Shown piece by piece: positions 1 through 64,000 of a DNA stretch of 64,000 bases. The position numbers were made by a program, and so were the translations under genes. Location: assembly GCA_945871425.1 (NCBI GenBank), contig CAMBVS010000015.1, positions 903 through 64,902 on the forward strand. Reading direction: 5' to 3'. The DNA comes from Rhizobium sp. Q54 (GTDB lineage Bacteria > Pseudomonadota > Alphaproteobacteria > SHVZ01). Position 1 is the stretch's first letter; every line of letters begins with the position of its first letter. Below the pieces are notes generated by a model, which worked only from the letters and a program-made list of their open reading frames with translations, did no database searches and had not been told where the DNA came from.

Positions 1-788
1 GCATCGCCGCGGGAGGCAAGCATGTCCGCGATCCGCTCCCGGGCGAAGCCTTGGCGCAGCAGCCCGGCGACCCGACGGCGACGCGCGATCGCGGCAAGGA
101 CGACGCCGGCGACCGAAATCGCCGGAATGGCGAGGGCGAGGAGATAGATCTCGGCATAGACCGCCGTCTTCTCGCCTTCCGACATGTCGGCGACGCCGGC
201 GAACATCCAGATGTTGAGCGCGGCGACCGCGACCAGGCCGGAGATGATCGCGACCCGGCCGAGCGTCTGCATGGCGGTATGCATGGCCTTGATCGTCGCT
301 TCCGGGTGGGGGTTCCCGCGCTCGTCGAAGCTCGGCACCGCCTCGACGGTCATCGCGTCCGCGACGACGTCCTGCAGGACGTAGCCGACAGGCCCGAGAA
401 GAACGCTCACCACGTACCAGATCTCGGCGTCCATCACGGCCGCCATCCGGGCGGTGTGCCGGACCAGCCCGTACATGATGGCGATGCTGAGCGCGAGCAG
501 GGCGGCGCCCAGATAGACCAGGGCCGCCTTGTGGCGCCAGATGAGGTCGACGAGGTGGCCGAGGGGTATCTTGAGGGTCCAGGGGATTCCCGCCCAGAAC
601 GCCAGGCCTGCGAGGAAGGCGGCCGAGAAGCCGAAATGCTCCTTCACGAAGAAGGTGCCGACGATGGCGGTGAGCCCGGAGATGCCGGCTGCCAGATACA
701 CCATCAGCGGCGGCAGATAGGAGAGCCGGAACTGGCGCCCCAGATCGAAGATGACGACGTCGAGCCAGCGATAGACGGCGCTCCCCAC
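1..788 (-). CDS. Polytopic membrane transporter, MFS/BT1 (folate-biopterin transporter)-like; 3' end runs off the window
   Basis: Absent from the ORF track because no stop lies in the window. My reverse-strand translation from GTG at 788 (GGGAAGAG just upstream) reads VGSAVYRWLDVVIFDLGRQFRLSYLPPLMVYLAAGISGLTAIVGTFFVKE...GIPWTLKIPLGHLVDLIW... It has hydrophobic helices and G/C-rich third positions. The + ORF 51..830 is its Arg/Asp-rich shadow. Confidence 0.6.
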   Translation of the reverse strand, partial: MGSAVYRWLDVVIFDLGRQFRLSYLPPLMVYLAAGISGLTAIVGTFFVKEHFGFSAAFLAGLAFWAGIPWTLKIPLGHLVDLIWRHKAALVYLGAALLALSIAIMYGLVRHTARMAAVMDAEIWYVVSVLLGPVGYVLQDVVADAMTVEAVPSFDERGNPHPEATIKAMHTAMQTLGRVAIISGLVAVAALNIWMFAGVADMSEGEKTAVYAEIYLLALAIPAISVAGVVLAAIARRRRVAGLLRQGFARERIADMLASRGD

Positions 789-826
789 GGACTCTTCCCT
801 AACCCGGTCGCGCCAGGACCGGCAGC

Positions 827-1141
827 CTAGCGGCGCAGGCTCAGAATATAGCTCGTAAGATCGTCGATCTCGCTTGGACGGAGAATGAGATTGGGCATGT
901 TCACGTGCGAGGATTGCAGGAACACGCGCAGGCTGAGCGGAGTCGCAGCAGGATCGCGGGCGACCGCCGCGAAGGTTGGAGCGCCGTCGGTCGCCGGACG
1001 CGCCTGACCTGCGGCCACGACATGGCAGTCCGAGCAGATCCGGAGAGCGAGGTTGCGGCCGGCCGAGGTATCGCCCGGCACGGATTGCGCGTGCGCGGCA
1101 GCCGACAGTGCCAACAGCACCGATGCAAGGATAAGGCGCAT
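827..1141 (-). CDS. Periplasmic class I c-type cytochrome
   Basis: ORF 827..1171. Start moved to ATG 1141 (GGGAGG 7 nt upstream). Signal peptide MRLILASVLLALSAAAHA. Single CSDCH (CXXCH) haem-binding motif. Confidence 0.85.
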   Translation of the reverse strand: MRLILASVLLALSAAAHAQSVPGDTSAGRNLALRICSDCHVVAAGQARPATDGAPTFAAVARDPAATPLSLRVFLQSSHVNMPNLILRPSEIDDLTSYILSLRR

Positions 1142-1194
1142 CTCTAACCTCCCGAAAAGCAATTGTATCATGGCAGGGGGCTCTCTCCATTGAA

Positions 1195-1208
1195 TTGACC
1201 TAAGTCAA
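1195..1208. promoter_or_regulatory. FixK/FNR/CRP-family binding-site candidate (TTGA-N6-TCAA)
   Basis: TTGACCTAAGTCAA dyad centred about 60 nt upstream of the cytochrome c ATG, with a TACAAT-like hexamer between box and SD on the minus strand. Confidence 0.4.
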
Positions 1209-1457
1209 CATGCCGGACAATCGCCGGCTCGGCTTCTAGACGCTGATGGCCGCCTTGATCCGCCCGCGGGTCAGCGGGAGATCGCGGAGGCGCTACCTGG
1301 TGGCGAGGAAGCCGCATTCTTACCGGCCATGGGATGCTCCATTGGCCGGCATCTGTGCTCTAGGAAACGGCCTCCCGCGCCTTGGCAATCCCCCTATTGC
1401 CAGATCCGGCTCTATGCTTGACTCCGCGGCGAGGACGAACGGAGGTCGGGGTCAGGC

Positions 1458-2216
1458 GTGCTTGAGCTCAGGGGAGTGGTCAAGTCCTTCGGCAATCTGA
1501 GGGCGGTCGACGGTGTCGACCTCAGCATCGCCTCAAACCGGATCACCGGCGTGATCGGTCCTAACGGCGCCGGCAAGACGACTCTGTTCAACCTGATTGC
1601 CGGCTCGCTGACGCCCGATGCCGGCGAGATCGTGTTCGCCGGCGAGCGGATCGGCGGCCTCTCGCCCGATCGCATCTTCCAGCATGGCCTTGCGCGCACG
1701 TTTCAGATCCCGCGGCCGTTTCCGCGCATGACCGTGCTCGAAAACACCATGCTGGTGCCGCTGCGCCAGGCGGGAGAGCGGTTTTGGACCAACTGGTGGC
1801 AGCCCGGCCTGGTCGCCCGCGAAGAGAAGGCCGGGCGCGAACGGGCGACCGAGGTCCTGAGCTTCTGCGGCCTTGGCGGCCATCTCGATCACTTGGCCGG
1901 CACACTGTCGGGCGGGCAGCAGAAGCTGCTGGAGCTGGCGCGCGTGTTGATGATCGACCCAAAAATGATCTTGCTCGATGAGCCGGCGGCGGGCGTCAAC
2001 CCGACGCTGATGGAGACGCTGGTCGAAAAGATCCTGGCATTGCATGCGCAGGGCGTCACCTTCCTGCTCATCGAGCACAACATGGACCTGGTGATGCGCA
2101 TCTGCCGGCCGATCGTGGTGATGGCGGCCGGCAAGGTGATCTTCCAAGGCGATCCCGACGAGATCCAGCGTCACCCCGAAGTTCTCGACGCCTATCTTGG
2201 GCATGCGGCGGCATGA
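1458..2216 (+). CDS. ABC transporter ATP-binding protein, LivG-like (HAAT family)
   Basis: GTG start with GGAGG upstream. Walker A GPNGAGKTT, signature LSGGQQKLLE, Walker B ILLDEPAAG. ATGA overlap with the next gene. Confidence 0.93.
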   Translation: MLELRGVVKSFGNLRAVDGVDLSIASNRITGVIGPNGAGKTTLFNLIAGSLTPDAGEIVFAGERIGGLSPDRIFQHGLARTFQIPRPFPRMTVLENTMLVPLRQAGERFWTNWWQPGLVAREEKAGRERATEVLSFCGLGGHLDHLAGTLSGGQQKLLELARVLMIDPKMILLDEPAAGVNPTLMETLVEKILALHAQGVTFLLIEHNMDLVMRICRPIVVMAAGKVIFQGDPDEIQRHPEVLDAYLGHAAA

Positions 2217-2941
2217 CGTCCCCTATACTCGTGGCGCGGGACGTCGTCGCCGGATACGTCCCCGGCCTGCCGATCGTGCGCGGCGTCTCGGCCGAGATCG
2301 CGCCGGGCGAGATCGTCACGATCATCGGCCCGAACGGCGCCGGCAAGTCCACCTTCGTCAAGGCGTTGGTCGGTCTGCTCCCCACCGAGAGCGGCCGCGT
2401 GACGTTGAGCGGGCGAGACATCACCGGCCAGCCGTCCCATGTGCTGGTCGGCGCCGGCATCGCCTTCGTGCCGCAGACTGCCAATATCTTCGCGTCGCTG
2501 ACCATCCATGAGAACTTGGTCGTCGGGGCCTACACCGTGCGAGGCGGCATGGGGCCACGACTGGATCGCGCTTACGCGATGTTCCCCGAGCTGGCGGCGA
2601 AGCGCCGGCAGCGCGGCCGGGTCCTCTCGGGCGGACAGCGCCAGATGCTGGCCATCGCCCGCGCCCTGATGACCGATCCCGCCGTGATCGTGCTCGACGA
2701 GCCGACCGCCGGGCTCGCGCCCAAGGTGGTCGGTGAGGTATTCGCCGAGCTCCGGCGGCTGGCGACGACCGGCGTCGCGGTCCTGATGGTCGAGCAGAAT
2801 GCCCGGGCGGCGCTGGCGGTCTCCGACCGCGGTTGCGTGCTCGCCGAAGGCCGCAACCGCGCCGAGGGCAGGGCGGCCGACCTCCTGACCGATGCGACCC
2901 TGGCCGAGGCCTTCCTCGGCGCCCGCCGAGCGGTGCACTGA
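2213..2941 (+). CDS. ABC transporter ATP-binding protein, LivF-like (HAAT family)
   Basis: GPNGAGKST, LSGGQRQMLA, VLDEPTAGL. Start overlaps the livG-like stop. Confidence 0.93.
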   Translation: MTSPILVARDVVAGYVPGLPIVRGVSAEIAPGEIVTIIGPNGAGKSTFVKALVGLLPTESGRVTLSGRDITGQPSHVLVGAGIAFVPQTANIFASLTIHENLVVGAYTVRGGMGPRLDRAYAMFPELAAKRRQRGRVLSGGQRQMLAIARALMTDPAVIVLDEPTAGLAPKVVGEVFAELRRLATTGVAVLMVEQNARAALAVSDRGCVLAEGRNRAEGRAADLLTDATLAEAFLGARRAVH

Positions 2942-3837
2942 TGCTGGCGCAGGCGCTCGCCGACGGCATCCTGACCGGCGCCATCATCGCGCTCGGCGCG
3001 ATCGGCATCTCCTTCAGCCTGCAGATCCTGAAGTTCGCCAACTTCGCCCATTCAGAGCTGCTGACCTGGGGTGCCTATCTGGCGCTGGTGTTCGTGGCCT
3101 TCGCCGGACCTGGCACGCCGACGGCGGAGCTGTCGTTCGGCTGGCAGCTGATGGCGGCGATGGCGCTGGCCGCCATCCTGACCGGCGGTCTCGCCTGGCT
3201 GGTCGATGTCCTGGTCTTCCGGCGGCTGAGGCGGAGCGGGGCGCATCCGATGTCACTGGTGTTCGCCGCCTTCGGCTCGGCGCTGGTGATGCGGCACGTC
3301 ATCGTGCTGATCTGGGGCCACGGCACTCACTTCTATACGCGTGAGCTGCAGATCGCGCTCGAGGTGCTGCCGGGCGTGCGCATGCTGCCGGACCAGATCT
3401 TCATCCTGGGCGTGACCGTCCTGACCGTCGTCGCTCTCCATCTCTACCTGACCTACAGCCGCACCGGCATGGCGATGCGGGCGATGGCGGAAAGTCCATC
3501 TCTCGCCCGGGCCTGCGGGATCGAGGTCGAAGGCGTCGTCCGCTGGACCTGGATTCTCTCCGGCGGCCTTGCCGCCATGGCCGGTGTCTTTCTCGGCCTG
3601 TCGCCGCAGCTCCACCCCGAGATGGGCTTCAGCCTCCTCCTCGCCCTGTTCGCCGCTACGATCCTCGGCGGCACCGGGTCGCTGATCGGCGCGGTGGTGG
3701 GCGGACTGCTGGTGGGCCTCGCCGAGAACCTGTCGGTGCTGGTGATCAGTCCCGGCTACAAGCCGGCGATGCCGTTCCTGCTGTTGTTGCTGGTGCTGTT
3801 CGTCCGCCCGCAGGGCCTGTTCGGAGAGAAGCGGTGA
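2941..3837 (+). CDS. Branched-chain amino acid-type ABC permease, LivH-like
   Basis: Track ORF 2833..3837. Start moved to ATG 2941, which overlaps the upstream TGA by 1 nt. MLAQALADGILTGAIIALGAIGISF..., multiple TM helices. Confidence 0.88.
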   Translation: MLAQALADGILTGAIIALGAIGISFSLQILKFANFAHSELLTWGAYLALVFVAFAGPGTPTAELSFGWQLMAAMALAAILTGGLAWLVDVLVFRRLRRSGAHPMSLVFAAFGSALVMRHVIVLIWGHGTHFYTRELQIALEVLPGVRMLPDQIFILGVTVLTVVALHLYLTYSRTGMAMRAMAESPSLARACGIEVEGVVRWTWILSGGLAAMAGVFLGLSPQLHPEMGFSLLLALFAATILGGTGSLIGAVVGGLLVGLAENLSVLVISPGYKPAMPFLLLLLVLFVRPQGLFGEKR

Positions 3838-4781
3838 TCGGCGTCTTCTCCTACCTGGTGTTCTTCGCCTGCATCGTGCTGGTCCTCGGCATCATGGCGC
3901 TCGGGCTGAACCTGCAATGGGGCTACACCGGCCTGTTCAATGCCGGCGTGGTCGGCTTCTACGCCATCGGCGCTTATACCCACGCCATCCTCATCACGGC
4001 ACCCAGGCCCGAGCTCATCGGCAATCTCGGCCTGCCCTGGGTGGTCGGCATCCTCGGCGCCATGGCCGCCAGCGCCTTTGCCGCCTGGGTGATCGGGCTC
4101 GCCACCATCCGGCTCCGCGACGACTACCTGGCGATCGCCACCTTCGGCATCGCCACGACGATCCAGTTGGTGACGCTGAATTGGGACGGCCTGACCGGCG
4201 GTGCGCAGGGTCTGTCGGCGATCCCGCGACCGCTGGTCGGCCTATTCGACACGCCGCTCGGCTTCAGTCTCTGGTATCTCGGCCTGCTGGTCGCGGTGGT
4301 CGCCGTCATCTACTGGGCGCTGGAACGGATACTGAACTCGCCCTGGGGCCGGGTGCTGAAGGCGATCCGCGAGGACGAGACCGCGGCCATCGCGCTCGGA
4401 AAGAGCGCCCGCAGCTTCCGCCTCCAGGCCTTCGTCCTGGGCTCCACCTTGATGGGCCTCGCCGGCGCGCTCTATGTCAGCTTCATCGGCTTCGTCAGCC
4501 CCTTCGATTTCCTGCCGATCCTGACGTTCCAGGTGTGGGCCATGGTGATCGTCGGCGGAAGCGGCAACAACAAGGGGGCGCTGCTGGGGGCCCTGACCGT
4601 GTGGGCAATCTGGGCTGCGTCGGGGGTCCTGATCTCGAAGCTGGTGCCGCCGGCCTATGCCGCCCAGGGCGGCGCCATACAGGTGATCCTCATCGGGCTT
4701 CTACTGGTCGTATCATTGCTGTTCCGGCCACGCGGCCTGGTCGGAGAGGTTCCAGTGGTTTCGCGTCGCGCCGATGACTAA
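3834..4781 (+). CDS. Branched-chain amino acid-type ABC permease, LivM-like
   Basis: GTGA overlap with the previous gene. Polytopic membrane protein with ...LNLQWGYTGLFNAGVVGFYAIGAY..., typical of LivM. Confidence 0.88.
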   Translation: MIGVFSYLVFFACIVLVLGIMALGLNLQWGYTGLFNAGVVGFYAIGAYTHAILITAPRPELIGNLGLPWVVGILGAMAASAFAAWVIGLATIRLRDDYLAIATFGIATTIQLVTLNWDGLTGGAQGLSAIPRPLVGLFDTPLGFSLWYLGLLVAVVAVIYWALERILNSPWGRVLKAIREDETAAIALGKSARSFRLQAFVLGSTLMGLAGALYVSFIGFVSPFDFLPILTFQVWAMVIVGGSGNNKGALLGALTVWAIWAASGVLISKLVPPAYAAQGGAIQVILIGLLLVVSLLFRPRGLVGEVPVVSRRADD

Positions 4782-4825
4782 GCTTGCCCGATGAACGCGG
4801 CCTGCCAACAGGGAGACTCAAACCA

Positions 4826-6085
4826 ATGAAAAGATGGATCGCGATTTCAGCCGCCTTGGCCCTATCGGTCATGCTGGCGCCTTCGGACGCAGCAGCGCAG
4901 ACGAGCTGTCCGGTGAAGATCGGCGGCGTCCTGCCGCTGACCGGATCGATGGGCCCGATCACCAAGAAGATCGCCGAGAGCGCGCAGCTCGCGGTCGAGC
5001 ACATCAACCAGGGCGGGGGCATCAAGGGCTGCCCGGTACAGTTCATCCTGCGCGACGACCAGGGTCAGCCGACCGTCGGTGTCGACGCGGCCAAGTACCT
5101 GGTCGAGGTCGAGCGGGTGCCGGCCTTCACCGGAACGATCTCGTCGGGCGTCACCGGCCCGATCATCGCCTCGATCACCGGCCCGTCGAAGGTCGTGCAG
5201 ATCAGCTGCTGCTCGACGGCGACGCCCTTCACTCTCGACGGGCGCAGCCAGGGCTATTTCTTCCGCACGCTTCCCACCAGCAAGACGCAGGCGGTCGCGA
5301 CCGCCGCCGAGATGGCGCGCCGCGGCCTGAAGAAGACGGCGCTGATCTACGTCAACACCGACTTCGGCCAGGACATGACCCGCTTCATCAAGCTGGCGAC
5401 GCCGAAGCTCGGCGGAGAGATCGTGGTCGAAGTGCCCTACAACGACAACCAGCCGAGCTACCGCGCCGAGGTGACCAAGGCGCTGGCCGCGAAGCCGGAG
5501 TCGCTGCTGCTGATCGGCTTCCCCAAGGACGCCGTGACCATCGTCCGCGAATGGCTGTCGCTGGGCGGCTCGCAAGTGATTGCGCTCAACAACTCGATGC
5601 GGGTGAAGGATTTCGTCGACGGCGTCGGCGGCCGCTTCCTGAACGAGTCCTTCGGCATGGACAACGCCCAGGTCGCCGGCCCGACCGTCGACGCCTTCAA
5701 CAAGGCGTTCGAGGAGAAGTACAAGTACGACAGCAAGGGACCGGGCGTGCATACCCAGTACGACGCCATGATGGTGCTGGGCCTCGCCATGAACATCGCC
5801 AAGGACCTGACCGGCCCGTCGATCAAGGACGCGGTCCGCCAGGTCCACGTCGCCGGCGGCGCCACGGTGGGCACCGGGCCGGACGAGTTCAAGAAGGCGA
5901 TCGAGCTGATAAAGGCCGGCAAGCTGATCAAGTATCACGGCGCCACCGGCCCGATCGAGTTCGACGCCAATGGCGACGTCACCGGCCCGGCCCTGGTCTG
6001 GAAGATCGTGAATGGCGAGATCGTCACCGATCGCGTCATCTCGATCGACGAGATGCAGGCGCTGTTCAAGAAGATCGACGGCTGA
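4826..6085 (+). CDS. Periplasmic substrate-binding protein, LivK/type I PBP family
   Basis: Track ORF 4784..6085. Start moved to ATG 4826 (GGGAGA upstream). Signal peptide MKRWIAISAALALSVMLAPSDAAAQ. PBP1-like body. Confidence 0.88.
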   Translation: MKRWIAISAALALSVMLAPSDAAAQTSCPVKIGGVLPLTGSMGPITKKIAESAQLAVEHINQGGGIKGCPVQFILRDDQGQPTVGVDAAKYLVEVERVPAFTGTISSGVTGPIIASITGPSKVVQISCCSTATPFTLDGRSQGYFFRTLPTSKTQAVATAAEMARRGLKKTALIYVNTDFGQDMTRFIKLATPKLGGEIVVEVPYNDNQPSYRAEVTKALAAKPESLLLIGFPKDAVTIVREWLSLGGSQVIALNNSMRVKDFVDGVGGRFLNESFGMDNAQVAGPTVDAFNKAFEEKYKYDSKGPGVHTQYDAMMVLGLAMNIAKDLTGPSIKDAVRQVHVAGGATVGTGPDEFKKAIELIKAGKLIKYHGATGPIEFDANGDVTGPALVWKIVNGEIVTDRVISIDEMQALFKKIDG

Positions 6086-6110
6086 TCCGCTACCTGCGAG
6101 AGGGCATCCG

Positions 6111-6461
6111 GTGACGGACGATCGCTTTGAGCTCTATGACCTCAAGGTCGAGGTCGTGGCGCCACCGGGTGCCCGCGTCTACTGTGGCGCGAACGTCGGC
6201 GACTATTTCGAACTCAAAGGCGAGATGCTTCATCTGCCTCCCGGCCAGGGCTTCTCGATCTATTCGCTGGCGGCCTTGCTGCCGCTGCTGCCGGCGAAGC
6301 AGCGGCCGACCCATCCGAACGACTGGATGTCGACCGACGCCGAAGTCGCCTGCCCGGACCCGAACTGCCCGACCCGTTTCCGCATCACCCGGACGGGAAA
6401 GCGGAGCTTCGCGCATGGCGATGTGACGGCGGTTCCTCTCGCGGGCCAGGGGAAGGCCTGA
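6111..6461 (+). CDS. Small Cys-containing protein, TIGR04076-like (function unknown)
   Basis: GTG 6111 with GAGAGGG upstream. VTDDRFELYDLKVEVVAPPGARVYCGANVGDYFELKGEMLHLPPGQGFSIYSLAALLPLLPAKQR...CPDPNCPTRF. Family assignment is from memory of the signature. Confidence 0.6.
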   Translation: MTDDRFELYDLKVEVVAPPGARVYCGANVGDYFELKGEMLHLPPGQGFSIYSLAALLPLLPAKQRPTHPNDWMSTDAEVACPDPNCPTRFRITRTGKRSFAHGDVTAVPLAGQGKA

Positions 6462-6462
6462 C

Positions 6463-7515
6463 ATGACGGTCGAACGTCGCGAGCTGGCGCCGGGCTACCA
6501 GATCTCCCGCCTGATCCGCGGCGGCTGGCAGCTCGCCGGCGGCCACGGACCGGTCGACCGGGCGCGGGCGATCGAGGACATGGCGGTGTTCGTCGATCGC
6601 GGCGTCACCACCTTCGACTGCGCCGACATCTATACTGGTGCCGAGGAGATGATCGGTGAGTTCCGCGCTCGCTACGAGCAGGAACGCGGCAAGGACGCGT
6701 TGCGGTCGCTGAAAGTGCACACGAAGTTCGTCCCGGATTGGGACCGTTTGCCCAGCCTCGACAGATCGTATGTCGAAGGCATTATCGACCGCTCGCTTCG
6801 GCGGCTGAAGGCCGACCGGCTGGACCTGGTGCAGTTCCACTGGTGGAACTACGCCGCTCCGGGCGTCGTCGAGGCGGCCTTGATCCTCCGCGACCTGCAG
6901 CGCGCCGGCAAGATCGACAGGATCGGCGGCACCAATTTCGATACGCCGCACACGAAAGCGATGATCGATGCCGGTGTGCTCTTGGTCTCGATGCAGATCC
7001 AGTACTCGCTGCTGGATCCACGCGCCGAGAACGGTCTCGCCCAGCTGGCGCTCACACGCGGCTTCGGCCTTCTCTGCTACGGCACGCTGGCCGGCGGCTT
7101 CCTGACCAATGCCTGGCTCGGCAAGCCGGAGCCGGCCGACGGCACGCTGACCAACCGCGGGCTGATCAAGTACAAGCTGATCATCGACGATTTCGGCGGC
7201 TGGGATCTGTTCCAGGAGCTGCTGCGGACGATGGATGGGATCGCACAGCGGCATGGCGTCAACATCGCTGCGGTCGCCGGCCGCTGGATGCTCGACCGAC
7301 CCGCCGTCGCCGGCATCATCGTCGGCGCCCGCTATGCCGATCATCTCGCCGACGACCTGAAGATCTTCGACTTCCGTCTCGAAGGTACGGATGTTGCGGC
7401 AATCGAGCAGGTGCTGGCAAAGCGGCAGGGCCCTCTCGGCGATACCTTCGAGCTCGAGCGCGACCGGGATGGGCGTCACGGCCGGATCATGAAATACAAT
7501 CTGAACGCGGCGTGA
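6463..7515 (+). CDS. Aldo/keto reductase
   Basis: Starts 1 nt after the previous stop. AKR motifs FDCADIYTGAEE, LKVHTKF, DLVQFHWWNY. Confidence 0.9.
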   Translation: MTVERRELAPGYQISRLIRGGWQLAGGHGPVDRARAIEDMAVFVDRGVTTFDCADIYTGAEEMIGEFRARYEQERGKDALRSLKVHTKFVPDWDRLPSLDRSYVEGIIDRSLRRLKADRLDLVQFHWWNYAAPGVVEAALILRDLQRAGKIDRIGGTNFDTPHTKAMIDAGVLLVSMQIQYSLLDPRAENGLAQLALTRGFGLLCYGTLAGGFLTNAWLGKPEPADGTLTNRGLIKYKLIIDDFGGWDLFQELLRTMDGIAQRHGVNIAAVAGRWMLDRPAVAGIIVGARYADHLADDLKIFDFRLEGTDVAAIEQVLAKRQGPLGDTFELERDRDGRHGRIMKYNLNAA

Positions 7516-7520
7516 GGGAC

Positions 7521-9005
7521 ATGGCGAACGCGAGACCCGAACGGACCGTCCTGGCGCCCGGCCTCGAGATCAGCCGCATCGTCACCGGCTTCTGGCAGAT
7601 CGCCGACATGGAACGCGGCGGCGTCACGCTCGACCCGGAAACCTCCGCCAAGGCGATGGCGGACTACGCCGCCGCCGGCTTCGATACTTTCGATATGGCC
7701 GATCACTACGGCAGCGCCGAGGTGATCACCGGCCATTACCTTTCGGGCGTCGCTTCGGGCCGTTTCGTCGGCGGACCCGGCGGTCGGCCGCAGGCCTTCA
7801 CCAAGTGGTGTCCGACGCCCGGCCCGATGACGGCCGAAGTCGTGCGCGCCGGCGTCGACCGCTCCCTTCGTCGTATACGGGTCGAGGCCATCGATCTTCT
7901 GCAGCTCCACTGGTGGACCTTCGATCATCTCGACTACATCGAAGCGCTCGACGGGTTGAAGGCGCTACGGGCCGAGGGCCTTGTCCGCAACCTCGGCGTC
8001 ACCAACTTCGACACCGATCACCTGCGTGTCGCGGTGAAGCACGGCGTCTCGATCGTGACCAACCAGGTGTCGTTCTCTCTGCTGGACCGACGCGCCGCGG
8101 GGGCGATGAGCACGTTCTGCCTCGACAACGGCGTGCGCCTGCTCGCCTATGGCACGCTGGGCGGCGGCTTCCTCTCCGACCGCTGGCTCGGCCGCCCGGA
8201 GCCGGCGAGCCTGCCGGACTGGAGCAAGTCGAAATACAAGCGCTTCATCGACGTCATGGGCGGGTGGCAGGTCTTCCAGGGTCTTCTGCAGGTGCTGTCG
8301 GCGATCGGGAAGAAGCATGGCGTGTCGATCTCGAACGTCGCCACCCGCTGGGTCCTGCAGCAACCGGCCGTGGCGGCGATCATCGTCGGCGCCCGGCTGG
8401 GCGAGCGTGAGCATCGCGCCGACAACCTGAAACTCTTCTCCTTCACGCTCGACGGCGAGGATTTGGGCCGGATCGACGGCACCCTGGCCGCTGTCGCGCC
8501 GATCCCGGGCGATTGCGGCGACGAATACCGGAAGCCGCCCTTCCTCACCGCCTCGGGCGATCTCAGCCATCATCTCAGCACCGTGCCGAGGATCTACGCA
8601 GCGACGCCGGTGCCGGGTCGTCCGGGGCGTTCGCGCGTCTCCTCGGGCAGCAAGTGGGAGGTGATCGCCGGTCATTGCCGGGCCGTGCGGGTCGGCAACC
8701 GGATCATGGTCAGCGGCACCACCGCGACCCATGGCGCCGGCAAGATGATCTGCCCCGGCGATCCCACAGGGCAGGCCGTCTTCATCCTCGACAAGATCGC
8801 CGCCAGCCTCGCCGCCCTCGGCGGCTCGATGCAGGACGTGGTGCGGACCCGGGTCTTCCTTAAGGACGCAGACCAGTGGGAAGGGCCGTCGCGGGTGCAT
8901 GGGCGCTATTTCCGCGATGTGTGGCCGGCCAATACCCTTTTCGAGATCGGCCGGCTGGTCGGCGACTATGAGATCGAGATCGAGGCCGAAGCCATCGTCG
9001 ACTGA
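7521..9005 (+). CDS. Aldo/keto reductase fused to a C-terminal RidA/YjgF/L-PSP-like domain
   Basis: Track ORF 6738..9005. Real start is ATG 7521. The N-terminal ~330 aa are paralogous to the upstream AKR (FDMADHYGSAE, LLQLHWWTF). The C-terminal ~125 aa read ...AVRVGNRIMVSGTTA...QDVVRTRVFL...YEIEIEAEAIVD, which is RidA-like. Confidence 0.85.
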   Translation: MANARPERTVLAPGLEISRIVTGFWQIADMERGGVTLDPETSAKAMADYAAAGFDTFDMADHYGSAEVITGHYLSGVASGRFVGGPGGRPQAFTKWCPTPGPMTAEVVRAGVDRSLRRIRVEAIDLLQLHWWTFDHLDYIEALDGLKALRAEGLVRNLGVTNFDTDHLRVAVKHGVSIVTNQVSFSLLDRRAAGAMSTFCLDNGVRLLAYGTLGGGFLSDRWLGRPEPASLPDWSKSKYKRFIDVMGGWQVFQGLLQVLSAIGKKHGVSISNVATRWVLQQPAVAAIIVGARLGEREHRADNLKLFSFTLDGEDLGRIDGTLAAVAPIPGDCGDEYRKPPFLTASGDLSHHLSTVPRIYAATPVPGRPGRSRVSSGSKWEVIAGHCRAVRVGNRIMVSGTTATHGAGKMICPGDPTGQAVFILDKIAASLAALGGSMQDVVRTRVFLKDADQWEGPSRVHGRYFRDVWPANTLFEIGRLVGDYEIEIEAEAIVD

Positions 9006-9094
9006 GACAGGGCGTTTCGCCGGGAAGCGGGGGTGGAGGCGAGCGTCGGGCGCGCATGGCAGCTTGGTCCGGTCGCCCGTCCAGGAGTCCGCCC

Positions 9095-10585
9095 ATGCCG
9101 CGCAAGATTTTCGCCGCCTCGGTGATGCATGAGACGCACACCTTCTGCATCACGCCGACAACGCTCGATCGGTTCAAGGAGACCTGCTACCTCCGCGACG
9201 GCGAGATCCCGGCGGCGATGCGGGGAACCCGAGGCGAGTGGGGGGCCGTCTTCGACCTGGCGGACGAGTTCGGCTGGACGCTGGTCCATCCGGTAGCGGC
9301 CTTCGCCCAACCGGCCGGCACCGTCACCGACGAGGCTTTCGAGCATTTTTCGGACCTCATCATCACGAGCCTGAAGCGGTCGCTGCCGGTCGACGGCGTG
9401 CTGCTGCCGTTGCATGGCGCGATGGTGGTCGACAGCTTCGATGACGCGGAGGGCGAACTGCTGGCTCGGATCAGGGCGGTGATCGGCCGCTCGATCCCGG
9501 TCGCCGTCAGCCTCGACCTCCATGCCAATGCCACCGACGGCATGGCGCGTGACGCCGACATCATCACCACCTACCGGACGACGCCGCACACCGACATGTA
9601 CGAGGCGGCCGAACGTGCGGGACGGCTGCTCGAGCGCACCATGCGGGGTGAGATCCGCCCGAAGGTCCACCGTGCCCAGGTGCCGGTGATGTTCGGCATC
9701 GACGAGGGCCGCACCATCGCCGGCTGGGGCCCGATGATCGACATGCTGGCGAAGGTGAGGCAGGCCGAGACCGAGACGCCGGGCGTCCTCGACATCGGCG
9801 TCAATGCCGGCTTCGCCTGGGCCGATACACCGTTCACCGGCCCGACCGTGCTGGTCACCGGCGACGGCAGCGACGCCCGCTATCAGGCGCTGGCCGACCG
9901 ATTGATCCAGCACGCCTGGGACACCCGTGGGGTCTACACCATCGACTTCCTCCCCATCGCCGAGGGCATCCGGATCGCCAAGGAGCCGCGGTCCGGCGCC
10001 GGTCCGCTGCTGATCGGCGACTACACCGACAATCCGGGTGGCGGCGGCCATGGCGACGGCACCAACTTCCTGAAAGCTCTGCTTGAGTCCGATGTCAAGG
10101 ATGCCGTGGTCGGCTGCATCGCCGATCCGGAGTCGGCCCGCATCGGCCGTGCCGCCGGGATCGGCGCCACCGTCACTCTCGATCTCGGCGGCAAGACCGA
10201 CCCGCGCTTCGGCGGCACGTCCTTGCGGGTCACCGGCAAGGTCACGGCGATGGCCGATGGCGTCTACACGAGGAAGGGCAAGTACGCGACCGGCACAGCG
10301 GGCACCATCGGCCCGAGCTTTCTGCTCGATCTCGGCCGCGTGCGGGTGATCGTCTCGTCGATCAAGAGCCAGATCGACGACCGCGAGCAGTTCCGCATGT
10401 TCGGTGTCGTGCCGGAGACCACCAACGTCCTGCTGTGCAAGGCGTCCAACCATTTCCGCGCCGATTTCGAGCCGGTGGCGCGGAAGCTGATCTATGTCGA
10501 CTCAGGCGGGATCGTGTCGCGGAACTTCGCGCAGTTCCCCTATGCCAAGGTGCGTCGGCCGATCTGGCCGCTGGACCCGATCTAG
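9095..10585 (+). CDS. M81 family metallopeptidase (MlrC/microcystinase C-like)
   Basis: Start ATG 9095 (AGGAG upstream). MPRKIFAASVMHETHTF...DGVLLPLHGAMV...SLDLHAN, typical of the DUF1485 + MlrC_C architecture. Confidence 0.85.
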   Translation: MPRKIFAASVMHETHTFCITPTTLDRFKETCYLRDGEIPAAMRGTRGEWGAVFDLADEFGWTLVHPVAAFAQPAGTVTDEAFEHFSDLIITSLKRSLPVDGVLLPLHGAMVVDSFDDAEGELLARIRAVIGRSIPVAVSLDLHANATDGMARDADIITTYRTTPHTDMYEAAERAGRLLERTMRGEIRPKVHRAQVPVMFGIDEGRTIAGWGPMIDMLAKVRQAETETPGVLDIGVNAGFAWADTPFTGPTVLVTGDGSDARYQALADRLIQHAWDTRGVYTIDFLPIAEGIRIAKEPRSGAGPLLIGDYTDNPGGGGHGDGTNFLKALLESDVKDAVVGCIADPESARIGRAAGIGATVTLDLGGKTDPRFGGTSLRVTGKVTAMADGVYTRKGKYATGTAGTIGPSFLLDLGRVRVIVSSIKSQIDDREQFRMFGVVPETTNVLLCKASNHFRADFEPVARKLIYVDSGGIVSRNFAQFPYAKVRRPIWPLDPI

Positions 10586-11562
10586 GCCCTGTCGCGGCGC
10601 GTCGTCGCCTGCTGCAGGCCGCGCAGGTAGCCGATGGTGAAGATGTGGCCCTGGATGCCGTAGCCGGCCGGCATGTCGTCTCCGTCGGTCGCCAGCAGAG
10701 GGGCGTGGTCGGGACGGACGAAACCGTTGAAGCCACGATCCTCGATGGCGGCGACGAGGCCAGGCAGGTCGATGCGGCCCTGGTCGGGGAAGGTCTCGAT
10801 GAAGTCGGCCGGCGGCCCCTCGATGTTGCGGACGTGGACATAGGGAACCCGGTCGGCGAAGCGCTCGAACAAGGCGACGACGTCGACGCCGAGCTCGCCG
10901 AAGCAGCCGGCGCAGAAGGTCAGCGCGTTGGCGGGGCTTGAGGAGAGGGCGAGCAGCCGCTCGAAGCTCTCGACCCGATCCATGATCCGCTCCAACCCGC
11001 AGAGCGGAGACATCGGTGGGTCGTCCGGATGCATCGCCATCTTGACCCCGGCCGCCTCGGCGACCGGCAACACGGCTTCGAGGAAGCGCTCAAGGTTGGT
11101 CCACATCTGGGTACGCGGGATCGCCGCCTCGTCGTGCGGCATGGTCTCGGGACCGACTTCCGAAAGGGCGAAGCGGCTGGTGGGGGCGCCGCCGCGGGTC
11201 GGGACCTCGCTGGTGCGGATCACCATCGCATCTTCGCTGACTTGCGGCATGAAATTGTAGCAGACGACGCCGACGCCGAGATCGCCGAGATATTGGATGA
11301 TGCGCTTGTAACGCTCCGTCTGCGCCTGCCATCCATCCTTGCCCAGCACGATCCGGTCGATCGCCGGCCCGCTCTCGGCGATCCCCCAGGTGAGGCCGAA
11401 GGCGGCATAGCGGTCATGGATCGCCTTCAGCTCCTCGATCGAGTCCGGCAGGTCGTCCATGGCGTAGTGGACGACATGGTCGACGCCGATCTGCTTCATC
11501 GTCCGGAGGTGACGCTCGTTCCCGGTCGTGGCGACCATGGCGAACTTGGTGGACGAGGGCAT
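10582..11562 (-). CDS. Mannonate dehydratase (UxuA)-like TIM-barrel enzyme
   Basis: Track ORF 10582..11814. Start moved to ATG 11562 (MPSSTKFAMV...). UxuA-like stretches include MAMHPDDPP and ...YVHVRNI... Confidence 0.75.
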   Translation of the reverse strand: MPSSTKFAMVATTGNERHLRTMKQIGVDHVVHYAMDDLPDSIEELKAIHDRYAAFGLTWGIAESGPAIDRIVLGKDGWQAQTERYKRIIQYLGDLGVGVVCYNFMPQVSEDAMVIRTSEVPTRGGAPTSRFALSEVGPETMPHDEAAIPRTQMWTNLERFLEAVLPVAEAAGVKMAMHPDDPPMSPLCGLERIMDRVESFERLLALSSSPANALTFCAGCFGELGVDVVALFERFADRVPYVHVRNIEGPPADFIETFPDQGRIDLPGLVAAIEDRGFNGFVRPDHAPLLATDGDDMPAGYGIQGHIFTIGYLRGLQQATTRRDRA

Positions 11563-11756
11563 GACCAGTCTCTCTGTCGGAAGCGCCGACGTCAGAGGCC
11601 GACGTCGTGGAGCGGGCGGCACCAGTCTAGCGCTTCCGCCATGGCGCGGGGGACATCCTCCTTCAGCATGAAACTCTGGCGCCCCGGACGCCCGCGGCTG
11701 AGGGCGAAATCGGCCTCTGCCGCATTTGCTTGATCGCCGCGGACAAGGTCCGGAGA

Positions 11757-12524
11757 ATGACAGGAACGACGACAGCGGGGCACGGGATGAGAAACGACGA
11801 AGTCTGGCAGGCACGGGTTGATTTGGCCGTCATCTGCCGCTGGGCCTACCGCCTCGGATTCCAGAGCGGTGTCGGCAACCATTTCAGCCTGATGGTCCCG
11901 GGATCGGAGGACCGCTTCCTGGTCACGCCCGAGGGATTCTACTGGTCGGAGGTGACAGCCTCCAACCTGGTGGTCTGCGACCTCGACGGCAAGGTCATCG
12001 AGGGACCGAACAAGGTCGATGCGACCGCCTTCTTCCTGCATGCGCCGGTGCACAAGGCGAATCCGGCGGCCAAATGCGTGCTGCACACGCATATGCCGAG
12101 CACGACCGCGCTCTGCATGATCAAGGGAGCCCGGCTCGAGCCGGCGCACCAGAGCGCGCTCGGTTATGTCGGCCGCACCGCCTATGACGAGCACTATGGC
12201 GGCCTCGCGCTCAGCTGGGAGGAGGGAACGCGGGTTGCAGGCGTCCTTGGCTCCGACAACCACACCATCCTGCTCCGCAACCACGGACCGTTGGTCGTGG
12301 GACCGACGGCGGCCGAGGCCTTCGTTCGCCTCGAGTTCCTGGAAGAGCTGTGCAAGTGGCAGCTCATGGCGACGCAAACCGGCCGGCCGCTGCAGCAGGT
12401 CGAGCCTGAGGTTCATGCCGATGTCATGCGCCGGGTCGACGAAGGCGGAGCCGGCTACGCCGCCCTCCAGCTCGCCGCGATGAAGCGCGTGCTCGACAAG
12501 CAAGAACCCGACTACAAGAACTGA
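11757..12524 (+). CDS. Class II aldolase/adducin-family protein
   Basis: ...NHFSLMV..., VLHTHMPSTTAL, LLRNHGPLVVG. Start is ambiguous between TTG 11730, ATG 11757 and ATG 11787. Confidence 0.85.
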   Translation: MTGTTTAGHGMRNDEVWQARVDLAVICRWAYRLGFQSGVGNHFSLMVPGSEDRFLVTPEGFYWSEVTASNLVVCDLDGKVIEGPNKVDATAFFLHAPVHKANPAAKCVLHTHMPSTTALCMIKGARLEPAHQSALGYVGRTAYDEHYGGLALSWEEGTRVAGVLGSDNHTILLRNHGPLVVGPTAAEAFVRLEFLEELCKWQLMATQTGRPLQQVEPEVHADVMRRVDEGGAGYAALQLAAMKRVLDKQEPDYKN

Positions 12525-12569
12525 CCTTGCGGTCATTGTCTTCCCGCCCGCCATCCACCGGAGAGACCC

Positions 12570-13442
12570 ATGCGCGCGCGCATTCGTGACACCGAGATCT
12601 ATTTCGATATCGAAGGCGCCGGCCTCGTGCCCGACGGCTCGCGCATGCGCGAGAAGCCGGTGGCCTTCGTCATTCATGGCGGACCCGGCGGCGACCACAC
12701 CGGCTTCAAGCCCGGCATGAGTCCCTTGGCCGAGAAGATGCAGCTGGTCTACTTCGACCACCGCGGCCAGGGCCGTTCGGCCCGGGGCGATACCGCCAAG
12801 TACACCCTGGACGAGAACGTCGAGGACATGGAGGCGCTGCGGCTCCATCTCGGTCTAGGCTCCATCGTCAGCATCGGCACCAGCTATGGCGGCATGGTCG
12901 CCCAGGCGCATGCGGCGCGGTACCCGGCATCGGTCTCGCACCTGATCCTGATCGTCACGGCGTCGCATGCCGGGTTCAACTCGCGCGCCCGCCAGATCGT
13001 CGCCGAGCGCGGCTCGCCCGAGCAGAAGGCGGTCTGCGACGATCTCTGGTCCGGCCGTCTCGATTCAGTCGAGAAGATGCGGCGCTTCTACGAGCTGATG
13101 GGGCCGATGTATTCCAGAAAGTTCGACCCGGTCGCCGCCAAGGCCGGGCGCGATCGCGGTACGTTGTCGCCGGATGCGATGCAGAAAGCCTTTGCGCCCG
13201 GCGGATTCCTGCAGAGCTATGATCTGAGGCCTGAGCTGAAGAACATCACCGCGCCGACTCTGATCCTGGCCGGGCGCCACGATTGGATCTGCCCGCCCGA
13301 ATTCTCCGAGGAGATCCACCGGCTGATTCCCGGCTCCGACCTCCGGATCTTCGAGGAGAGCAGCCACTCCATCCGCGGCGACGAGCCCCAGCTGCTCAAC
13401 GACGCGATCGCCGGCTTTATCGTCTACAAGAACCGGCGCTGA
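12570..13442 (+). CDS. Alpha/beta hydrolase (proline iminopeptidase-like, S33)
   Basis: GGAGAG SD. HGGPGG oxyanion motif, nucleophile elbow GTSYGG, C-terminal ...SSHS... His. Confidence 0.85.
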   Translation: MRARIRDTEIYFDIEGAGLVPDGSRMREKPVAFVIHGGPGGDHTGFKPGMSPLAEKMQLVYFDHRGQGRSARGDTAKYTLDENVEDMEALRLHLGLGSIVSIGTSYGGMVAQAHAARYPASVSHLILIVTASHAGFNSRARQIVAERGSPEQKAVCDDLWSGRLDSVEKMRRFYELMGPMYSRKFDPVAAKAGRDRGTLSPDAMQKAFAPGGFLQSYDLRPELKNITAPTLILAGRHDWICPPEFSEEIHRLIPGSDLRIFEESSHSIRGDEPQLLNDAIAGFIVYKNRR

Positions 13443-13443
13443 C

Positions 13444-14346
13444 TTAGACGGTCTCCGGCCGGCCGGTCGCGATGCTGCGATCGGCCGCGGCGAGGACCTT
13501 GACCACCTCAAGGCCGAAAAGCACGTCGCAGCGGTGTTTCCGCTCGCCCTTCCGGACGTTGGCGGCGAGCTCACCGGCCGCGATGGCCAGGGCTCGCGGC
13601 CGCTCGAAGGTCGGCAGCGGCAGCACGTAGCTCTCGCCGTTCGCCAGCAGGCGATATTCGCTGACGGTCTTCGCCGGGTCGACATGGAGCGCGAGCGAGA
13701 CTTCCGAGACAGCGCCGCTCCGATGCGTCGCGGTGAAGACCGTGATGCGGCCGGGACGGTGCTCCGCCGAGATCCGCGCGACCGGACCGAGGATCGCTAG
13801 AAATGCAGCCAGGACATGCGGGGCGAGGTCCCAGAGCGCGCCGTTGTCCGCCTGACGCCAGACCGATCTCTCATAGGGGCTGCCCGGCAGCAGGGCATCG
13901 GTGTGCTGGGTTACCCGGGCGCCGGTCCAGGAACGGCCGCTCGCCGCCTTGAGCGACTGCTCGAACTCAGGAACGAAACGCCGGGTGAAGAAGACGACCG
14001 TGGAGATCCCGTTCCGCAACGCTGCGGCAGCGATCTTCTCCGCGCTCTCGACCGTCGGCGCGATCGGCTTCTCCAGCAGCAGGTGCTTGCCGGCGTCGGC
14101 GGCGATGCAGGCGAGCTCGGCCTGGACCGCGGGCGGCAGCGAGAGGCTGACCGCATCGACGTCCCTCAGCATGTCCGCGAATCGTGCGAACGCCTTGATC
14201 CCATGCCGGCCGGAGACCTCGGCCAGTGCCGCCGGGCTGCGTCCCCAGACGCCGACGAGCTCGGCCTCCGTCTGTGCCTTAAGGCCGGGGATGTGGACCA
14301 TATTCGCCCAGTGGCCGGTGCCGGCGACGCCGAATCTGAGGGGCAT
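13444..14346 (-). CDS. Gfo/Idh/MocA family oxidoreductase
   Basis: Track ORF 13444..14829. Start moved to ATG 14346 (MPLRFGVAGTGHWA, Rossmann N-terminus). ...LLLEKP... motif. Confidence 0.85.
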   Translation of the reverse strand: MPLRFGVAGTGHWANMVHIPGLKAQTEAELVGVWGRSPAALAEVSGRHGIKAFARFADMLRDVDAVSLSLPPAVQAELACIAADAGKHLLLEKPIAPTVESAEKIAAAALRNGISTVVFFTRRFVPEFEQSLKAASGRSWTGARVTQHTDALLPGSPYERSVWRQADNGALWDLAPHVLAAFLAILGPVARISAEHRPGRITVFTATHRSGAVSEVSLALHVDPAKTVSEYRLLANGESYVLPLPTFERPRALAIAAGELAANVRKGERKHRCDVLFGLEVVKVLAAADRSIATGRPETV

Positions 14347-14369
14347 GTTTTCGTCTCGTGGAATGGCCG

Positions 14370-15136
14370 TCAGACGACGGCGTGCTGCTTCAGGTACGCA
14401 CGATCGAACTCGATGCCATGCCCCGGCCTCGTCGGCGGCGCGTAGTAGCCGTCGACGATCTTGAAGGGGGTGATCAGGGCGCGGAGGTCGGTCAACGAGC
14501 CGCCGTCGATGTTCTCCAGAATATAGCCGTTGGGGAGGCAGCACAGCACCTGCCCTGTCAGCTCCATCATGAATTGCCGGGCCAGCGGTAATTGCCGGGC
14601 CAGCGGTACGTTCCAGCCCTGGTTGGCATCTACAATCACCGGCAGGCGGCCGGCGACCTCGCGCACCCAGGTCAGCCGCTCCACATCCTCGTCGATCTCG
14701 GGCTTGCCCACCTTCATCTTGAAGGCCTTGAACCCATCCGTCTTCCAGCCCTTCACGTGGTCGACCAGCTCCTCGACCGACTTGTTGGGGTTTATGCCGC
14801 TGGCATAGGTCAGCATCTCGTCCCGGCACTTGCCGTCGAGAATTTGGGTCAGCGGCCTGCCGACCTCCTTGGCGAGGAGGTCCCAGAGCGCGATGTCGAT
14901 CGCCGCCAGCGCCGTCGTGGTGAAGCCGCTGGCGCCGAGATCGCGGTCGATCAGCGACTTCAGCGTCAGCCCGCCGACGCCCGAGGTGTGGCTGAAGCCG
15001 GTGCCGGTCAGGCCGGTATCGGTCGTCACGTCGGTGACGATGATCTCGGTATGGGTGACGCGATGGAAGGTGTCGCCCATTCGCCGTACTGGAGCGGCAG
15101 GCACGCGAGCTGCGTGTTGACGGTCGTGATCTTCAC
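14370..15136 (-). pseudogene. Decayed enolase-superfamily (mandelate racemase/muconate lactonizing enzyme) gene
   Basis: The N-terminus VKITTVNTQLACLPLQYGE (GTG 15136, AAGGGGGAA SD) is in a different frame from the body MGDTFHRV...TDTGLTGTG...KMKVGK...VDANQGW. About 120 aa carrying the remaining metal ligands are missing before ...LPNGYILENID... An 18-bp tandem duplication sits at the junction. Confidence 0.75.
14572..14607. repeat. Perfect 18-bp tandem duplication (AATTGCCGGGCCAGCGGT x2)
   Basis: Read directly: 14572-14589 = 14590-14607. It encodes the duplicated PLARQL/PLARQF on the minus strand inside the broken enolase-family gene. Confidence 0.95.
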
Positions 15137-15260
15137 CGCGTTCCCCCTTCGGGACGATTGGCAAGGCGACACCACAGCCAAACCGCCGGGGATGGTCAAT
15201 GCCCTTCGCCCCGGGATCGGTCCGGCGCTATTGTTGCGGCCCACCCGAGAGAGTCCCCCC

Positions 15261-17255
15261 ATGACTGCAACGACGCCGCACCCGCTTTCGCCCGCCGGAA
15301 GCTTCGCCTACCGCAATGCCTCGGACGCTCAGATCACGGCCGACGGCAAGCGGATCTGCTTCATCCGCATGCACCGGGACGAAGCCGCGGACGAGAAGCG
15401 GACGATCCTGATGATCTCGGAAGGTCGCCGCACCTGGACCGAGGTCGCTGGCAGCGAGGGCGTCTCTGCGGTGCGCTGGTCTCCGGACGGCACGCGGGCC
15501 GCCTTCCTTCGCCGGAGCGAGGGCAAGTCCGCGCTCCTCGTTCGCGATGTCGCCGGCGACACCAAGGTCCTGATCGAGACGGCCTCGCTGATGCGCGAGC
15601 TGGCTTGGTCGCCCGACGGAACCCGTCTCGCCTTCCAGATGCGGATCGACGAACCCTTGCCCGACTGGCTCGGCCTGGCGAAGGTGCCGGCAGGCGCAAA
15701 GTGGTCGCCGCCGGTGAAGGTCACCGAGCGGCTGGTCTACCGCCACGACTCCTATGGCGAATGGCCGGAAGGCGGGTTCCACGTGTTCGTCGCCGATGCT
15801 GCCGGCGGCTCGGCGCCCCGGCAGATCACGTCCGGTGTCTGGTGGAACGGCATGCCGCATCTGGTGACGCCCGGCCTCACTTGGTCGGCCGACGGCATCG
15901 AGGTTCTGTTCACCGGTACCCAGAACCCGAATTGGGACCGGACGCCCTCGAACGTCGACATCCATGCCGTGCGCGTCGCCGACGGCACCGTCCGGCAGGT
16001 GACGCGTCACCCCGGCCTGGTCGGCCGGCCGACGCCGTCTCCGGACGGCTGCTGGCTCGCCTACACCGTCGCCGACGAGGGCCGCTTCAGCTTTCGCCGC
16101 CGTTGCCTCTACCTCGCGGCAGCATCAGGCACGGATGCACGGGTGCTCACGGCCGATCTCGACCGCAGCATCGACGACGTCGCCTGGAGCGCCGACGGCG
16201 CCTCGCTGCTGGTGACCTACGACGCCGAGGGGCGCCGCGAGATCGCGCGGGTGTCGCTGAAGGGCGAGGTGACGCCGCTGGTCGACGATGTCGGGCCGAG
16301 CTCGATCGAGATGCCCTATGCCGGCGGCGGCTTCTCGGTCGCGAAAGATGGCACCCTCGCCTATGTGCGATCCGCGATCGACCTGCCGTCTGATGTCGCG
16401 GTGGTACCGCCCTCGGGCAAGCCGGAGACTCTGACTGCGCTGAACGCCGATCTTGCGCGGAGCGCCAACGGCTTCCACGACGCCGAGATGTTCTGGGTCA
16501 CCGGCGGCGAAGGCCGGCAGGTGCAGTGCTGGCTGATGAAGCCGAAGGTGCCTGGCCCGCATCCGATGGTGCTGGAGATCCATGGCGGACCCTATGCGCA
16601 GTACGGCAGCCGTTTCTCGATGAAGTATCAGATGATGGCGGCGGCCGGCTATGCGGTGCTGTTCACCAATCCCTGCGGGTCGACCGGCTATGGCGAGCTC
16701 TTCGCCAATACGTTGCACGACCGCTTTCCCGGGCCGGACTACGACGATCTGATGGCCGCGGTCGACGTGGCGGCGCCGCGGCCGGACATCGACGCCGAGA
16801 ACCTGTTCGTCACCGGCGTCAGCGGAGGCGGCGTGCTCTCGCTCTGGATCGTCACGCATACCCACCGCTTCCGGGCGGCGGTCTCGATCAAGCCGGTCGT
16901 CTCCTGGGAGAGCTGGCTGTTGACCGCCGACATGGGGGCGAGCGGGGGGCTGGTCTGGATGGGTGGCGAATTGCCCTGGGAGAACCCGGGAAAATACCGG
17001 GCGCGCTCGCCGCTCAGCTTTGCCCACATGGCGCGGACGCCGACCATGCTGATGGCCGGAGAGGCGGACTCCCGGACGCCGCCGACCGAGGCGCTGCAGA
17101 TGTATGCGGCCTTCAAGCTGGCGGGCGTCGAGACCGCGCTGGTCCGTTTTCCCAACACCAGCCACTCCTCCTGGGTCATGCGGCCGTCGCTGTTTGCGGC
17201 CGAGGTGTCGTGCATGCTCGGCTGGTTCGAGCGCTTCAGGCAGCGGCGAATCTGA
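15261..17255 (+). CDS. S9 family serine peptidase (prolyl oligopeptidase/acylaminoacyl-peptidase type)
   Basis: Track ORF 14592..17255. Start moved to ATG 15261. Beta-propeller-like N-terminal half (WSPDG repeats). Catalytic GVSGGG, later ...GEADSRTP... and ...NTSHS... Confidence 0.88.
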   Translation: MTATTPHPLSPAGSFAYRNASDAQITADGKRICFIRMHRDEAADEKRTILMISEGRRTWTEVAGSEGVSAVRWSPDGTRAAFLRRSEGKSALLVRDVAGDTKVLIETASLMRELAWSPDGTRLAFQMRIDEPLPDWLGLAKVPAGAKWSPPVKVTERLVYRHDSYGEWPEGGFHVFVADAAGGSAPRQITSGVWWNGMPHLVTPGLTWSADGIEVLFTGTQNPNWDRTPSNVDIHAVRVADGTVRQVTRHPGLVGRPTPSPDGCWLAYTVADEGRFSFRRRCLYLAAASGTDARVLTADLDRSIDDVAWSADGASLLVTYDAEGRREIARVSLKGEVTPLVDDVGPSSIEMPYAGGGFSVAKDGTLAYVRSAIDLPSDVAVVPPSGKPETLTALNADLARSANGFHDAEMFWVTGGEGRQVQCWLMKPKVPGPHPMVLEIHGGPYAQYGSRFSMKYQMMAAAGYAVLFTNPCGSTGYGELFANTLHDRFPGPDYDDLMAAVDVAAPRPDIDAENLFVTGVSGGGVLSLWIVTHTHRFRAAVSIKPVVSWESWLLTADMGASGGLVWMGGELPWENPGKYRARSPLSFAHMARTPTMLMAGEADSRTPPTEALQMYAAFKLAGVETALVRFPNTSHSSWVMRPSLFAAEVSCMLGWFERFRQRRI

Positions 17256-17491
17256 CCAAGGAGACGATCCTGGTCGTCGAGGACGCCCCGGGCGCGCGGG
17301 CCTGGTCTTCTTCTCCAGCGACGGCAGTGCCAGACTCCGGCAAGTGTGGAAATGGCCGATGGCCCTTCGTTTCGGGCGGATGATGCAGAGGGTCGAGTGA
17401 ACCACGGCCGCCGTTCCGTTTTTGCCCGTTCTTTTCGGTCGGCGGCCCGGCGCACCGTCATGATGTAGGCTTGCGAGGAAGGAGCCGTTCC

Positions 17492-18271
17492 ATGACCATA
17501 GAAAACCGCGTCAAGACCAAGCTGGCAGCGGGCAAGCTGGCCGTCGGCCTGACCCTGAGGATCGCCCCCTCGGTCGAAATGACCCTGGTGGCGCGAGAGG
17601 CCGGCTTCGACTGGCTGTTCCTGGACATGGAGCATGGCCCCATGGCTGTACACCATGTCGGCCAGCTTTCGGTCGCCGCGGCCTCGGCCGGCCTGACGCC
17701 GATCGCCCGGGTGACCCATCAGGACCTGGCAACGGCGGCCCGCCTGCTCGATGCCGGCGTCCACGGCCTCATCTTCCCCCATGTCGATACCGCCGAGGAA
17801 GCCAAGGCCGCGGCCGAGGCCTGCCGTTTCGCCCCGGCCGGCAAACGCTCCTATGGCGGCGTGCCGCCGAGCCTTGGCTTCAGGTCGATGCCGGTCGCCG
17901 AGGTGACACGCCAGTCGAACGACCTGACCTTCCTCGTCGTGATGATCGAGACCGCGACGGCCGTCGCCAATGCCGATGCCATCGCCGCGGTGCCGGGAAT
18001 CGACTGCCTTCTCATCGGCAGCAACGACTTGAGTCTCGACATGGGCATTCCCGGAAATTTCGGCGATCCACGCGTGGTCGGCGCCTACGAAGCGGTGATC
18101 GCGGCGTGCAAGCGCCACGGCAAGACTCCGGGCATGGGTGGCATCTACGACACTGTCCACGCCAAGAGGTATGTCGAGATGGGCGCCCGTTTCATCCTCG
18201 GCGGTTCCGACCTCGCGCTCATCGCCGCCGGCGCCAAGGCCCGAGCGGAGTTCTTCTCCACCCTGCTTTGA
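17492..18271 (+). CDS. HpcH/HpaI family aldolase
   Basis: ATG 17492 with GGAAGGAG 8 nt upstream. ...GFDWLFLDMEHGP...GLIFPHVDTAEEA... Confidence 0.85.
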   Translation: MTIENRVKTKLAAGKLAVGLTLRIAPSVEMTLVAREAGFDWLFLDMEHGPMAVHHVGQLSVAAASAGLTPIARVTHQDLATAARLLDAGVHGLIFPHVDTAEEAKAAAEACRFAPAGKRSYGGVPPSLGFRSMPVAEVTRQSNDLTFLVVMIETATAVANADAIAAVPGIDCLLIGSNDLSLDMGIPGNFGDPRVVGAYEAVIAACKRHGKTPGMGGIYDTVHAKRYVEMGARFILGGSDLALIAAGAKARAEFFSTLL

Positions 18272-18291
18272 GGCCGCTCAAGGCGGCATCC

Positions 18292-19170
18292 ATGCCTGCT
18301 CCCTCGTTCTGGACCTCTCTGCCGCCGGTCGCGCATACGGCCGCGTGGATGATCCTCTGCGGCATCTTCTTTTCGATCATGTCGGTGCTGATCCGCATCG
18401 GCTCGGCCGAGCTTCCGGCGACCACGATGATCGTCGCCCGCAACGGGATCGCCTTTCTCTGCCTCGCTCCGTTCCTGTTCCGCCGTGGACTGAAGGTGGT
18501 GCGGGCGCCACGTCCGTTCTTTCTCATGTGGCTCGGCGCAATCCAGGTCCTCTCCAATGTCGGGTGGTTCCTGGCGCTGAAAGTCGTGCCGATCGCGGAT
18601 GCGACCGCCATCAGCTTCCTGACGACGATCATCACGCCGGTGCTCGCCATCTTCTTCTTGCGCGAGCCGCCGCGGCCGGTTCGCTTCATGGCGCTCGCCG
18701 CCGGACTTGTCGGCGCCGTCGTCATCATCCGTCCGGGCTTCCAACAGATCTCGCCGGAAATTCTGATGTTGCTGAGCAATGCGGTGATCTACGCCGGCTT
18801 CGCGCTCATCATCCGCAGCGCCAGCCGCGACCACTCCTCGGAGACGATCGTCTTCTACACTCTGGCTTCGGCGCTGCCCCTGGCGATCGCGATCGCCATC
18901 CCCGACCTTGCCTGGCCGTCCCTGTGGGGCTGGGGAATCCTGCTGGGAATCGGGTTCTGCGCGGGCCTGGGACAGATCACGGCGACGCTGGGCTATGGCT
19001 CCGGCGAAACGTCACTGGTGATGGCGTTCGACTTCCTCAAGTTGCCGATCGCCGCCGCCATCTCGATACTTCTGCTCGGCGAGGCCCCGGACAGATGGAC
19101 CTGGATCGGCGCGGCGGTGATCTTCGCCGCGGCGTGGCTGATGGTCCGCAACGAGACGCGAACAAAGTAA
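18292..19170 (+). CDS. DMT superfamily (EamA-type) transporter
   Basis: Track ORF 18106..19170. Start moved to ATG 18292. About ten hydrophobic helices with two EamA-like halves. Confidence 0.8.
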   Translation: MPAPSFWTSLPPVAHTAAWMILCGIFFSIMSVLIRIGSAELPATTMIVARNGIAFLCLAPFLFRRGLKVVRAPRPFFLMWLGAIQVLSNVGWFLALKVVPIADATAISFLTTIITPVLAIFFLREPPRPVRFMALAAGLVGAVVIIRPGFQQISPEILMLLSNAVIYAGFALIIRSASRDHSSETIVFYTLASALPLAIAIAIPDLAWPSLWGWGILLGIGFCAGLGQITATLGYGSGETSLVMAFDFLKLPIAAAISILLLGEAPDRWTWIGAAVIFAAAWLMVRNETRTK

Positions 19171-19183
19171 GGAGGCGTGTGAG

Positions 19184-20224
19184 ATGAATCGTTCGCAATT
19201 GAGGGGCAGGGTGCAGACGGTGTGCGGACTGATCGACCCGGAGAGGCTGGGCCAGACCCTGATGCACGAGCACCTGCTCTCCGATCTCCGGACGCCCGAG
19301 GCACGCAAGGTCAACGAGCCTGAGGAGCCGATCAGCCTGGAGAACGTCTGGGCAATCAACTACGGCCGGAAAAAGCATCGCATGCAGTATGTCCTCGACA
19401 TGAAGGACATCGCCGTCGTCGAGATGAACGCGCTTCGCAAGCTCGGCGGCGACACGGTGGTCGAGCTGACCTGCGGCGGCATCCGCCCGGACCCGAAGGG
19501 ACTCGCCGATATCCAGCTCGGCACCGGCGTCAACATCATCATGGGCTGCGGCTACTACGTCGAGGAATACCAGGACCCGTCGAACAAGACCCGCAGCGTC
19601 GACGACTTCGCCCGTGAGATCGTCGGCCAGGTGTTCGACGGCGCCTGGGGCACCAATGTGCGCGCGGGCATCATCGGCGAGATCGGCTCGCAGAACCCCT
19701 GGACCGACCTGGAGAAGACGGTGATGCGGGGCGCCGTCATCGCCCAGAAGGAGACCGGGGCCGCGCTTAACATCCACCCCGGCCGCCGCGAGGACCTGCC
19801 GCTCGAGATCGCCAATACCGTCAAGGAATGGGGCGCCGACCTCTCGCGCACGATCATCAGCCACATCGACCGGACCATCCTGGACGTCGAGCCGCTGCTT
19901 CGCCTGGCCGAGACCGGCGTGGTGCTGGAGTTCGACATGTTCGGCGTCGAGAACACCTACTACCCGCTGAAGGAGAGCGTCGACCTGCCGAACGACGGCA
20001 TGCGGCTTCGTCTCATCCGCGCGCTTCTCGACCGCGGCCATCTCGACCAGGTGGTGATCTCGCACGACATCGACTGCCGCACCCGGCTGGTCAATTTTGG
20101 CGGGCACGGCTACGGCCACATCCTCGAGAACGTCGTGCCGCTGATGCGCGCCCGTGATTTCAGCCAGGAGGAGATCGACGGCATCCTGGTCGAGAATCCG
20201 AAGCGCCTGCTGACCTTCGTCTAG
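19184..20224 (+). CDS. Phosphotriesterase-related (PTE/Php family) amidohydrolase-fold hydrolase
   Basis: AAGGAGG SD. GQTLMHEHLL (HxH), AGIIGEIG (Glu where the PTE carboxylated Lys sits, as in Php), ...NIHPG..., ...VISHDID... Confidence 0.85.
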   Translation: MNRSQLRGRVQTVCGLIDPERLGQTLMHEHLLSDLRTPEARKVNEPEEPISLENVWAINYGRKKHRMQYVLDMKDIAVVEMNALRKLGGDTVVELTCGGIRPDPKGLADIQLGTGVNIIMGCGYYVEEYQDPSNKTRSVDDFAREIVGQVFDGAWGTNVRAGIIGEIGSQNPWTDLEKTVMRGAVIAQKETGAALNIHPGRREDLPLEIANTVKEWGADLSRTIISHIDRTILDVEPLLRLAETGVVLEFDMFGVENTYYPLKESVDLPNDGMRLRLIRALLDRGHLDQVVISHDIDCRTRLVNFGGHGYGHILENVVPLMRARDFSQEEIDGILVENPKRLLTFV

Positions 20225-20238
20225 AAAGCCCGCCGACC

Positions 20239-21546
20239 ATGGCGACGCTGGCCAAGGCCGACTTCCTGACGGCCGCCGATCTCGCCGCCTGGCAGGACGG
20301 ACGCTGGGCCCGCCAGCGCGAGCGGGTCCAGGCCTCGCCGCTCTATCGCCGGCTCTGGGCCGGCCGAAAGGCGCCGGCGCGGCTGGCCGACCTGCCGGCG
20401 CTGCCGCTCAGTGACAAGGCGATGCTGCGGGCAAGCCAGCGGGCAACACCTCCCTTCGGCGACTATCTCGCCGTCGAGCCTGAGGCGATCGTCCGCATCC
20501 ACCGCACCTCGGGCACCACCGGCGAGGCGATGAACATCGCGCTTTCGGCTGAGGACGCCGCCGACACCGCGACCGTCGGTGCCAGAGCCCAGGCCGCCGC
20601 CGGCCTCGGGCCGGGGCATCGGGTGGTCCATTGCCTCAACTACCAGCTCTGGATGGGCGGCTTCACCGACCACACGACGCTGGAAGCGACCGGCGCCGCG
20701 GTCATTCCCTTCGGCGTCGGCAACAGCGAGAAGCTGGTCCAGACGATCCGCGACCTCGGCATCACCGCGATCTCCTGCACGCCGTCATATCCGGCGGTGC
20801 TGGAGCGGACCATCGCTACGCATTTCCCTGGGCTCTCGCCCCGCGATCTCGGGCTCGGGCTCGGCCTCTTCGGCGGCGAGGCCGGCCTCGACGACCCGGC
20901 CTTTCGCGGGCGGCTGGAATCGATCTGGGGCTTCAAGGCGCGGAATGCGAATTACGGCGTCTCCGACGTCTTCTGCAATTTCGCCGGCCAGTGCGAGCAG
21001 CAGACCGACCTGCACTTCATGGGGCTCGACGTGCTGTGGCCGGAACTGATCGAGCCTGAGATCGGCGATGTCCTGCCCTGGCGCGAGGGGGCGACCGGCG
21101 AATTGGTGCTGACCCATCTGGAGCGGGCCTGCCAGCCGCTCGCCCGCTTTCGCACCGGCGACATCGTCGAGCTGACCGGTCTCGGCCGCTGCGTCTGTGG
21201 TCGGCACGCGCCGCGCTTTCGGGTCATCGGCCGCTCCGATGATATGGTGGTGGTGCGCGGCCTCAACGTCTTCCCGACAACGGTGGCGGCGGCGCTCGGC
21301 AGCTTCGCCGAGCTGTCGGCGGAGTATCGCATCCGGCTCGCCGGAGGCGGCCCCTATGATGCGCTTCCGGTCGAGGCCGAGTTGGCCATCGGACAGGTGA
21401 TTTCTGCCGGGTTGGCGGATGCGATCGCCGCGAGGATCAAACGCGAGATCGGTGCCACCGCAAGGGTCACGCTGCTGCCGCCGGGCAGCCTGCCGCGGAC
21501 CGAGGGCAAGACGCGGCGCGTCGTCCGCGAAGGAGGCTCGTCATGA
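20239..21546 (+). CDS. Phenylacetate-CoA ligase (PaaK)-like adenylate-forming enzyme
   Basis: HRTSGTTGEAM AMP-binding motif and PaaK/F390-synthetase-like layout. Stop overlaps the next start. Confidence 0.8.
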   Translation: MATLAKADFLTAADLAAWQDGRWARQRERVQASPLYRRLWAGRKAPARLADLPALPLSDKAMLRASQRATPPFGDYLAVEPEAIVRIHRTSGTTGEAMNIALSAEDAADTATVGARAQAAAGLGPGHRVVHCLNYQLWMGGFTDHTTLEATGAAVIPFGVGNSEKLVQTIRDLGITAISCTPSYPAVLERTIATHFPGLSPRDLGLGLGLFGGEAGLDDPAFRGRLESIWGFKARNANYGVSDVFCNFAGQCEQQTDLHFMGLDVLWPELIEPEIGDVLPWREGATGELVLTHLERACQPLARFRTGDIVELTGLGRCVCGRHAPRFRVIGRSDDMVVVRGLNVFPTTVAAALGSFAELSAEYRIRLAGGGPYDALPVEAELAIGQVISAGLADAIAARIKREIGATARVTLLPPGSLPRTEGKTRRVVREGGSS

Positions 21547-22292
21547 CCACCGTCACCACGACAGCTGCATCCGGATACCGGACGGTGACGTTGAACCGGC
21601 CGGAGCGGCTGAATGCGATCAATGGCGAACTGCTGGATGACCTCGGGGCCGCGCTGAAGGCCGCGAATGCCGACGCTGGCATCGCGTCCGTCGTGCTCAC
21701 GGGTACCGGCCGCGCCTTCTGCGCCGGCGACGACCTGAAGGAGTTCGAGGCCCAGGCCCGCACCGAAGCGGAAGCCCGGAGCCATGTCGAGCGCATCCAG
21801 GAGATCACCCGGCTGATCGTCGGAAGCCCGCATATCGTCATCGTTGCCGCGGCCGGCTGGGCGGTCGGCGGCGGGCTCGAATGGACGATCAACGCCGATC
21901 TGGTGGTGATGGCCGACGACTGCCGATGTTTCTTCCCGGAGCTGTTGCTCGGCCTCTTCGTCACCGGCGGCGTCACCTACCTGTTGCCTGAACGCTGCGG
22001 CCGGCCGGCAGCGCTCGAGCTGATGCTGCTGGGCGAGCGCTTCGACGCGGCCCGGGCGCGCGAGCTCGGCATCGCCGGCCGCGTGGTCTCCCGCGCACGG
22101 TTGCTTGCCGAGGCGACCGAGATCGCGGGCAAGATCGCGACGCTGCCTGTCGCCCGCGTGCGACAGCTCAAGCGCGTGATCCAGCGCGCCACCGACCTCG
22201 ACACGGCGATGCGGCTGGAGACCGGCGAGACCGTCACCGCCTTCCTCGATCCCGACACCGCCCGCCGGATCGCTGGCTTCGGCACCCGCTGA
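21543..22292 (+). CDS. Enoyl-CoA hydratase/isomerase (crotonase) family protein
   Basis: ATGA overlap with the ligase. LNRPERLNAI and GTGRAFCAGDDL oxyanion-hole motif. Confidence 0.88.
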   Translation: MTTVTTTAASGYRTVTLNRPERLNAINGELLDDLGAALKAANADAGIASVVLTGTGRAFCAGDDLKEFEAQARTEAEARSHVERIQEITRLIVGSPHIVIVAAAGWAVGGGLEWTINADLVVMADDCRCFFPELLLGLFVTGGVTYLLPERCGRPAALELMLLGERFDAARARELGIAGRVVSRARLLAEATEIAGKIATLPVARVRQLKRVIQRATDLDTAMRLETGETVTAFLDPDTARRIAGFGTR

Positions 22293-22314
22293 CGATCAAC
22301 CAGGAGACTCCCCG

Positions 22315-22641
22315 ATGATCCACGAGCTGCGCATCTATCACTGCCTTCCCGGCCGCCTGCCGGCGCTGCTGAAACGCTTCGAGACCAGGACCTTGAAGAT
22401 CTGGGAGAAGCACGGCATCCGCCAGGCCGGCTTCTGGACGGTCATGATCGGCGAGTCGAACCTCGTTCTCTATTACCTGCTCGCCTGGGAATCATTGGCC
22501 GAGCGCGAGACCAAGTGGAGCGCCTTCACGGCCGATCCCGAATGGATCGCCGCGCGCACGGAATCCGAGAAGGAGGGGTCGATCCTGGCCAAAGTCACCA
22601 ACGAGATCCTGCAACCGACGGCGTTCTCGTCGGTTAAATGA
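22315..22641 (+). CDS. NIPSNAP family protein
   Basis: MIHELRIYHCLPGRLPALLKRFE...; ~108 aa dimeric alpha-beta-barrel type. Confidence 0.8.
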   Translation: MIHELRIYHCLPGRLPALLKRFETRTLKIWEKHGIRQAGFWTVMIGESNLVLYYLLAWESLAERETKWSAFTADPEWIAARTESEKEGSILAKVTNEILQPTAFSSVK

Positions 22642-22654
22642 CGCAGTCGCCCAA

Positions 22655-23731
22655 CTAACGGAATCTGCTGATCCGATCCTCGTAGCCGGGGCGCGCGCCG
22701 CGGCTCTTGCTTGCGTCGAGCGGACAACCGGCATTGGCTGATGCCTGAGCAATGGCTTCACCGATGCTGGCTCTCGTGATGGCGACCAACTCGCGAAGCT
22801 TCTCCGGCTTGTCGGTTAGAGTGTCCTCTGCCAAGACTCTCTCTGCTTCGGTGACCGCAGCAGCGAACCTCGCTCGCCCTTCCTCCAAGAAACCACCTTG
22901 GACGAGATAGAGCGAGGCGGTGACCACATGCGCCAGCCGCCAGAATGGGTCCTCGTCCGGATCGGCCTCATAAGCCGCTGCCCAGCCTCGATAGTGGCTG
23001 GAATAGGCTTGGCAGGCCGCAACATAGCGGCCCTTTTCAGCGCGGAGGAAACGCGGGACATATGGGCCGCAGAAACCACACGTGCCGAAGAAGCCTCCCC
23101 AACGCGCCTCAACTGATCGTAACACGTGAGTTGTTGCGTTTCCGGGCACAAGATAGGCAATCTCAGGCAGGCCTCCTGGCCGGGCGTCTACCGAGGCGCG
23201 AGTCAGGCGTAGCACATGCATTGTATAGCCCAGCCGCATAGACCCGCCCGAACCCTCGGAGACAAAAACCGTCGGCACGCCATCGCCGAAGACGTCATGT
23301 CCGCTGGGTTCCTTCATCTCAACGTAAGTGCTCATAATCTCCCGCACGAAGCGCAATCTGACATCATGGGCCGACCGTACCGTCACCTTATGCAGGTGAA
23401 AAATCTCCCTGCGGAGGCCGTTGTCCCTCCAGACGATGGCGAGGAATGTCGGGCGGCCGTCTTGTCGGAAGACGATATGCGCGACCTGCTTCAAGTGTCG
23501 GGAGCGACCCTTCTTCAGAATGTCGAGCACGCGCGGTACCCAGGCTGGTTCGTTCATGACGGAATAGGCTAGCGGCCGGTCATCCTGCAGGGACCCAAAG
23601 ATGGAGCCGCCGCCTTCAACCGCCGCCACTTCGACAAGCTCGGACTCCTGTTCCGAAGCGATCGCGCGGACCGGCGGGCCGATCAACAGCGACAACAGTA
23701 CCGTGACGAAGAGGCCTTGTTTTTGAAGCAT
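22655..23731 (-). CDS. Hypothetical secreted protein (no family recognised)
   Basis: 358-aa ORF with signal peptide MLQKQGLFVTVLLSLLIGPPVRAIA. Cys motifs CGFCGPY, AACQAY, AGCPLD. Local G+C is lower (30/60 in 23281-23340). Confidence 0.6.
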   Translation of the reverse strand: MLQKQGLFVTVLLSLLIGPPVRAIASEQESELVEVAAVEGGGSIFGSLQDDRPLAYSVMNEPAWVPRVLDILKKGRSRHLKQVAHIVFRQDGRPTFLAIVWRDNGLRREIFHLHKVTVRSAHDVRLRFVREIMSTYVEMKEPSGHDVFGDGVPTVFVSEGSGGSMRLGYTMHVLRLTRASVDARPGGLPEIAYLVPGNATTHVLRSVEARWGGFFGTCGFCGPYVPRFLRAEKGRYVAACQAYSSHYRGWAAAYEADPDEDPFWRLAHVVTASLYLVQGGFLEEGRARFAAAVTEAERVLAEDTLTDKPEKLRELVAITRASIGEAIAQASANAGCPLDASKSRGARPGYEDRISRFR

Positions 23732-23807
23732 GGGCGTCGGATACGATTGCTAGGCTAATCTCCAATTCGAACGCAAAACTACGCAGGAGTCTAGGCAGAA
23801 TCAGATG

Positions 23808-24764
23808 TCACGAGGCGTTACGGTCGATCAGCTTGATCAAGTCGCCGATCAGCCCGAGGCGGGTCGCGACCGTCGCTTCCGGTGGACGGATGCCGATCTT
23901 GGCGCCGACGAAATCGAGCGTCCCCGCGGCGGCGAGCGATGCCTTGATCTCGGTCTCGGTCAGCAGCGAACCCTCGGCCGCATGGGAAAGGCCCGGTGCC
24001 GCCGCATGCGGCATGTGGGCGTCGGCCCAGGCGCCGTAGGGCGTCTGGGCGCCCGAGGCACCGGAGAACATCAGGCCGGACAAGGCTCCGGCGTCGCGGG
24101 CTTGCTTGATGTGCTGGACGGCGGTCTCGGCCTTGTAGGTCTCGAGCACCGAGCGGCCCCAGTTGATCGAGATGCCGATCGGCTTCCTTGCTGACTTGTT
24201 GGCTGCGGCGATCGCCTTCAGCTCGCCGTCGAGCGTGAGGAAGCCCTTGATCGGCGGATGGCCGGCGCGATAGGCGTCGCAATGCTCGATGACGATGCGG
24301 GCACCCTGCCAGTCCCAGCCGGCGATCTCCGCCAGCGACTCCCCGAACGCGCCGGCGGAGCCCTTTCCTTCGCCGCCCTGGGTCGGCGCGGACTGGACCT
24401 CGACGGCGATCACGGCATTGCGGCCGGCGGCGGCATTGATCCGGCCGACGGCGTCCTTCGCCTTCGCGGCGAAGTCGATCGCCCGCTTGCGGCCGGCGGC
24501 GTCGTCCGAGGCGAGGCCGAAGGTCTTGTCCTTCACCAGCGTCTGCATGGTGCCGGGGATGCAGGTGACGACGAAGTCCCAGTTCTTCTTCACCGTGCGG
24601 AGCAGCCATGCCTCGTCGTGCGGGTGCAGCGCGCCGGTGAACGGGATCTCGAGCCCGCGCACGCTCGGCATCGCCTTGAGTCCGTCGTAGAAGGCCTGTT
24701 CCTCGGCCTCCTTCCAGGCAGCGTTGGCGGGTGAGGCAGCATAGGCGCCGACGATCGTGGCCAT
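23808..24764 (-). CDS. Xylose-isomerase-like TIM-barrel protein (DUF4862-like)
   Basis: 318-aa ORF with strong G/C third-position bias. ...GLEIPF..., ...IVIEHCD..., ...ISINWGRS... Family name is from memory only. Confidence 0.6.
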   Translation of the reverse strand: MATIVGAYAASPANAAWKEAEEQAFYDGLKAMPSVRGLEIPFTGALHPHDEAWLLRTVKKNWDFVVTCIPGTMQTLVKDKTFGLASDDAAGRKRAIDFAAKAKDAVGRINAAAGRNAVIAVEVQSAPTQGGEGKGSAGAFGESLAEIAGWDWQGARIVIEHCDAYRAGHPPIKGFLTLDGELKAIAAANKSARKPIGISINWGRSVLETYKAETAVQHIKQARDAGALSGLMFSGASGAQTPYGAWADAHMPHAAAPGLSHAAEGSLLTETEIKASLAAAGTLDFVGAKIGIRPPEATVATRLGLIGDLIKLIDRNAS

Positions 24765-24846
24765 GAGACGGTTCCGGACTAGGGGAAGGAGGGAAATCGG
24801 CGGGGAGCTTAGCAGCGAAGCCGGCTCGCCCGATAGCGCCCGGGCG

Positions 24847-25632
24847 TCATGCGTAGGCGGCCTTGAAGCGGCGGGTCAGGTGCGCCTGGTCGACGAAGCC
24901 CAGTACGGCTGCGACATCCGCCGGGGTGTCGCCGGCCGCCAGCCGTCGCTTCGCCTGTTCGAGGCGCAGAAGTCTGAGATAGGCCGACGGGGCGAGACCG
25001 AAGCGGCGCTGGAACAGGCGCGTCAGATGGAAACGGCTGAGACCCGCGAGATCCGCGAGGTCCTGCAGCGAGACATCATCCCCGGGCGCGTCGCGCAGGC
25101 GATCACGGACGGTGAGGACCGCGTGGTCGGCCCGGCCGGCGGGCGTCGGCACCGAGGTGCCGCCATAGCGCTGTGCTAGGCGAAGCAGGAGACGGAGCAG
25201 CATGTCGTCCCGCGTCAGCGCCGATGCCTCGGGCGCGAGCATCTCGAAGGCGCGGGCGATCAGGCGCGCGGTCGCCGAATCGAGCGCCAGCGGCCGGTCG
25301 AGCAGCGGCTCCGGATCGCCCACCTCACCGGCGAGGATGCCCCTCACGGTCGCCACGTCGACATAGAGCATGCGGTAGGTGAACCCATCCGCCGTCGTCG
25401 CGTGGCCGTCATGCAGCTCGGTCGGGTTGAACAGGATGATCGCGCCCGGCCGGGTCGTATGGCTTTCACCGCGGCAGGTGAAGGTTTGCGATCCCGCTTC
25501 GGTCATGCCGATGGCATAGGCCTCGTGCGCATGCCGGTCATAGGCGTGGCGGGTGAAGCGGGCGCGCAGCCGCACGATCCCGGTCGCGGCATCGGCGTCG
25601 AAGGCGACCCATTCGTCGGTGGACGAGAGCAC
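24847..25632 (-). CDS. AraC family transcriptional regulator (cupin/AraC-binding N-terminus)
   Basis: C-terminal HTH pair LQDLADLAGLSRFHLTRLFQRRFGLAPSAYLRLLRLEQAKRRL. Divergent from the DUF2000 gene. Confidence 0.9.
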   Translation of the reverse strand: MLSSTDEWVAFDADAATGIVRLRARFTRHAYDRHAHEAYAIGMTEAGSQTFTCRGESHTTRPGAIILFNPTELHDGHATTADGFTYRMLYVDVATVRGILAGEVGDPEPLLDRPLALDSATARLIARAFEMLAPEASALTRDDMLLRLLLRLAQRYGGTSVPTPAGRADHAVLTVRDRLRDAPGDDVSLQDLADLAGLSRFHLTRLFQRRFGLAPSAYLRLLRLEQAKRRLAAGDTPADVAAVLGFVDQAHLTRRFKAAYA

Positions 25633-25698
25633 GGCGATACAAGACCCGGCGCTGGTTTCGAGCGCAGCCTAGGACCGATCGTCAGCCGGGAGAAGGCC

Positions 25699-26109
25699 AT
25701 GCGCTTCGAGACCAAGATCGCGATCGCGATCCAGACCGACTTGCCGGCCTGGCAGAAGCTGAACGTCACGGCCTTCCTGGCAAGCGCCGTCGCCGGTGCC
25801 GACCGCGAGCTGATCGGCCAGCCCTACGAGGATGGCTCGGGCATCCGCTCGCTCGCCATGTTCCGCCAGCCGGTGCTGGTGTTCGCCGGATCGGCGGATG
25901 ACCTGAAGCGCGCCCATGGCCGACTTCGCGAGCGCAACCTGCCCTTCGCGCTCTACACGCGCGAGATGTTTGCGACCGGCCATGACGACGCCAACCGCGC
26001 GGCGGTCAAGGCGGTCGCGACCGACGCCCTCGGCCTGGTCGGACTCGCTATGCATGCCGACCGCAAGGACGTCGATCGCGTGGTGAAGGGGATGGCGTTG
26101 CATCCGTAA
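25699..26109 (+). CDS. DUF2000 domain protein
   Basis: Track ORF 25402..26109. Start moved to ATG 25699 (GGGAGAAGG SD). MRFETKIAIAIQTDLPAWQKLNVTAFLASA... Confidence 0.75.
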   Translation: MRFETKIAIAIQTDLPAWQKLNVTAFLASAVAGADRELIGQPYEDGSGIRSLAMFRQPVLVFAGSADDLKRAHGRLRERNLPFALYTREMFATGHDDANRAAVKAVATDALGLVGLAMHADRKDVDRVVKGMALHP

Positions 26110-26161
26110 GGCCGCGTTTGCCTAAGCCCACGGTCGCGCCGTTGGTGCGCCCTCGCTCGGG

Positions 26162-26182
26162 CCTCAATGCTGCGCATTGAGG
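26162..26182. repeat. Stem-loop CCTCAATGC-tgc-GCATTGAGG (terminator/REP-like candidate)
   Basis: Perfect 9-bp stem, 53 nt after the DUF2000 stop. No U tract follows. Confidence 0.5.
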
Positions 26183-26237
26183 TACGCTCGTTCGCCGGCG
26201 CGGACTTGTAAGACTTCGCGGCGGCGCGCGGAACGTA

Positions 26238-26260
26238 CCTCGATTGCAACGCAATCGAGG
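26238..26260. repeat. Stem-loop CCTCGATTGC-aac-GCAATCGAGG (terminator/REP-like candidate)
   Basis: Perfect 10-bp stem, about 36 nt after the M48 peptidase stop on the other strand. The arm sequence is related to the 26162 hairpin. Confidence 0.5.
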
Positions 26261-26295
26261 CTTGAGCGGAGCGCGTGATCGCCGCGACCGCGGTC

Positions 26296-27300
26296 TTAAG
26301 TGCCGAGATTCCGCAATCGCTTAATCCGGTCTTCCAGCGCCGGATGGGTGGCGAATAGCGCCGGCGTGCGGCTGGTGAACTGCCGGAGCGGGTTGACGAT
26401 GAACAGGTGCTGAGTGGCGCCGCTGACGCCGGGAAACGGCTTCGCTGCCTCGGTCAGTTTCCGCAGCGCGCCGATCAGCCCTTCCGGGTTGCGGGTGAAC
26501 TGGACCGAGGTCGCGTCGGCTAGGTACTCGCGCTGGCGCGAGACCGCGAACTGCACCAGCTTGGCCGCGATCGGCGCCAGGATGGCGAAGACGATCAGGA
26601 GGATGAAAAGGATCGCCTGGCCGCCGCCCTTCTTTCCGCTGCTGGAAGAACGGCTGCGGCCGAGGCTTCCCCATTGCATCGACCGCAACGCGATCTCGGC
26701 GACCATCGAGATCAGGCCGACGGTGACGCCGACGATGGTCATGTAGCGGGTGTCGAGATTGGCGACGTGGCCCATCTCGTGACCGATGACGCCTTGAAGC
26801 TCGGAGCGGGTGAGCGTCTGCAGGAGGCCGCGGGTGACGCCGATCGCCGCCTTGCTGGTGCGCATGCCGGTGGCGAAGGCGTTGGGTACTTCGGTCTCGA
26901 TCACCAGGACCCTGGGTTTCGGCAATCCGGCGGCGAGCGCCATTTCCTCGACAATGTTGTGGAGCTGCGGCTCCTCCTCGCGCGTGACCTCCTTCGCGCC
27001 GGCGAGGCCCGTCACCATGCGGTCGCCGAAGCCGAGCGCGATGCCGCTCCAGGAAAGGCTGGCGACCGCAAGCAGGCTAGCGCCGCCGATCGCCGCCGGC
27101 CCCGTGAGTGCGCCGAAAGCGTCCGAGGCGGTGCCGCCCTCGAACTCGAGCACCGCGCCGATGACGGCGCCGAGACCGGCCGCGATCAACGTTAGGATGA
27201 TCAGAAGCCAGCGGGTCATCCGCCGGTTCTTGCGCTGGGCCGAGAGGAAGTCGGTCCCGGTCAGCCCCGTCGGCGCCGGCACCGACGATGGCACGCTCAT
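26296..27300 (-). CDS. M48 family (HtpX-like) zinc metallopeptidase, membrane-bound
   Basis: HEMGH zinc motif (GVIGHEMGHVANLD), plus N-terminal and central TM helices. Confidence 0.88.
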   Translation of the reverse strand: MSVPSSVPAPTGLTGTDFLSAQRKNRRMTRWLLIILTLIAAGLGAVIGAVLEFEGGTASDAFGALTGPAAIGGASLLAVASLSWSGIALGFGDRMVTGLAGAKEVTREEEPQLHNIVEEMALAAGLPKPRVLVIETEVPNAFATGMRTSKAAIGVTRGLLQTLTRSELQGVIGHEMGHVANLDTRYMTIVGVTVGLISMVAEIALRSMQWGSLGRSRSSSSGKKGGGQAILFILLIVFAILAPIAAKLVQFAVSRQREYLADATSVQFTRNPEGLIGALRKLTEAAKPFPGVSGATQHLFIVNPLRQFTSRTPALFATHPALEDRIKRLRNLGT

Positions 27301-27309
27301 CGGCTCGGC

Positions 27310-27867
27310 CTAGCGGAGACTGACCTTGGGCACTGCCCGTTCGGCGTCGGGTATGTCGAGATGCGCCATGGTGGTGAAGCCGAAGGTGCCGGCGATCAGG
27401 TTGGCCGGGAAGGACTGCACCATGTTGTTCGCCCCCATGATGCTGTCGTTGTAGAATTGGCGGGCGAAGGAGATCTTGTTCTCGGTCGTCGTCAGCTCCT
27501 CCTGGAGCTGCATGACGTTGTCGTTGGCCTTGAGCTGCGGGTAGTTCTCCATCAGGGCGAAGAGCTTCGTGGTCGCCGCCGTCAGCGCCCCCTCGGCGGC
27601 TCCGATCTCAGCCGGACCCTTGGCGTTCACCGCGGCGTTCCGGGCCTCGACCACCTGCTTCAGGGTCTCCTGCTCGTAGCCCATGGCGTCCTTCACCACC
27701 TCGACCAGGTTGGGGACGAGGTCGTGGCGGCGCTTCAGCTGCACGTCGATCTGGGCCCAGGCGTTCTGGGCCTGGTTGCGCAACGAGACCAGGCGGTTGT
27801 AGGTCGCGATCAGCCAGAGGACGACCGCTCCGGCAATTCCGATCACGACCCATGTCGACGTGTCCAT
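27310..27867 (-). CDS. LemA family protein
   Basis: N-terminal TM helix, ...YNRLVSLRNQAQNAWAQIDVQLKRRHDLVPNLV... Lies 9 nt upstream of the M48 gene. Confidence 0.9.
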   Translation of the reverse strand: MDTSTWVVIGIAGAVVLWLIATYNRLVSLRNQAQNAWAQIDVQLKRRHDLVPNLVEVVKDAMGYEQETLKQVVEARNAAVNAKGPAEIGAAEGALTAATTKLFALMENYPQLKANDNVMQLQEELTTTENKISFARQFYNDSIMGANNMVQSFPANLIAGTFGFTTMAHLDIPDAERAVPKVSLR

Positions 27868-27948
27868 TTATGGCCTCTCAAGGGTAATCTCCCGGTGCCG
27901 GAACCATAGCATGGCAACCAAACCACCGGCTGGTTGCAAGGGGACGAG

Positions 27949-28869
27949 ATGAAGTTGGCAATTGTAGGTGTCGGCGGGGTCGGCGGGTATTTCGGCGGGC
28001 ATCTGGCCCGCACCGGCACCGATGTGCGGTTCCTGGCCCGCGGCGCCCATCTCCGGGCGCTCAAGTCGGACGGCCTGACGGTCTTGAGCGACGTCGGGCC
28101 GATCGACCGGCTCAAGATCCGGGTGACCGACGATCCGGCCGAGATCGGCCCGGTCGATGCCGTGCTCCTGGCGGTGAAGCTCGCCGACACCGAGGCCGCC
28201 ATCGCCCAGATGCGCCCGCTGGTCGGGCCCGGGACCGCCGTTGCATCCCTTCAGAACGGCGTCGACGCGGTCGAGCGGATGAGTGCCGCCTTCGGCCGCG
28301 AGCGCGTGCTGGGCGGCGTCTGCCATATCGCCATCGCGATCGAGCGGCCGGGCGTCATCCGTCACACCGGCACCATGGCGCGGATCACCTTGGGCGAGCT
28401 CGACGGACGCAGGACCGAACGTCTGACGGCCTTGGTCGATGCCTGCAAGCGCGCCGGCCTCAACATCACCGAGGCGCCGGACATCAGCCGGACGATCTGG
28501 GAGAAGTTCGTCTTCCTCTCCGCATTCTCGGGTGTCACCGCGCTGTCGCGCTCCGCGATCGGCCCGATCCGCGACGACGCCGACGGACGCCTGTTCATCG
28601 GCCGGGCCCTGGCGGAGAGCACTGCGGTCGCCCGTGCCCGCGGCATCGCCTTCGCGAACGATCACGTCGAGAAGGCGATGGCCTTCGTCGCCAATCTCCC
28701 GGGCGCGATGAAGGCTTCGATGCTGCACGACCTCGAACGCGGCGCGAAGCTGGAGCTGCCCTGGCTCTCAGGCGCCGTCGTCCGCCTCGGCCGCGAGAGC
28801 GGCGTTCCCGTGCCGACGCACGAGACCATCGTCGCGGCGCTGAAACCGCATCAGAACGGGCGCGCCTAG
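27949..28869 (+). CDS. 2-dehydropantoate 2-reductase (PanE/ApbA) family oxidoreductase
   Basis: Start ATG 27949. MKLAIVGVGGVGGYFGG Rossmann motif and ApbA_C-like C-terminus. Confidence 0.85.
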   Translation: MKLAIVGVGGVGGYFGGHLARTGTDVRFLARGAHLRALKSDGLTVLSDVGPIDRLKIRVTDDPAEIGPVDAVLLAVKLADTEAAIAQMRPLVGPGTAVASLQNGVDAVERMSAAFGRERVLGGVCHIAIAIERPGVIRHTGTMARITLGELDGRRTERLTALVDACKRAGLNITEAPDISRTIWEKFVFLSAFSGVTALSRSAIGPIRDDADGRLFIGRALAESTAVARARGIAFANDHVEKAMAFVANLPGAMKASMLHDLERGAKLELPWLSGAVVRLGRESGVPVPTHETIVAALKPHQNGRA

Positions 28870-29636
28870 ATCTTCACGCTCATGCCGCCGTCGACGATGA
28901 GCACGTGGCCGGTGCAATAGGCCGACGCGTTGCTGGCGAGGTAGACGACCGCGCCGTCGAGCTCATCGGCCTGGCCCCAGCGCTTCAACGCGGTGCGGTT
29001 GGCGAACCAGTCGCGCTTCTCCGGATCGGCGCGGAGCGGCGTGTCCATGTTGTCGGGCGTCATCATGTAGCCCGGAGCGATGGCGTTGACGGTGACGCCC
29101 TTGGCGCCCCATTCGACCGCGAGCGCGCGCGTCATGCCTTCCAGGCCCGCCTTGGCGGCGCAGTAGTTGGCGTTGGCCTCGCGGGCGATGTGGGCGTTGA
29201 TCGAAGAGATGTTGATGATCCGTCCCCAGCCGCGGCGGATCATGCCGACCGAGGCGCGCTTGGCGAGGCGGAAGCAGGAATTGAGATCGACCTCGATGAT
29301 CTCGTTCCACTCGGCATTGGTCGCCTCGGTCGCCGTCTTGGCGTTCCCGTAGCCGGCGTTGTTGACCAGGATGTCGAGGTGGCCGAGATCCTTTTCAATC
29401 TGGTCGACCGCGGCATCGGCCTTGGCGATGTCGGTGGTGTCGAAGGCCATCGCCGTCGCCTTGCCGCCGGCGGCAACGATGGCGTCGCGGGTCTTGGCGA
29501 TGCCGGATTCGTTGCGGCCGTTGACGACGACATGGGCGCCGCAGCCGGCCAGCGCCAGCGCCATGGCGCGGCCGAGGCCGCGGGACGCGCCGGTAACCAG
29601 CGCCACCTTGCCGTCGAGCGAGAAGATCTTGGTCAC
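28866..29636 (-). CDS. Short-chain dehydrogenase/reductase (gluconate 5-dehydrogenase-like)
   Basis: Track ORF 28866..30569. Start moved to GTG 29636 (GGAG 8 nt upstream). TGASRGLG, NNAG, YCAAK. Confidence 0.9.
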   Translation of the reverse strand: MTKIFSLDGKVALVTGASRGLGRAMALALAGCGAHVVVNGRNESGIAKTRDAIVAAGGKATAMAFDTTDIAKADAAVDQIEKDLGHLDILVNNAGYGNAKTATEATNAEWNEIIEVDLNSCFRLAKRASVGMIRRGWGRIINISSINAHIAREANANYCAAKAGLEGMTRALAVEWGAKGVTVNAIAPGYMMTPDNMDTPLRADPEKRDWFANRTALKRWGQADELDGAVVYLASNASAYCTGHVLIVDGGMSVKI

Positions 29637-29668
29637 GGGGGAACTCCGATTTTTCGTGTGAGGTAGGG

Positions 29669-30613
29669 TCAGCGGCCGGCGAGCAGCGACTTCGCCAGCA
29701 TGGCATGGATGCCCTTGTTGCCGTCGACGAGCTGGGTGACGCGGAGGTCGACGGCGAGGCTGGAGAGCATGTAGGCCTCTTCCGCCGAGACGTTTAGCCG
29801 CTCGCAGATCATCTTGATCATCTCGCGGAGCGCCTGCTTCGCCGCCTCGTCGAGATCGACATTGAGGCCCATCGAGATCAGGTGCGTCGGTGTCTCCGCC
29901 CGCGGAAATTTGAGCTTCAGGTCTTTCCTTACGATCAGCTCGAAGGTGCCGGTGACCGCCGTCTCCAGCGCAGTGATCGAGACCTCGCCGTCGCCCTGGA
30001 CCGCATGACCGTCGCCGGTCGAGAACAGCGCCCCTTTGTTGAAGACGGGCAGATACAGGGTCGACCCTGCCCCCAGTTCCTTGTTGTCGAGGTTCCCACC
30101 ATATTCGCGCGGCTCGATCGTGGCGACGCGGCCGTAGATCGGCGGCGGTGCCACGCCCATCACGCCGCAGAACGGCTTCAGCGGTACCTTCATCCCCCAC
30201 GGCATCTCGGCGGTCATCGCCTTCCGGTCGAGCGGGATGTGCCAGATGCGCCTGACTGGAAAATCCTCTGGCAGGGTTCCCTTGAGCGGCGCGATCACCG
30301 TCCAGCCCCAGTCCTGGCGCAGCGCCACGTCCTTGATGCGGATTTCGAGGGTGTCGCCGGGCTCGGCGCCCTCGACATAGACCGGCCCGGTCAGGATGTG
30401 TCCGCCAGGCCCCATCTTCACCTGGGCATGGATCTCCGGATGCTCGGGCAGGATCTCGAAAGGCGGCGGCGGCAAGGTCTCCTTGGCGCCGGAGACGCAA
30501 TGGATGGTGACGGTGTCGCCGGAGGCGATCCGTATCACCGGGGGCAGATCGGCCGCGAAGACCCCCCAATGGCAGGTGGCCGGGGAGGCGGAGAGCTCAT
30601 GGTGGCGGGGCAT
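29669..30613 (-). CDS. Acetamidase/formamidase family protein
   Basis: Track ORF 29669..31381. Start moved to ATG 30613 (MPRHHELSASPATCHWG...). ...GGNLDNKELGAGSTLYLPV...GDGHAVQGDGEV... Confidence 0.88.
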   Translation of the reverse strand: MPRHHELSASPATCHWGVFAADLPPVIRIASGDTVTIHCVSGAKETLPPPPFEILPEHPEIHAQVKMGPGGHILTGPVYVEGAEPGDTLEIRIKDVALRQDWGWTVIAPLKGTLPEDFPVRRIWHIPLDRKAMTAEMPWGMKVPLKPFCGVMGVAPPPIYGRVATIEPREYGGNLDNKELGAGSTLYLPVFNKGALFSTGDGHAVQGDGEVSITALETAVTGTFELIVRKDLKLKFPRAETPTHLISMGLNVDLDEAAKQALREMIKMICERLNVSAEEAYMLSSLAVDLRVTQLVDGNKGIHAMLAKSLLAGR

Positions 30614-30736
30614 CGGATCTCTTCGAGGAAAGGCCGGTGGGAACTGGATGATAGCGCATTGCCCGGCTTCCGAGGGCCTTGACCGCCCGGCCTGTTGGCC
30701 CCATGCATCCGGGACCCAAACGGAGACCTGGGGGAG

Positions 30737-31420
30737 ATGGGCTCCACCGACACACCTGCTGCGAGCGCGCCGGTTTTCGTCGTCGCCGACGACCATCCGA
30801 TGGTCCGGGACGCGCTGGGCACGGCGTTGCGCCAGAGCTTCGCCGGGGCCCGCATCGACACCGCCGGCTCGATGGCCGAGGCGATGGCGGTGCTCGAGCG
30901 CGAGGCGGAGGTCGATGCGCTCCTGCTCGACCTCGACATGCCGGGGATGGACGGCCTCACGGGCCTCGCGACCGTCCGCGCCACCTACCCCTCGGTTCCC
31001 GTCGTCGTCGTCTCGGCTGCCCGCGACGGGCGGGTGATGCGCCGGGTTATGGATCTCGGCGCCTCGGCGTTCATGTCGAAATCGGCCTCGCTCGAGTCGA
31101 TTGCCACGGTGGTCAAGGCCGTGCTCGAGGGCGAGGTGCTGATGCCTCAGGAAGCGGAGGCGGTCGAGAGCGACGGCGAAGCAATCGAGTTCGTGCGCCG
31201 CGCCGCCCAGCTGACGCCGCAGCAATGGCGCGTGATGGCGCTGATGGCACAAGGCCTCCTCAACAAGCAGATCGCCTACGAGCTCTCGGTCGGCGAGCCG
31301 ACGGTAAAGGCGCATGTGACGACGATCCTCCGGAAGCTCGGCGTCCGCTCGCGCACCCAGGCCGTGATTCTGGCGCGCCACCTGGCCCTCGAGCCGCCGA
31401 CGGAAGCCGTCAAGCCCTGA
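30737..31420 (+). CDS. LuxR/NarL-family response regulator (CrbR/ErdR-like)
   Basis: Receiver domain VFVVADDHPMVRD...LLDLDMPGMDG. LuxR HTH NKQIAYELSVGEPTVKAHVTTILRKLGV. Start is ambiguous (TTG 30695 in the track, or ATG 30737). Confidence 0.88.
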   Translation: MGSTDTPAASAPVFVVADDHPMVRDALGTALRQSFAGARIDTAGSMAEAMAVLEREAEVDALLLDLDMPGMDGLTGLATVRATYPSVPVVVVSAARDGRVMRRVMDLGASAFMSKSASLESIATVVKAVLEGEVLMPQEAEAVESDGEAIEFVRRAAQLTPQQWRVMALMAQGLLNKQIAYELSVGEPTVKAHVTTILRKLGVRSRTQAVILARHLALEPPTEAVKP

Positions 31421-34400
31421 GCGCGACCGTCTGGCTGCGCCCGCGGCCGCGGAGAAGCGCGCGCAGCGCCGCCGGCTTGACCGGCTTCAGCAGCAGGTCG
31501 ACCCGCTGCTCGCGGGCTCGAGCCCGAAGCGAGGGGTCGCGATCGGCGGTGATCAGCGCGGCGGCGATCTCGGTTCCCCATACCCCGCGCAGGCGCTGGA
31601 TCGCCGTGAGGCCGTCTTGACCGGAACCCAGATGATAGTCGACCACCAGCAGATCCGGCGCGCGCGCCTCCTCGGCGAGCGCGGAGAGGGCCTCATCGGC
31701 GCTGGCCGATGCGATGATCCGGCAGCCCCATCCGCCGAGCAGCGTCGCCATCGCGTCCCGGACCTGCGCCTCGTCGTCGATGCAGAGCACGAAGGCCCCG
31801 GTGTCGAGGCCGGCGAGGGGCAGCGGCGCCGGCGCCGGCGCCTGGCGTCGGGCGACCGCGGAGGCGAGTGGCACCGTCACCGAGAAGACCGTGCCGCGCC
31901 CGCGGATCGAGCGGAGCGCCACCGTGTGGCCGAGCATGCGGGCGATGCGGTCGACGATGGCGAGGCCGAGACCGAGACCGCGGCCTTCGCCACGGTCGAC
32001 GGCGGCAGGGTGGAGACGGACGAACTCCTGGAAGACCAGGTCGTACTTGTCCTCGGGGATGCCGGGTCCATTGTCCCAGACCTCGATGCGGAGCGATCTG
32101 CCGATCCTCCGGCAGCCCAGCACGACGCGCGGCTTCCGACCCTCGTCGCCGCCGTAGCGGAGCGCGTTGGAGACGAAGTTCTGAAGGATGCGGCGAAGCA
32201 GCGCCGGATCCGTCGTCACCGTCGCCGAGCACGGCATCATCCTGAGGATGGTGCCGCTCTTGGAGGCGAATGGCACGAAGGCGGCAGCGAGCGAGTCGAG
32301 GAGCGGCTGGAGGAGGAAGGCACGCTTCTCCGGCTTGAGCGCGCCGGCATCGAGCTTGGAGATGTCGAGGAGCGCGTCCAGAAGCGCTTCGACCGCGCCC
32401 AGCCCCTGGTCGATCTTGGTGACCAGGTCGTTGCCGGGCTGGCGGTCGGCGAGCGCCGCGGTGAACAGACGTGCCGCATGGAGCGGCTGCAGCAGGTCGT
32501 GGCTCGCCGCGGCGATGAACCGGGTCTTGCCGAGATTGGCCGCCTCGGCCTCGGCACGGCTCCGTTCGAGCTCCACGGTGCGCTCGGCGACCCGATGCTC
32601 CAGCGTCTCCTTCGACTGGCGCAACACCGCCTCGGCGGCGCGAGCCTGGGTGGTGTCCTGGTAGAGGAGGAAGAATCCGGCGACCGCGCCCGCGTCGTCG
32701 AAATGCGGGATGTAGGTGCCTTGAGCGACCTCTATGTTCGCGTCGTTGGTCGGGAACTCGATCTCGAAGGTCTGGTGTTCGCCGCGCAGCACGCCGTCGA
32801 TGTGCGGCTTGAGGCGGCTGTAGCGCTCCTCGCCGATCACCTCGACGATGGTCCGGCCCTCGGCCTCCTCCGGCGTCAGGCTGAGCGCCGCCTGGTACTG
32901 GCGGTTGGTGAAGCGGTAGCGCTCGTCGCGGTCGATATAGGCGATGAGCACGGGGACGTTGTCGGTGTAGATGCGGATGCGGCGCTCGCTGTCGCGGAGC
33001 GCCTCGGCGGCGCGCACGCGCGCGGTCACGTCATGGCAGGTGGCAACGAAACCGCCGCCCGGCAGCGGATCGAGCCGGAGCTCGATCACGCCATTCGGCG
33101 CTCGCAGCTCCACGACCTGGGAGGAGTCAGGACGCTTCAGGACTTCCGACAAGGCTTCCGCCTGGGCGCCGACCGTGACCGCATCCGGATCGACCCCGAG
33201 CAATACAGGGAAGCGCTCATTCCAGATCTCGAGCCGGCTTTCCCGGTTGAAGGCGGCGATGCCGAGGCCGGCATGGTCGAGCGCGTTCCGCAGGATCTCC
33301 GAGCTGTAGCGGATCGCCTCGGAGGCCTCGTCCAGCATGGCTCGGGCCGCGCTCGGCAAGATCAACCGACGGCGTACGACTGCGGCCATGATGACGCGGG
33401 CGGAGGCGGCGCCGATGGTGCCGGAGAGAAGGCGATCGGCAAGCGTGAGCGCGGCCGGCACCGACAGCCCGGGCTCGGCGAAGGCGCGGTCGGCGCGCTC
33501 GGAGCCGATGAAGCGAGCGACCAGGTCGCGGAGCTCCTCAATGCGGGACGCGGCGTCGCCGCCGGGATGGGCCGGGTGCGGGGCCTCGGCGCCGAGAACG
33601 AAGGCGTCCGCCTGCTCCTGGTCGCGCCGCCTCGCCCGGGTCAGGAGCGAGCCCACGATCAGCAGCAGGGTGTTGATGGTGATGCCGACGAGGAAACCCT
33701 GGCCGATCGGGTCGAGGGAGTCGAAGGGCGCCGGCAGGAAGTCGGCAAGCGGCGTGGCGAGCTCGGCGCCGCGCGCCTGACGCAGCGATGGTAGGAGGAG
33801 GGCGTAGAGCCAGACGGCGAAGCCGCCGGCGAGACCGGCGACGACGCCGAAGCGGTTAGCCCGCCGCCAGTAGAGGCCAAGGACGAGGCCGGGCATGAAG
33901 TTGGCGATGGCGCAGAACGAGATCATGCCGATCGAAGCGAGCGGCAGATATCCCGCGATGGTGCGGTGATAGGCGTAGCCTGCGAGCACGATCACCAGCA
34001 CGGCGGCGCGGCGGACCAGGAGGACGAGCGGGCCGAGGTCACCTTGTGCGGCGGCGCGGCGGCGCAGCAGCAGCGGCATCACCAGCTCGTTGCCAATCAT
34101 GCCGGAGAGCGCCATGCAGGCGACGATCACCATCGAGGTCGCGGCCGAGAGCCCACCGATGAACACCAGGATCGACAGCCACGCCTCGTTGTGGCTGAGC
34201 GGCAGCGTCAGCACGTAGAGGTCGGGATTGGCGATCTTCGGCAGCAGCAGGAGGCCGCCGGCGGCGATCGGGACCACGAACAGGTTGATGAGCAGGAGGT
34301 AGGCCGGGAAGAGCCATCGCGCGGTCTTCAGGCTGGCGGGGTGGTCGTGCTCGACCACCGCGACATGGAACTGGCGCGGCAGGCAGAGGAAGGCGCTGGC

Positions 34401-35168
34401 GGCGAGTACCGTCGTCACCATCCAGGACAGCGACGAGGCGCGGCCTTCCAGGCGCTCGCTGACTTCGGCTGCCGCCGCGATCCGGTCGATCAGGTCGGAA
34501 GGGCCGTCGAACAGGCCGAAGATGACGAAGGGTCCGACAGCCAGCAGCGCCAGGAGTTTCACCACCGACTCGAAGGCGATCGCCAGCATCATGCCGCGAT
34601 GCTGCTCGGCCGCCTGCACGTGGCGGACGCCAAATAGGATGGTGAACACCGCCATCAGCGCGGCGACGATGAAGGAGGTGTCGGTGAAGGGTGAAGTAGG
34701 CATTCCGGCACCGCCGAGGCCGGGGCCGGCAATCGCGGTGAAGCTGGACGACACAGCCTGCAGCTGCAGCGCGATGTAGGGCAGCGCACCGACCGAGGCG
34801 ATGAGGGTGGCGCTGACGGCGACTGCCCGGCTCTTGCCGTAGCGCGATCCGAGGAAGTCGGCGATCGAGGTCACGTTGTGGCGCTTGGCGGTGGTGATGA
34901 TCTTCCGCAGCATCGGGTAGCCTGCGATCACCACCAGCACCGGGCCGACATAGATCAGGATGAAGTCGGGGCCGGAGGTCGCCGCCCGGCCGACCGCGCC
35001 GTAGAAGGTCCAGGACGTGCAGTAGATGGCGAGCGAGAGTCCGTACACCACCGGCCCGAGCCGGCTCGACGACCAGGCGCGCGCATGGCGGTCGCCGACG
35101 TAGGCGACGGCGAACAGCAGGCCGAGATAGGCCAGCGACAGGCCGAGGACGACGGTTTCCTGCAGCAA
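31410..35168 (-). CDS. Hybrid sensor histidine kinase with N-terminal sodium:solute symporter (SSS/SLC5)-like domain (CrbS/MxtR/CbrA type)
   Basis: TTG 35168 with GGGAGGG 7 nt upstream. About 13 TM helices in an SSS-like N-terminus, PAS regions, H-box AAASHDLLQPL, DNGPGIP and GLGLGLAIV ATPase boxes, and a C-terminal receiver (VLCIDDE...LLVVDYHLG). Confidence 0.9.
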   Translation of the reverse strand: MLQETVVLGLSLAYLGLLFAVAYVGDRHARAWSSSRLGPVVYGLSLAIYCTSWTFYGAVGRAATSGPDFILIYVGPVLVVIAGYPMLRKIITTAKRHNVTSIADFLGSRYGKSRAVAVSATLIASVGALPYIALQLQAVSSSFTAIAGPGLGGAGMPTSPFTDTSFIVAALMAVFTILFGVRHVQAAEQHRGMMLAIAFESVVKLLALLAVGPFVIFGLFDGPSDLIDRIAAAAEVSERLEGRASSLSWMVTTVLAASAFLCLPRQFHVAVVEHDHPASLKTARWLFPAYLLLINLFVVPIAAGGLLLLPKIANPDLYVLTLPLSHNEAWLSILVFIGGLSAATSMVIVACMALSGMIGNELVMPLLLRRRAAAQGDLGPLVLLVRRAAVLVIVLAGYAYHRTIAGYLPLASIGMISFCAIANFMPGLVLGLYWRRANRFGVVAGLAGGFAVWLYALLLPSLRQARGAELATPLADFLPAPFDSLDPIGQGFLVGITINTLLLIVGSLLTRARRRDQEQADAFVLGAEAPHPAHPGGDAASRIEELRDLVARFIGSERADRAFAEPGLSVPAALTLADRLLSGTIGAASARVIMAAVVRRRLILPSAARAMLDEASEAIRYSSEILRNALDHAGLGIAAFNRESRLEIWNERFPVLLGVDPDAVTVGAQAEALSEVLKRPDSSQVVELRAPNGVIELRLDPLPGGGFVATCHDVTARVRAAEALRDSERRIRIYTDNVPVLIAYIDRDERYRFTNRQYQAALSLTPEEAEGRTIVEVIGEERYSRLKPHIDGVLRGEHQTFEIEFPTNDANIEVAQGTYIPHFDDAGAVAGFFLLYQDTTQARAAEAVLRQSKETLEHRVAERTVELERSRAEAEAANLGKTRFIAAASHDLLQPLHAARLFTAALADRQPGNDLVTKIDQGLGAVEALLDALLDISKLDAGALKPEKRAFLLQPLLDSLAAAFVPFASKSGTILRMMPCSATVTTDPALLRRILQNFVSNALRYGGDEGRKPRVVLGCRRIGRSLRIEVWDNGPGIPEDKYDLVFQEFVRLHPAAVDRGEGRGLGLGLAIVDRIARMLGHTVALRSIRGRGTVFSVTVPLASAVARRQAPAPAPLPLAGLDTGAFVLCIDDEAQVRDAMATLLGGWGCRIIASASADEALSALAEEARAPDLLVVDYHLGSGQDGLTAIQRLRGVWGTEIAAALITADRDPSLRARAREQRVDLLLKPVKPAALRALLRGRGRSQTVALRA

Positions 35169-35250
35169 CGGGCGCCCTCCCTGCGACTCTTCGTCTTTCC
35201 GGCATTAAGCCCGCCCCGCCTGCCCCTGTCCACGTCTGCGGGGTGCCGGT

Positions 35251-36897
35251 ATGTTTGCGAACATGAACGGAATGACGGACGCGGCGACCCGCGCCAGCCT
35301 CGGCAGCTTCGACTACGTGATCGTCGGCGCCGGCTCGGCCGGCTGCGTGCTCGCCAACCGGCTCTCGGCCGATTCGAGCGCATCGGTGGCGCTGCTGGAG
35401 GCGGGCGGGCGGGACAACTATCTCTGGATCCACATCCCCGTCGGCTATCTCTACACGCAGAACAATCCCGAGACCGACTGGTGCCTCAAGACCGAGCCGG
35501 AGCCCGGGCTCAACGGTCGCGCCCTCAACTATCCGCGCGGGCGCGTGCTGGGCGGCTGCTCGGCGATCAACGGCATGATCTACATGCGTGGCCAGGCGCG
35601 GGACTACGATCGCTGGCGCCAGCTCGGCAATGCCGGTTGGGCATGGGAGGACGTCCTTCCCTATTTCAAGCGGTCCCAGCACCAGATGCGCGGTGCCGAC
35701 GACCATCACGGCACCGGCGGCGAGTGGATCGTCGACGAGATGCGGCTGTCCTGGGAGATCTTGGACGCCTTCCGCGAGGCTGCAGCCGAGGTCGGCATTC
35801 CCAAGACCACCGACTTCAACCGTGGCGACAACGAGGGCTGCGGCTATTTCCAGGTGAACCAGCGGCGCGGCGTGCGGCTCAGCACCGCGCGCGCGTTCCT
35901 GAAGCCGGTGCGACGGCGCCCCAACCTCAAGGTCTTCACTCATGCGGAGGCGGAGCGGGTTCTGGTGAGGGATGGCCATGCCGTCGGCGTCGCTCTGCGC
36001 CATCGCGGCATCCCCATGCGCATCGAGGCCCGTGGCGAAGTGATCCTGGCCGCCGGTGCCATCGGCTCGCCGCAGCTTCTCCAGGTCTCGGGCATCGGGC
36101 CGGGCGCGTTGCTTGCCGAACACGGCATCCAGGTCGTCCACGACCTCCCGGGTGTCGGCGAGAATCTGCAGGACCACCTGCAGCTCCGCCTCGCCTTCAA
36201 GGTCAGCAACACCAAGACGCTCAACGAGCGCGCCGGCCGCCTGCTCGGCCGCATGGGCATGGCGCTCGAATACGCCTTCCTCCGCCGCGGACCGATGGCG
36301 ATGGCGCCAAGCCAGCTCGGCGGCTTTGCCAAGAGCGACCCGGCATTGGAGACGCCGAACCTCGAATATCACGTGCAGCCGCTCAGCCTGGAGCGCTTCG
36401 GCGAGCCGCTGCACCCGTTCCCGGCCTTCACCGCCTCGGTCTGCAACCTCCGTCCGGAAAGCCGCGGCCATGTCCGCATCCGCGACGCCGATGCGCGGAC
36501 GCCGCCGGCGATCCGGCCGAACTACCTGGCGACCGAGACCGACCGGCGCGTTGCGGTCGAGGCGATCCGGCTCACCCGGCGGATCGCCGGGGCGAAGGCC
36601 CTCGCCCGCTTCACTCCCGAGGAGTTCAAGCCCGGTCCGCAGCTCCAGTCGGACGCGGAGCTGGCGAAGGCCGCCGGCGATATCGGCACCACCATCTTCC
36701 ATCCGGTCGGCACCTGCCGGATGGGGCATGACGCGACCGCCGTGGTCGACGACCGGCTACGGGTCCACCGCGTCGGCGGGCTCCGGGTGGTCGACGCCTC
36801 GGTGATGCCGACCATCACGTCCGGCAACACCAACGCGCCGACCATGATGATCGCCGAGAAGGCCGCGGACATGATCCTGGCCGACCGCAGGGTCTAG
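35251..36897 (+). CDS. GMC family oxidoreductase (choline/alcohol dehydrogenase-like)
   Basis: FDYVIVGAGSAGCVLANRLS FAD motif and a GMC signature region. Alternative in-frame ATGs at 35263 and 35272. Confidence 0.9.
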   Translation: MFANMNGMTDAATRASLGSFDYVIVGAGSAGCVLANRLSADSSASVALLEAGGRDNYLWIHIPVGYLYTQNNPETDWCLKTEPEPGLNGRALNYPRGRVLGGCSAINGMIYMRGQARDYDRWRQLGNAGWAWEDVLPYFKRSQHQMRGADDHHGTGGEWIVDEMRLSWEILDAFREAAAEVGIPKTTDFNRGDNEGCGYFQVNQRRGVRLSTARAFLKPVRRRPNLKVFTHAEAERVLVRDGHAVGVALRHRGIPMRIEARGEVILAAGAIGSPQLLQVSGIGPGALLAEHGIQVVHDLPGVGENLQDHLQLRLAFKVSNTKTLNERAGRLLGRMGMALEYAFLRRGPMAMAPSQLGGFAKSDPALETPNLEYHVQPLSLERFGEPLHPFPAFTASVCNLRPESRGHVRIRDADARTPPAIRPNYLATETDRRVAVEAIRLTRRIAGAKALARFTPEEFKPGPQLQSDAELAKAAGDIGTTIFHPVGTCRMGHDATAVVDDRLRVHRVGGLRVVDASVMPTITSGNTNAPTMMIAEKAADMILADRRV

Positions 36898-36954
36898 CCC
36901 CGCGACCTTCCGCCGCTTGCCCGGTTGCCGGCCAGGCTGGTAACAACCCCACTG

Positions 36955-37075
36955 TCATTGGGGAGTAGCCGCCCGCCTTGAGCGGGGGTCGCGTCAACAC
37001 ACTTAGCCCTTGGGCCATGGCGCGATCGGCAGCCGGCCCTTTTCGGGCCGAAGCATGGCGAGACCTTTGGCATCG
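36955..37075 (+). promoter_or_regulatory. yybP-ykoY (Mn2+) riboswitch-like leader
   Basis: 5' GGGGAGTAGC (36960-36969) and 3' GGCGAGACC (37057-37065) match the two conserved strands of the Mn2+ riboswitch as I remember them. Internal hairpins lie at 36972-36986 and 37034-37050, and a CGTCAACA element is present. The leader sits about 88 nt upstream of a UPF0016 exporter gene. Confidence 0.75.
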
Positions 37076-37157
37076 GCGCTCCGACTCAACTCTGGGATCG
37101 GGCCGGGCGCGCCGTGCCATGGTCCGTGCTCTTGTCCCGATCCCCGATGTGAGCCTC

Positions 37158-37727
37158 ATGGACGCTTTTCTCGTCTCGCTCGGGGTCGTTACGCTCGCCG
37201 AGATCGGCGACAAGACCCAGCTTCTCGCCTTCGTGCTGGCTGCCCGTTTCCGCCGGCCGTGGCCGGTCATCGCCGGCATCGCGGTGGCGACGCTGCTGAA
37301 CCATGGGATCGCCGGCTGGTTCGGCATCTTTCTTTCGGGGCTTGCCGACGCCCAATGGCTCCGGTGGCTGATCGGCGCTTCCTTCCTTCTCTTCGCCGCC
37401 TGGGCGCTGATTCCCGATCGTCTTGACGACGATGAGCAGCGTGTCACCGGATCGGCAGGCGCCTTCGTCGCGACGGCCATCGCGTTCTTCCTGGTCGAGA
37501 TCGGCGACAAGACCCAGGTCGCGACCGTGGCTCTCGCCGCGGCCTACCAGTCGCTGTTCGCCGTGACGCTTGGGACCAGCCTCGGGCTTCTCCTCGTCAA
37601 TGTCCCGGCCGTGGCGCTGGGCGAGGGCGTGACGCGGCGGCTGCCGATGACCTGGATCCGGCGGTCGGCGGCCGCCAGCTTCGCCGGGCTTGGAATTGCG
37701 ACGCTGGCGGGGTGGATCGGCATCTGA
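37158..37727 (+). CDS. UPF0016 (TMEM165/GDT1) family cation (Mn2+/Ca2+) exporter
   Basis: Track ORF 36978..37727. Start is ATG 37158 (or GTG 37149). Two copies of the family motif E-x-G-D-K-T (AEIGDKTQ, VEIGDKTQ). Six TM helices. Confidence 0.88.
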   Translation: MDAFLVSLGVVTLAEIGDKTQLLAFVLAARFRRPWPVIAGIAVATLLNHGIAGWFGIFLSGLADAQWLRWLIGASFLLFAAWALIPDRLDDDEQRVTGSAGAFVATAIAFFLVEIGDKTQVATVALAAAYQSLFAVTLGTSLGLLLVNVPAVALGEGVTRRLPMTWIRRSAAASFAGLGIATLAGWIGI

Positions 37728-37777
37728 ACGGGGTTGCCGGGCCGGTTGCGCGGCGTCGTATAACTGGGCTCGTGACC

Positions 37778-39334
37778 ATGCAGCTGCGACTCGAGGCCGC
37801 CCTCGACGACCACCGCTCCGGGCGCCTCGCCGAGGCGATCGCCGGCTATCGCGACGTGCTCGCGACCGAGCGGGAAAATGCCACCGCCGAGGCCATGCTC
37901 GGGGTGGCCCTCGCCCAGACGGGCGCGCCGAAGGAGGGGCTCTCGCGGCTCAGGCGGGCGGCGGCGATGGTGCCGGAGGATCCCGGACTGCACGAGAATC
38001 TCGGCGCCTGCCTCGAGCAGGCAAGCATGCGGGACGCCGCCGGTCTCGCCTTTCTGCGCTCGGCGGCGCTCGCGATCGGCAGCGGCAGCGCGCTTGCCGC
38101 TGCCGCTGCCGCTCGCTTGGATGCGAAGGCGCCGGATACGCTCCGCCTTCTCAGGCGCGCGACGGCAGTCACGCCGGCCGAGGCCAAATGGTGGGCCGCA
38201 GCCGGCGAAGCGGCTTTGAAGCTTCGTTTGCCGGACGTCGCGGTCTCCTGCTTCCGGCGTGCCTTGTCTCTCGGGTTCGAACGCGCGCATGTCCTCGATC
38301 GCCTTGCGGAGTCGCTGCTTCGTATCGGCGAAGTCGAGCAGGCGGCGGCGGCATACGAGGCGCTCATGGCGCCGGTGCGGGCGTCGCGATGGTATCGCCC
38401 GGAGCTGTCCGCCGGCGCCGGGCCGGCCACCGGCTCCGACAGCTTCCGCGTCACCTCCGCGCCAAAGCTCCGTCACGACATCCTGCAATTCGAGTATCTA
38501 CTGGAGCAGGGCCTGCTGCCGCCGTCTTTCGCCGGCATTGTCGACCGATACCGTGCGCTGCTCGCGCGCTCGGACGGGCGCGCGACCGACGGACCCTGCT
38601 TCTTCATGACCGAGACGGAGCGGCGGACGATCGAGGACACCTACAACCGGCTCGTCCATCTCTACCGCCCGAAACCGTTCGGACCGGAGGCGGTGAACGA
38701 GGCGGTCGACTGGCGGGCGGCCGAGCAGCGCTATTCTGGGTCCGAGGCCGGCATACTCGTCATCGACGATCTGCTTTCGGCCGAGGCGCTGGCGGATCTC
38801 AGGCGCCTCTGCCTGGAGTCGACGATCTGGTTCGACGACCGGCACCTCGGCGGCTATCTCGGCGCCATGCTCCGCGACGGCTTCTCGGCGACCCTGCTTC
38901 TGCGGATCGCGGACGAGCTGAAACGCCGGATGCCGGAGATCTTCCGCGATCTCCCGCTTGCCCAGATGTGGGCGTACAAATACGACAGCCGCCTCGAAGG
39001 CACGGCACTTCACGCCGATTCGGCGGCGATCAACGTCAACTTCTGGATCACCCCTGACGAGGCGAATCTCTCCGAAGGGCGAGGCGGGCTGGTGGTCTTC
39101 GATAGGCGGGCTCCGGCCGAATGGGAGTTCGTCAAGTACAACAACGACCAGCCGGCGATTCGCCGGTTCCTGAAGGAAAGCGGTGCCCGGAGCGTGGTTG
39201 TTCCCTATCGCTGCAACCGCGCGGTCATCTTTCACTCCGATCTCTTTCATCGGACCGACGACCTGACCTTCAAGGACGACTACGCCAGCCGCCGGATCAA
39301 CGTCACCATGCTGTTCGGCGGCAGAGGCGAGTGA
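37778..39334 (+). CDS. TPR-repeat protein with C-terminal 2OG-Fe(II) oxygenase-like (prolyl 4-hydroxylase-like) domain
   Basis: Track ORF 37712..39334 overlaps the upstream gene, so ATG 37778 is preferred. N-terminal TPR-like helices. C-terminal HxD (LHADSAA) and distal His (IFHSDLFH). Confidence 0.7.
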   Translation: MQLRLEAALDDHRSGRLAEAIAGYRDVLATERENATAEAMLGVALAQTGAPKEGLSRLRRAAAMVPEDPGLHENLGACLEQASMRDAAGLAFLRSAALAIGSGSALAAAAAARLDAKAPDTLRLLRRATAVTPAEAKWWAAAGEAALKLRLPDVAVSCFRRALSLGFERAHVLDRLAESLLRIGEVEQAAAAYEALMAPVRASRWYRPELSAGAGPATGSDSFRVTSAPKLRHDILQFEYLLEQGLLPPSFAGIVDRYRALLARSDGRATDGPCFFMTETERRTIEDTYNRLVHLYRPKPFGPEAVNEAVDWRAAEQRYSGSEAGILVIDDLLSAEALADLRRLCLESTIWFDDRHLGGYLGAMLRDGFSATLLLRIADELKRRMPEIFRDLPLAQMWAYKYDSRLEGTALHADSAAINVNFWITPDEANLSEGRGGLVVFDRRAPAEWEFVKYNNDQPAIRRFLKESGARSVVVPYRCNRAVIFHSDLFHRTDDLTFKDDYASRRINVTMLFGGRGE

Positions 39335-39477
39335 GCGGCCCCGTCATCTGACCGGCCGGTCTGTCACCGCATTTCCTGCCAAACCGAGTCTTGGCCGGCG
39401 CGTCGGACGAAACTCTCGGCGACCTCCCGAGCCCGCAAGGACCTGCAACGCGTCGCTACCATCCCCAGGAGGTCGCC

Positions 39478-39624
39478 ATGATCCGCATCGCCGCCTCTGT
39501 CCTCGCAGTCCTCGCTGCGTTTCCTGCCATTGCCCATACCGGCGGCGCGATCGGCGCCGGCCTCGCCTCGGGCTTGGCCCATCCCTTTTCCGGTCTCGAC
39601 CATCTGCTGGCGATGATCGCCTAG
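39478..39624 (+). pseudogene. HupE/UreJ-family (Ni/Co transporter) N-terminal stump, 48 codons
   Basis: AGGAGG 6 nt upstream of ATG 39478. MIRIAASVLAVLAAFPAIAHTGGAIGAGLASGLAHPFSGLDHLLAMIA then stop. The family continues for about 150 more aa, which are absent here. Confidence 0.7.
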
Positions 39625-40820
39625 CGGCCGGCGGCGTCCGCCAGGAGCTTGAGGCAGGCGTCGCGGTCGAGGGCGAAGTCGGACGCGATCCACTCGTCCT
39701 CGACCCGGCGAAGCGCGGCGCCGAGGGGAGGACCCGCGACGAGGCCGAGACGCTGGGCATCCTCGCCGCTCACCGGCAGCTTCGGCCGCTGCCAGAAGCC
39801 GGTGTCTTCGATCCATGTCCGGAAGCGGTCGTCGCCGCTCTCGGCGAGTGCCAGCCAGGCCGAGTCGCGGACGCGCGCGACCTCGTGGGCGTAGAGCAGC
39901 CGCCGCCGGCTGCGCGCATCCGCATCGGGCGCCAGCGTCAGCGGCGGACACATTTCGATCAGCCGCCTGGTCTCGGCGTTGGACAGGCGGAGCCTGGCCG
40001 CGGCCAGGTCGCTGCCATGGGCGAGCAGCGCACCGAGGCGGCGGAGCGGATCGGGCGTCGACTCGAGGGCGGCCAGACGGCCGAGGCGGTCGAGGCGCGT
40101 TGCCGACGGCAGCACGATGGCGAGAACGCCGACCTCGGCCATCAGAGTGACGGCGTAGTGAGCCCGCGGTCCGGCCAGCTGACGGAACAGCTCCTGGCGG
40201 ATACGCTCGCCGGAGAGAGCGTCGGCGAGCGAGGCGAGCGATCGGCAGGCGGCCAGTGACTCAGCATCCGGCGCGCCCTTGCCGAAGCGGGCATGGAAGC
40301 GGAAGAAGCGAAGAATGCGGAGCGCGTCCTCGCGGATGCGCTGCGTTGCGTCGCCGATGAAGCGGACGCGGCCGGCGGCGAGATCGGCGGCACCTTCGAA
40401 GTAGTCGTGAAGCCGTCCATCCGGGTCGGCGTAGAGCGCGTTGATGGTGAAGTCCCGCCGGGCGGCATCGGCCTGCCAGTCGTCGGTGAAGGCGACGCGC
40501 GCCCGTCGTCCGAAGGTCTCGACATCCCGGCGCAGCGTGGTCACCTCGAAGGGCCGGCGGTCGGCGACGACGGTGACCGTCCCGTGCTCGATCCCGGTCG
40601 GCCGTGTGGTGAGGCCGGCCTCGGCGGCGAGGCGGGTCACGGTCTCAGGCAGATCGGGTGTTGCCAGGTCGACGTCGGCGACCTCGACCCCGATCAGCGC
40701 ATCACGGACCGCGCCGCCGCAGAACCGCACGATCGCGCCTTCCCGGGTCAGCGCTGCGATCACCCGGCGCGTCTCCGGCGCCGTCGCCCAGGCCGGGAGC
40801 GGGGACAGGCGATCGGTCAG
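39621..40820 (-). CDS. cca: CCA tRNA nucleotidyltransferase / poly(A) polymerase family
   Basis: FCGGAVRDALIG...DVDLAT, ...RRDFTINALY... Start unresolved: the ATG at 40979 overlaps the upstream gene by about 150 nt. In-frame alternatives are CTG 40820 and GTG 40763. Confidence 0.85.
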   Translation of the reverse strand: MTDRLSPLPAWATAPETRRVIAALTREGAIVRFCGGAVRDALIGVEVADVDLATPDLPETVTRLAAEAGLTTRPTGIEHGTVTVVADRRPFEVTTLRRDVETFGRRARVAFTDDWQADAARRDFTINALYADPDGRLHDYFEGAADLAAGRVRFIGDATQRIREDALRILRFFRFHARFGKGAPDAESLAACRSLASLADALSGERIRQELFRQLAGPRAHYAVTLMAEVGVLAIVLPSATRLDRLGRLAALESTPDPLRRLGALLAHGSDLAAARLRLSNAETRRLIEMCPPLTLAPDADARSRRRLLYAHEVARVRDSAWLALAESGDDRFRTWIEDTGFWQRPKLPVSGEDAQRLGLVAGPPLGAALRRVEDEWIASDFALDRDACLKLLADAAGR

Positions 40821-40827
40821 GGCGGGC

Positions 40828-41109
40828 CTACTTGGAGGTGCCGGGGACCACCCGGTCCCCTTCCAGGTGTGGCGGGACGTACACGCTGCCCGGCTCGTCG
40901 CCGGAGTAGAGAGAGGTCGCGAGCAGCACGACAGCGGCGATGGCGACGCCGGCCGATGCCAGGACGAACCACGGCACATCGCCGAGTCGTGGCACGGACT
41001 CGGGCGTGCCGGCGGCGATGGCGCGTCGGCGCTCGTTGGCGAACCAAAGAAAATAGACCGTGGAGGGAAGCGCCAGGGGAAGCAGGATGGTGAGCAGGAT
41101 ACGGATCAC
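40828..41109 (-). CDS. Small two-TM membrane protein (conserved neighbour of the CoA pyrophosphatase)
   Basis: Track ORF 40828..41328. Start moved to GTG 41109 (GTGA overlap with the Nudix gene stop). VIRILLTILLPLALPSTVYFLWF...WFVLASAGVAIAAVVLL... Confidence 0.6.
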   Translation of the reverse strand: MIRILLTILLPLALPSTVYFLWFANERRRAIAAGTPESVPRLGDVPWFVLASAGVAIAAVVLLATSLYSGDEPGSVYVPPHLEGDRVVPGTSK

Positions 41110-41696
41110 GGGTTGAGCCTCTCGGCGAGGTTCACCAGCATTCCGGCGGTGGCGCCCCAGATGTAGTAGCCGCCATAGGGTAGCACGTAGAAATGCCGGA
41201 CGACGCCCTGCCACTCGCGGCTGTGGCGCTCGTGGTTCTTGGGATCGGAGACGAACGATAGCGGCACTTCGAAGACTTCGGCCACCTCGAAGCGGTCGGG
41301 CGAGAGGTCGAAGGGGGGCGTCACCCACCCGACGACCGGTGTGATCTCGAAGCCGGTCCGGGTGCGATAGATGCCGAGACGGCCCATCACCTCGATGTGG
41401 TGCCGGGTGAGGCCGATCTCCTCTTCGGTCTCGCGCAGCGCCGCGTCCTCGGGCGAGGAGTCGCTCTCCTCGATGCGGCCCCCGGGAAAGCTGATCTGGC
41501 CGGCGTGGTGATGCAGGTGCTCGGTCCGTCGCGTCAGCAGCACGGTCGTGCCCTCGGGCCTGGCGACCAGCGGCACCAGCACCGCGGCGGCCCTGAGGCG
41601 ATCGGTCGGCACCATGCCCGGGTTGAGATCGTGGTCGCCGCGGTCACGCTCCGAGTCGGTCAGGCGAAGGCGGATGTCGGACGGCTTCAGGCTCAT
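41106..41696 (-). CDS. Nudix hydrolase, CoA pyrophosphatase type
   Basis: Nudix box GGRIEESDSSPEDAALRETEEEIGL. Start ATG 41696 forms an ATGA overlap with the DUF1285 stop. Confidence 0.88.
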   Translation of the reverse strand: MSLKPSDIRLRLTDSERDRGDHDLNPGMVPTDRLRAAAVLVPLVARPEGTTVLLTRRTEHLHHHAGQISFPGGRIEESDSSPEDAALRETEEEIGLTRHHIEVMGRLGIYRTRTGFEITPVVGWVTPPFDLSPDRFEVAEVFEVPLSFVSDPKNHERHSREWQGVVRHFYVLPYGGYYIWGATAGMLVNLAERLNP

Positions 41697-42227
41697 GCCT
41701 CGGCCGGTCCCAGCGGGAAGAATCGCCCGTGGCTCCACACGCCGAACATCGGCTTGCCGTCGATTGTCTCCTCCCGTCCGAGTTCCACCAGATGATAGTA
41801 GACCGGCCTGAGGATCCGCGCCTCCAGCCGGCCGCGAACATGCACGTAGGGCGAGGGGGCGCCGCTCGCTAGATCGTGATCGACCCGGATCGGATGCTCG
41901 GGACCGGCTTCGACCTCGTCGTCGAGGTTGGTTCGAAAGCGCAGAACGCAGCTCGCTCCCTCGCCTTCTGACGTCACCTCGACCGCGGTGAACGGCACAT
42001 CCTCGACGACGATCCGTCCGCGCTCGACCGGCGTGACCAGGCGGTATTCGCCGTCATCGTCGCGGCGAAGGACGGAGGCGAAGAGCTTGACCAACGGTTT
42101 GCGACCGATCGGCGAGCCGTGGTAGTACCAAGTGCCATCGCGGCTGATCGCAATTCCGAAATCGCCGCAAATCGCGGCGCCCGGATCGAAGCTCGGGGCA
42201 CGGTTGTTACCGCTCGTCGGGGCCGTC

Positions 42228-42229
<2 letters not shown>
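41693..42229 (-). CDS. DUF1285 domain protein
   Basis: ...ISRDGTWYYHGSPIGRKPLVKLFASVLRRDDDGEYRLVTPVE...; 178 aa. Confidence 0.8.
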
Positions 42230-43277
<1,048 letters not shown>

Positions 43278-43357
43278 TCCCGACAGATCGCACGAATCGT
43301 GCGGTTTGATGGGTTGTCGAGTCTGGGTGGAGGGGGCAAACTGTCCTCGGTTCGCAC

Positions 43358-44218
43358 ATGCAGCAACGCGCCGAACAGCTAGCCTCGACGCTGCCGCCGC
43401 TCCTGGTGGCGGCCCAGCGTGTGGCCGCGACAGTGGCCCAGGGTGTCCATGGCCGCCGCCGCGTCGGCCAGGGCGAAACCTTCTGGCAATACCGCCGTTA
43501 CGTCCCCGGTGACTCTGCGCGCTCGGTCGACTGGCGCCGTTCGGCCAAGAGCGACCAGGTGTTCGTGCGCGAGACCGAATGGGAGGCGGCCCAGACCGTG
43601 TGGCTCTGGCGGGACACGTCCGCCTCGATGCGCTGGCACTCGCGCCGCGACCTGCCTGAAAAGGCAGACCGTGCCGAGGTGCTGCTGCGTGCGCTGGCAT
43701 TGCTGCTGGTCGGCGCCGGCGAGCGGATCTCGCTGCTCGGTGAGGGGTTGCCGCCGACCAGCGGGAGAGCGGCCCTTTTTAGGCTATCCCACGGACTTGA
43801 GCGGCCGACCGCGGCACCGGCGGGCGTTCCCGCCTTCGAGCCGCTGCCCCGCCATGCCGAGCTCGTCCTGATCGGTGATCTGCTGGCTCCGCTCGACGAG
43901 ATCCGGTCGCTGGTCGGCAAGTTCGTCTCCCGCGGCGTCCGCGGCCATCTGCTGCAGGTGCTGGATCCGGCCGAGGAGACGCTGCCGTTTGCCGGCCGGG
44001 TCCGCTTCGACGGCATGGAAGGCGAGGCGTCGGCGCTCCTGCCGCGGGTCGAATCGCTGCGCGGAGACTATGCCGAGCGCATGGTCGAGCACCGCGCCGG
44101 CCTCGCTCACATCGCGCGCGCCGCCGGCTGGTTCTTCTCGACGCACCACACCGACCGCTCGGCCGAGAGCGGGCTGCTCACCCTCTATGGCGCGCTGGCG
44201 CGGGAGCGGATGTCATGA
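43358..44218 (+). CDS. DUF58 domain protein (MoxR partner)
   Basis: ...GVHGRRRVGQGETFWQYRRYVPGDSARSVDWRRSAK..., typical of DUF58. Confidence 0.88.
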   Translation: MQQRAEQLASTLPPLLVAAQRVAATVAQGVHGRRRVGQGETFWQYRRYVPGDSARSVDWRRSAKSDQVFVRETEWEAAQTVWLWRDTSASMRWHSRRDLPEKADRAEVLLRALALLLVGAGERISLLGEGLPPTSGRAALFRLSHGLERPTAAPAGVPAFEPLPRHAELVLIGDLLAPLDEIRSLVGKFVSRGVRGHLLQVLDPAEETLPFAGRVRFDGMEGEASALLPRVESLRGDYAERMVEHRAGLAHIARAAGWFFSTHHTDRSAESGLLTLYGALARERMS

Positions 44219-44231
44219 GGCGGGCCTCGCC

Positions 44232-46961
44232 ATGCTGACGCTTGGCTCGCTCGCCTTCGCCTCACCCTGGCTGCTGGCCGCCCTCGCCGTGCTGCCGGTG
44301 ATCTGGCTGCTGTTGCGCGTCACGCCGCCGGCGCCGCGGCGCCTCGCCTTTCCGGCGATCCGCATCCTGCATCTGCTGACGCCGAAGGAAGAGACGCCGG
44401 CGCGCACGCCCTGGTGGCTGGTGCTGCTCAGGCTCGCGATCGCGGCCCTGGTGATCCTCGGCCTCGCCGAGCCGCTGCTCAACCCGGCCGCCCGGCTCGC
44501 CGGCGACGGGCCGGTGGTGATCGCGATCGACGATACCTGGGCGGCGGCGCCGAGATGGGACGATCGGCGGAAGCTGCTGCTTCGCCTGGTCGAGGAGGCC
44601 GATCACCAGAACCGTACGGTGGTGCTGCTGACGACCTCGGAAGGCAATGACGAGGCCCGGCGGTCGAGCGGCGTGCTCCGTCCGCTCGACGCCCGAGCCA
44701 TCGCCCAGGCGCTCGATCCGCAGCCCTGGGGCGCCGATCTCGCCGCGAGTCTGGCTGCGCTCGACAAGCTTCAGCTTCCTTCTGCCGCGGCGACCGCCTA
44801 TCTCGCCGACGGGCTCGACCGCGGCGCCGATCAGGTGGCGCTGATCGAGCGCCTGCAGCGGCTCGGGCGTCTTACCGTCTATGCGTCGCCGGTGCCTCAG
44901 CTCGCCCGTGCCCTCCTGCCGCCCGACGGTCTCGCCAGCGATCTCGTCGTCACCGCCCGCCGGCCGGTGGCCGGCGCCGAGGCCGAGGCCGGGATCCGGG
45001 CGATCGCCGGCGATGGCCGCCTGCTCGCTCGCGAGCCCGCGCGCTTTGCCGCCGACGGTCTCAAGACCGAGGTCAAGTTCGTGCTGCCGACCGAGCTCCG
45101 CAACCAGGTGCAGCGCCTCGAGATCGAGAACGAGGCGTCGGCCGCCGCGGTCGTATTGCTGGATGAGCGCTGGCGCCGCCGGCCCGTCGGCCTTGTCGGG
45201 CCGACCCAGTTCGACGCCTCGCAGCCGCTGCTGGACGAGCTCCACTACCTCGACAAGGCGCTGGTGCCCTTCGCCGAGGTCAGGCGCGGTCCCGTCGCCG
45301 ATCTCTTGAAGCGCGAGCTCGCGGTGATCCTGATGCCGGACAGCGGCGCGCTGCCGCCGGCCGAGAGGGCGCAGCTCACGCCCTGGATCGAGGCGGGCGG
45401 TGTGCTCATGCGCTTCGCCGGCCCGAAGCTCGCCAATGCCGACGACGACCTGGTGCCGGTCAAGCTGCGGAAGGGCGACCGCGCGCTTGGCGGCGCGCTC
45501 TCCTGGGGCCGCCCGCAACCGCTTGCCGCCTTCGATGCGACCAGCCCCTTCTCCGGTCTCGCCGTGCCCGCCGAAGTCACCGTGCAGCGCCAGGTCCTGG
45601 CGCAGCCGGGCCTGGAACTGGCCGAGCGTACCTGGGCCCGGCTCACCGACGGCACGCCGATCGTGACCGCCGAGCGCAGGGGCCAGGGCTGGACCGTGCT
45701 GGTGCACACGACGGCGATCCCGACCTGGTCGAACCTGCCGATGTCCGGCCTCTTCGTCGACATGCTCCGGCGCGTCGTCGCGCTGAGCCAGGGCGTCTCG
45801 GGCAGCGCGTCGACGCAGCCGCTGCCGCCGCTGGAGACGCTGGACGGGTTCGGGCGCATCACCGCGCCGCCGCCTTCCTCCGTCGCGTTGATCGGTGACG
45901 ATCGTGTCGGCTCCCGTCACCCGCCCGGCTTCTACGGCACCGACTCGGCCCGGCGCGCCCTCAACCTCGGCCCCTTCGTCGCCGATGCTGCTCCTCTCGC
46001 GGAGCTGCCGCGCGGCGTCGCGCGGGCCTCGTATGCGATCGGCGAGGAGACCGTGCTGAAGCCCCATCTGCTGGCGGCGGCGCTGGTTCTCCTCCTTCTC
46101 GACATCGTCATCGGCCTGATGCTTCGCGGACTGCTGCCCGGCCGGGCGCCGGTGCGGGCGGCGATCGCGCTGCTGCTTCTGTTGCCGGCCGCGGCCGAAG
46201 CCCAGACGCGTCCGGCGCCTCCGCGCGGCAACGCCGTCGATGCCTTCGCGCTCGAGGCGACGCTCAACGTCAGGCTCGCCTACGTGATCACCGGCGACGC
46301 CAGGACCGACGAGACCAGCCGGCTCGGCCTCGAGAGCCTCTCCCAGGTGCTGTCGCGCCGCACCTCGATCGAGCCGGACGCGCCGCTCGGCGTCGACGTC
46401 GAGGCCGACGAACTCGCCTTCTTCGGCCTGGTCTACTGGCCGATGGCATCCTCCCAGCCGATGCCGAGTCCGGCGGCGCTACAGCGCCTGACCCTCTATC
46501 TCAAGAACGGTGGCACACTCGTCTTCGACACGAGGGATGCCGGCGAGATCGTCACCGATCCCCGGGCCGGCGGCCCGGGCGCGCAGAAGCTCCGTGAGAT
46601 CGCCCGCGGGCTCTCGATCCCGGCGCTGGTGCCGACGCCGCCCGACCATGTGCTCAACAAGGCGTTCTACCTGCTGCACGACTTCCCCGGCCGCTTCGCC
46701 GGCGGCCAGGTCTGGGTCGAGGCGACACGGGCGCGCGGCGAGGACGAGGTCTCATCGGTCATCCTCGGATCCAACGACTGGGCCGGCGCGTGGGCTTCGG
46801 ATGCCTCGGGACGCGCGCTCTACGCCGTGGTCCCCGGCGGCGAGGTGCAGCGCGAGATGGCCTATCGTTTCGGCGTCAACCTGGTGATGTACGCGCTGAC
46901 CGGCAACTACAAGGCCGACCAGGTGCATGTGCCGGCGATCCTCGAAAGGGTCGGGCAATGA
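44232..46961 (+). CDS. Large membrane protein with BatA-type N-terminal double-TM domain and DUF4159-like C-terminus
   Basis: Track ORF 43875..46961. Start moved to ATG 44232. MLTLGSLAFASPWLLAALAVLPVIWLLLRVTPP... Third gene of the moxR operon. Confidence 0.8.
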   Translation: MLTLGSLAFASPWLLAALAVLPVIWLLLRVTPPAPRRLAFPAIRILHLLTPKEETPARTPWWLVLLRLAIAALVILGLAEPLLNPAARLAGDGPVVIAIDDTWAAAPRWDDRRKLLLRLVEEADHQNRTVVLLTTSEGNDEARRSSGVLRPLDARAIAQALDPQPWGADLAASLAALDKLQLPSAAATAYLADGLDRGADQVALIERLQRLGRLTVYASPVPQLARALLPPDGLASDLVVTARRPVAGAEAEAGIRAIAGDGRLLAREPARFAADGLKTEVKFVLPTELRNQVQRLEIENEASAAAVVLLDERWRRRPVGLVGPTQFDASQPLLDELHYLDKALVPFAEVRRGPVADLLKRELAVILMPDSGALPPAERAQLTPWIEAGGVLMRFAGPKLANADDDLVPVKLRKGDRALGGALSWGRPQPLAAFDATSPFSGLAVPAEVTVQRQVLAQPGLELAERTWARLTDGTPIVTAERRGQGWTVLVHTTAIPTWSNLPMSGLFVDMLRRVVALSQGVSGSASTQPLPPLETLDGFGRITAPPPSSVALIGDDRVGSRHPPGFYGTDSARRALNLGPFVADAAPLAELPRGVARASYAIGEETVLKPHLLAAALVLLLLDIVIGLMLRGLLPGRAPVRAAIALLLLLPAAAEAQTRPAPPRGNAVDAFALEATLNVRLAYVITGDARTDETSRLGLESLSQVLSRRTSIEPDAPLGVDVEADELAFFGLVYWPMASSQPMPSPAALQRLTLYLKNGGTLVFDTRDAGEIVTDPRAGGPGAQKLREIARGLSIPALVPTPPDHVLNKAFYLLHDFPGRFAGGQVWVEATRARGEDEVSSVILGSNDWAGAWASDASGRALYAVVPGGEVQREMAYRFGVNLVMYALTGNYKADQVHVPAILERVGQ

Positions 46962-49027
46962 CGCCCTCCGCCCTCCACATCGCCTGGGCGCCGATGCTGC
47001 CACTCTGGGCGCTGGCGATGCTGGCGGTGCTGACGATCCTCGTCGTCGGGCTCGGCCTGTTCACCCGCGCCCGCGGCGCCTGGTGGCGGACCGGCGCGGC
47101 GCTGGCGCTACTGGCCGCGCTCGCCAACCCGACGCTGGTCGCCGAACGGCGGGAGGCACGGCCGGACGTCGCCGTTCTCGTCGTCGACGAGAGCCCGAGC
47201 CAGAAGATCGGCAACCGCCTCGCCGAGACGCGGCGCGCGGCCGAGCAGCTCGCCGCCAAGCTGCAGGCGCTGCCGGGCGTCGAGCTCCGCACCGTCACCG
47301 TCGGCGGCAACGTGCTGACCTCGGAAGACGGCACGCGGCTGATGACCCAGCTCGACAAGGCGCTGGCCGATGTGCCGCGGAACCGGTTGGCCGGCGTCGC
47401 CGTGGTCACCGACGGGCAGGTCCATGATCTTCCCGCCGACAGCGCCAAGGACATCCTCGGCGCTCCTCTCCACGTCGTGCTCACCGGACAGAAAGGCGAG
47501 GCCGATCGCCGCTTGGTGATCGAGAAGGCGCCGACCTACGGCCTCGTCGGCAAGCCGATCAGCATGTCGATCCGGGTCGAGGATGCGGCGGTCGCGCCGG
47601 GAACGCCGGTGCAGGTCACCATCCGCAGGGACGGCGGCGCCGAGCAGCGGATGACGGTTCCGGTCGGGCGCACGGTCGAGGTGCCGCTGACGCTCGATCA
47701 CGGCGGCCAGACCGTGGTCGAGCTGGCGGTGGAGGCAGGCCCGAAGGAGCTGACCCTCGACAACAACCGGGCGGTCGCCGCGCTGAACGGCGTCCGCGAC
47801 CGCTTGCGCGTGCTGCTGGTCTCGGGCGAGCCCCACGCCGGCGAGCGCACCTGGCGGAGCCTGCTCAAGGCCGATCCCTCGGTCGACCTCGTCCATTTCA
47901 CCATCCTGAGGCCGCCGGAGAAGCAGGACGGCACGCCGATCCGCGAGCTGTCGCTGATCGCGTTCCCGATCCGCGAGCTGTTCGAGATCAAGCTCGACGA
48001 GTTCAACCTCATCATCTTCGACCGCTACCGTCGCCAGGGCATCCTGCCGCGCGCCTACATCGCCAATATCGCCGACTACATCGAGAAGGGCGGCGCGCTG
48101 CTGGATGCGACCGGCCCGCCCTTCGCCGGATCGCTCAGCCTCTACCGCACGCCGCTCGGCCGGGTGATGCCGGCCGAACCGACGGGACAGGTGGTCGAGC
48201 AGGGCTTCAAGCCGATGCTGAGCCCCGCCGGCCACCGCCACCCGGTTACCGCCGATCTTCCCGGCGGCGCCGGCGACGATCCCAGCTGGGGCCGCTGGTT
48301 CCGTTACATCGACGCCGAGGCCCAGCGCGGCGAGGTGGTGATGCAGGGGCCGAACGCGCGCCCGCTGCTGGTCCTGGATCGCGTCGGCAAGGGCCGGGTC
48401 GCCCAGCTGATGAGCGACCACATCTGGCTCTGGACGCGGGGATTCGAGGGCGGCGGTCCGCAGGCCGAGCTGCTCCGCCGCTTGGCCCACTGGCTGATGA
48501 AGGAGCCCGAGCTGGAGGAGAACGTGCTCTCCGCTCAGCTTCGCGGCGACCGGCTGGAGGTGGTCCGGCGGACGGTGAAGGCCGACGACCGCCCGGTCAC
48601 GGTGACGCTCCCCAACGGCGAGACCGCCAGCGTCGCCATGACCGAGGATGCCTCCGGCCGCGCCACCGGCACGCTCGCCGTCGATCAGGCCGGACTCTAC
48701 CGGCTCGCCGACGGCCAGCGCACCGCGATCTCGGCCGTCGGTCCGCTGAACCCGCTGGAATGGGCCGATGTCCGCGCCACCGACACGAAGCTCGCCCCCG
48801 TCGCCCAGGCCTCCGGCGGCTCCATCCACTGGCTGCAGGACGTGACGCCGGAGCCGCGCAAGGTGCGTCCTGGCCGCCCGGCCTTCGGCCGTGACTGGAT
48901 CGGCTTCCGCAGCAACGGCGACTTCGCCACCGTCGGCCTCGACGAGGTCGCGCTGATGCCGGCGCTCCTGGTGCTGGCGATGGCGCTCGGCATGGCGATG
49001 GTCGCCTGGCGGCGCGAGGGGAAGTAG
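46958..49027 (+). CDS. Large membrane-anchored protein, fourth gene of the moxR-type operon (GATase-like fold commonly annotated)
   Basis: Track ORF 46790..49027. ATG 46958 overlaps the upstream TGA. Has N-terminal and C-terminal TM helices. Confidence 0.75.
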   Translation: MTPSALHIAWAPMLPLWALAMLAVLTILVVGLGLFTRARGAWWRTGAALALLAALANPTLVAERREARPDVAVLVVDESPSQKIGNRLAETRRAAEQLAAKLQALPGVELRTVTVGGNVLTSEDGTRLMTQLDKALADVPRNRLAGVAVVTDGQVHDLPADSAKDILGAPLHVVLTGQKGEADRRLVIEKAPTYGLVGKPISMSIRVEDAAVAPGTPVQVTIRRDGGAEQRMTVPVGRTVEVPLTLDHGGQTVVELAVEAGPKELTLDNNRAVAALNGVRDRLRVLLVSGEPHAGERTWRSLLKADPSVDLVHFTILRPPEKQDGTPIRELSLIAFPIRELFEIKLDEFNLIIFDRYRRQGILPRAYIANIADYIEKGGALLDATGPPFAGSLSLYRTPLGRVMPAEPTGQVVEQGFKPMLSPAGHRHPVTADLPGGAGDDPSWGRWFRYIDAEAQRGEVVMQGPNARPLLVLDRVGKGRVAQLMSDHIWLWTRGFEGGGPQAELLRRLAHWLMKEPELEENVLSAQLRGDRLEVVRRTVKADDRPVTVTLPNGETASVAMTEDASGRATGTLAVDQAGLYRLADGQRTAISAVGPLNPLEWADVRATDTKLAPVAQASGGSIHWLQDVTPEPRKVRPGRPAFGRDWIGFRSNGDFATVGLDEVALMPALLVLAMALGMAMVAWRREGK

Positions 49028-49956
49028 CTTTCCGGTATCAATGGTGTTTTCGGAGATTGATCTCGGCTAATGCGGCATATCGCGCGATCGGAAATGTCTC
49101 CGGAACGATGACGAACCTTTCGGCGGCTCTAAATTGGTCGCCAATGACCTGTATGGCGAAGGCCTGCCTAAACTCGTCTCGAAGAATTGGAGCTGTGGAG
49201 AAATACTCCGTCTTCGCCGCGACAAAGAGCGACGTGGGTGATAGAGGCAGGAAAATTCGCTCGACTTCTTCCAACGTACCCCAAAGCTGAAGGGGACGAT
49301 CCGACAGAACGAGCGGTGGAGTCACACTCGAAAAGTCAACAATTCGCCAATGCAAAGCTGAAATTCCCAGCAGGCGAAGTGGCTCAAGAGCTGCATCGAT
49401 CATCGTAGCATAGATCAAATCCGTATCTTTGCCTTTGATCCTGTCATTGTAAAACTGATCGGGTTCAATCTCGCCAGTTTTCGCCTTGGGAGAATTTTTA
49501 ACAACATCACGAAAGTATTCAGATATTTCATCTTTGGATGAGTTTATTAATTTCGGTCTGCGAAGATTTAAAAACGTCAGAAAAAGCGCGAACCTTGCTC
49601 TTTCCGGCAGAGAGAGTTCGTCAACTTCCCCTGCGAGCAAGCGATCTCGAATGATCGCTGCTGGGTTATCTACGTCTTTCCCCAGCACGTCACGCTCAAT
49701 TCTATAAGGGTCGGCAGTAGGATCGCTTGTGGTGTAAAGATTTAGCTCAGATCCAAGGCTCTTAGTGCTCACACGACTCCAAGAAATCTTTTTGTGCGGC
49801 TTGTGAACGCTCACTACCAGTCCATCCTCTCCACTCCACGGTCGCATCATGAATTGCGGTAACCAGTGGTGGTTTTTGGGCTTGGACATCCGACTATCTC
49901 TGAAGGTTCGTCCCGATAGTCTCGGCTAGATCGGCGCCGGTTGTGAACGTCAAAAG
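49028..49956. other. Low-GC islet (probable horizontally acquired insertion)
   Basis: Hand count is 25/60 G+C in 49441-49500 versus 46/60 in 48961-49020. The composition step coincides with the borders of the single DUF4238 gene. The 9-nt direct repeat TCTCGGCTA lies at 49061-49069 and 49920-49928. Confidence 0.65.
49038..49889 (-). CDS. DUF4238 domain protein
   Basis: 283 aa. The N-terminal MSKPKNHHWLPQFMMRPW matches the HH-x-x-PQF signature, and the length matches the range I recall for DUF4238. AT-rich codon usage is unlike the neighbours. Confidence 0.75.
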   Translation of the reverse strand: MSKPKNHHWLPQFMMRPWSGEDGLVVSVHKPHKKISWSRVSTKSLGSELNLYTTSDPTADPYRIERDVLGKDVDNPAAIIRDRLLAGEVDELSLPERARFALFLTFLNLRRPKLINSSKDEISEYFRDVVKNSPKAKTGEIEPDQFYNDRIKGKDTDLIYATMIDAALEPLRLLGISALHWRIVDFSSVTPPLVLSDRPLQLWGTLEEVERIFLPLSPTSLFVAAKTEYFSTAPILRDEFRQAFAIQVIGDQFRAAERFVIVPETFPIARYAALAEINLRKHH

Positions 49957-50490
49957 TCAGTGGTTGGCGACCGCGTAGCCCGGATACCAGCTCGTGAACG
50001 CGATCCCGGCGACGACCAGCACGACGGGGAGTGCTGCGCGGGCCGAAGACGGCAGCCGCCAGCGCTCGCGCGGATAGGTATTGAGCGCCAGCACGACGTA
50101 GATCGCGCCCCAGACCGCGGTGATGGTCGTGACGATGTGGATCGTCAGCGGATGCGCCCATTGGGATTCGGGGACACGCTCATGCGCCCATTGCTCGGCG
50201 AAGGGATGGCCGAGCGCGATCGTGGCGAAGGCATAGAGCGCGATGCCGCCGGTCACCAGCAGGCCGGACCAGCGTTCGGCCGAGGCCTCGTGGACGAGAG
50301 TCCAGACGAAGCCGGCGGCGATGAGGGCTCCGAGCACGAGGCTGAACTGCTTCGCCGGACCGCCGAGGGCCCAGGGGGCGAGCGTCGCCGCTGCCGAGAT
50401 CAGGCTGACCAGGAGCGCCGTCCGCCGCGGCAGCAGGCGGGATGCCGCCATCAGCACGATGACTGGCAGGAACGAGACGAAGACGGCCAT
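49957..50490 (-). CDS. Hypothetical integral membrane protein
   Basis: 177 aa with 5-6 hydrophobic helices and host-like GC. No family recognised. Confidence 0.6.
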   Translation of the reverse strand: MAVFVSFLPVIVLMAASRLLPRRTALLVSLISAAATLAPWALGGPAKQFSLVLGALIAAGFVWTLVHEASAERWSGLLVTGGIALYAFATIALGHPFAEQWAHERVPESQWAHPLTIHIVTTITAVWGAIYVVLALNTYPRERWRLPSSARAALPVVLVVAGIAFTSWYPGYAVANH

Positions 50491-50756
50491 CAGTCCCTCC
50501 GTTCCCAGGGCGGGGTTGCGCCGAAACGTTCGATCAGGAGTCGGTGAAGGCGGAGTCGCGTGCCGGCAGACAAGGCTACATTCGGCCGGTGCAGACGTGA
50601 AGGCCGCGCCGCTTCGGGCAGGCGATCCTGAAGACGGCGGATAGGGCTCGGGCCGGAGCCGGCAACGTCAGAGGAGGGGCGCCCGCACCGGTCTATCCAG
50701 ACGGTCTCGCCTTCGCGTGGCGTCATGCTGCTTCTGGATGAAAAATTCGTCCAGCT

Positions 50757-52031
50757 TCATCGCGATGGCGATTTCATCTCCTTGACCACCGGCCGGCCCT
50801 CGCCCTCCAGCACCGCGTAATGCGTGAAGCCGGACGCCTGCAACCCGTCCAGCTGGCGGCCGAGCTTCTTCTCCAGCGGGAACAGGGACGGGGCCAGGCC
50901 TTCGCTCCGGAGCGCCCGCGACGCCGACAGCGCGCGGCGAAGCTCGGTGCCTTCCGGCACCAGCAACGCCGTCAGCTTCGCCTCGGTCGGCGGGGCGAAG
51001 GCCTTGTCCATTAGGATGGTGACGACGCGCTCGAAGCCGATGGAGAAGCCGCAGGCCGGCGCCTCCTCGCCCGAGAGTTTTCCCACCATGCGGTCGTAGC
51101 GGCCGCCGCCGGCGATGGAGAAGTCGTAGCCGGGCTGGGCGATCTCGAACACCGGACCGGTGTAGTAGCCCATGCCGCGCACCAGCGTCGGATCGAAGGC
51201 GACCATATAGCGGTTGCCGGCATCGGCGCCGACCGCGTCCAGGATCTCGCGGATCAGTCCCGGCACCTTGGCCTCGAGGCTGCCGCCGAGGCGCCTGGCG
51301 AAGTCCTCGACCGAGACGCCGTCGACGCCCGCGAGCATCGAGGCGAGGCGGTCGATCTGCGCTTCGGCGAAGCCCTGCTGCGCCAATTCCTTCTTCACGC
51401 CTTCGAGCCCGATCTTGTCGAGCTTGTCGAGGGTGATGAACACCGAGCCGTAGCGGGCCTCCTCGACGCCGGAGGCAGCCGCGATCGCGGTCAGGATGCG
51501 GCGGTCGTTCAGGCGGATGGTGAAGCCCTCGAAGCCGACCGCGATCAGCGCCTCGGCGGAGGCAACCAGCAGCTCGGCCTCGGCCAGGCCTTCCTCGAGC
51601 CCGATGATGTCGATGTCGCATTGGGTGAACTGGCGATAGCGGCCCTTCTGCGGCCGCTCCGCCCGCCACACCGGGCCGATCTGGATCGCCTTGAAGGCAC
51701 GCGGCAGCTGAGCACGATTGGAGGTGAAGAAGCGGACCAGCGGCACGGTCAGGTCGAAGCGAAGCCCGAGATCGACGAGGTCGTCCTCGCCGAGGCCGGG
51801 CTTGCCGAGGTCGAGCTTCTCACCCCGCTTCATCACCTTGAAGACGAGCTTGGCGTTCTCGCCGCCGTCGTCGCCGGTGAGCAGCTGGATATTCTCCAGC
51901 GCCGGCGTCTCGATCCGGGTGTAGCCGAAGCGGCGGTAGGTCTCGAGAATGCGGGCCTGCATCCAGTCGCGGATGGCGGCCTCGGTCGGCAGGATGTCCC
52001 GCATGCCGCGGGCAGGCTGTGGCTTGGACAC
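50757..52031 (-). CDS. hisS: Histidine--tRNA ligase
   Basis: GTG 52031. ARGMRDILP, LRFDLTVPLVRF, motif 2 RYRQFTQCDIDIIG, motif 3 GGGRYD, and a C-terminal anticodon-binding domain. The last of these argues against HisZ. Confidence 0.88.
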   Translation of the reverse strand: MSKPQPARGMRDILPTEAAIRDWMQARILETYRRFGYTRIETPALENIQLLTGDDGGENAKLVFKVMKRGEKLDLGKPGLGEDDLVDLGLRFDLTVPLVRFFTSNRAQLPRAFKAIQIGPVWRAERPQKGRYRQFTQCDIDIIGLEEGLAEAELLVASAEALIAVGFEGFTIRLNDRRILTAIAAASGVEEARYGSVFITLDKLDKIGLEGVKKELAQQGFAEAQIDRLASMLAGVDGVSVEDFARRLGGSLEAKVPGLIREILDAVGADAGNRYMVAFDPTLVRGMGYYTGPVFEIAQPGYDFSIAGGGRYDRMVGKLSGEEAPACGFSIGFERVVTILMDKAFAPPTEAKLTALLVPEGTELRRALSASRALRSEGLAPSLFPLEKKLGRQLDGLQASGFTHYAVLEGEGRPVVKEMKSPSR

Positions 52032-52097
52032 GGATGGTCTTTCAGAAAATAGGAGCAGGGAGCGAATGGCGACGACAGGCGGACGGCGGCCTTGAGG

Positions 52098-52808
52098 TCA
52101 GGCGGCCGACCGCTGTCCGTGTCGCTCGATCAGGCCGAACCAGCGGTCGCCGATGGCGCGGCCGAGGCGCTCGGCATCGGCGAGATGGGTCTCCATCTCG
52201 GCTTCCAGCCGTCCGGCGAGCGCGGCGTCGGCTTTGGCGCTCCTGGCCCAGGTGCGGACCATGGCGCGATCGACTTCCGGGTGGAACTGCACGGCATAGG
52301 TCGAGCGGCCGATGCGATAGGCCTGGTTCAGGCAGTCGTCGTTCTCGGCGAGACGCGTCGCTTCGTCCGGCAGGTCGAAGGTGTCCTCGTGCCACTGCAT
52401 CGGACGGATCGCCGCGCCGAGACCGGCGAACAGCGGGTCGGCCTGGCCAGCCTCGGTCAGGCGCACCGGGCAGAAGCCGATCTCCGTCACCTTGTTGCGG
52501 TAGACCGGCTTGCCGAAGCTGCGGGCGATGATCTGGGATCCGAGGCAGATGCCGAGGATCGGCCGGCCGGCGTCATGGAAGTGCCGGACCATCCGGTGGA
52601 GCCGGGAATAGTAGGGGTGGCGGTCGTCGTCGGCGGCGCTCATCGGGCCGCCCATGAGGACCAAGCCATCATAGCCGTCCGGCCCGTCCGGGAAGGTCTC
52701 CCCAGCGGGCGGCAGCGTCGGCACCAGCGTCGCGCCGCGGGCGGCGAGCCGCTCGCCGACCACGCCGGCCGGGTCTTCCCTGTCGTGCTGGACCACCAGG
52801 ATGCGCAT
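52098..52808 (-). CDS. Class I glutamine amidotransferase (GMP synthase-like GATase domain protein)
   Basis: Track ORF 52098..53702. Start moved to ATG 52808 (MRILVVQHD...). Nucleophile GICLGSQ, plus VQFHPE. Confidence 0.85.
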   Translation of the reverse strand: MRILVVQHDREDPAGVVGERLAARGATLVPTLPPAGETFPDGPDGYDGLVLMGGPMSAADDDRHPYYSRLHRMVRHFHDAGRPILGICLGSQIIARSFGKPVYRNKVTEIGFCPVRLTEAGQADPLFAGLGAAIRPMQWHEDTFDLPDEATRLAENDDCLNQAYRIGRSTYAVQFHPEVDRAMVRTWARSAKADAALAGRLEAEMETHLADAERLGRAIGDRWFGLIERHGQRSAA

Positions 52809-52819
52809 GGGGCCGGAAC

Positions 52820-53731
52820 CTAGCCGCCGAGCTGGGCGACGTCCAGCCGGACGTGGCCGGCGTCCCAGGGACCCGGCCAGGCCTCGGCGCCGTCGCGGCG
52901 GAGCTTCCGGCAGGCGCCGACCGGAACGTCTCGGGCGATCAGCAGCGGCCCGTCGCCGTCGGCCTCGGCCAGCATGGGAATCTCCGAGTGAACCCCGTTG
53001 GCGCCGAGCTCGGGCTCGCAGGGGAGGTAGACGGCCGCTCCGGACGTCGCCGGCTCGGCTTGACCGTGAAGCACCTGGCTGCCGATGACGCCAACGGCGG
53101 CGACCGGGCAGAGCAGCTCGATGGCGCGTGCCTTGGCGCAGCCGAAGACGCGGCGGTACCCGGATTCGAGGTCGGTCATCGACGGCACCAGCGCCAGGTC
53201 GAGGTCGAGCGCCTGCAACCGCGCCGCCAGCGCCGGTTGCTCGATGTCCAGGCAGACCGGCATGGCGAGGCGGAGGCCGCGCCACTCGAACACCGTCAGT
53301 GTCCGTCCCGGTTGCACGAACCAGCCGTCGGCGCGCTTCTCGAACGGCGTCAGGCAGAGCTTGTCCTGATGGCCCCGGGTCCCGTCGGGCAGCAGCAAAT
53401 GGCCGCGGTTGACGAAGCCACCGGCCGCAGCGACCGGCATGGTGCCGGCGGCGAGCGCGAGCTTGCGTCCTGTGATGACACGCGCCAGCCCGGCCAGGGC
53501 CGCCTCGGTCTGCCCGGCCATCCAGGCGACATCGCGATCGCGGGGTAGATCGCCGGGCGCGAAGGAGAGCCAGTGCGAGGAGATCCATTCCGGCAGCAGC
53601 AGCAGGTCGGCGCCGTCGGCCTCGGCCTCCGCGACTTTCGCAGCGGCGACCTCGATCCATTCGCCGAGAGAGGCCAGCGGGCGACGGAGGTTCGAAGCCC
53701 AAAGCGCGAGCGTGACCGTGTCGATGTTCAT
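52820..53731 (-). CDS. Carbon-nitrogen hydrolase (nitrilase superfamily) protein
   Basis: Track ORF 52820..54025. Start moved to ATG 53731. E-K-C triad candidates are LLLLPEW, HQDKLCL and MPVCLDIE. Confidence 0.75.
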   Translation of the reverse strand: MNIDTVTLALWASNLRRPLASLGEWIEVAAAKVAEAEADGADLLLLPEWISSHWLSFAPGDLPRDRDVAWMAGQTEAALAGLARVITGRKLALAAGTMPVAAAGGFVNRGHLLLPDGTRGHQDKLCLTPFEKRADGWFVQPGRTLTVFEWRGLRLAMPVCLDIEQPALAARLQALDLDLALVPSMTDLESGYRRVFGCAKARAIELLCPVAAVGVIGSQVLHGQAEPATSGAAVYLPCEPELGANGVHSEIPMLAEADGDGPLLIARDVPVGACRKLRRDGAEAWPGPWDAGHVRLDVAQLGG

Positions 53732-54037
53732 GCGGTCGTGCTTACGGTCAGGCGGAGGCGTGTGGCAAGGCCCAGCTTTGCCACGTCGGCTTCGCTCCGG
53801 GTTTTGCAACTCATCCGCATTGACCGTGAGTGCAGTCCGGTCCATTCTCGACCGCAGTCGCGAGTGATTTTCACTTGCGTGCGAGCGGAGGCCGTCCCTT
53901 GTTCCTTTGGCGGAGCCTGGACCCGAGGATGCTGATGGCGGTGCTCGCCTCGACCGTCGGCCGCGAGACCAAGGCGCCGCCGCCGAAGGCCGCGCCGGCT
54001 GGTAAGGCCAAGGACGCCGTGGCATAGTTCGCCCGCC

Positions 54038-54310
54038 ATGGCGGTAAACCCGACCCCTCCCCGCGACCCCCGCATCGGCTCGTCGCCGCAGCGTAAGCTG
54101 CTTCCGCCTCCGGTCGGCCGGTCGGAAGCCGGCCGTGCCGAGCGCCCGGAAGGGGCGGCCCAGCAGCGGCCCGGCTTAGCCCAGCGCATCAAGACCGCGG
54201 TCACCGACGATGAGATCGACGGCCAGATCATGCGCATGTTCAAGATGATCGCCCGCGGGCTGATCAATCTGGCCGCGCCCCGCGGCAGCTATCTCAACAT
54301 CCTGACCTGA
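54038..54310 (+). CDS. Small hypothetical protein (Pro/Arg-rich N-terminus, helical C-terminus)
   Basis: 90-aa ORF with G/C-rich third positions, ending ...DGQIMRMFKMIARGLINLAAPRGSYLNILT. No family recognised. Confidence 0.5.
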   Translation: MAVNPTPPRDPRIGSSPQRKLLPPPVGRSEAGRAERPEGAAQQRPGLAQRIKTAVTDDEIDGQIMRMFKMIARGLINLAAPRGSYLNILT

Positions 54311-54495
54311 CCGGCGGCAGTCTGTCGTCGACACGCTTTGTCGGTGATGCCGATCTTGGCTATCGCCAGCAGCGATTCCGTTTTGAGCCCGGCGCCCGGC
54401 TGCTCCTGGACGAGGCCTATCGCGCCAACCAGCTTCCGCTGCTTCGCCCCGATCATCCGCGGGCGATCGCCTGCCGCCCCGGCTCGGACGCTGTC

Positions 54496-55071
54496 ATGGG
54501 GCGCTACGAGGCGAGCCGGATCTCGGCGGTCGCCTGGTTGCCGCCGGCAGTGCTGGAGGCGAGCGCAGGCTTTCGCGGCCTAGTCGCCCGGCTCCAGGCG
54601 TCGCCCGTCGGGGCCAAGGTCGACTGGAGCATGGCCGAGCGCCGGCGCGACGTCCTGCACGCGACCCTGTGCGCAGGCCTGGAGCGCGACGGACCGGTCG
54701 AGGCAAGGCGACGGCTTGCCGCGGCGGCCGGCTTCGGTCCGGTGGCCGTCGCCATCGGCGGCCTCTGGGTCGGCAGCGCGTTCAATCGCGGCCGCCTCTA
54801 CCTTCCCCTCTACCCGGAGCGGCGAGGCGACGACGACGCCTTGCGGCTGCTGCAGCACCGCCTCGGCGGGCGTGAGACCCGGTTCTACTCGATCGGCGTT
54901 TTCAACCTGATGGACGACCTCGACGAGGGGGAAACCGCGTCACTGGCCACGGTGGTCGAAGAGGGGGCGGGAACCGTGATCGCGGAAACGACATTCGAGG
55001 ACTTGATGCTGCTCGAGACCCACGACGATCTCGTGCTGGACGGACGGATGATTGATACCGTCCGCCTGTGA
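54496..55071 (+). CDS. Hypothetical protein
   Basis: 191-aa ORF. The same frame stays open and coding-like for about 190 nt upstream without an ATG/GTG/TTG, so the true start is uncertain. Confidence 0.55.
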   Translation: MGRYEASRISAVAWLPPAVLEASAGFRGLVARLQASPVGAKVDWSMAERRRDVLHATLCAGLERDGPVEARRRLAAAAGFGPVAVAIGGLWVGSAFNRGRLYLPLYPERRGDDDALRLLQHRLGGRETRFYSIGVFNLMDDLDEGETASLATVVEEGAGTVIAETTFEDLMLLETHDDLVLDGRMIDTVRL

Positions 55072-55126
55072 GCGCGGGGATCCGGGCGTCGGCGCCGTTG
55101 CTGAGGGGCGCGGTCGAGGAGGGATC

Positions 55127-56047
55127 ATGACGAGGCGGGGCATGCTGTCGCTGACGCTTAGCGCCTGGCTCGCGGGCATCGGCTCGGTCATCGCGGCCGA
55201 GACGACGGTGACGCTCACTTCGGTCGGCGCGCCTCTCCAGATCCCGGCGACGCTGATCCTTCCCGACGGTGCCGGTCCGTTTCCGGCCATCGTCGTCATG
55301 CACGACTGCAGCGGCCTTGGTCCGCAATCGAGCGGCGCGCCCCGTCGCTGGGCGAACCAGCTGGTCGCCGACGGATATGTCGTCCTCATGCCGGACAGCT
55401 TCACGCCGCGAGATCTGCCGAACGGCATCTGCACGGAGTCGCTCGAGCGGTTGCGTGGCGTGAGCGGATTCGCCCGGGCCGGCGATGCCTATGGGGCGCT
55501 GGCTTATCTCCGCACGCTGCCCGCCGTCGACGGCAAACGGATCGGCCTCATGGGCGCATCGAATGGCGGCTTCACGACGCTGGCCAGCATGTACGTGCCG
55601 CTCGATCCGAAGAACCGGCTGCGCGCCGCCAAGCAAGACGGCTTCGCCGCCGCGGTCGCGCTCTATCCGTCATGCGGCGGCCCCTATGGCAGCTGGTCGA
55701 CCCGGCGGGCCGAGGGCAACCGCGGCCCCGTCATCGGCTATTCCGGCGTCTATCAGTCGATCGCACCACTCCTGATCCTGATCGGCGAGAAGGACGACTG
55801 GACCCCGGCGGAGACCTGCCGGCGCCTGGCGGAGTCGTCCCGTGCGGAAACCCATCCGGTCGAGATCAAGGTCTATCCCGGAGCGCACCATTCCTTCGAC
55901 AGTGCCGCTCCCGTCCGTTTCGTCGAGGCCCGCAGCAATGCCAACTCGCCGACCGGCAAGGGCGCGACAATCGGCGGCGACGCCGCGGCCTGGGCCGACG
56001 CCAAGATCCAGGTATCGGCGTTCTTCGCGCGCTACCTGAAACCCTAG
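55127..56047 (+). CDS. Dienelactone hydrolase family protein, secreted
   Basis: GAGGAGGG SD. Signal peptide MTRRGMLSLTLSAWLAGIGSVIAA. ...VVMHDCSG..., nucleophile elbow GASNGG, ...YPGAHHSF. Confidence 0.85.
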   Translation: MTRRGMLSLTLSAWLAGIGSVIAAETTVTLTSVGAPLQIPATLILPDGAGPFPAIVVMHDCSGLGPQSSGAPRRWANQLVADGYVVLMPDSFTPRDLPNGICTESLERLRGVSGFARAGDAYGALAYLRTLPAVDGKRIGLMGASNGGFTTLASMYVPLDPKNRLRAAKQDGFAAAVALYPSCGGPYGSWSTRRAEGNRGPVIGYSGVYQSIAPLLILIGEKDDWTPAETCRRLAESSRAETHPVEIKVYPGAHHSFDSAAPVRFVEARSNANSPTGKGATIGGDAAAWADAKIQVSAFFARYLKP

Positions 56048-58086
56048 CTCGCCGCCGCCGCCGCGTGGCGGCCGCCATGGTCCTCGATCACCTTGTCGGC
56101 GAGCCGTCCGGTGAGCTCGGCCAAGTGGTCGAACTTCCAGCTATAGGTCGCGACGCCAAGCGTGAGCGAACGGAGTTCGATGATGAGGTCGTGGATCTCG
56201 GACTGCGGCATGTTGGCGGTGACCTCGTCCCAGCCCTTCCAGCCGGGCTTGGCGTCGTAGCCGAGGATCTGGCCGCGTCGCCCGGTGATCACCCGCTGCA
56301 CCTTGGCGGTATGATCGTTCGGCACCGAGATGGTGACGAGCCCGATCGGTTCCAGCAGCACGGGATCGCATTTGGGCAGGCCCTCGCTCATGGCGATGCG
56401 GCCGGCGGTCTTGAAGGCCATGTCGGAGGAATCGACGGCGTGATACTGGCCGTCGGTCAGCGTGACGGCGACGTCGACGACCTTGAATCCCAGCACGCCC
56501 TTGTTCAGGAATTCGCGCACGCCCTCCTCGACCGAAGGGATCCATTGGCGCGGGATGGCGCCGCCGACGATCTTGTCGACGAAGGCGAAGCCCTCGCCCC
56601 GCGGCAGCGGATGGATCTCGATATGGACGTCGCCGAACTGGCCGTGGCCGCCGGTCTGGCGCTTGTGCCGGCCGTGCTGCTTCGCCGTCTTCCGGACGGT
56701 CTCGCGGTAGGGGACGCGCGGCCGGGTCGTGCTGATCTTCAGGCTGTTGCGCTGGCGCAGGCGATCGAGGGCGATCTGCAGATGGATGTCGCCCTGGCCC
56801 GAGAGAACGAGCTGGCCCAGGTCGCCGTCATGCTCGAGGCTGAGCGAAGGGTCTTCTTCCAGCATCCGCTGGATGGCGCCGGAGAGCTTGACCTCGTCGT
56901 TGCGGTTGTCGGCATGGATGGCGAGCGAGAAGACCGGCGCGAGGGGCTGAGGGAACGTCCTCAGGCTGGCCGGGCGCTGGCCGGACGGCGTCAGCGCGTC
57001 GCCGGTCTTGACCGGATCCATGCGGCCGAAGGCGACGACGTCGCCGGCCTTGGCCTCGGCGAGCTTGGTAAGCTGCCCGCCCAGCGGCTTGAGGATGCCG
57101 GAGACGCGCGAGCCGCCGAGGGTCTGGCCGTCCTTGACCGATCCGCGCCAGACCCGGACGTAGCTGAGCTTGCCGGTGCCGGCGGCGTAGACCGTCTTGA
57201 ACACTTCGGCGACCGCCTCGCCGTCGGAGGGGAGGCCGCGGCGCGCGGCGGCGACGTGATGGGTCGGCGTCTCGTGTCTGAGCGCCTTCAGGAGACGGCG
57301 GACACCGTGGTCCTTTTCGGCTGCGCCGAGGAAGATGGGCACGACCCGGTCGTCGCGAAGGTCCTTCGAGAGCTCCTGGTAGATCTCCTTGGGCGAGGGG
57401 ATCACGTCCTCGAGCAGCTTCTCCAGCAGCTTGTCGTCGAAGTCGGCGAGGGCCTCCAGCATCTCGGTGCGAGCGGCCTTCTCCTCCGGCGCCAGGGCAT
57501 CGGGGATCTGGATCAGGTCGGAAGCCTGGCCGGGCTTGTAGCGATAGGCCCTCTCGCTCACCAGGTCGATGTAGCCGGTGACGGCGTCGTTCTCGCGGAT
57601 CGGCACCTGGCGCAGCACCAGCGGCCGCTCCGATATTTCCTGCAGCGCCTGAAGGAGCGCCCGCGGCGACTGGGTGGCGCCGTCCATCTTGTTGACGAAC
57701 ACCATGTGCGGAATCGCGTGCTCGTCGATGAAGCGGAAGATCGGGGCCGCCGTCTGCACACGTTCGGCGACCGGCTCGATGACGACGATGGCGACGTCGG
57801 CGGCCATCAGCGCATTCCGCGCTTCCTGCGTCAGCTCGATCGAGCCGGGCGTATCGATGAAGGTCCAGGAGTCGCCGAGATATGTCGCCGCGGCGGCCGA
57901 CATCTCGATGCTCATGTGACGGGCGCGGGCGTCGGGGGAGGCGTCGCCGACGCTGGTCCCGTCCTTGACCGAGCCGCGCTTGGAGATCGTGCCGGAGGCG
58001 TGCAGCATCGCTTCTAGGAGCGTGGTCTTGCCCGAAAGATAAGGCCCGACCAGCACGGCGCATCTGGAACTTGGAGTGCTCGCCAT
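56044..58086 (-). CDS. Elongation factor G-like translational GTPase paralog
   Basis: Track ORF 56044..58152. Start ATG 58086 (GGGAGG upstream). G1 GPYLSGKTT, G3 DTPGS, G4 NKMD, and EF-G domains II-V recognisable. Confidence 0.88.
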   Translation of the reverse strand: MASTPSSRCAVLVGPYLSGKTTLLEAMLHASGTISKRGSVKDGTSVGDASPDARARHMSIEMSAAAATYLGDSWTFIDTPGSIELTQEARNALMAADVAIVVIEPVAERVQTAAPIFRFIDEHAIPHMVFVNKMDGATQSPRALLQALQEISERPLVLRQVPIRENDAVTGYIDLVSERAYRYKPGQASDLIQIPDALAPEEKAARTEMLEALADFDDKLLEKLLEDVIPSPKEIYQELSKDLRDDRVVPIFLGAAEKDHGVRRLLKALRHETPTHHVAAARRGLPSDGEAVAEVFKTVYAAGTGKLSYVRVWRGSVKDGQTLGGSRVSGILKPLGGQLTKLAEAKAGDVVAFGRMDPVKTGDALTPSGQRPASLRTFPQPLAPVFSLAIHADNRNDEVKLSGAIQRMLEEDPSLSLEHDGDLGQLVLSGQGDIHLQIALDRLRQRNSLKISTTRPRVPYRETVRKTAKQHGRHKRQTGGHGQFGDVHIEIHPLPRGEGFAFVDKIVGGAIPRQWIPSVEEGVREFLNKGVLGFKVVDVAVTLTDGQYHAVDSSDMAFKTAGRIAMSEGLPKCDPVLLEPIGLVTISVPNDHTAKVQRVITGRRGQILGYDAKPGWKGWDEVTANMPQSEIHDLIIELRSLTLGVATYSWKFDHLAELTGRLADKVIEDHGGRHAAAAAS

Positions 58087-58234
58087 CTTCGCCTCCCATG
58101 CCTTGTCCGGCCGGTCGGAAGCCGGCCGTTGGCGTATTGTGGACAGCCTCAAATCAGGCTGGCAAGGGGGCGGTTGTCCTGGTGATTTATCGGGAACCTC
58201 CGGCAGGCCACGCGTTTTCGGGCAAAGGCGGGGA

Positions 58235-59539
58235 TTACGCCGCCTGCTCGGTAGGCGCCGGCCGCGGCGGAGTCACCCGCAGCAGCGTGATCTGATTGCG
58301 CTGCCGGCGCAGCACGCCGAAGCGGAAACCATGGAAGGTGAATTCCTGGCCGACCTCCGGAATGCGCCTCGCCTCGTTGAGGACGAGGCCGGCGATGGTC
58401 GAGGCGTCGTCGTCGGGCAGGCGCCATTCGAGCTCGCGGTTGAGATCGCGGATCGGCACGGCGCCGTCGATCAGATAGGAGCCGTCCGGCTGGGCGCGGA
58501 CGCCGACGACGGCGGCCTGATGCTCGTCGAAGATGTCGCCGACGATCTCCTCCAGGATGTCCTCGAGAGTGACGATGCCCATCAGCGTGCCGTACTCGTC
58601 CACCACCAGGGCGAAGTGCTCGCGGCGCTCGCGGAACTGCCGCAGCTGGCCCAGCAGCGAGGAGGTGTCGGGGATGAACCAGGGCTTGGCGGCGATCGCC
58701 AGGATGTCGACCTTGGAGACGTCGCCGCCGACCGCCTGCAGCGCTCTCAGGAGTGCCTTGGCATGGAGCACGCCGACGACATTGTCGGGCTCGTCGCGGT
58801 AGAGTGGAAGCCGCGTATAGGGGCTGGCCAGCACCTGCGCCTCGATCTCCGTCGCCGGCCGGTCGACATCCAGCATGATCACGTTCTTGCGGTGGATCAT
58901 GATCTGGCCGACCTCGACGTCGTCGAGGTCGAGGATGGAACGCAGCATCTCGCGCTCCTCCTTGATCTCCGGCTCCGTCCCCTTGTGCAGCTCGATGGCG
59001 CCGCGCAGCTCTTGCTCGCTCTCGGCCGATCCCAGCTCCGCCTTCACCCGCACGCCGAAGACATGGAGCACGCCGCGAACGACGATGGCGAAGGCGCGGG
59101 TGACCGGCGTCATCAGCCAGACGATCGGCTTCAGCGCCGGCGCCAGCACCAGCGCCACCCGGTCCGGGTTGTTGAGGGCGTAGGTCTTGGGCAGGATCTC
59201 GCCGAACACCAGTACCAGCACGGTCATCACCACGGTCGCATAGGCGACGCCGACCTCGCCGAAAAGCGTGATCAGGGCGCTGGTCGCCAACGCCGAGGCC
59301 AGGATGTTGACCAGGTTGTTGCCGACGAGCACGGTACCGATCAAGCGCTCGGAATGGGCACGGATCTCGTTGACGATCTTGGCGCGCCGCGATCCCTGGC
59401 GGGCGAGCGCATGCAGCCGCGGGCGCGATGCGGCCGTCATCGCCGTCTCCGAGATCGAGAAGAACGCGGAGATCACCAGCAGCAGCGTGATCGCCGCGAT
59501 CGTCGCCCACATCTCGGAATCGCCATGGAAGAACGGCAT
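58235..59539 (-). CDS. CNNM/HlyC/CorC family transporter (DUF21 + CBS pair + CorC_HlyC; TlyC-like)
   Basis: ...SAFFSISETAM..., ...GEILPK..., CBS pair region and C-terminal CorC domain. Alternative start at the second Met (59512). Confidence 0.88.
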   Translation of the reverse strand: MPFFHGDSEMWATIAAITLLLVISAFFSISETAMTAASRPRLHALARQGSRRAKIVNEIRAHSERLIGTVLVGNNLVNILASALATSALITLFGEVGVAYATVVMTVLVLVFGEILPKTYALNNPDRVALVLAPALKPIVWLMTPVTRAFAIVVRGVLHVFGVRVKAELGSAESEQELRGAIELHKGTEPEIKEEREMLRSILDLDDVEVGQIMIHRKNVIMLDVDRPATEIEAQVLASPYTRLPLYRDEPDNVVGVLHAKALLRALQAVGGDVSKVDILAIAAKPWFIPDTSSLLGQLRQFRERREHFALVVDEYGTLMGIVTLEDILEEIVGDIFDEHQAAVVGVRAQPDGSYLIDGAVPIRDLNRELEWRLPDDDASTIAGLVLNEARRIPEVGQEFTFHGFRFGVLRRQRNQITLLRVTPPRPAPTEQAA

Positions 59540-59548
59540 GGCGTCGAC

Positions 59549-60670
59549 TCAGGCGGCCAGCGCCGCGGCGAGCACGGCCTGGACGTCGGATGCCTCGACC
59601 TCGCGGCTGACGAAAGCCTGGCCAATGCCGCGGACCAGGATGAAGGTGAGCCGGCCGTCGACCACCTTCTTGTCGCGGCCCATGTGGTTGAGCAGCCGCG
59701 CGGGCGGCCAGTTGCGTCCGGCGAGGCCCGTCGGCAAGCCCATGCGGGCAAGGTGATGCTTGGCGCGCGCCGCGTCGGCCGGCGGGCAGAGGCCGAGGCG
59801 GACCGAGAGGTTGAAGGCGAGCGCCATGCCGATGGCGACGGCCTCGCCATGCAGCATCTCGGGCCCGTAGCCGAGCTCGGATTCGAAGGCATGGCCGAAG
59901 GTGTGGCCGAGATTGAGCAGCGCCCGATCGCCGGTCTCGCGCTCGTCGGCCGCCACGATCCGTGCCTTCATCCGGCAGGAATGCGCCACCGCGTGCCGCC
60001 GCTCCGGACCGTCGCGCTCGAGGACGGCGGGACCGTTGGCGTCCAGCCAGTCAAAAAAGGCGGCATCGCCGAGGAGCCCGTATTTCACCACCTCGGCATA
60101 CCCCGCCAGCCGCTCTCGCCTGGGCAGAGTGTCGAGGACCGAGGTGTCGGCCAGCACCAGCCGGGGCTGATGGAAGGCGCCGACCAGGTTCTTGCCGTGC
60201 CGGGTGTTGATCCCGGTCTTGCCGCCGACCGAGCTGTCGACCTGGGCCAGCAGCGTGGTCGGGATCTGCACGAAGTCGATGCCGCGCAGGATCAGCGCCG
60301 CGGCGACGCCGGTCAGGTCGCCGATGACGCCGCCGCCGAGGGCGACCAGCATGGTCCGCCGTTCGATCCGGCGCTCGAGCAGCTGGTCGGTCAGCTGCTG
60401 CAGATGGGCGAAGTCCTTGGTGCCTTCGCCGGGCGGCATCAACACCGTGTCATTGGCGATCTTCGCGCGGTCGAGCGAGGCTTCCAGGGCGGCGAGATGC
60501 AGCCCGGCGACGGTCGCGTCGGCGACCACCACGACCCGCCGCTGCGCCAGCACCGGCAGCATGTGCCCGCCGGCCTCGCCGAGAAGCCCCGGGCCGACCA
60601 GGATCTGGTAGCTGCGGTCGCCGAGGGCGACGGTCAATCGCTCGGTCGTACTGTGCCCGTCGCCGTTCAT
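59549..60670 (-). CDS. aroB: 3-dehydroquinate synthase
   Basis: ...ALGGGVIGDLTG..., ...LNLGHTFGHAFE... Start overlaps the aroK stop. Confidence 0.93.
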   Translation of the reverse strand: MNGDGHSTTERLTVALGDRSYQILVGPGLLGEAGGHMLPVLAQRRVVVVADATVAGLHLAALEASLDRAKIANDTVLMPPGEGTKDFAHLQQLTDQLLERRIERRTMLVALGGGVIGDLTGVAAALILRGIDFVQIPTTLLAQVDSSVGGKTGINTRHGKNLVGAFHQPRLVLADTSVLDTLPRRERLAGYAEVVKYGLLGDAAFFDWLDANGPAVLERDGPERRHAVAHSCRMKARIVAADERETGDRALLNLGHTFGHAFESELGYGPEMLHGEAVAIGMALAFNLSVRLGLCPPADAARAKHHLARMGLPTGLAGRNWPPARLLNHMGRDKKVVDGRLTFILVRGIGQAFVSREVEASDVQAVLAAALAA

Positions 60671-61278
60671 GGCATCGCCGCGACCGGTTCGAGCGCCTGC
60701 AGCGCGCTCAGCACGGCGTCGACGGTGACGTCGGGCGGCGCATCTCGGGTGTCGACGGTGACGTCGGCCTCGGCATAGAGCGGATAGCGCTGGGCCATCA
60801 GCCCGGCCAGGATCTCCCGAGGATCGCCGCGCTTGAGCAGCGGGCGGTTGGCGCGGCGCGCGACCCGGTGCAGAAGCAGATCGAGATCGGCGCGAAGCCA
60901 GACCGAGAGGCCGCGCGCCTTCACCTGGGCGCGGGTCTCGGGGTCGATGAAGGCGCCGCCGCCGGTGGCGACGACCTGGACCGGCTCCTCGAGCAGGCGC
61001 CCGATCACCCGGCGTTCGCAGTCCCGGAAGGCCTTTTCCCCGTACATTTCGAAAATCGTCTCGATGGTGCAGCCGGCGGCGGTCTCGATCTCATGGTCGG
61101 AATCGACGAAGGCGAGGCCGAGGCGCTGAGCCAGGCGCCGGCCGATCGAAGTCTTGCCGGCCCCCATAAGGCCGACCAGAACAACGGAGCGGGATGGCCG
61201 GTAGCCGGCACCCGCGGGAGTCAGTGGATCGCGCGCCACCGTCGCCGCCGCAGAGTCGCCACGATTGAAGTCTAGCAT
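60667..61278 (-). CDS. aroK: Shikimate kinase
   Basis: P-loop GLMGAGKTSIGR and ...FVDSDHEIE... Start is ATG 61278 or GTG 61299. Confidence 0.92.
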   Translation of the reverse strand: MLDFNRGDSAAATVARDPLTPAGAGYRPSRSVVLVGLMGAGKTSIGRRLAQRLGLAFVDSDHEIETAAGCTIETIFEMYGEKAFRDCERRVIGRLLEEPVQVVATGGGAFIDPETRAQVKARGLSVWLRADLDLLLHRVARRANRPLLKRGDPREILAGLMAQRYPLYAEADVTVDTRDAPPDVTVDAVLSALQALEPVAAMP

Positions 61279-61381
61279 GCCTGTCTCGGCCTGTCGCACG
61301 GCCGAGGTATAGGCTATCTAAGGGGGGTGATGCCAGCCGCGCCCGGCGGATGGCTCGGGACGGGGGGCTCGAACAACTCGG

Positions 61382-61543
61382 ATGGTGGAAGGCAAGGCGG
61401 TGAAGTCGCGCATCGGTCTCATGCTCGGACTCGGCATCGTCGCCGTCGTGGCCGGCGTTCTCGTGTTCCTGGCGACCTGGACGATTCCGGCGCCATCGAC
61501 CACGGTCGAACGGGTGATTCCGAATGAGAAGTTCAGCCGCTAG
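61382..61543 (+). CDS. Small (53 aa) single-TM membrane protein
   Basis: Below the track length cutoff. My translation is MVEGKAVKSRIGLMLGLGIVAVVAGVLVFLATWTIPAPSTTVERVIPNEKFSR, with nearly all third positions G/C. Overlaps the next gene by 20 nt. Confidence 0.5.
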   Translation: MVEGKAVKSRIGLMLGLGIVAVVAGVLVFLATWTIPAPSTTVERVIPNEKFSR

Positions 61544-63332
61544 GCTCGCCCTTGCGGCGGGGCTGGTCGCCGTTCTGTGGTCGGTTGCAGCGGCGGCACA
61601 GCCCTCGGGCCCGATTCGCCTGACGCCGACGCGCCCCGCGACGCCGCCGCCGGCGACGGACGTCAGGCCGGCCGAAGATCCGAAGCCGGTTCCGACCGAG
61701 GCGTTGCCCTCGCCGGGCATCCTGACCAACGCTCCCGGCACGCCGCAGGGCGGCATCCAGGTTGATACTCTTCAGGCTGTCGACGCCGACGCGCTCGGCA
61801 CCCTCTCCGCCGAAGAAGGCGCTCTGCCGACGACGCTCTGGCAAGGAACGCCGCGTCCGGTTGCCGATCGGCTGATCGGTCTGCTCCCGGCCTTGCCGGA
61901 GGCGCGGGTCGGCCGCGACCTCGAGCGGCGCCTGCTGCTGTCGGCGGCGCTCCTGCCAGAAGGCCCCGCAGCGGAGCCAAGGCTGCTGGTGGCGCGGGCC
62001 GAGAAGCTGGCGGCGCTGGGCGAAATCGCCGGGCTCGACCGCCTCCTGAAGTCGCTGCCGCCCCGGATCAACGACGAACGGCTGATCCGTCTCAAGCTCG
62101 ATGCCGCCTATCTTCTCTTCGATACCAACGGTGCCTGCGCCGAGGTGCGTCGCGCGCTCGGCGTCAGCCGCAGTGAAGCCGCCCAGCGCGGCCAAGCCTT
62201 CTGCCTGGCGCTTGCCGGCGACGGCGGCAAGGCCGAGCTGTCGCTCCGTCTTCTCTCCGAACAGGGCTTCAAACCCGATCCGACCTATGACGCTCTGATG
62301 GAGGCGCTGATCCACGGCACCAGGGCCCGCCTTTCCGGCGTGAAGGAGCTTCGTCCTCTCGACCTTGCACTCTTTCGTGCCGCCAAGCAGCCGCCGCCGC
62401 CCGATGCAGCATCGTCGCGTTCGCCCGGCGTCTGGTGGGCGCTCGCCGACTCGCCCTCGACCGAGCCGGGGATGCGCATCATGCTCGCCGAGCGCCTGGA
62501 GGCGATGGGTGTCTGGTCGGTCGAACGCCGGACCAAGGTCATCCTCGAGGCCGACCTGCCGGCAGAGCTTCTCGACAATCCCCTGAGCCGGGCGGAGGCC
62601 GATCCCGGCCCGCGCGGCCGCGCCATCCTGCGTCGCGCGCTCGACCGCCAGCAGACGCCGCTCGCCCGCGCCCAGGTGATCGACAAGGCGCTGGCCCTCG
62701 GCGCCAAGAACAACGCCTATGCCGGCGAAGCCCGGCTCTATGCCTCCTCGATCGCGGCGATCCCGCCGTCGGTGGATTTCGCCTGGTTCGCCCCAGCCGC
62801 GGCGAGGGCGCTGGTGGTGGCGGGGCAACTCGATGCCGCCCGTGGCTGGACGGGTGTCATCGAGGCGCCGCGTGACGATGCCGGCCGGGTCGCAGCCGAC
62901 CGGTTGTGGGCCTTGTCCCGTCTTGCCGGGGGCGACGCCCTGGAGCCGTGGCGGAACGATCGACTCCTGGTCTGGGCCGAGCGGGCGAAGACGCAGCCTG
63001 AGGAAGCCTCGCGGCTCGCCCGCCTGCTGGCGTTGATGGAAGCGACCGGAGAGCCGGTCGATGGCCGGGTCTGGCGCGATCTGGTCGCCGACGGCGACCG
63101 CCGTCCGGTGGCGATGCCGACGCCGGCGTTGCTGCCCGCCCTGGCCGAAGCCGCCGCCAAGGGCCGGATCGGCGAGGGCATCGCGTTCGGCGCGCTGGCG
63201 CTCGGCGAGACCCGTCTTGCCGACCTGCCGCCGCCGGTACTGGCACCCGTCATCGCCGGCCTGGTGAGGCTGGGTCTTGCCGGCGAAGCGCGGGCGCTGG
63301 CGGTCGAAGCTGCGGTCGCTGCCGGCTTGTGA
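61524..63332 (+). CDS. Hypothetical secreted Ala/Leu/Pro-rich protein (conserved between aroK and xerD in Rhizobiales)
   Basis: Signal peptide MRSSAARLALAAGLVAVLWSVAAAAQ followed by a Pro-rich linker and then a helical repeat-like body. Confidence 0.7.
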   Translation: MRSSAARLALAAGLVAVLWSVAAAAQPSGPIRLTPTRPATPPPATDVRPAEDPKPVPTEALPSPGILTNAPGTPQGGIQVDTLQAVDADALGTLSAEEGALPTTLWQGTPRPVADRLIGLLPALPEARVGRDLERRLLLSAALLPEGPAAEPRLLVARAEKLAALGEIAGLDRLLKSLPPRINDERLIRLKLDAAYLLFDTNGACAEVRRALGVSRSEAAQRGQAFCLALAGDGGKAELSLRLLSEQGFKPDPTYDALMEALIHGTRARLSGVKELRPLDLALFRAAKQPPPPDAASSRSPGVWWALADSPSTEPGMRIMLAERLEAMGVWSVERRTKVILEADLPAELLDNPLSRAEADPGPRGRAILRRALDRQQTPLARAQVIDKALALGAKNNAYAGEARLYASSIAAIPPSVDFAWFAPAAARALVVAGQLDAARGWTGVIEAPRDDAGRVAADRLWALSRLAGGDALEPWRNDRLLVWAERAKTQPEEASRLARLLALMEATGEPVDGRVWRDLVADGDRRPVAMPTPALLPALAEAAAKGRIGEGIAFGALALGETRLADLPPPVLAPVIAGLVRLGLAGEARALAVEAAVAAGL

Positions 63333-64000
63333 GCCGCGACCGCCACATCGGTTCGTTCCTGGAGATGATGGCTGCCGAACGCGGCGCCGCGGCCAATACG
63401 CTTGCCGCCTATCGCCGCGACCTCGAGGGTTTTGCCGCGCATGCCGGCCGGCGCGGCCGCGCGTCGGCTGCGGCGTCGGCGGAGGATCTCCGTGCCTATC
63501 TGGCCGGGCTCGACTCATCAGGCATGTCTGCGCGCACCCAGGCGCGGCGGCTGTCCGCACTTCGACAGTTCCACCGCTTCCTCGTCGACGAGGGCATCCG
63601 CGCCGACGATCCTACTGCGAGCCTGGATTCGCCCAAGCTCGGCCGGCCCCTGCCGAAGGTGATGGCCGAGGACGAGGTCAGGCGGCTGATCGAGGCGGCG
63701 GCGGCCCGGGACGGCGTCGAAGGGCTCCGCCTCGTCGCCCTCCTGGAACTGATCTACGGCACCGGGCTTCGCGTCTCCGAGCTGGTCGGGCTGCCGCTTT
63801 CGGCGCTTCGCCGCGATGCGCCGGTACTCTTGGTGCGCGGCAAGGGCGACAAGGAACGGCTGGTGCCGCTGACCACTGCCGCGATCAAGGCGGTAGCTGC
63901 TTACCGCGTCGAGCGCGACCGCCTGCCGGCGGCCAAGGAGTCGCCCTGGCTCTTTCCCTCCCGCGGCAGCTCCGGCCATCTGACCCGCCATCGCTTCGCC
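63329..64000 (+). CDS. xerD: Tyrosine recombinase XerD (5' part; runs off the window)
   Basis: Absent from the track because no stop lies in the window. GTG 63329 forms a GTGA overlap with the previous gene. My translation is MSRDRHIGSFLEMMAAERGAAANTLAAYRRDLEGF...LELIYGTGLRVSELVGL...VRGKGDKERLVPL... Confidence 0.9.
   Translation, partial: MSRDRHIGSFLEMMAAERGAAANTLAAYRRDLEGFAAHAGRRGRASAAASAEDLRAYLAGLDSSGMSARTQARRLSALRQFHRFLVDEGIRADDPTASLDSPKLGRPLPKVMAEDEVRRLIEAAAARDGVEGLRLVALLELIYGTGLRVSELVGLPLSALRRDAPVLLVRGKGDKERLVPLTTAAIKAVAAYRVERDRLPAAKESPWLFPSRGSSGHLTRHRFA

Follow-up and report, generated by a model that had tools for sequence, protein, structure and literature searches.

How a single AT-rich gene came to lie between two conserved genes of a GC-rich genome, and whether it serves its host there against phages, was the question raised by a short islet in the 64,000-nt stretch of DNA analyzed here (the window). 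An earlier note had described this islet as an abrupt drop in G+C content containing exactly one ORF with AT-rich codons unlike those of its neighbors, and all three observations were borne out. The GC content was 49% in the islet (49028–49956) versus 68% in the window; the hand counts of 46/60 (48961–49020) and 25/60 (49441–49500) were exact, and the content had returned to 41/60 at 49961–50020. The 929-nt stretch starting at 49029 was the GC minimum of the window (0.490), about 7.7 sd below the mean, with stretches outside the islet having a mean of 0.683, an sd of 0.025 and a minimum of 0.593. Likewise, the 1-kb bin 49001–50000 had a GC content of 0.504, and the remaining bins ranged from 0.606 to 0.731. 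The GC3 of the ORF was 0.50, versus 0.85–0.93 for eight neighboring genes. This ORF, which starts with MSKPKNHHWLPQF, was the sole long one in the islet (Table 1), and the three antisense ORFs of 73–77 aa found there were all without support.

Table 1 Features of the islet and its flanks (strand relative to the window; L001 and L002, related genomes with an empty site).
Feature	Position	Strand	Remarks
Left-flank gene, 689 aa	46958..49027	+	Last of the MoxR/DUF58/BatA-DUF4159 cluster; stop TAG (49025-49027) is the left edge of the insert
Inserted islet	49028..49956	no strand	929 nt, 49.1% GC; without counterpart in two related genomes (L001, L002)
Spacer, 10 nt	49028..49037	-	DUF4238 stop to stop of the convergent 689-aa gene; read from sequence
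DUF4238 gene, 283 aa	49038..49889	-	Intact; Pfam PF14022 and all family-invariant residues
Left copy of TCTCGGCTA	49061..49069	+	Within the ORF, codons 274-277, L-A-E-I
Leader, 67 nt	49890..49956	-	Upstream 177-aa gene to DUF4238 start; TTGACG hexamer at 5' edge
Right copy of TCTCGGCTA	49920..49928	+	In the 5' leader, internal to the insert
Right-flank gene, 177 aa	49957..50490	-	Hydrophobic (membrane-like) protein; stop (TCA on the + strand, 49957-49959) is the right edge of the insert

Comparison with the two related genomes, whose flanks were 91% (L001) and 83% (L002) identical in nucleotide sequence, revealed empty sites in which the convergent flank genes abut, with a stop-to-stop gap of 6 nt in L001 and 0 nt in L002; the junctions, read directly, were TAG-tgccgc-TTA and TAG-TCA, respectively. 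Since the flank genes abut in both empty sites, the insert comprises exactly positions 49028–49956, with a junction ambiguity of 2 nt (AG) and no more. blastn homology stopped at 49027 in both comparisons and restarted at 49962 for L001 and at 49979 for L002. The 689-aa protein was 95% and 87% identical in amino acid sequence to its counterparts in L001 and L002, respectively, and the 177-aa protein matched no Pfam family. The neighboring operon, which the note had called moxR-type, was confirmed as a MoxR/DUF58/BatA-DUF4159 operon, and the genes within about 6 kb of the islet included those for MoxR, DUF58, BatA/DUF4159, GATase and CN_hydrolase as well as a tRNA-synt_His-family gene. The empty sites in two related genomes upheld the view that foreign DNA had entered a conserved core context: the islet is foreign DNA set exactly where two housekeeping genes converge, with one of their stop codons on either side. 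An exact-pattern scan of a metagenome collection for the empty junction detected no empty site of the same clade.

The islet was present in every sampled contig of the species (at least 18, from many samples) and at the identical junction wherever the contig included the flanks. Its description as recently acquired held only loosely: the insertion is later than the split from a lineage about 87–91% identical in DNA, and it is in all of these contigs. Placement of the host in Rhizobiales was not evident, as the closest named matches to the flank protein belonged to Azospirillum, Dongiaceae and Rhodospirillaceae and were about 60% identical to it. The note had also stated that the window contains no integrase, transposase or tRNA. 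For tRNA this was true of the whole window, in which neither tRNA nor tmRNA was found; for integrase and transposase it was true within about 6 kb of the islet according to the Pfam gene table, and over the wider window it was verified in part, none being among the best 25 of 36 PHROGs families in a scan of 58 window ORFs. No inverted repeat linked the two ends of the insert. The islet is a well-bounded case of one foreign gene between two stop codons at a core operon boundary without mobility machinery, and such islets are useful for understanding how a genome gains accessory genes, probably for defence, outside its islands.

The assignment of the encoded protein to DUF4238 was confirmed by a Pfam profile search (PF14022, 96.6 bits against a cut-off of 27, E 2.2e-27), in which residues 6–230 aligned with profile positions 1–243 of 281 as the sole Pfam domain. 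The conserved N-terminal His motif and the other invariant residues of the family were all kept (H7-H8, P11, F13, W18, E65, D74, R110, P112, W181, D197, P199, P215 and P218), and five of them, H8, E65, R110, W181 and D197, were invariant in 61 sequences that included the experimentally validated Escherichia coli protein. Residues 113–177, in contrast, were hypervariable, with none of the 65 positions conserved and an alignment entropy of 3.18 bits versus 2.3–2.5 bits in the core. The AlphaFold2 model was very confident (pLDDT 95.5, pTM 0.91), yet Foldseek revealed no fold relative in the PDB (best match E 1.1, TM ≤0.21), and a sequence-profile search of the PDB with the window protein found nothing. 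The only significant fold match was V9IQH5 of Stenotrophomonas phage Smp131 (Foldseek E 1.7e-6, prob 1.00, TM 0.58/0.56), an uncharacterized protein with 14% sequence identity to the window protein; Smp131 is, we presume, a P2-like temperate phage. This match adds a context of phage carriage and no mechanism, and the fold itself gave no mechanistic clue. Mutagenesis could be aimed at the invariant residues and at the hypervariable helical segment.

The single-gene anti-phage DUF4238 system named in the note is indeed a published one. This system, Rst_DUF4238 (DUF4238-Pers in PADLOC), was found in an E. coli P2-like prophage hotspot (Rousset et al. 2022, PMC9122126), and its lone DUF4238 protein, cloned from E. 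coli TA007 as pFR101, gave strong resistance to T7 (PMC9122126). The window protein shares with the validated protein the Pfam family (96.6 and 136.7 bits, respectively), the five invariant residues named above and a one-gene architecture of similar length (283 versus 309 aa), since the insert holds the DUF4238 ORF alone. Both genes are AT-rich relative to their hosts (GC content was 35% over the initial 199 nt of the E. coli gene), and relatives of the window gene are also carried by prophages. However, identity between the two proteins was only about 15%, BLASTP similarity was confined to 23 N-terminal residues (E 0.01), and the window gene is chromosomal, amid housekeeping genes, outside a P2/P4 hotspot. 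Membership of the validated system itself was not sustained: the PADLOC DUF4238-Pers model was unmatched by the window protein at E values up to 1, whereas the E. coli protein, used as a positive control, scored 718 bits. The same model touched only 2 of 79 relatives (E about 0.008), and, judged by it, DUF4238 models for defence annotation cover a narrow enterobacterial branch only. Other PADLOC matches in the window were away from the islet, on two ORFs each, as were ABC-transporter PHROGs, and these look like generic cross-matches to ATPases.

A second link between the domain and defence comes from E. coli TIR + DUF4238 systems, which contain a DUF4238 domain and have validated anti-phage activity (PMC11350192). 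The window gene differs from these in having neither a TIR gene or other partner beside it nor a fused TIR domain.

Relatives of the gene were found in mobile, defence and phage contexts. An exhaustive HMMER search for a donor of the islet found nothing above 40% identity and gave 18 subfamily clusters at E<1e-30, tblastn of the window protein against 50,697 phage records yielded no matches, and identity to plasmid homologues did not exceed 31%. The nearest relatives (33–40% identity) were lone genes with 32–53% GC in hosts of 60–71% GC. We considered whether low GC characterizes the family at large and rejected this, as distant members exhibited a median GC difference of -0.04 and three of four plasmid loci had host-like GC; the strong GC shift is limited to the close subfamily. 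One 33%-identical relative lies in a Mu-like prophage, in its head module between gpF-like and gpI-like genes, and a 93.5% identical sister prophage lacks the DUF4238 gene and so provides an empty site, with a junction ambiguity of 3 nt (TGA). Other members of the close subfamily were found on a phage-like contig, by an IS630-type transposase and by PrlF/YhaV. The more distant plasmid homologues (23–31% identity) lie in defence islands, where they adjoin CBASS-like ThiF/MPN/nucleotidyltransferase genes, TIR genes and toxin-antitoxin pairs, with DUF4145, integrase and IS elements also among their neighbors, and those of Agrobacterium vitis plasmids stand in tandem with TIR genes. No second Pfam family recurred among the 79 relatives. 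Convergent-gene junctions made up 3–4 of 8 insertion contexts in the subfamily, too few to claim enrichment. Phage morons, the free-standing accessory genes of prophages, offer the closest parallel in form: the islet consists of one ORF with short flanks, is of odd composition and lies between conserved genes without repeats, and the Mu-prophage relative, with its empty site in a sister prophage, literally is one. The islet differs from a moron in lying at a bacterial core-gene junction with no phage genes within about 6 kb. There is a well-populated divergent DUF4238 branch with the same invariant His/Glu/Arg/Asp residues, whose members are carried singly, in the manner of morons, by high-GC bacteria and by Mu-like prophages.

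These results make it reasonably probable that the islet is moron-like cargo of one gene, gained by horizontal transfer, whose product is most likely a stand-alone anti-phage protein of the abortive-infection type. The window protein is an intact, very divergent member of DUF4238 encoded by a fairly ordinary acquired cargo gene, and an anti-phage role for it is plausible. A 929-nt fragment from a lower-GC source, carrying the DUF4238 ORF with its leader and tail, would have been joined by illegitimate recombination, guided at most by microhomology, in the 0–6-nt gap between the convergent core-gene stop codons, where it disturbs nothing, and it now occurs in every sampled member of the species. 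In the protein, the conserved core with its invariant His/Glu/Arg/Asp residues may form a catalytic or ligand-binding site, and the helical segment 113–177 may serve in specificity or sensing. Against a defence role stand the solitary position of the gene in a housekeeping context, in neither a defence island nor a prophage or satellite hotspot, and the low identity to the sole validated single-gene DUF4238 protein together with the missed PADLOC model.

Expression bears both on this reading and on the possibility that the gene is a neutral or decaying passenger, brought to a harmless site by a chance event of illegitimate recombination, carried to fixation by hitch-hiking and now without use to its host. 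A promoter scan of the minus strand detected no consensus sigma-70 promoter in the leader, and no canonical Shine-Dalgarno sequence was present; this counts against a defence role and, like the solitary position without partner genes, suits a passenger. The 177-aa gene lies upstream in the same direction, and transcription could proceed by read-through from this membrane-protein gene. We also considered whether the leader forms a regulatory hairpin or encodes an RNA and rejected this: the fold z-score (-0.9) was not significant, and Rfam gave no match. Two islet alleles were observed, on 7 and 11 contigs, and the one SNP separating strains is non-synonymous (P76L) and adjoins the near-invariant D74. 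That the sole polymorphism changes the protein, and that the composition is un-ameliorated, would fit a passenger, and P76L is also compatible with relaxed constraint. On the other hand, the ORF is full length and has every invariant residue in at least 18 contigs, which come from many samples, and independent hosts have repeatedly retained relatives that are lone and intact. A passenger is for these reasons unlikely.

Less likely still is an acquired DUF4238 enzyme with a role other than defence, in stress or nucleic-acid housekeeping. The family has no known biochemistry, the branch of the window protein falls outside the defence-system HMM, and several subfamily members adjoin housekeeping genes (carA and molybdopterin oxidoreductase genes), all of which would accommodate such a role. 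All functional data on the family are nevertheless anti-phage, relatives occur among defence genes, toxin-antitoxin pairs, phage genes and IS elements, and a distribution of this sort, patchy and in AT-shifted single genes, is what conflict genes typically exhibit.

A more radical reading, in which the DUF4238 protein acts on DNA in the manner of a homing endonuclease, inserts its own gene and excludes phages as a side effect, is very improbable. If true, it would explain why one-gene islets, naked and extremely AT-shifted, recur with neither transposase nor integrase nor repeats, and phage exclusion would be a by-product or second function of a selfish element. Both insertions with known empty sites begin directly past a stop codon, both inserts consist of the ORF and short UTRs without transposase, integrase or repeats, and the protein has invariant His/Glu/Arg/Asp residues. 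However, known empty sites are available for these two insertions only, and because the gap at the window junction is 0–6 nt, any tolerated insertion there must touch a stop codon. The islet and the Mu-prophage insert share no end motif, no likeness of the window protein to a nuclease or recombinase was found by fold or sequence, and ordinary vehicles are at hand, with one relative abutting an IS630-type transposase and others in phages. There is equally slight reason to regard the close subfamily (33–40% identity) as an autonomous selfish element inserting past stop codons in chromosomes and prophages.

The note had further proposed that the islet arrived by a mechanism leaving a short duplication, visible as a 9-nt direct repeat that brackets almost the whole gene. 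The repeat, TCTCGGCTA, does exist: both copies are exact, and no other copy occurs in the window (0.28 expected). Its placement is uncommon, with a 9-mer or longer shared by both 45–60-nt end zones in only 0.45–0.95% of dinucleotide shuffles of the islet, and these two facts are what a small mobile cassette duplicating 9 nt of its target would have in its favor. Nevertheless, TCTCGGCTA was absent from both empty sites, and its copies lie 33 and 28 nt inside the insert ends, the left one being coding sequence of which the A-E of L-A-E-I is conserved in homologues. Since both copies are inside the insert and none is in the empty sites, the repeat is not a target-site duplication, and the proposal of a short duplication fell. 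Other subfamily islets have no such repeat, sharing 7–8-mers at most, which is chance level and excludes a common cassette-type repeat, and the Mu-prophage insertion has no equivalent bracketing repeat. Together with the lack of terminal inverted repeats, of a tRNA target and of a nearby transposase or integrase (within about 6 kb), this leaves a duplicating cassette with virtually no credibility. We also rejected the repeat as the relic of a tandem upstream paralogue, an idea suggested by the leader, which in frame ends in TFTTGADLAETIGTNLQR and a stop, like the protein's own C-terminus: the local alignment score (16) was below the shuffle mean (17.5), 3527 of 5000 shuffles were as good, and the subfamily HMM gave no match to the peptide.

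It is, finally, scarcely conceivable that an ancestral gene at this junction was lost by precise deletion from both related lineages; nothing direct speaks for it beyond the outgroup genomes being two, and it would require two independent deletions restoring abutting stops with differing junction sequences, in the face of a GC3 of 0.50 versus about 0.9 for the host and a nearest homologue that is 40% identical and lies in unrelated contexts.

A 689-aa protein is encoded on the left flank of the islet, and when its C-terminal half was used to scan species-representative genomes, two close relatives came up, L001 and L002, with 95% and 87% identity to the window in that protein and 91% and 83% in DNA, respectively. 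In both genomes the 689-aa gene and the convergent gene for a 177-aa membrane protein abut, and in the blastn comparison with L001 homology stops at 49027 and restarts at 49962; therefore, the insert comprises positions 49028–49956, exactly the islet coordinates that the earlier note had proposed. The insert lies between the stop codons of the two flanking genes, with only the dinucleotide AG ambiguous at the junction, and the moxR-type operon described beside it is present as a MoxR/DUF58/BatA-DUF4159/689-aa gene cluster. Entry would have occurred by illegitimate recombination with at most 2–3 nt of microhomology, and insertion between stop codons would have broken nothing.

The hand counts behind the reported drop in G+C were exact (46/60 at 48961–49020 and 25/60 at 49441–49500), and 41/60 was counted at 49961–50020. 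The 1-kb bin at 49001–50000 has 50.4% GC, with 60.6–73.1% in all remaining bins, and among all 929-nt stretches of the window the one from 49029 onward has the lowest GC (49.0%), against a mean of 68.3% (sd 2.5%, minimum 59.3%) outside the islet. Besides the DUF4238 ORF, the insert has only a leader of 67 nt and a tail of 10 nt, and the description of a single-gene islet with codon composition unlike its neighbours held: GC3 is 0.50 vs 0.85–0.93 in eight neighbouring genes. The window was also said to lack tRNA, integrase and transposase genes; this is correct for tRNAs throughout the window, and for integrases and transposases within ~6 kb of the islet and among the best 25 of 36 PHROG families for the 58 window ORFs. 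Empty sites in both relatives and un-ameliorated composition support foreign DUF4238 cargo at this junction, and a moron-like single gene acquired horizontally is the best-supported reading of the islet.

Junctions and ORF of the insert, and single-gene islets of the close DUF4238 subfamily
Feature	Position or junction	Strand	Gene GC	Host GC	Remark
DUF4238 ORF	49038–49889	minus			283 aa, N-terminal start MSKPKNHHWLPQF; sole substantial ORF of islet
L001 empty junction	...AAGTAG-tgccgc-TTAAGG...				
L002 empty junction	...AAGTAG-TCAGCG...				
Window filled junction	...AAGTAG-[929 nt]-TCAGTGG...				
L089			0.45	0.66	between convergent genes
L090–92			0.48	0.62	18 nt after carA
L093			0.50	0.70	adjoins PrlF/YhaV
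L088			0.49	0.65	short contig
L084			0.53	0.63	phage-like contig
L106			0.32	0.61	adjoins IS630-type transposase
L107			0.46	0.60	Fic gene nearby
L105			0.38	0.70	Mu-like prophage

The Pfam DUF4238 model scored the window protein at 96.6 bits (cut-off 27), confirming the family assignment; searches against NCBIfam, PHROGs and PADLOC gave no match. A DUF4238 protein from a P2 hotspot confers strong T7 resistance (Rousset et al. 2022, PMC9122126), and a 2024 survey still found this system, Rst_DUF4238, unclassifiable. For the validated protein as published by Rousset et al. (pFR101, E. coli TA007, 309 aa), the PADLOC DUF4238-Pers model gave 718 bits; it missed the window protein and touched only 2 of 79 relatives (E ~0.008). 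BLASTP aligned only the first 23 residues of the two proteins (E 0.01), and identity in the multiple alignment was ~15%. The family is already known; what is new is a divergent member of it in this islet, and because that member fails the sole defence-system HMM tested, its earlier placement in the Rst_DUF4238 system was not upheld.

Across 61 sequences including the validated protein, H8, E65, R110, W181 and D197 are invariant, and H7, P11, F13, W18, L51, Y52, D74, P112, P199, P215 and P218 are near-invariant. Conservation resides mainly in residues 1–112 and 178–226, and residues 113–177 are hypervariable (mean entropy 3.18 bits, 0/65 positions conserved). AlphaFold2 with a 79-sequence alignment predicted N-terminal strands, a long helical region (63–177) and a C-terminal sheet with helices (pLDDT 95.5, pTM 0.91). 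Foldseek retrieved no relative from the PDB (lowest E 1.1, TM ≤0.21), a sequence-profile search of the PDB returned nothing, and no second Pfam family recurred among relatives; the only significant fold match was to a Stenotrophomonas phage Smp131 protein, itself uncharacterised (prob 1.00, TM 0.58). The invariant His/Glu/Arg/Asp on the conserved core may form the working site, and the hypervariable helical segment may determine specificity.

Plasmid homologues are 23–31% identical to the window protein. At L094, DUF4238 lies near toxin–antitoxin pairs, an integrase, CBASS-like ThiF/MPN/nucleotidyltransferase genes and a DUF4145 gene, whose end 4 nt before the DUF4238 start suggests an operon; at L096 the neighbours are DUF5677, NUDIX and a CBASS-like trio. 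In both loci (Sinorhizobium and Agrobacterium plasmids) the ThiF-adenylyltransferase, MPN/JAB and nucleotidyltransferase trios were located no more than a few kb from DUF4238. A homologue beside TIR genes belongs to three tandem paralogues accompanied by IS elements (L095, Agrobacterium vitis plasmid NZ_AP023281.1, 305405–318085; three paralogues in 7 kb, with two TIR-domain genes and IS5 interleaved), an arrangement recalling a validated E. coli TIR system with a DUF4238 domain (PMC11350192). Another plasmid homologue adjoins MucR.

The cargo is plausibly defensive, and its family, its invariant residues and the genes found near its relatives point to an anti-phage, abortive-infection-type role as most likely. 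The islet could instead hold a functionless passenger, which is unlikely beside these invariant residues; a non-defence enzyme is a still less likely reading, set against the relatives' company.

When 1.84 billion representatives were searched exhaustively with HMMER, 964 relatives had E up to 1e-3 and only 18 had E<1e-30; none exceeded 40% identity, and no donor can be named. The close subfamily (33–40% identity) consists, like the window copy, of lone genes with sharp compositional edges: of the members examined, L089, L090–L092, L093, L088, L084, L106 and L107 are all single-gene islets 10–29 GC points under their hosts, three of them in convergent-gene junctions. In L105 (7850–8900; = L186 3639–4735) the carrier is a Mu-like prophage: an antisense lone gene (33% identity) sits within its head module, flanked by a gpF-like and a gpI-like gene, with gpT alongside. 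The sister prophage L187, 93.5% identical, lacks it, with the empty site at 4737/4738; the insert measures 1,097 nt and starts directly past the stop codon of the gpF-like gene, leaving TGA as the only ambiguous bases at its junction. The best match, P0016 (L087; 40% identity), lies in a 37% GC contig and resembles its surroundings in composition, which hints at a low-GC reservoir. Distant members are mildly shifted (median −0.04) and plasmid copies mostly host-like, so the extreme AT shift is a trait of the close subfamily, not of DUF4238 overall. Such recurrence might suggest a selfish gene that inserts itself, a very improbable explanation; the prophage and window inserts share no end motif. 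What sets the case apart from routine is the clear proof from empty sites, the repeated occurrence of the subfamily as bare single genes, and a confidently predicted fold that has no solved relative.

Both reported copies of the 9-nt direct repeat TCTCGGCTA are present (49061–49069 and 49920–49928), with no others in the window (0.28 expected), and a 9-mer was common to both islet end zones in only 0.45–0.95% of shuffles. The earlier note took them for a short duplication left by the inserting cassette. However, TCTCGGCTA is absent from the empty sites of L001 and L002, the two copies lie within the insert itself, the left one encodes DUF4238 codons 274–277 (L-A-E-I, of which A-E is conserved in homologues), and no comparable bracketing repeat occurs in other islets of the close subfamily. 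Such a cassette is scarcely credible, and the repeat is best treated as a coincidence, not an insertion scar. Equally far-fetched is a gene ancestral at this junction, given the two precise losses it entails. Separately, the leader might have been what is left of the C-terminus of a paralogue once lying in tandem upstream, but neither shuffling nor a profile search supported this.

The exact window protein (P76 allele) was encoded on 11 contigs and an L76 allele on 7, from many samples, in strains 99.6–99.98% identical to the window, and the junction was the same wherever flanks exist. The sole islet SNP among sampled strains (49663, non-synonymous P76L) falls two residues past the near-invariant D74, within a D74-x-P-A-A motif. 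Since relatives have empty sites and all sampled contigs share the junction, insertion came after divergence from the L001 lineage, and every sampled member of the species carries it; "recently acquired" therefore applies loosely, given this timing and the un-ameliorated composition, but not in a stricter sense. The nearest named relatives of the 689-aa protein are Azospirillum, Dongiaceae and Rhodospirillaceae (~60% identity), so the host alphaproteobacterium is not evidently of the Rhizobiales, contrary to the earlier assumption.

Searches ahead of DUF4238 identified no consensus promoter or Shine-Dalgarno sequence, and its leader showed neither significant structure nor an Rfam element; expression of the gene probably comes from read-through of the 177-aa gene, which runs in the same direction. 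At 50490–50757 the window has lost ~1.1 kb relative to both relatives (L001 2524–3895, L002 7668–8860). The gene for a 306-aa LysR-type regulator, which stood immediately upstream of the 177-aa gene, has disappeared together with its divergent promoter region, apart from an ~80-nt 3′ remnant (...FGATPPWERRD). The tRNA-synt_His (histidyl-tRNA-synthetase-family) gene, the 177-aa gene and DUF4238 now follow one another in a single co-directional run, with a possible effect on DUF4238 transcription. Elsewhere, PADLOC mad3, AriA, mad8 and ATPase-Toprim each matched two of the 58 ORFs scanned (best E 7.7e-28); two ORFs also match ABC-transporter PHROGs, so the matches are probably generic ABC-ATPase cross-matches, not defence genes. 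The second-lowest GC stretch (22655–23731; 0.59–0.61) carries a minus-strand 358-aa ORF with a hydrophobic N-terminus.
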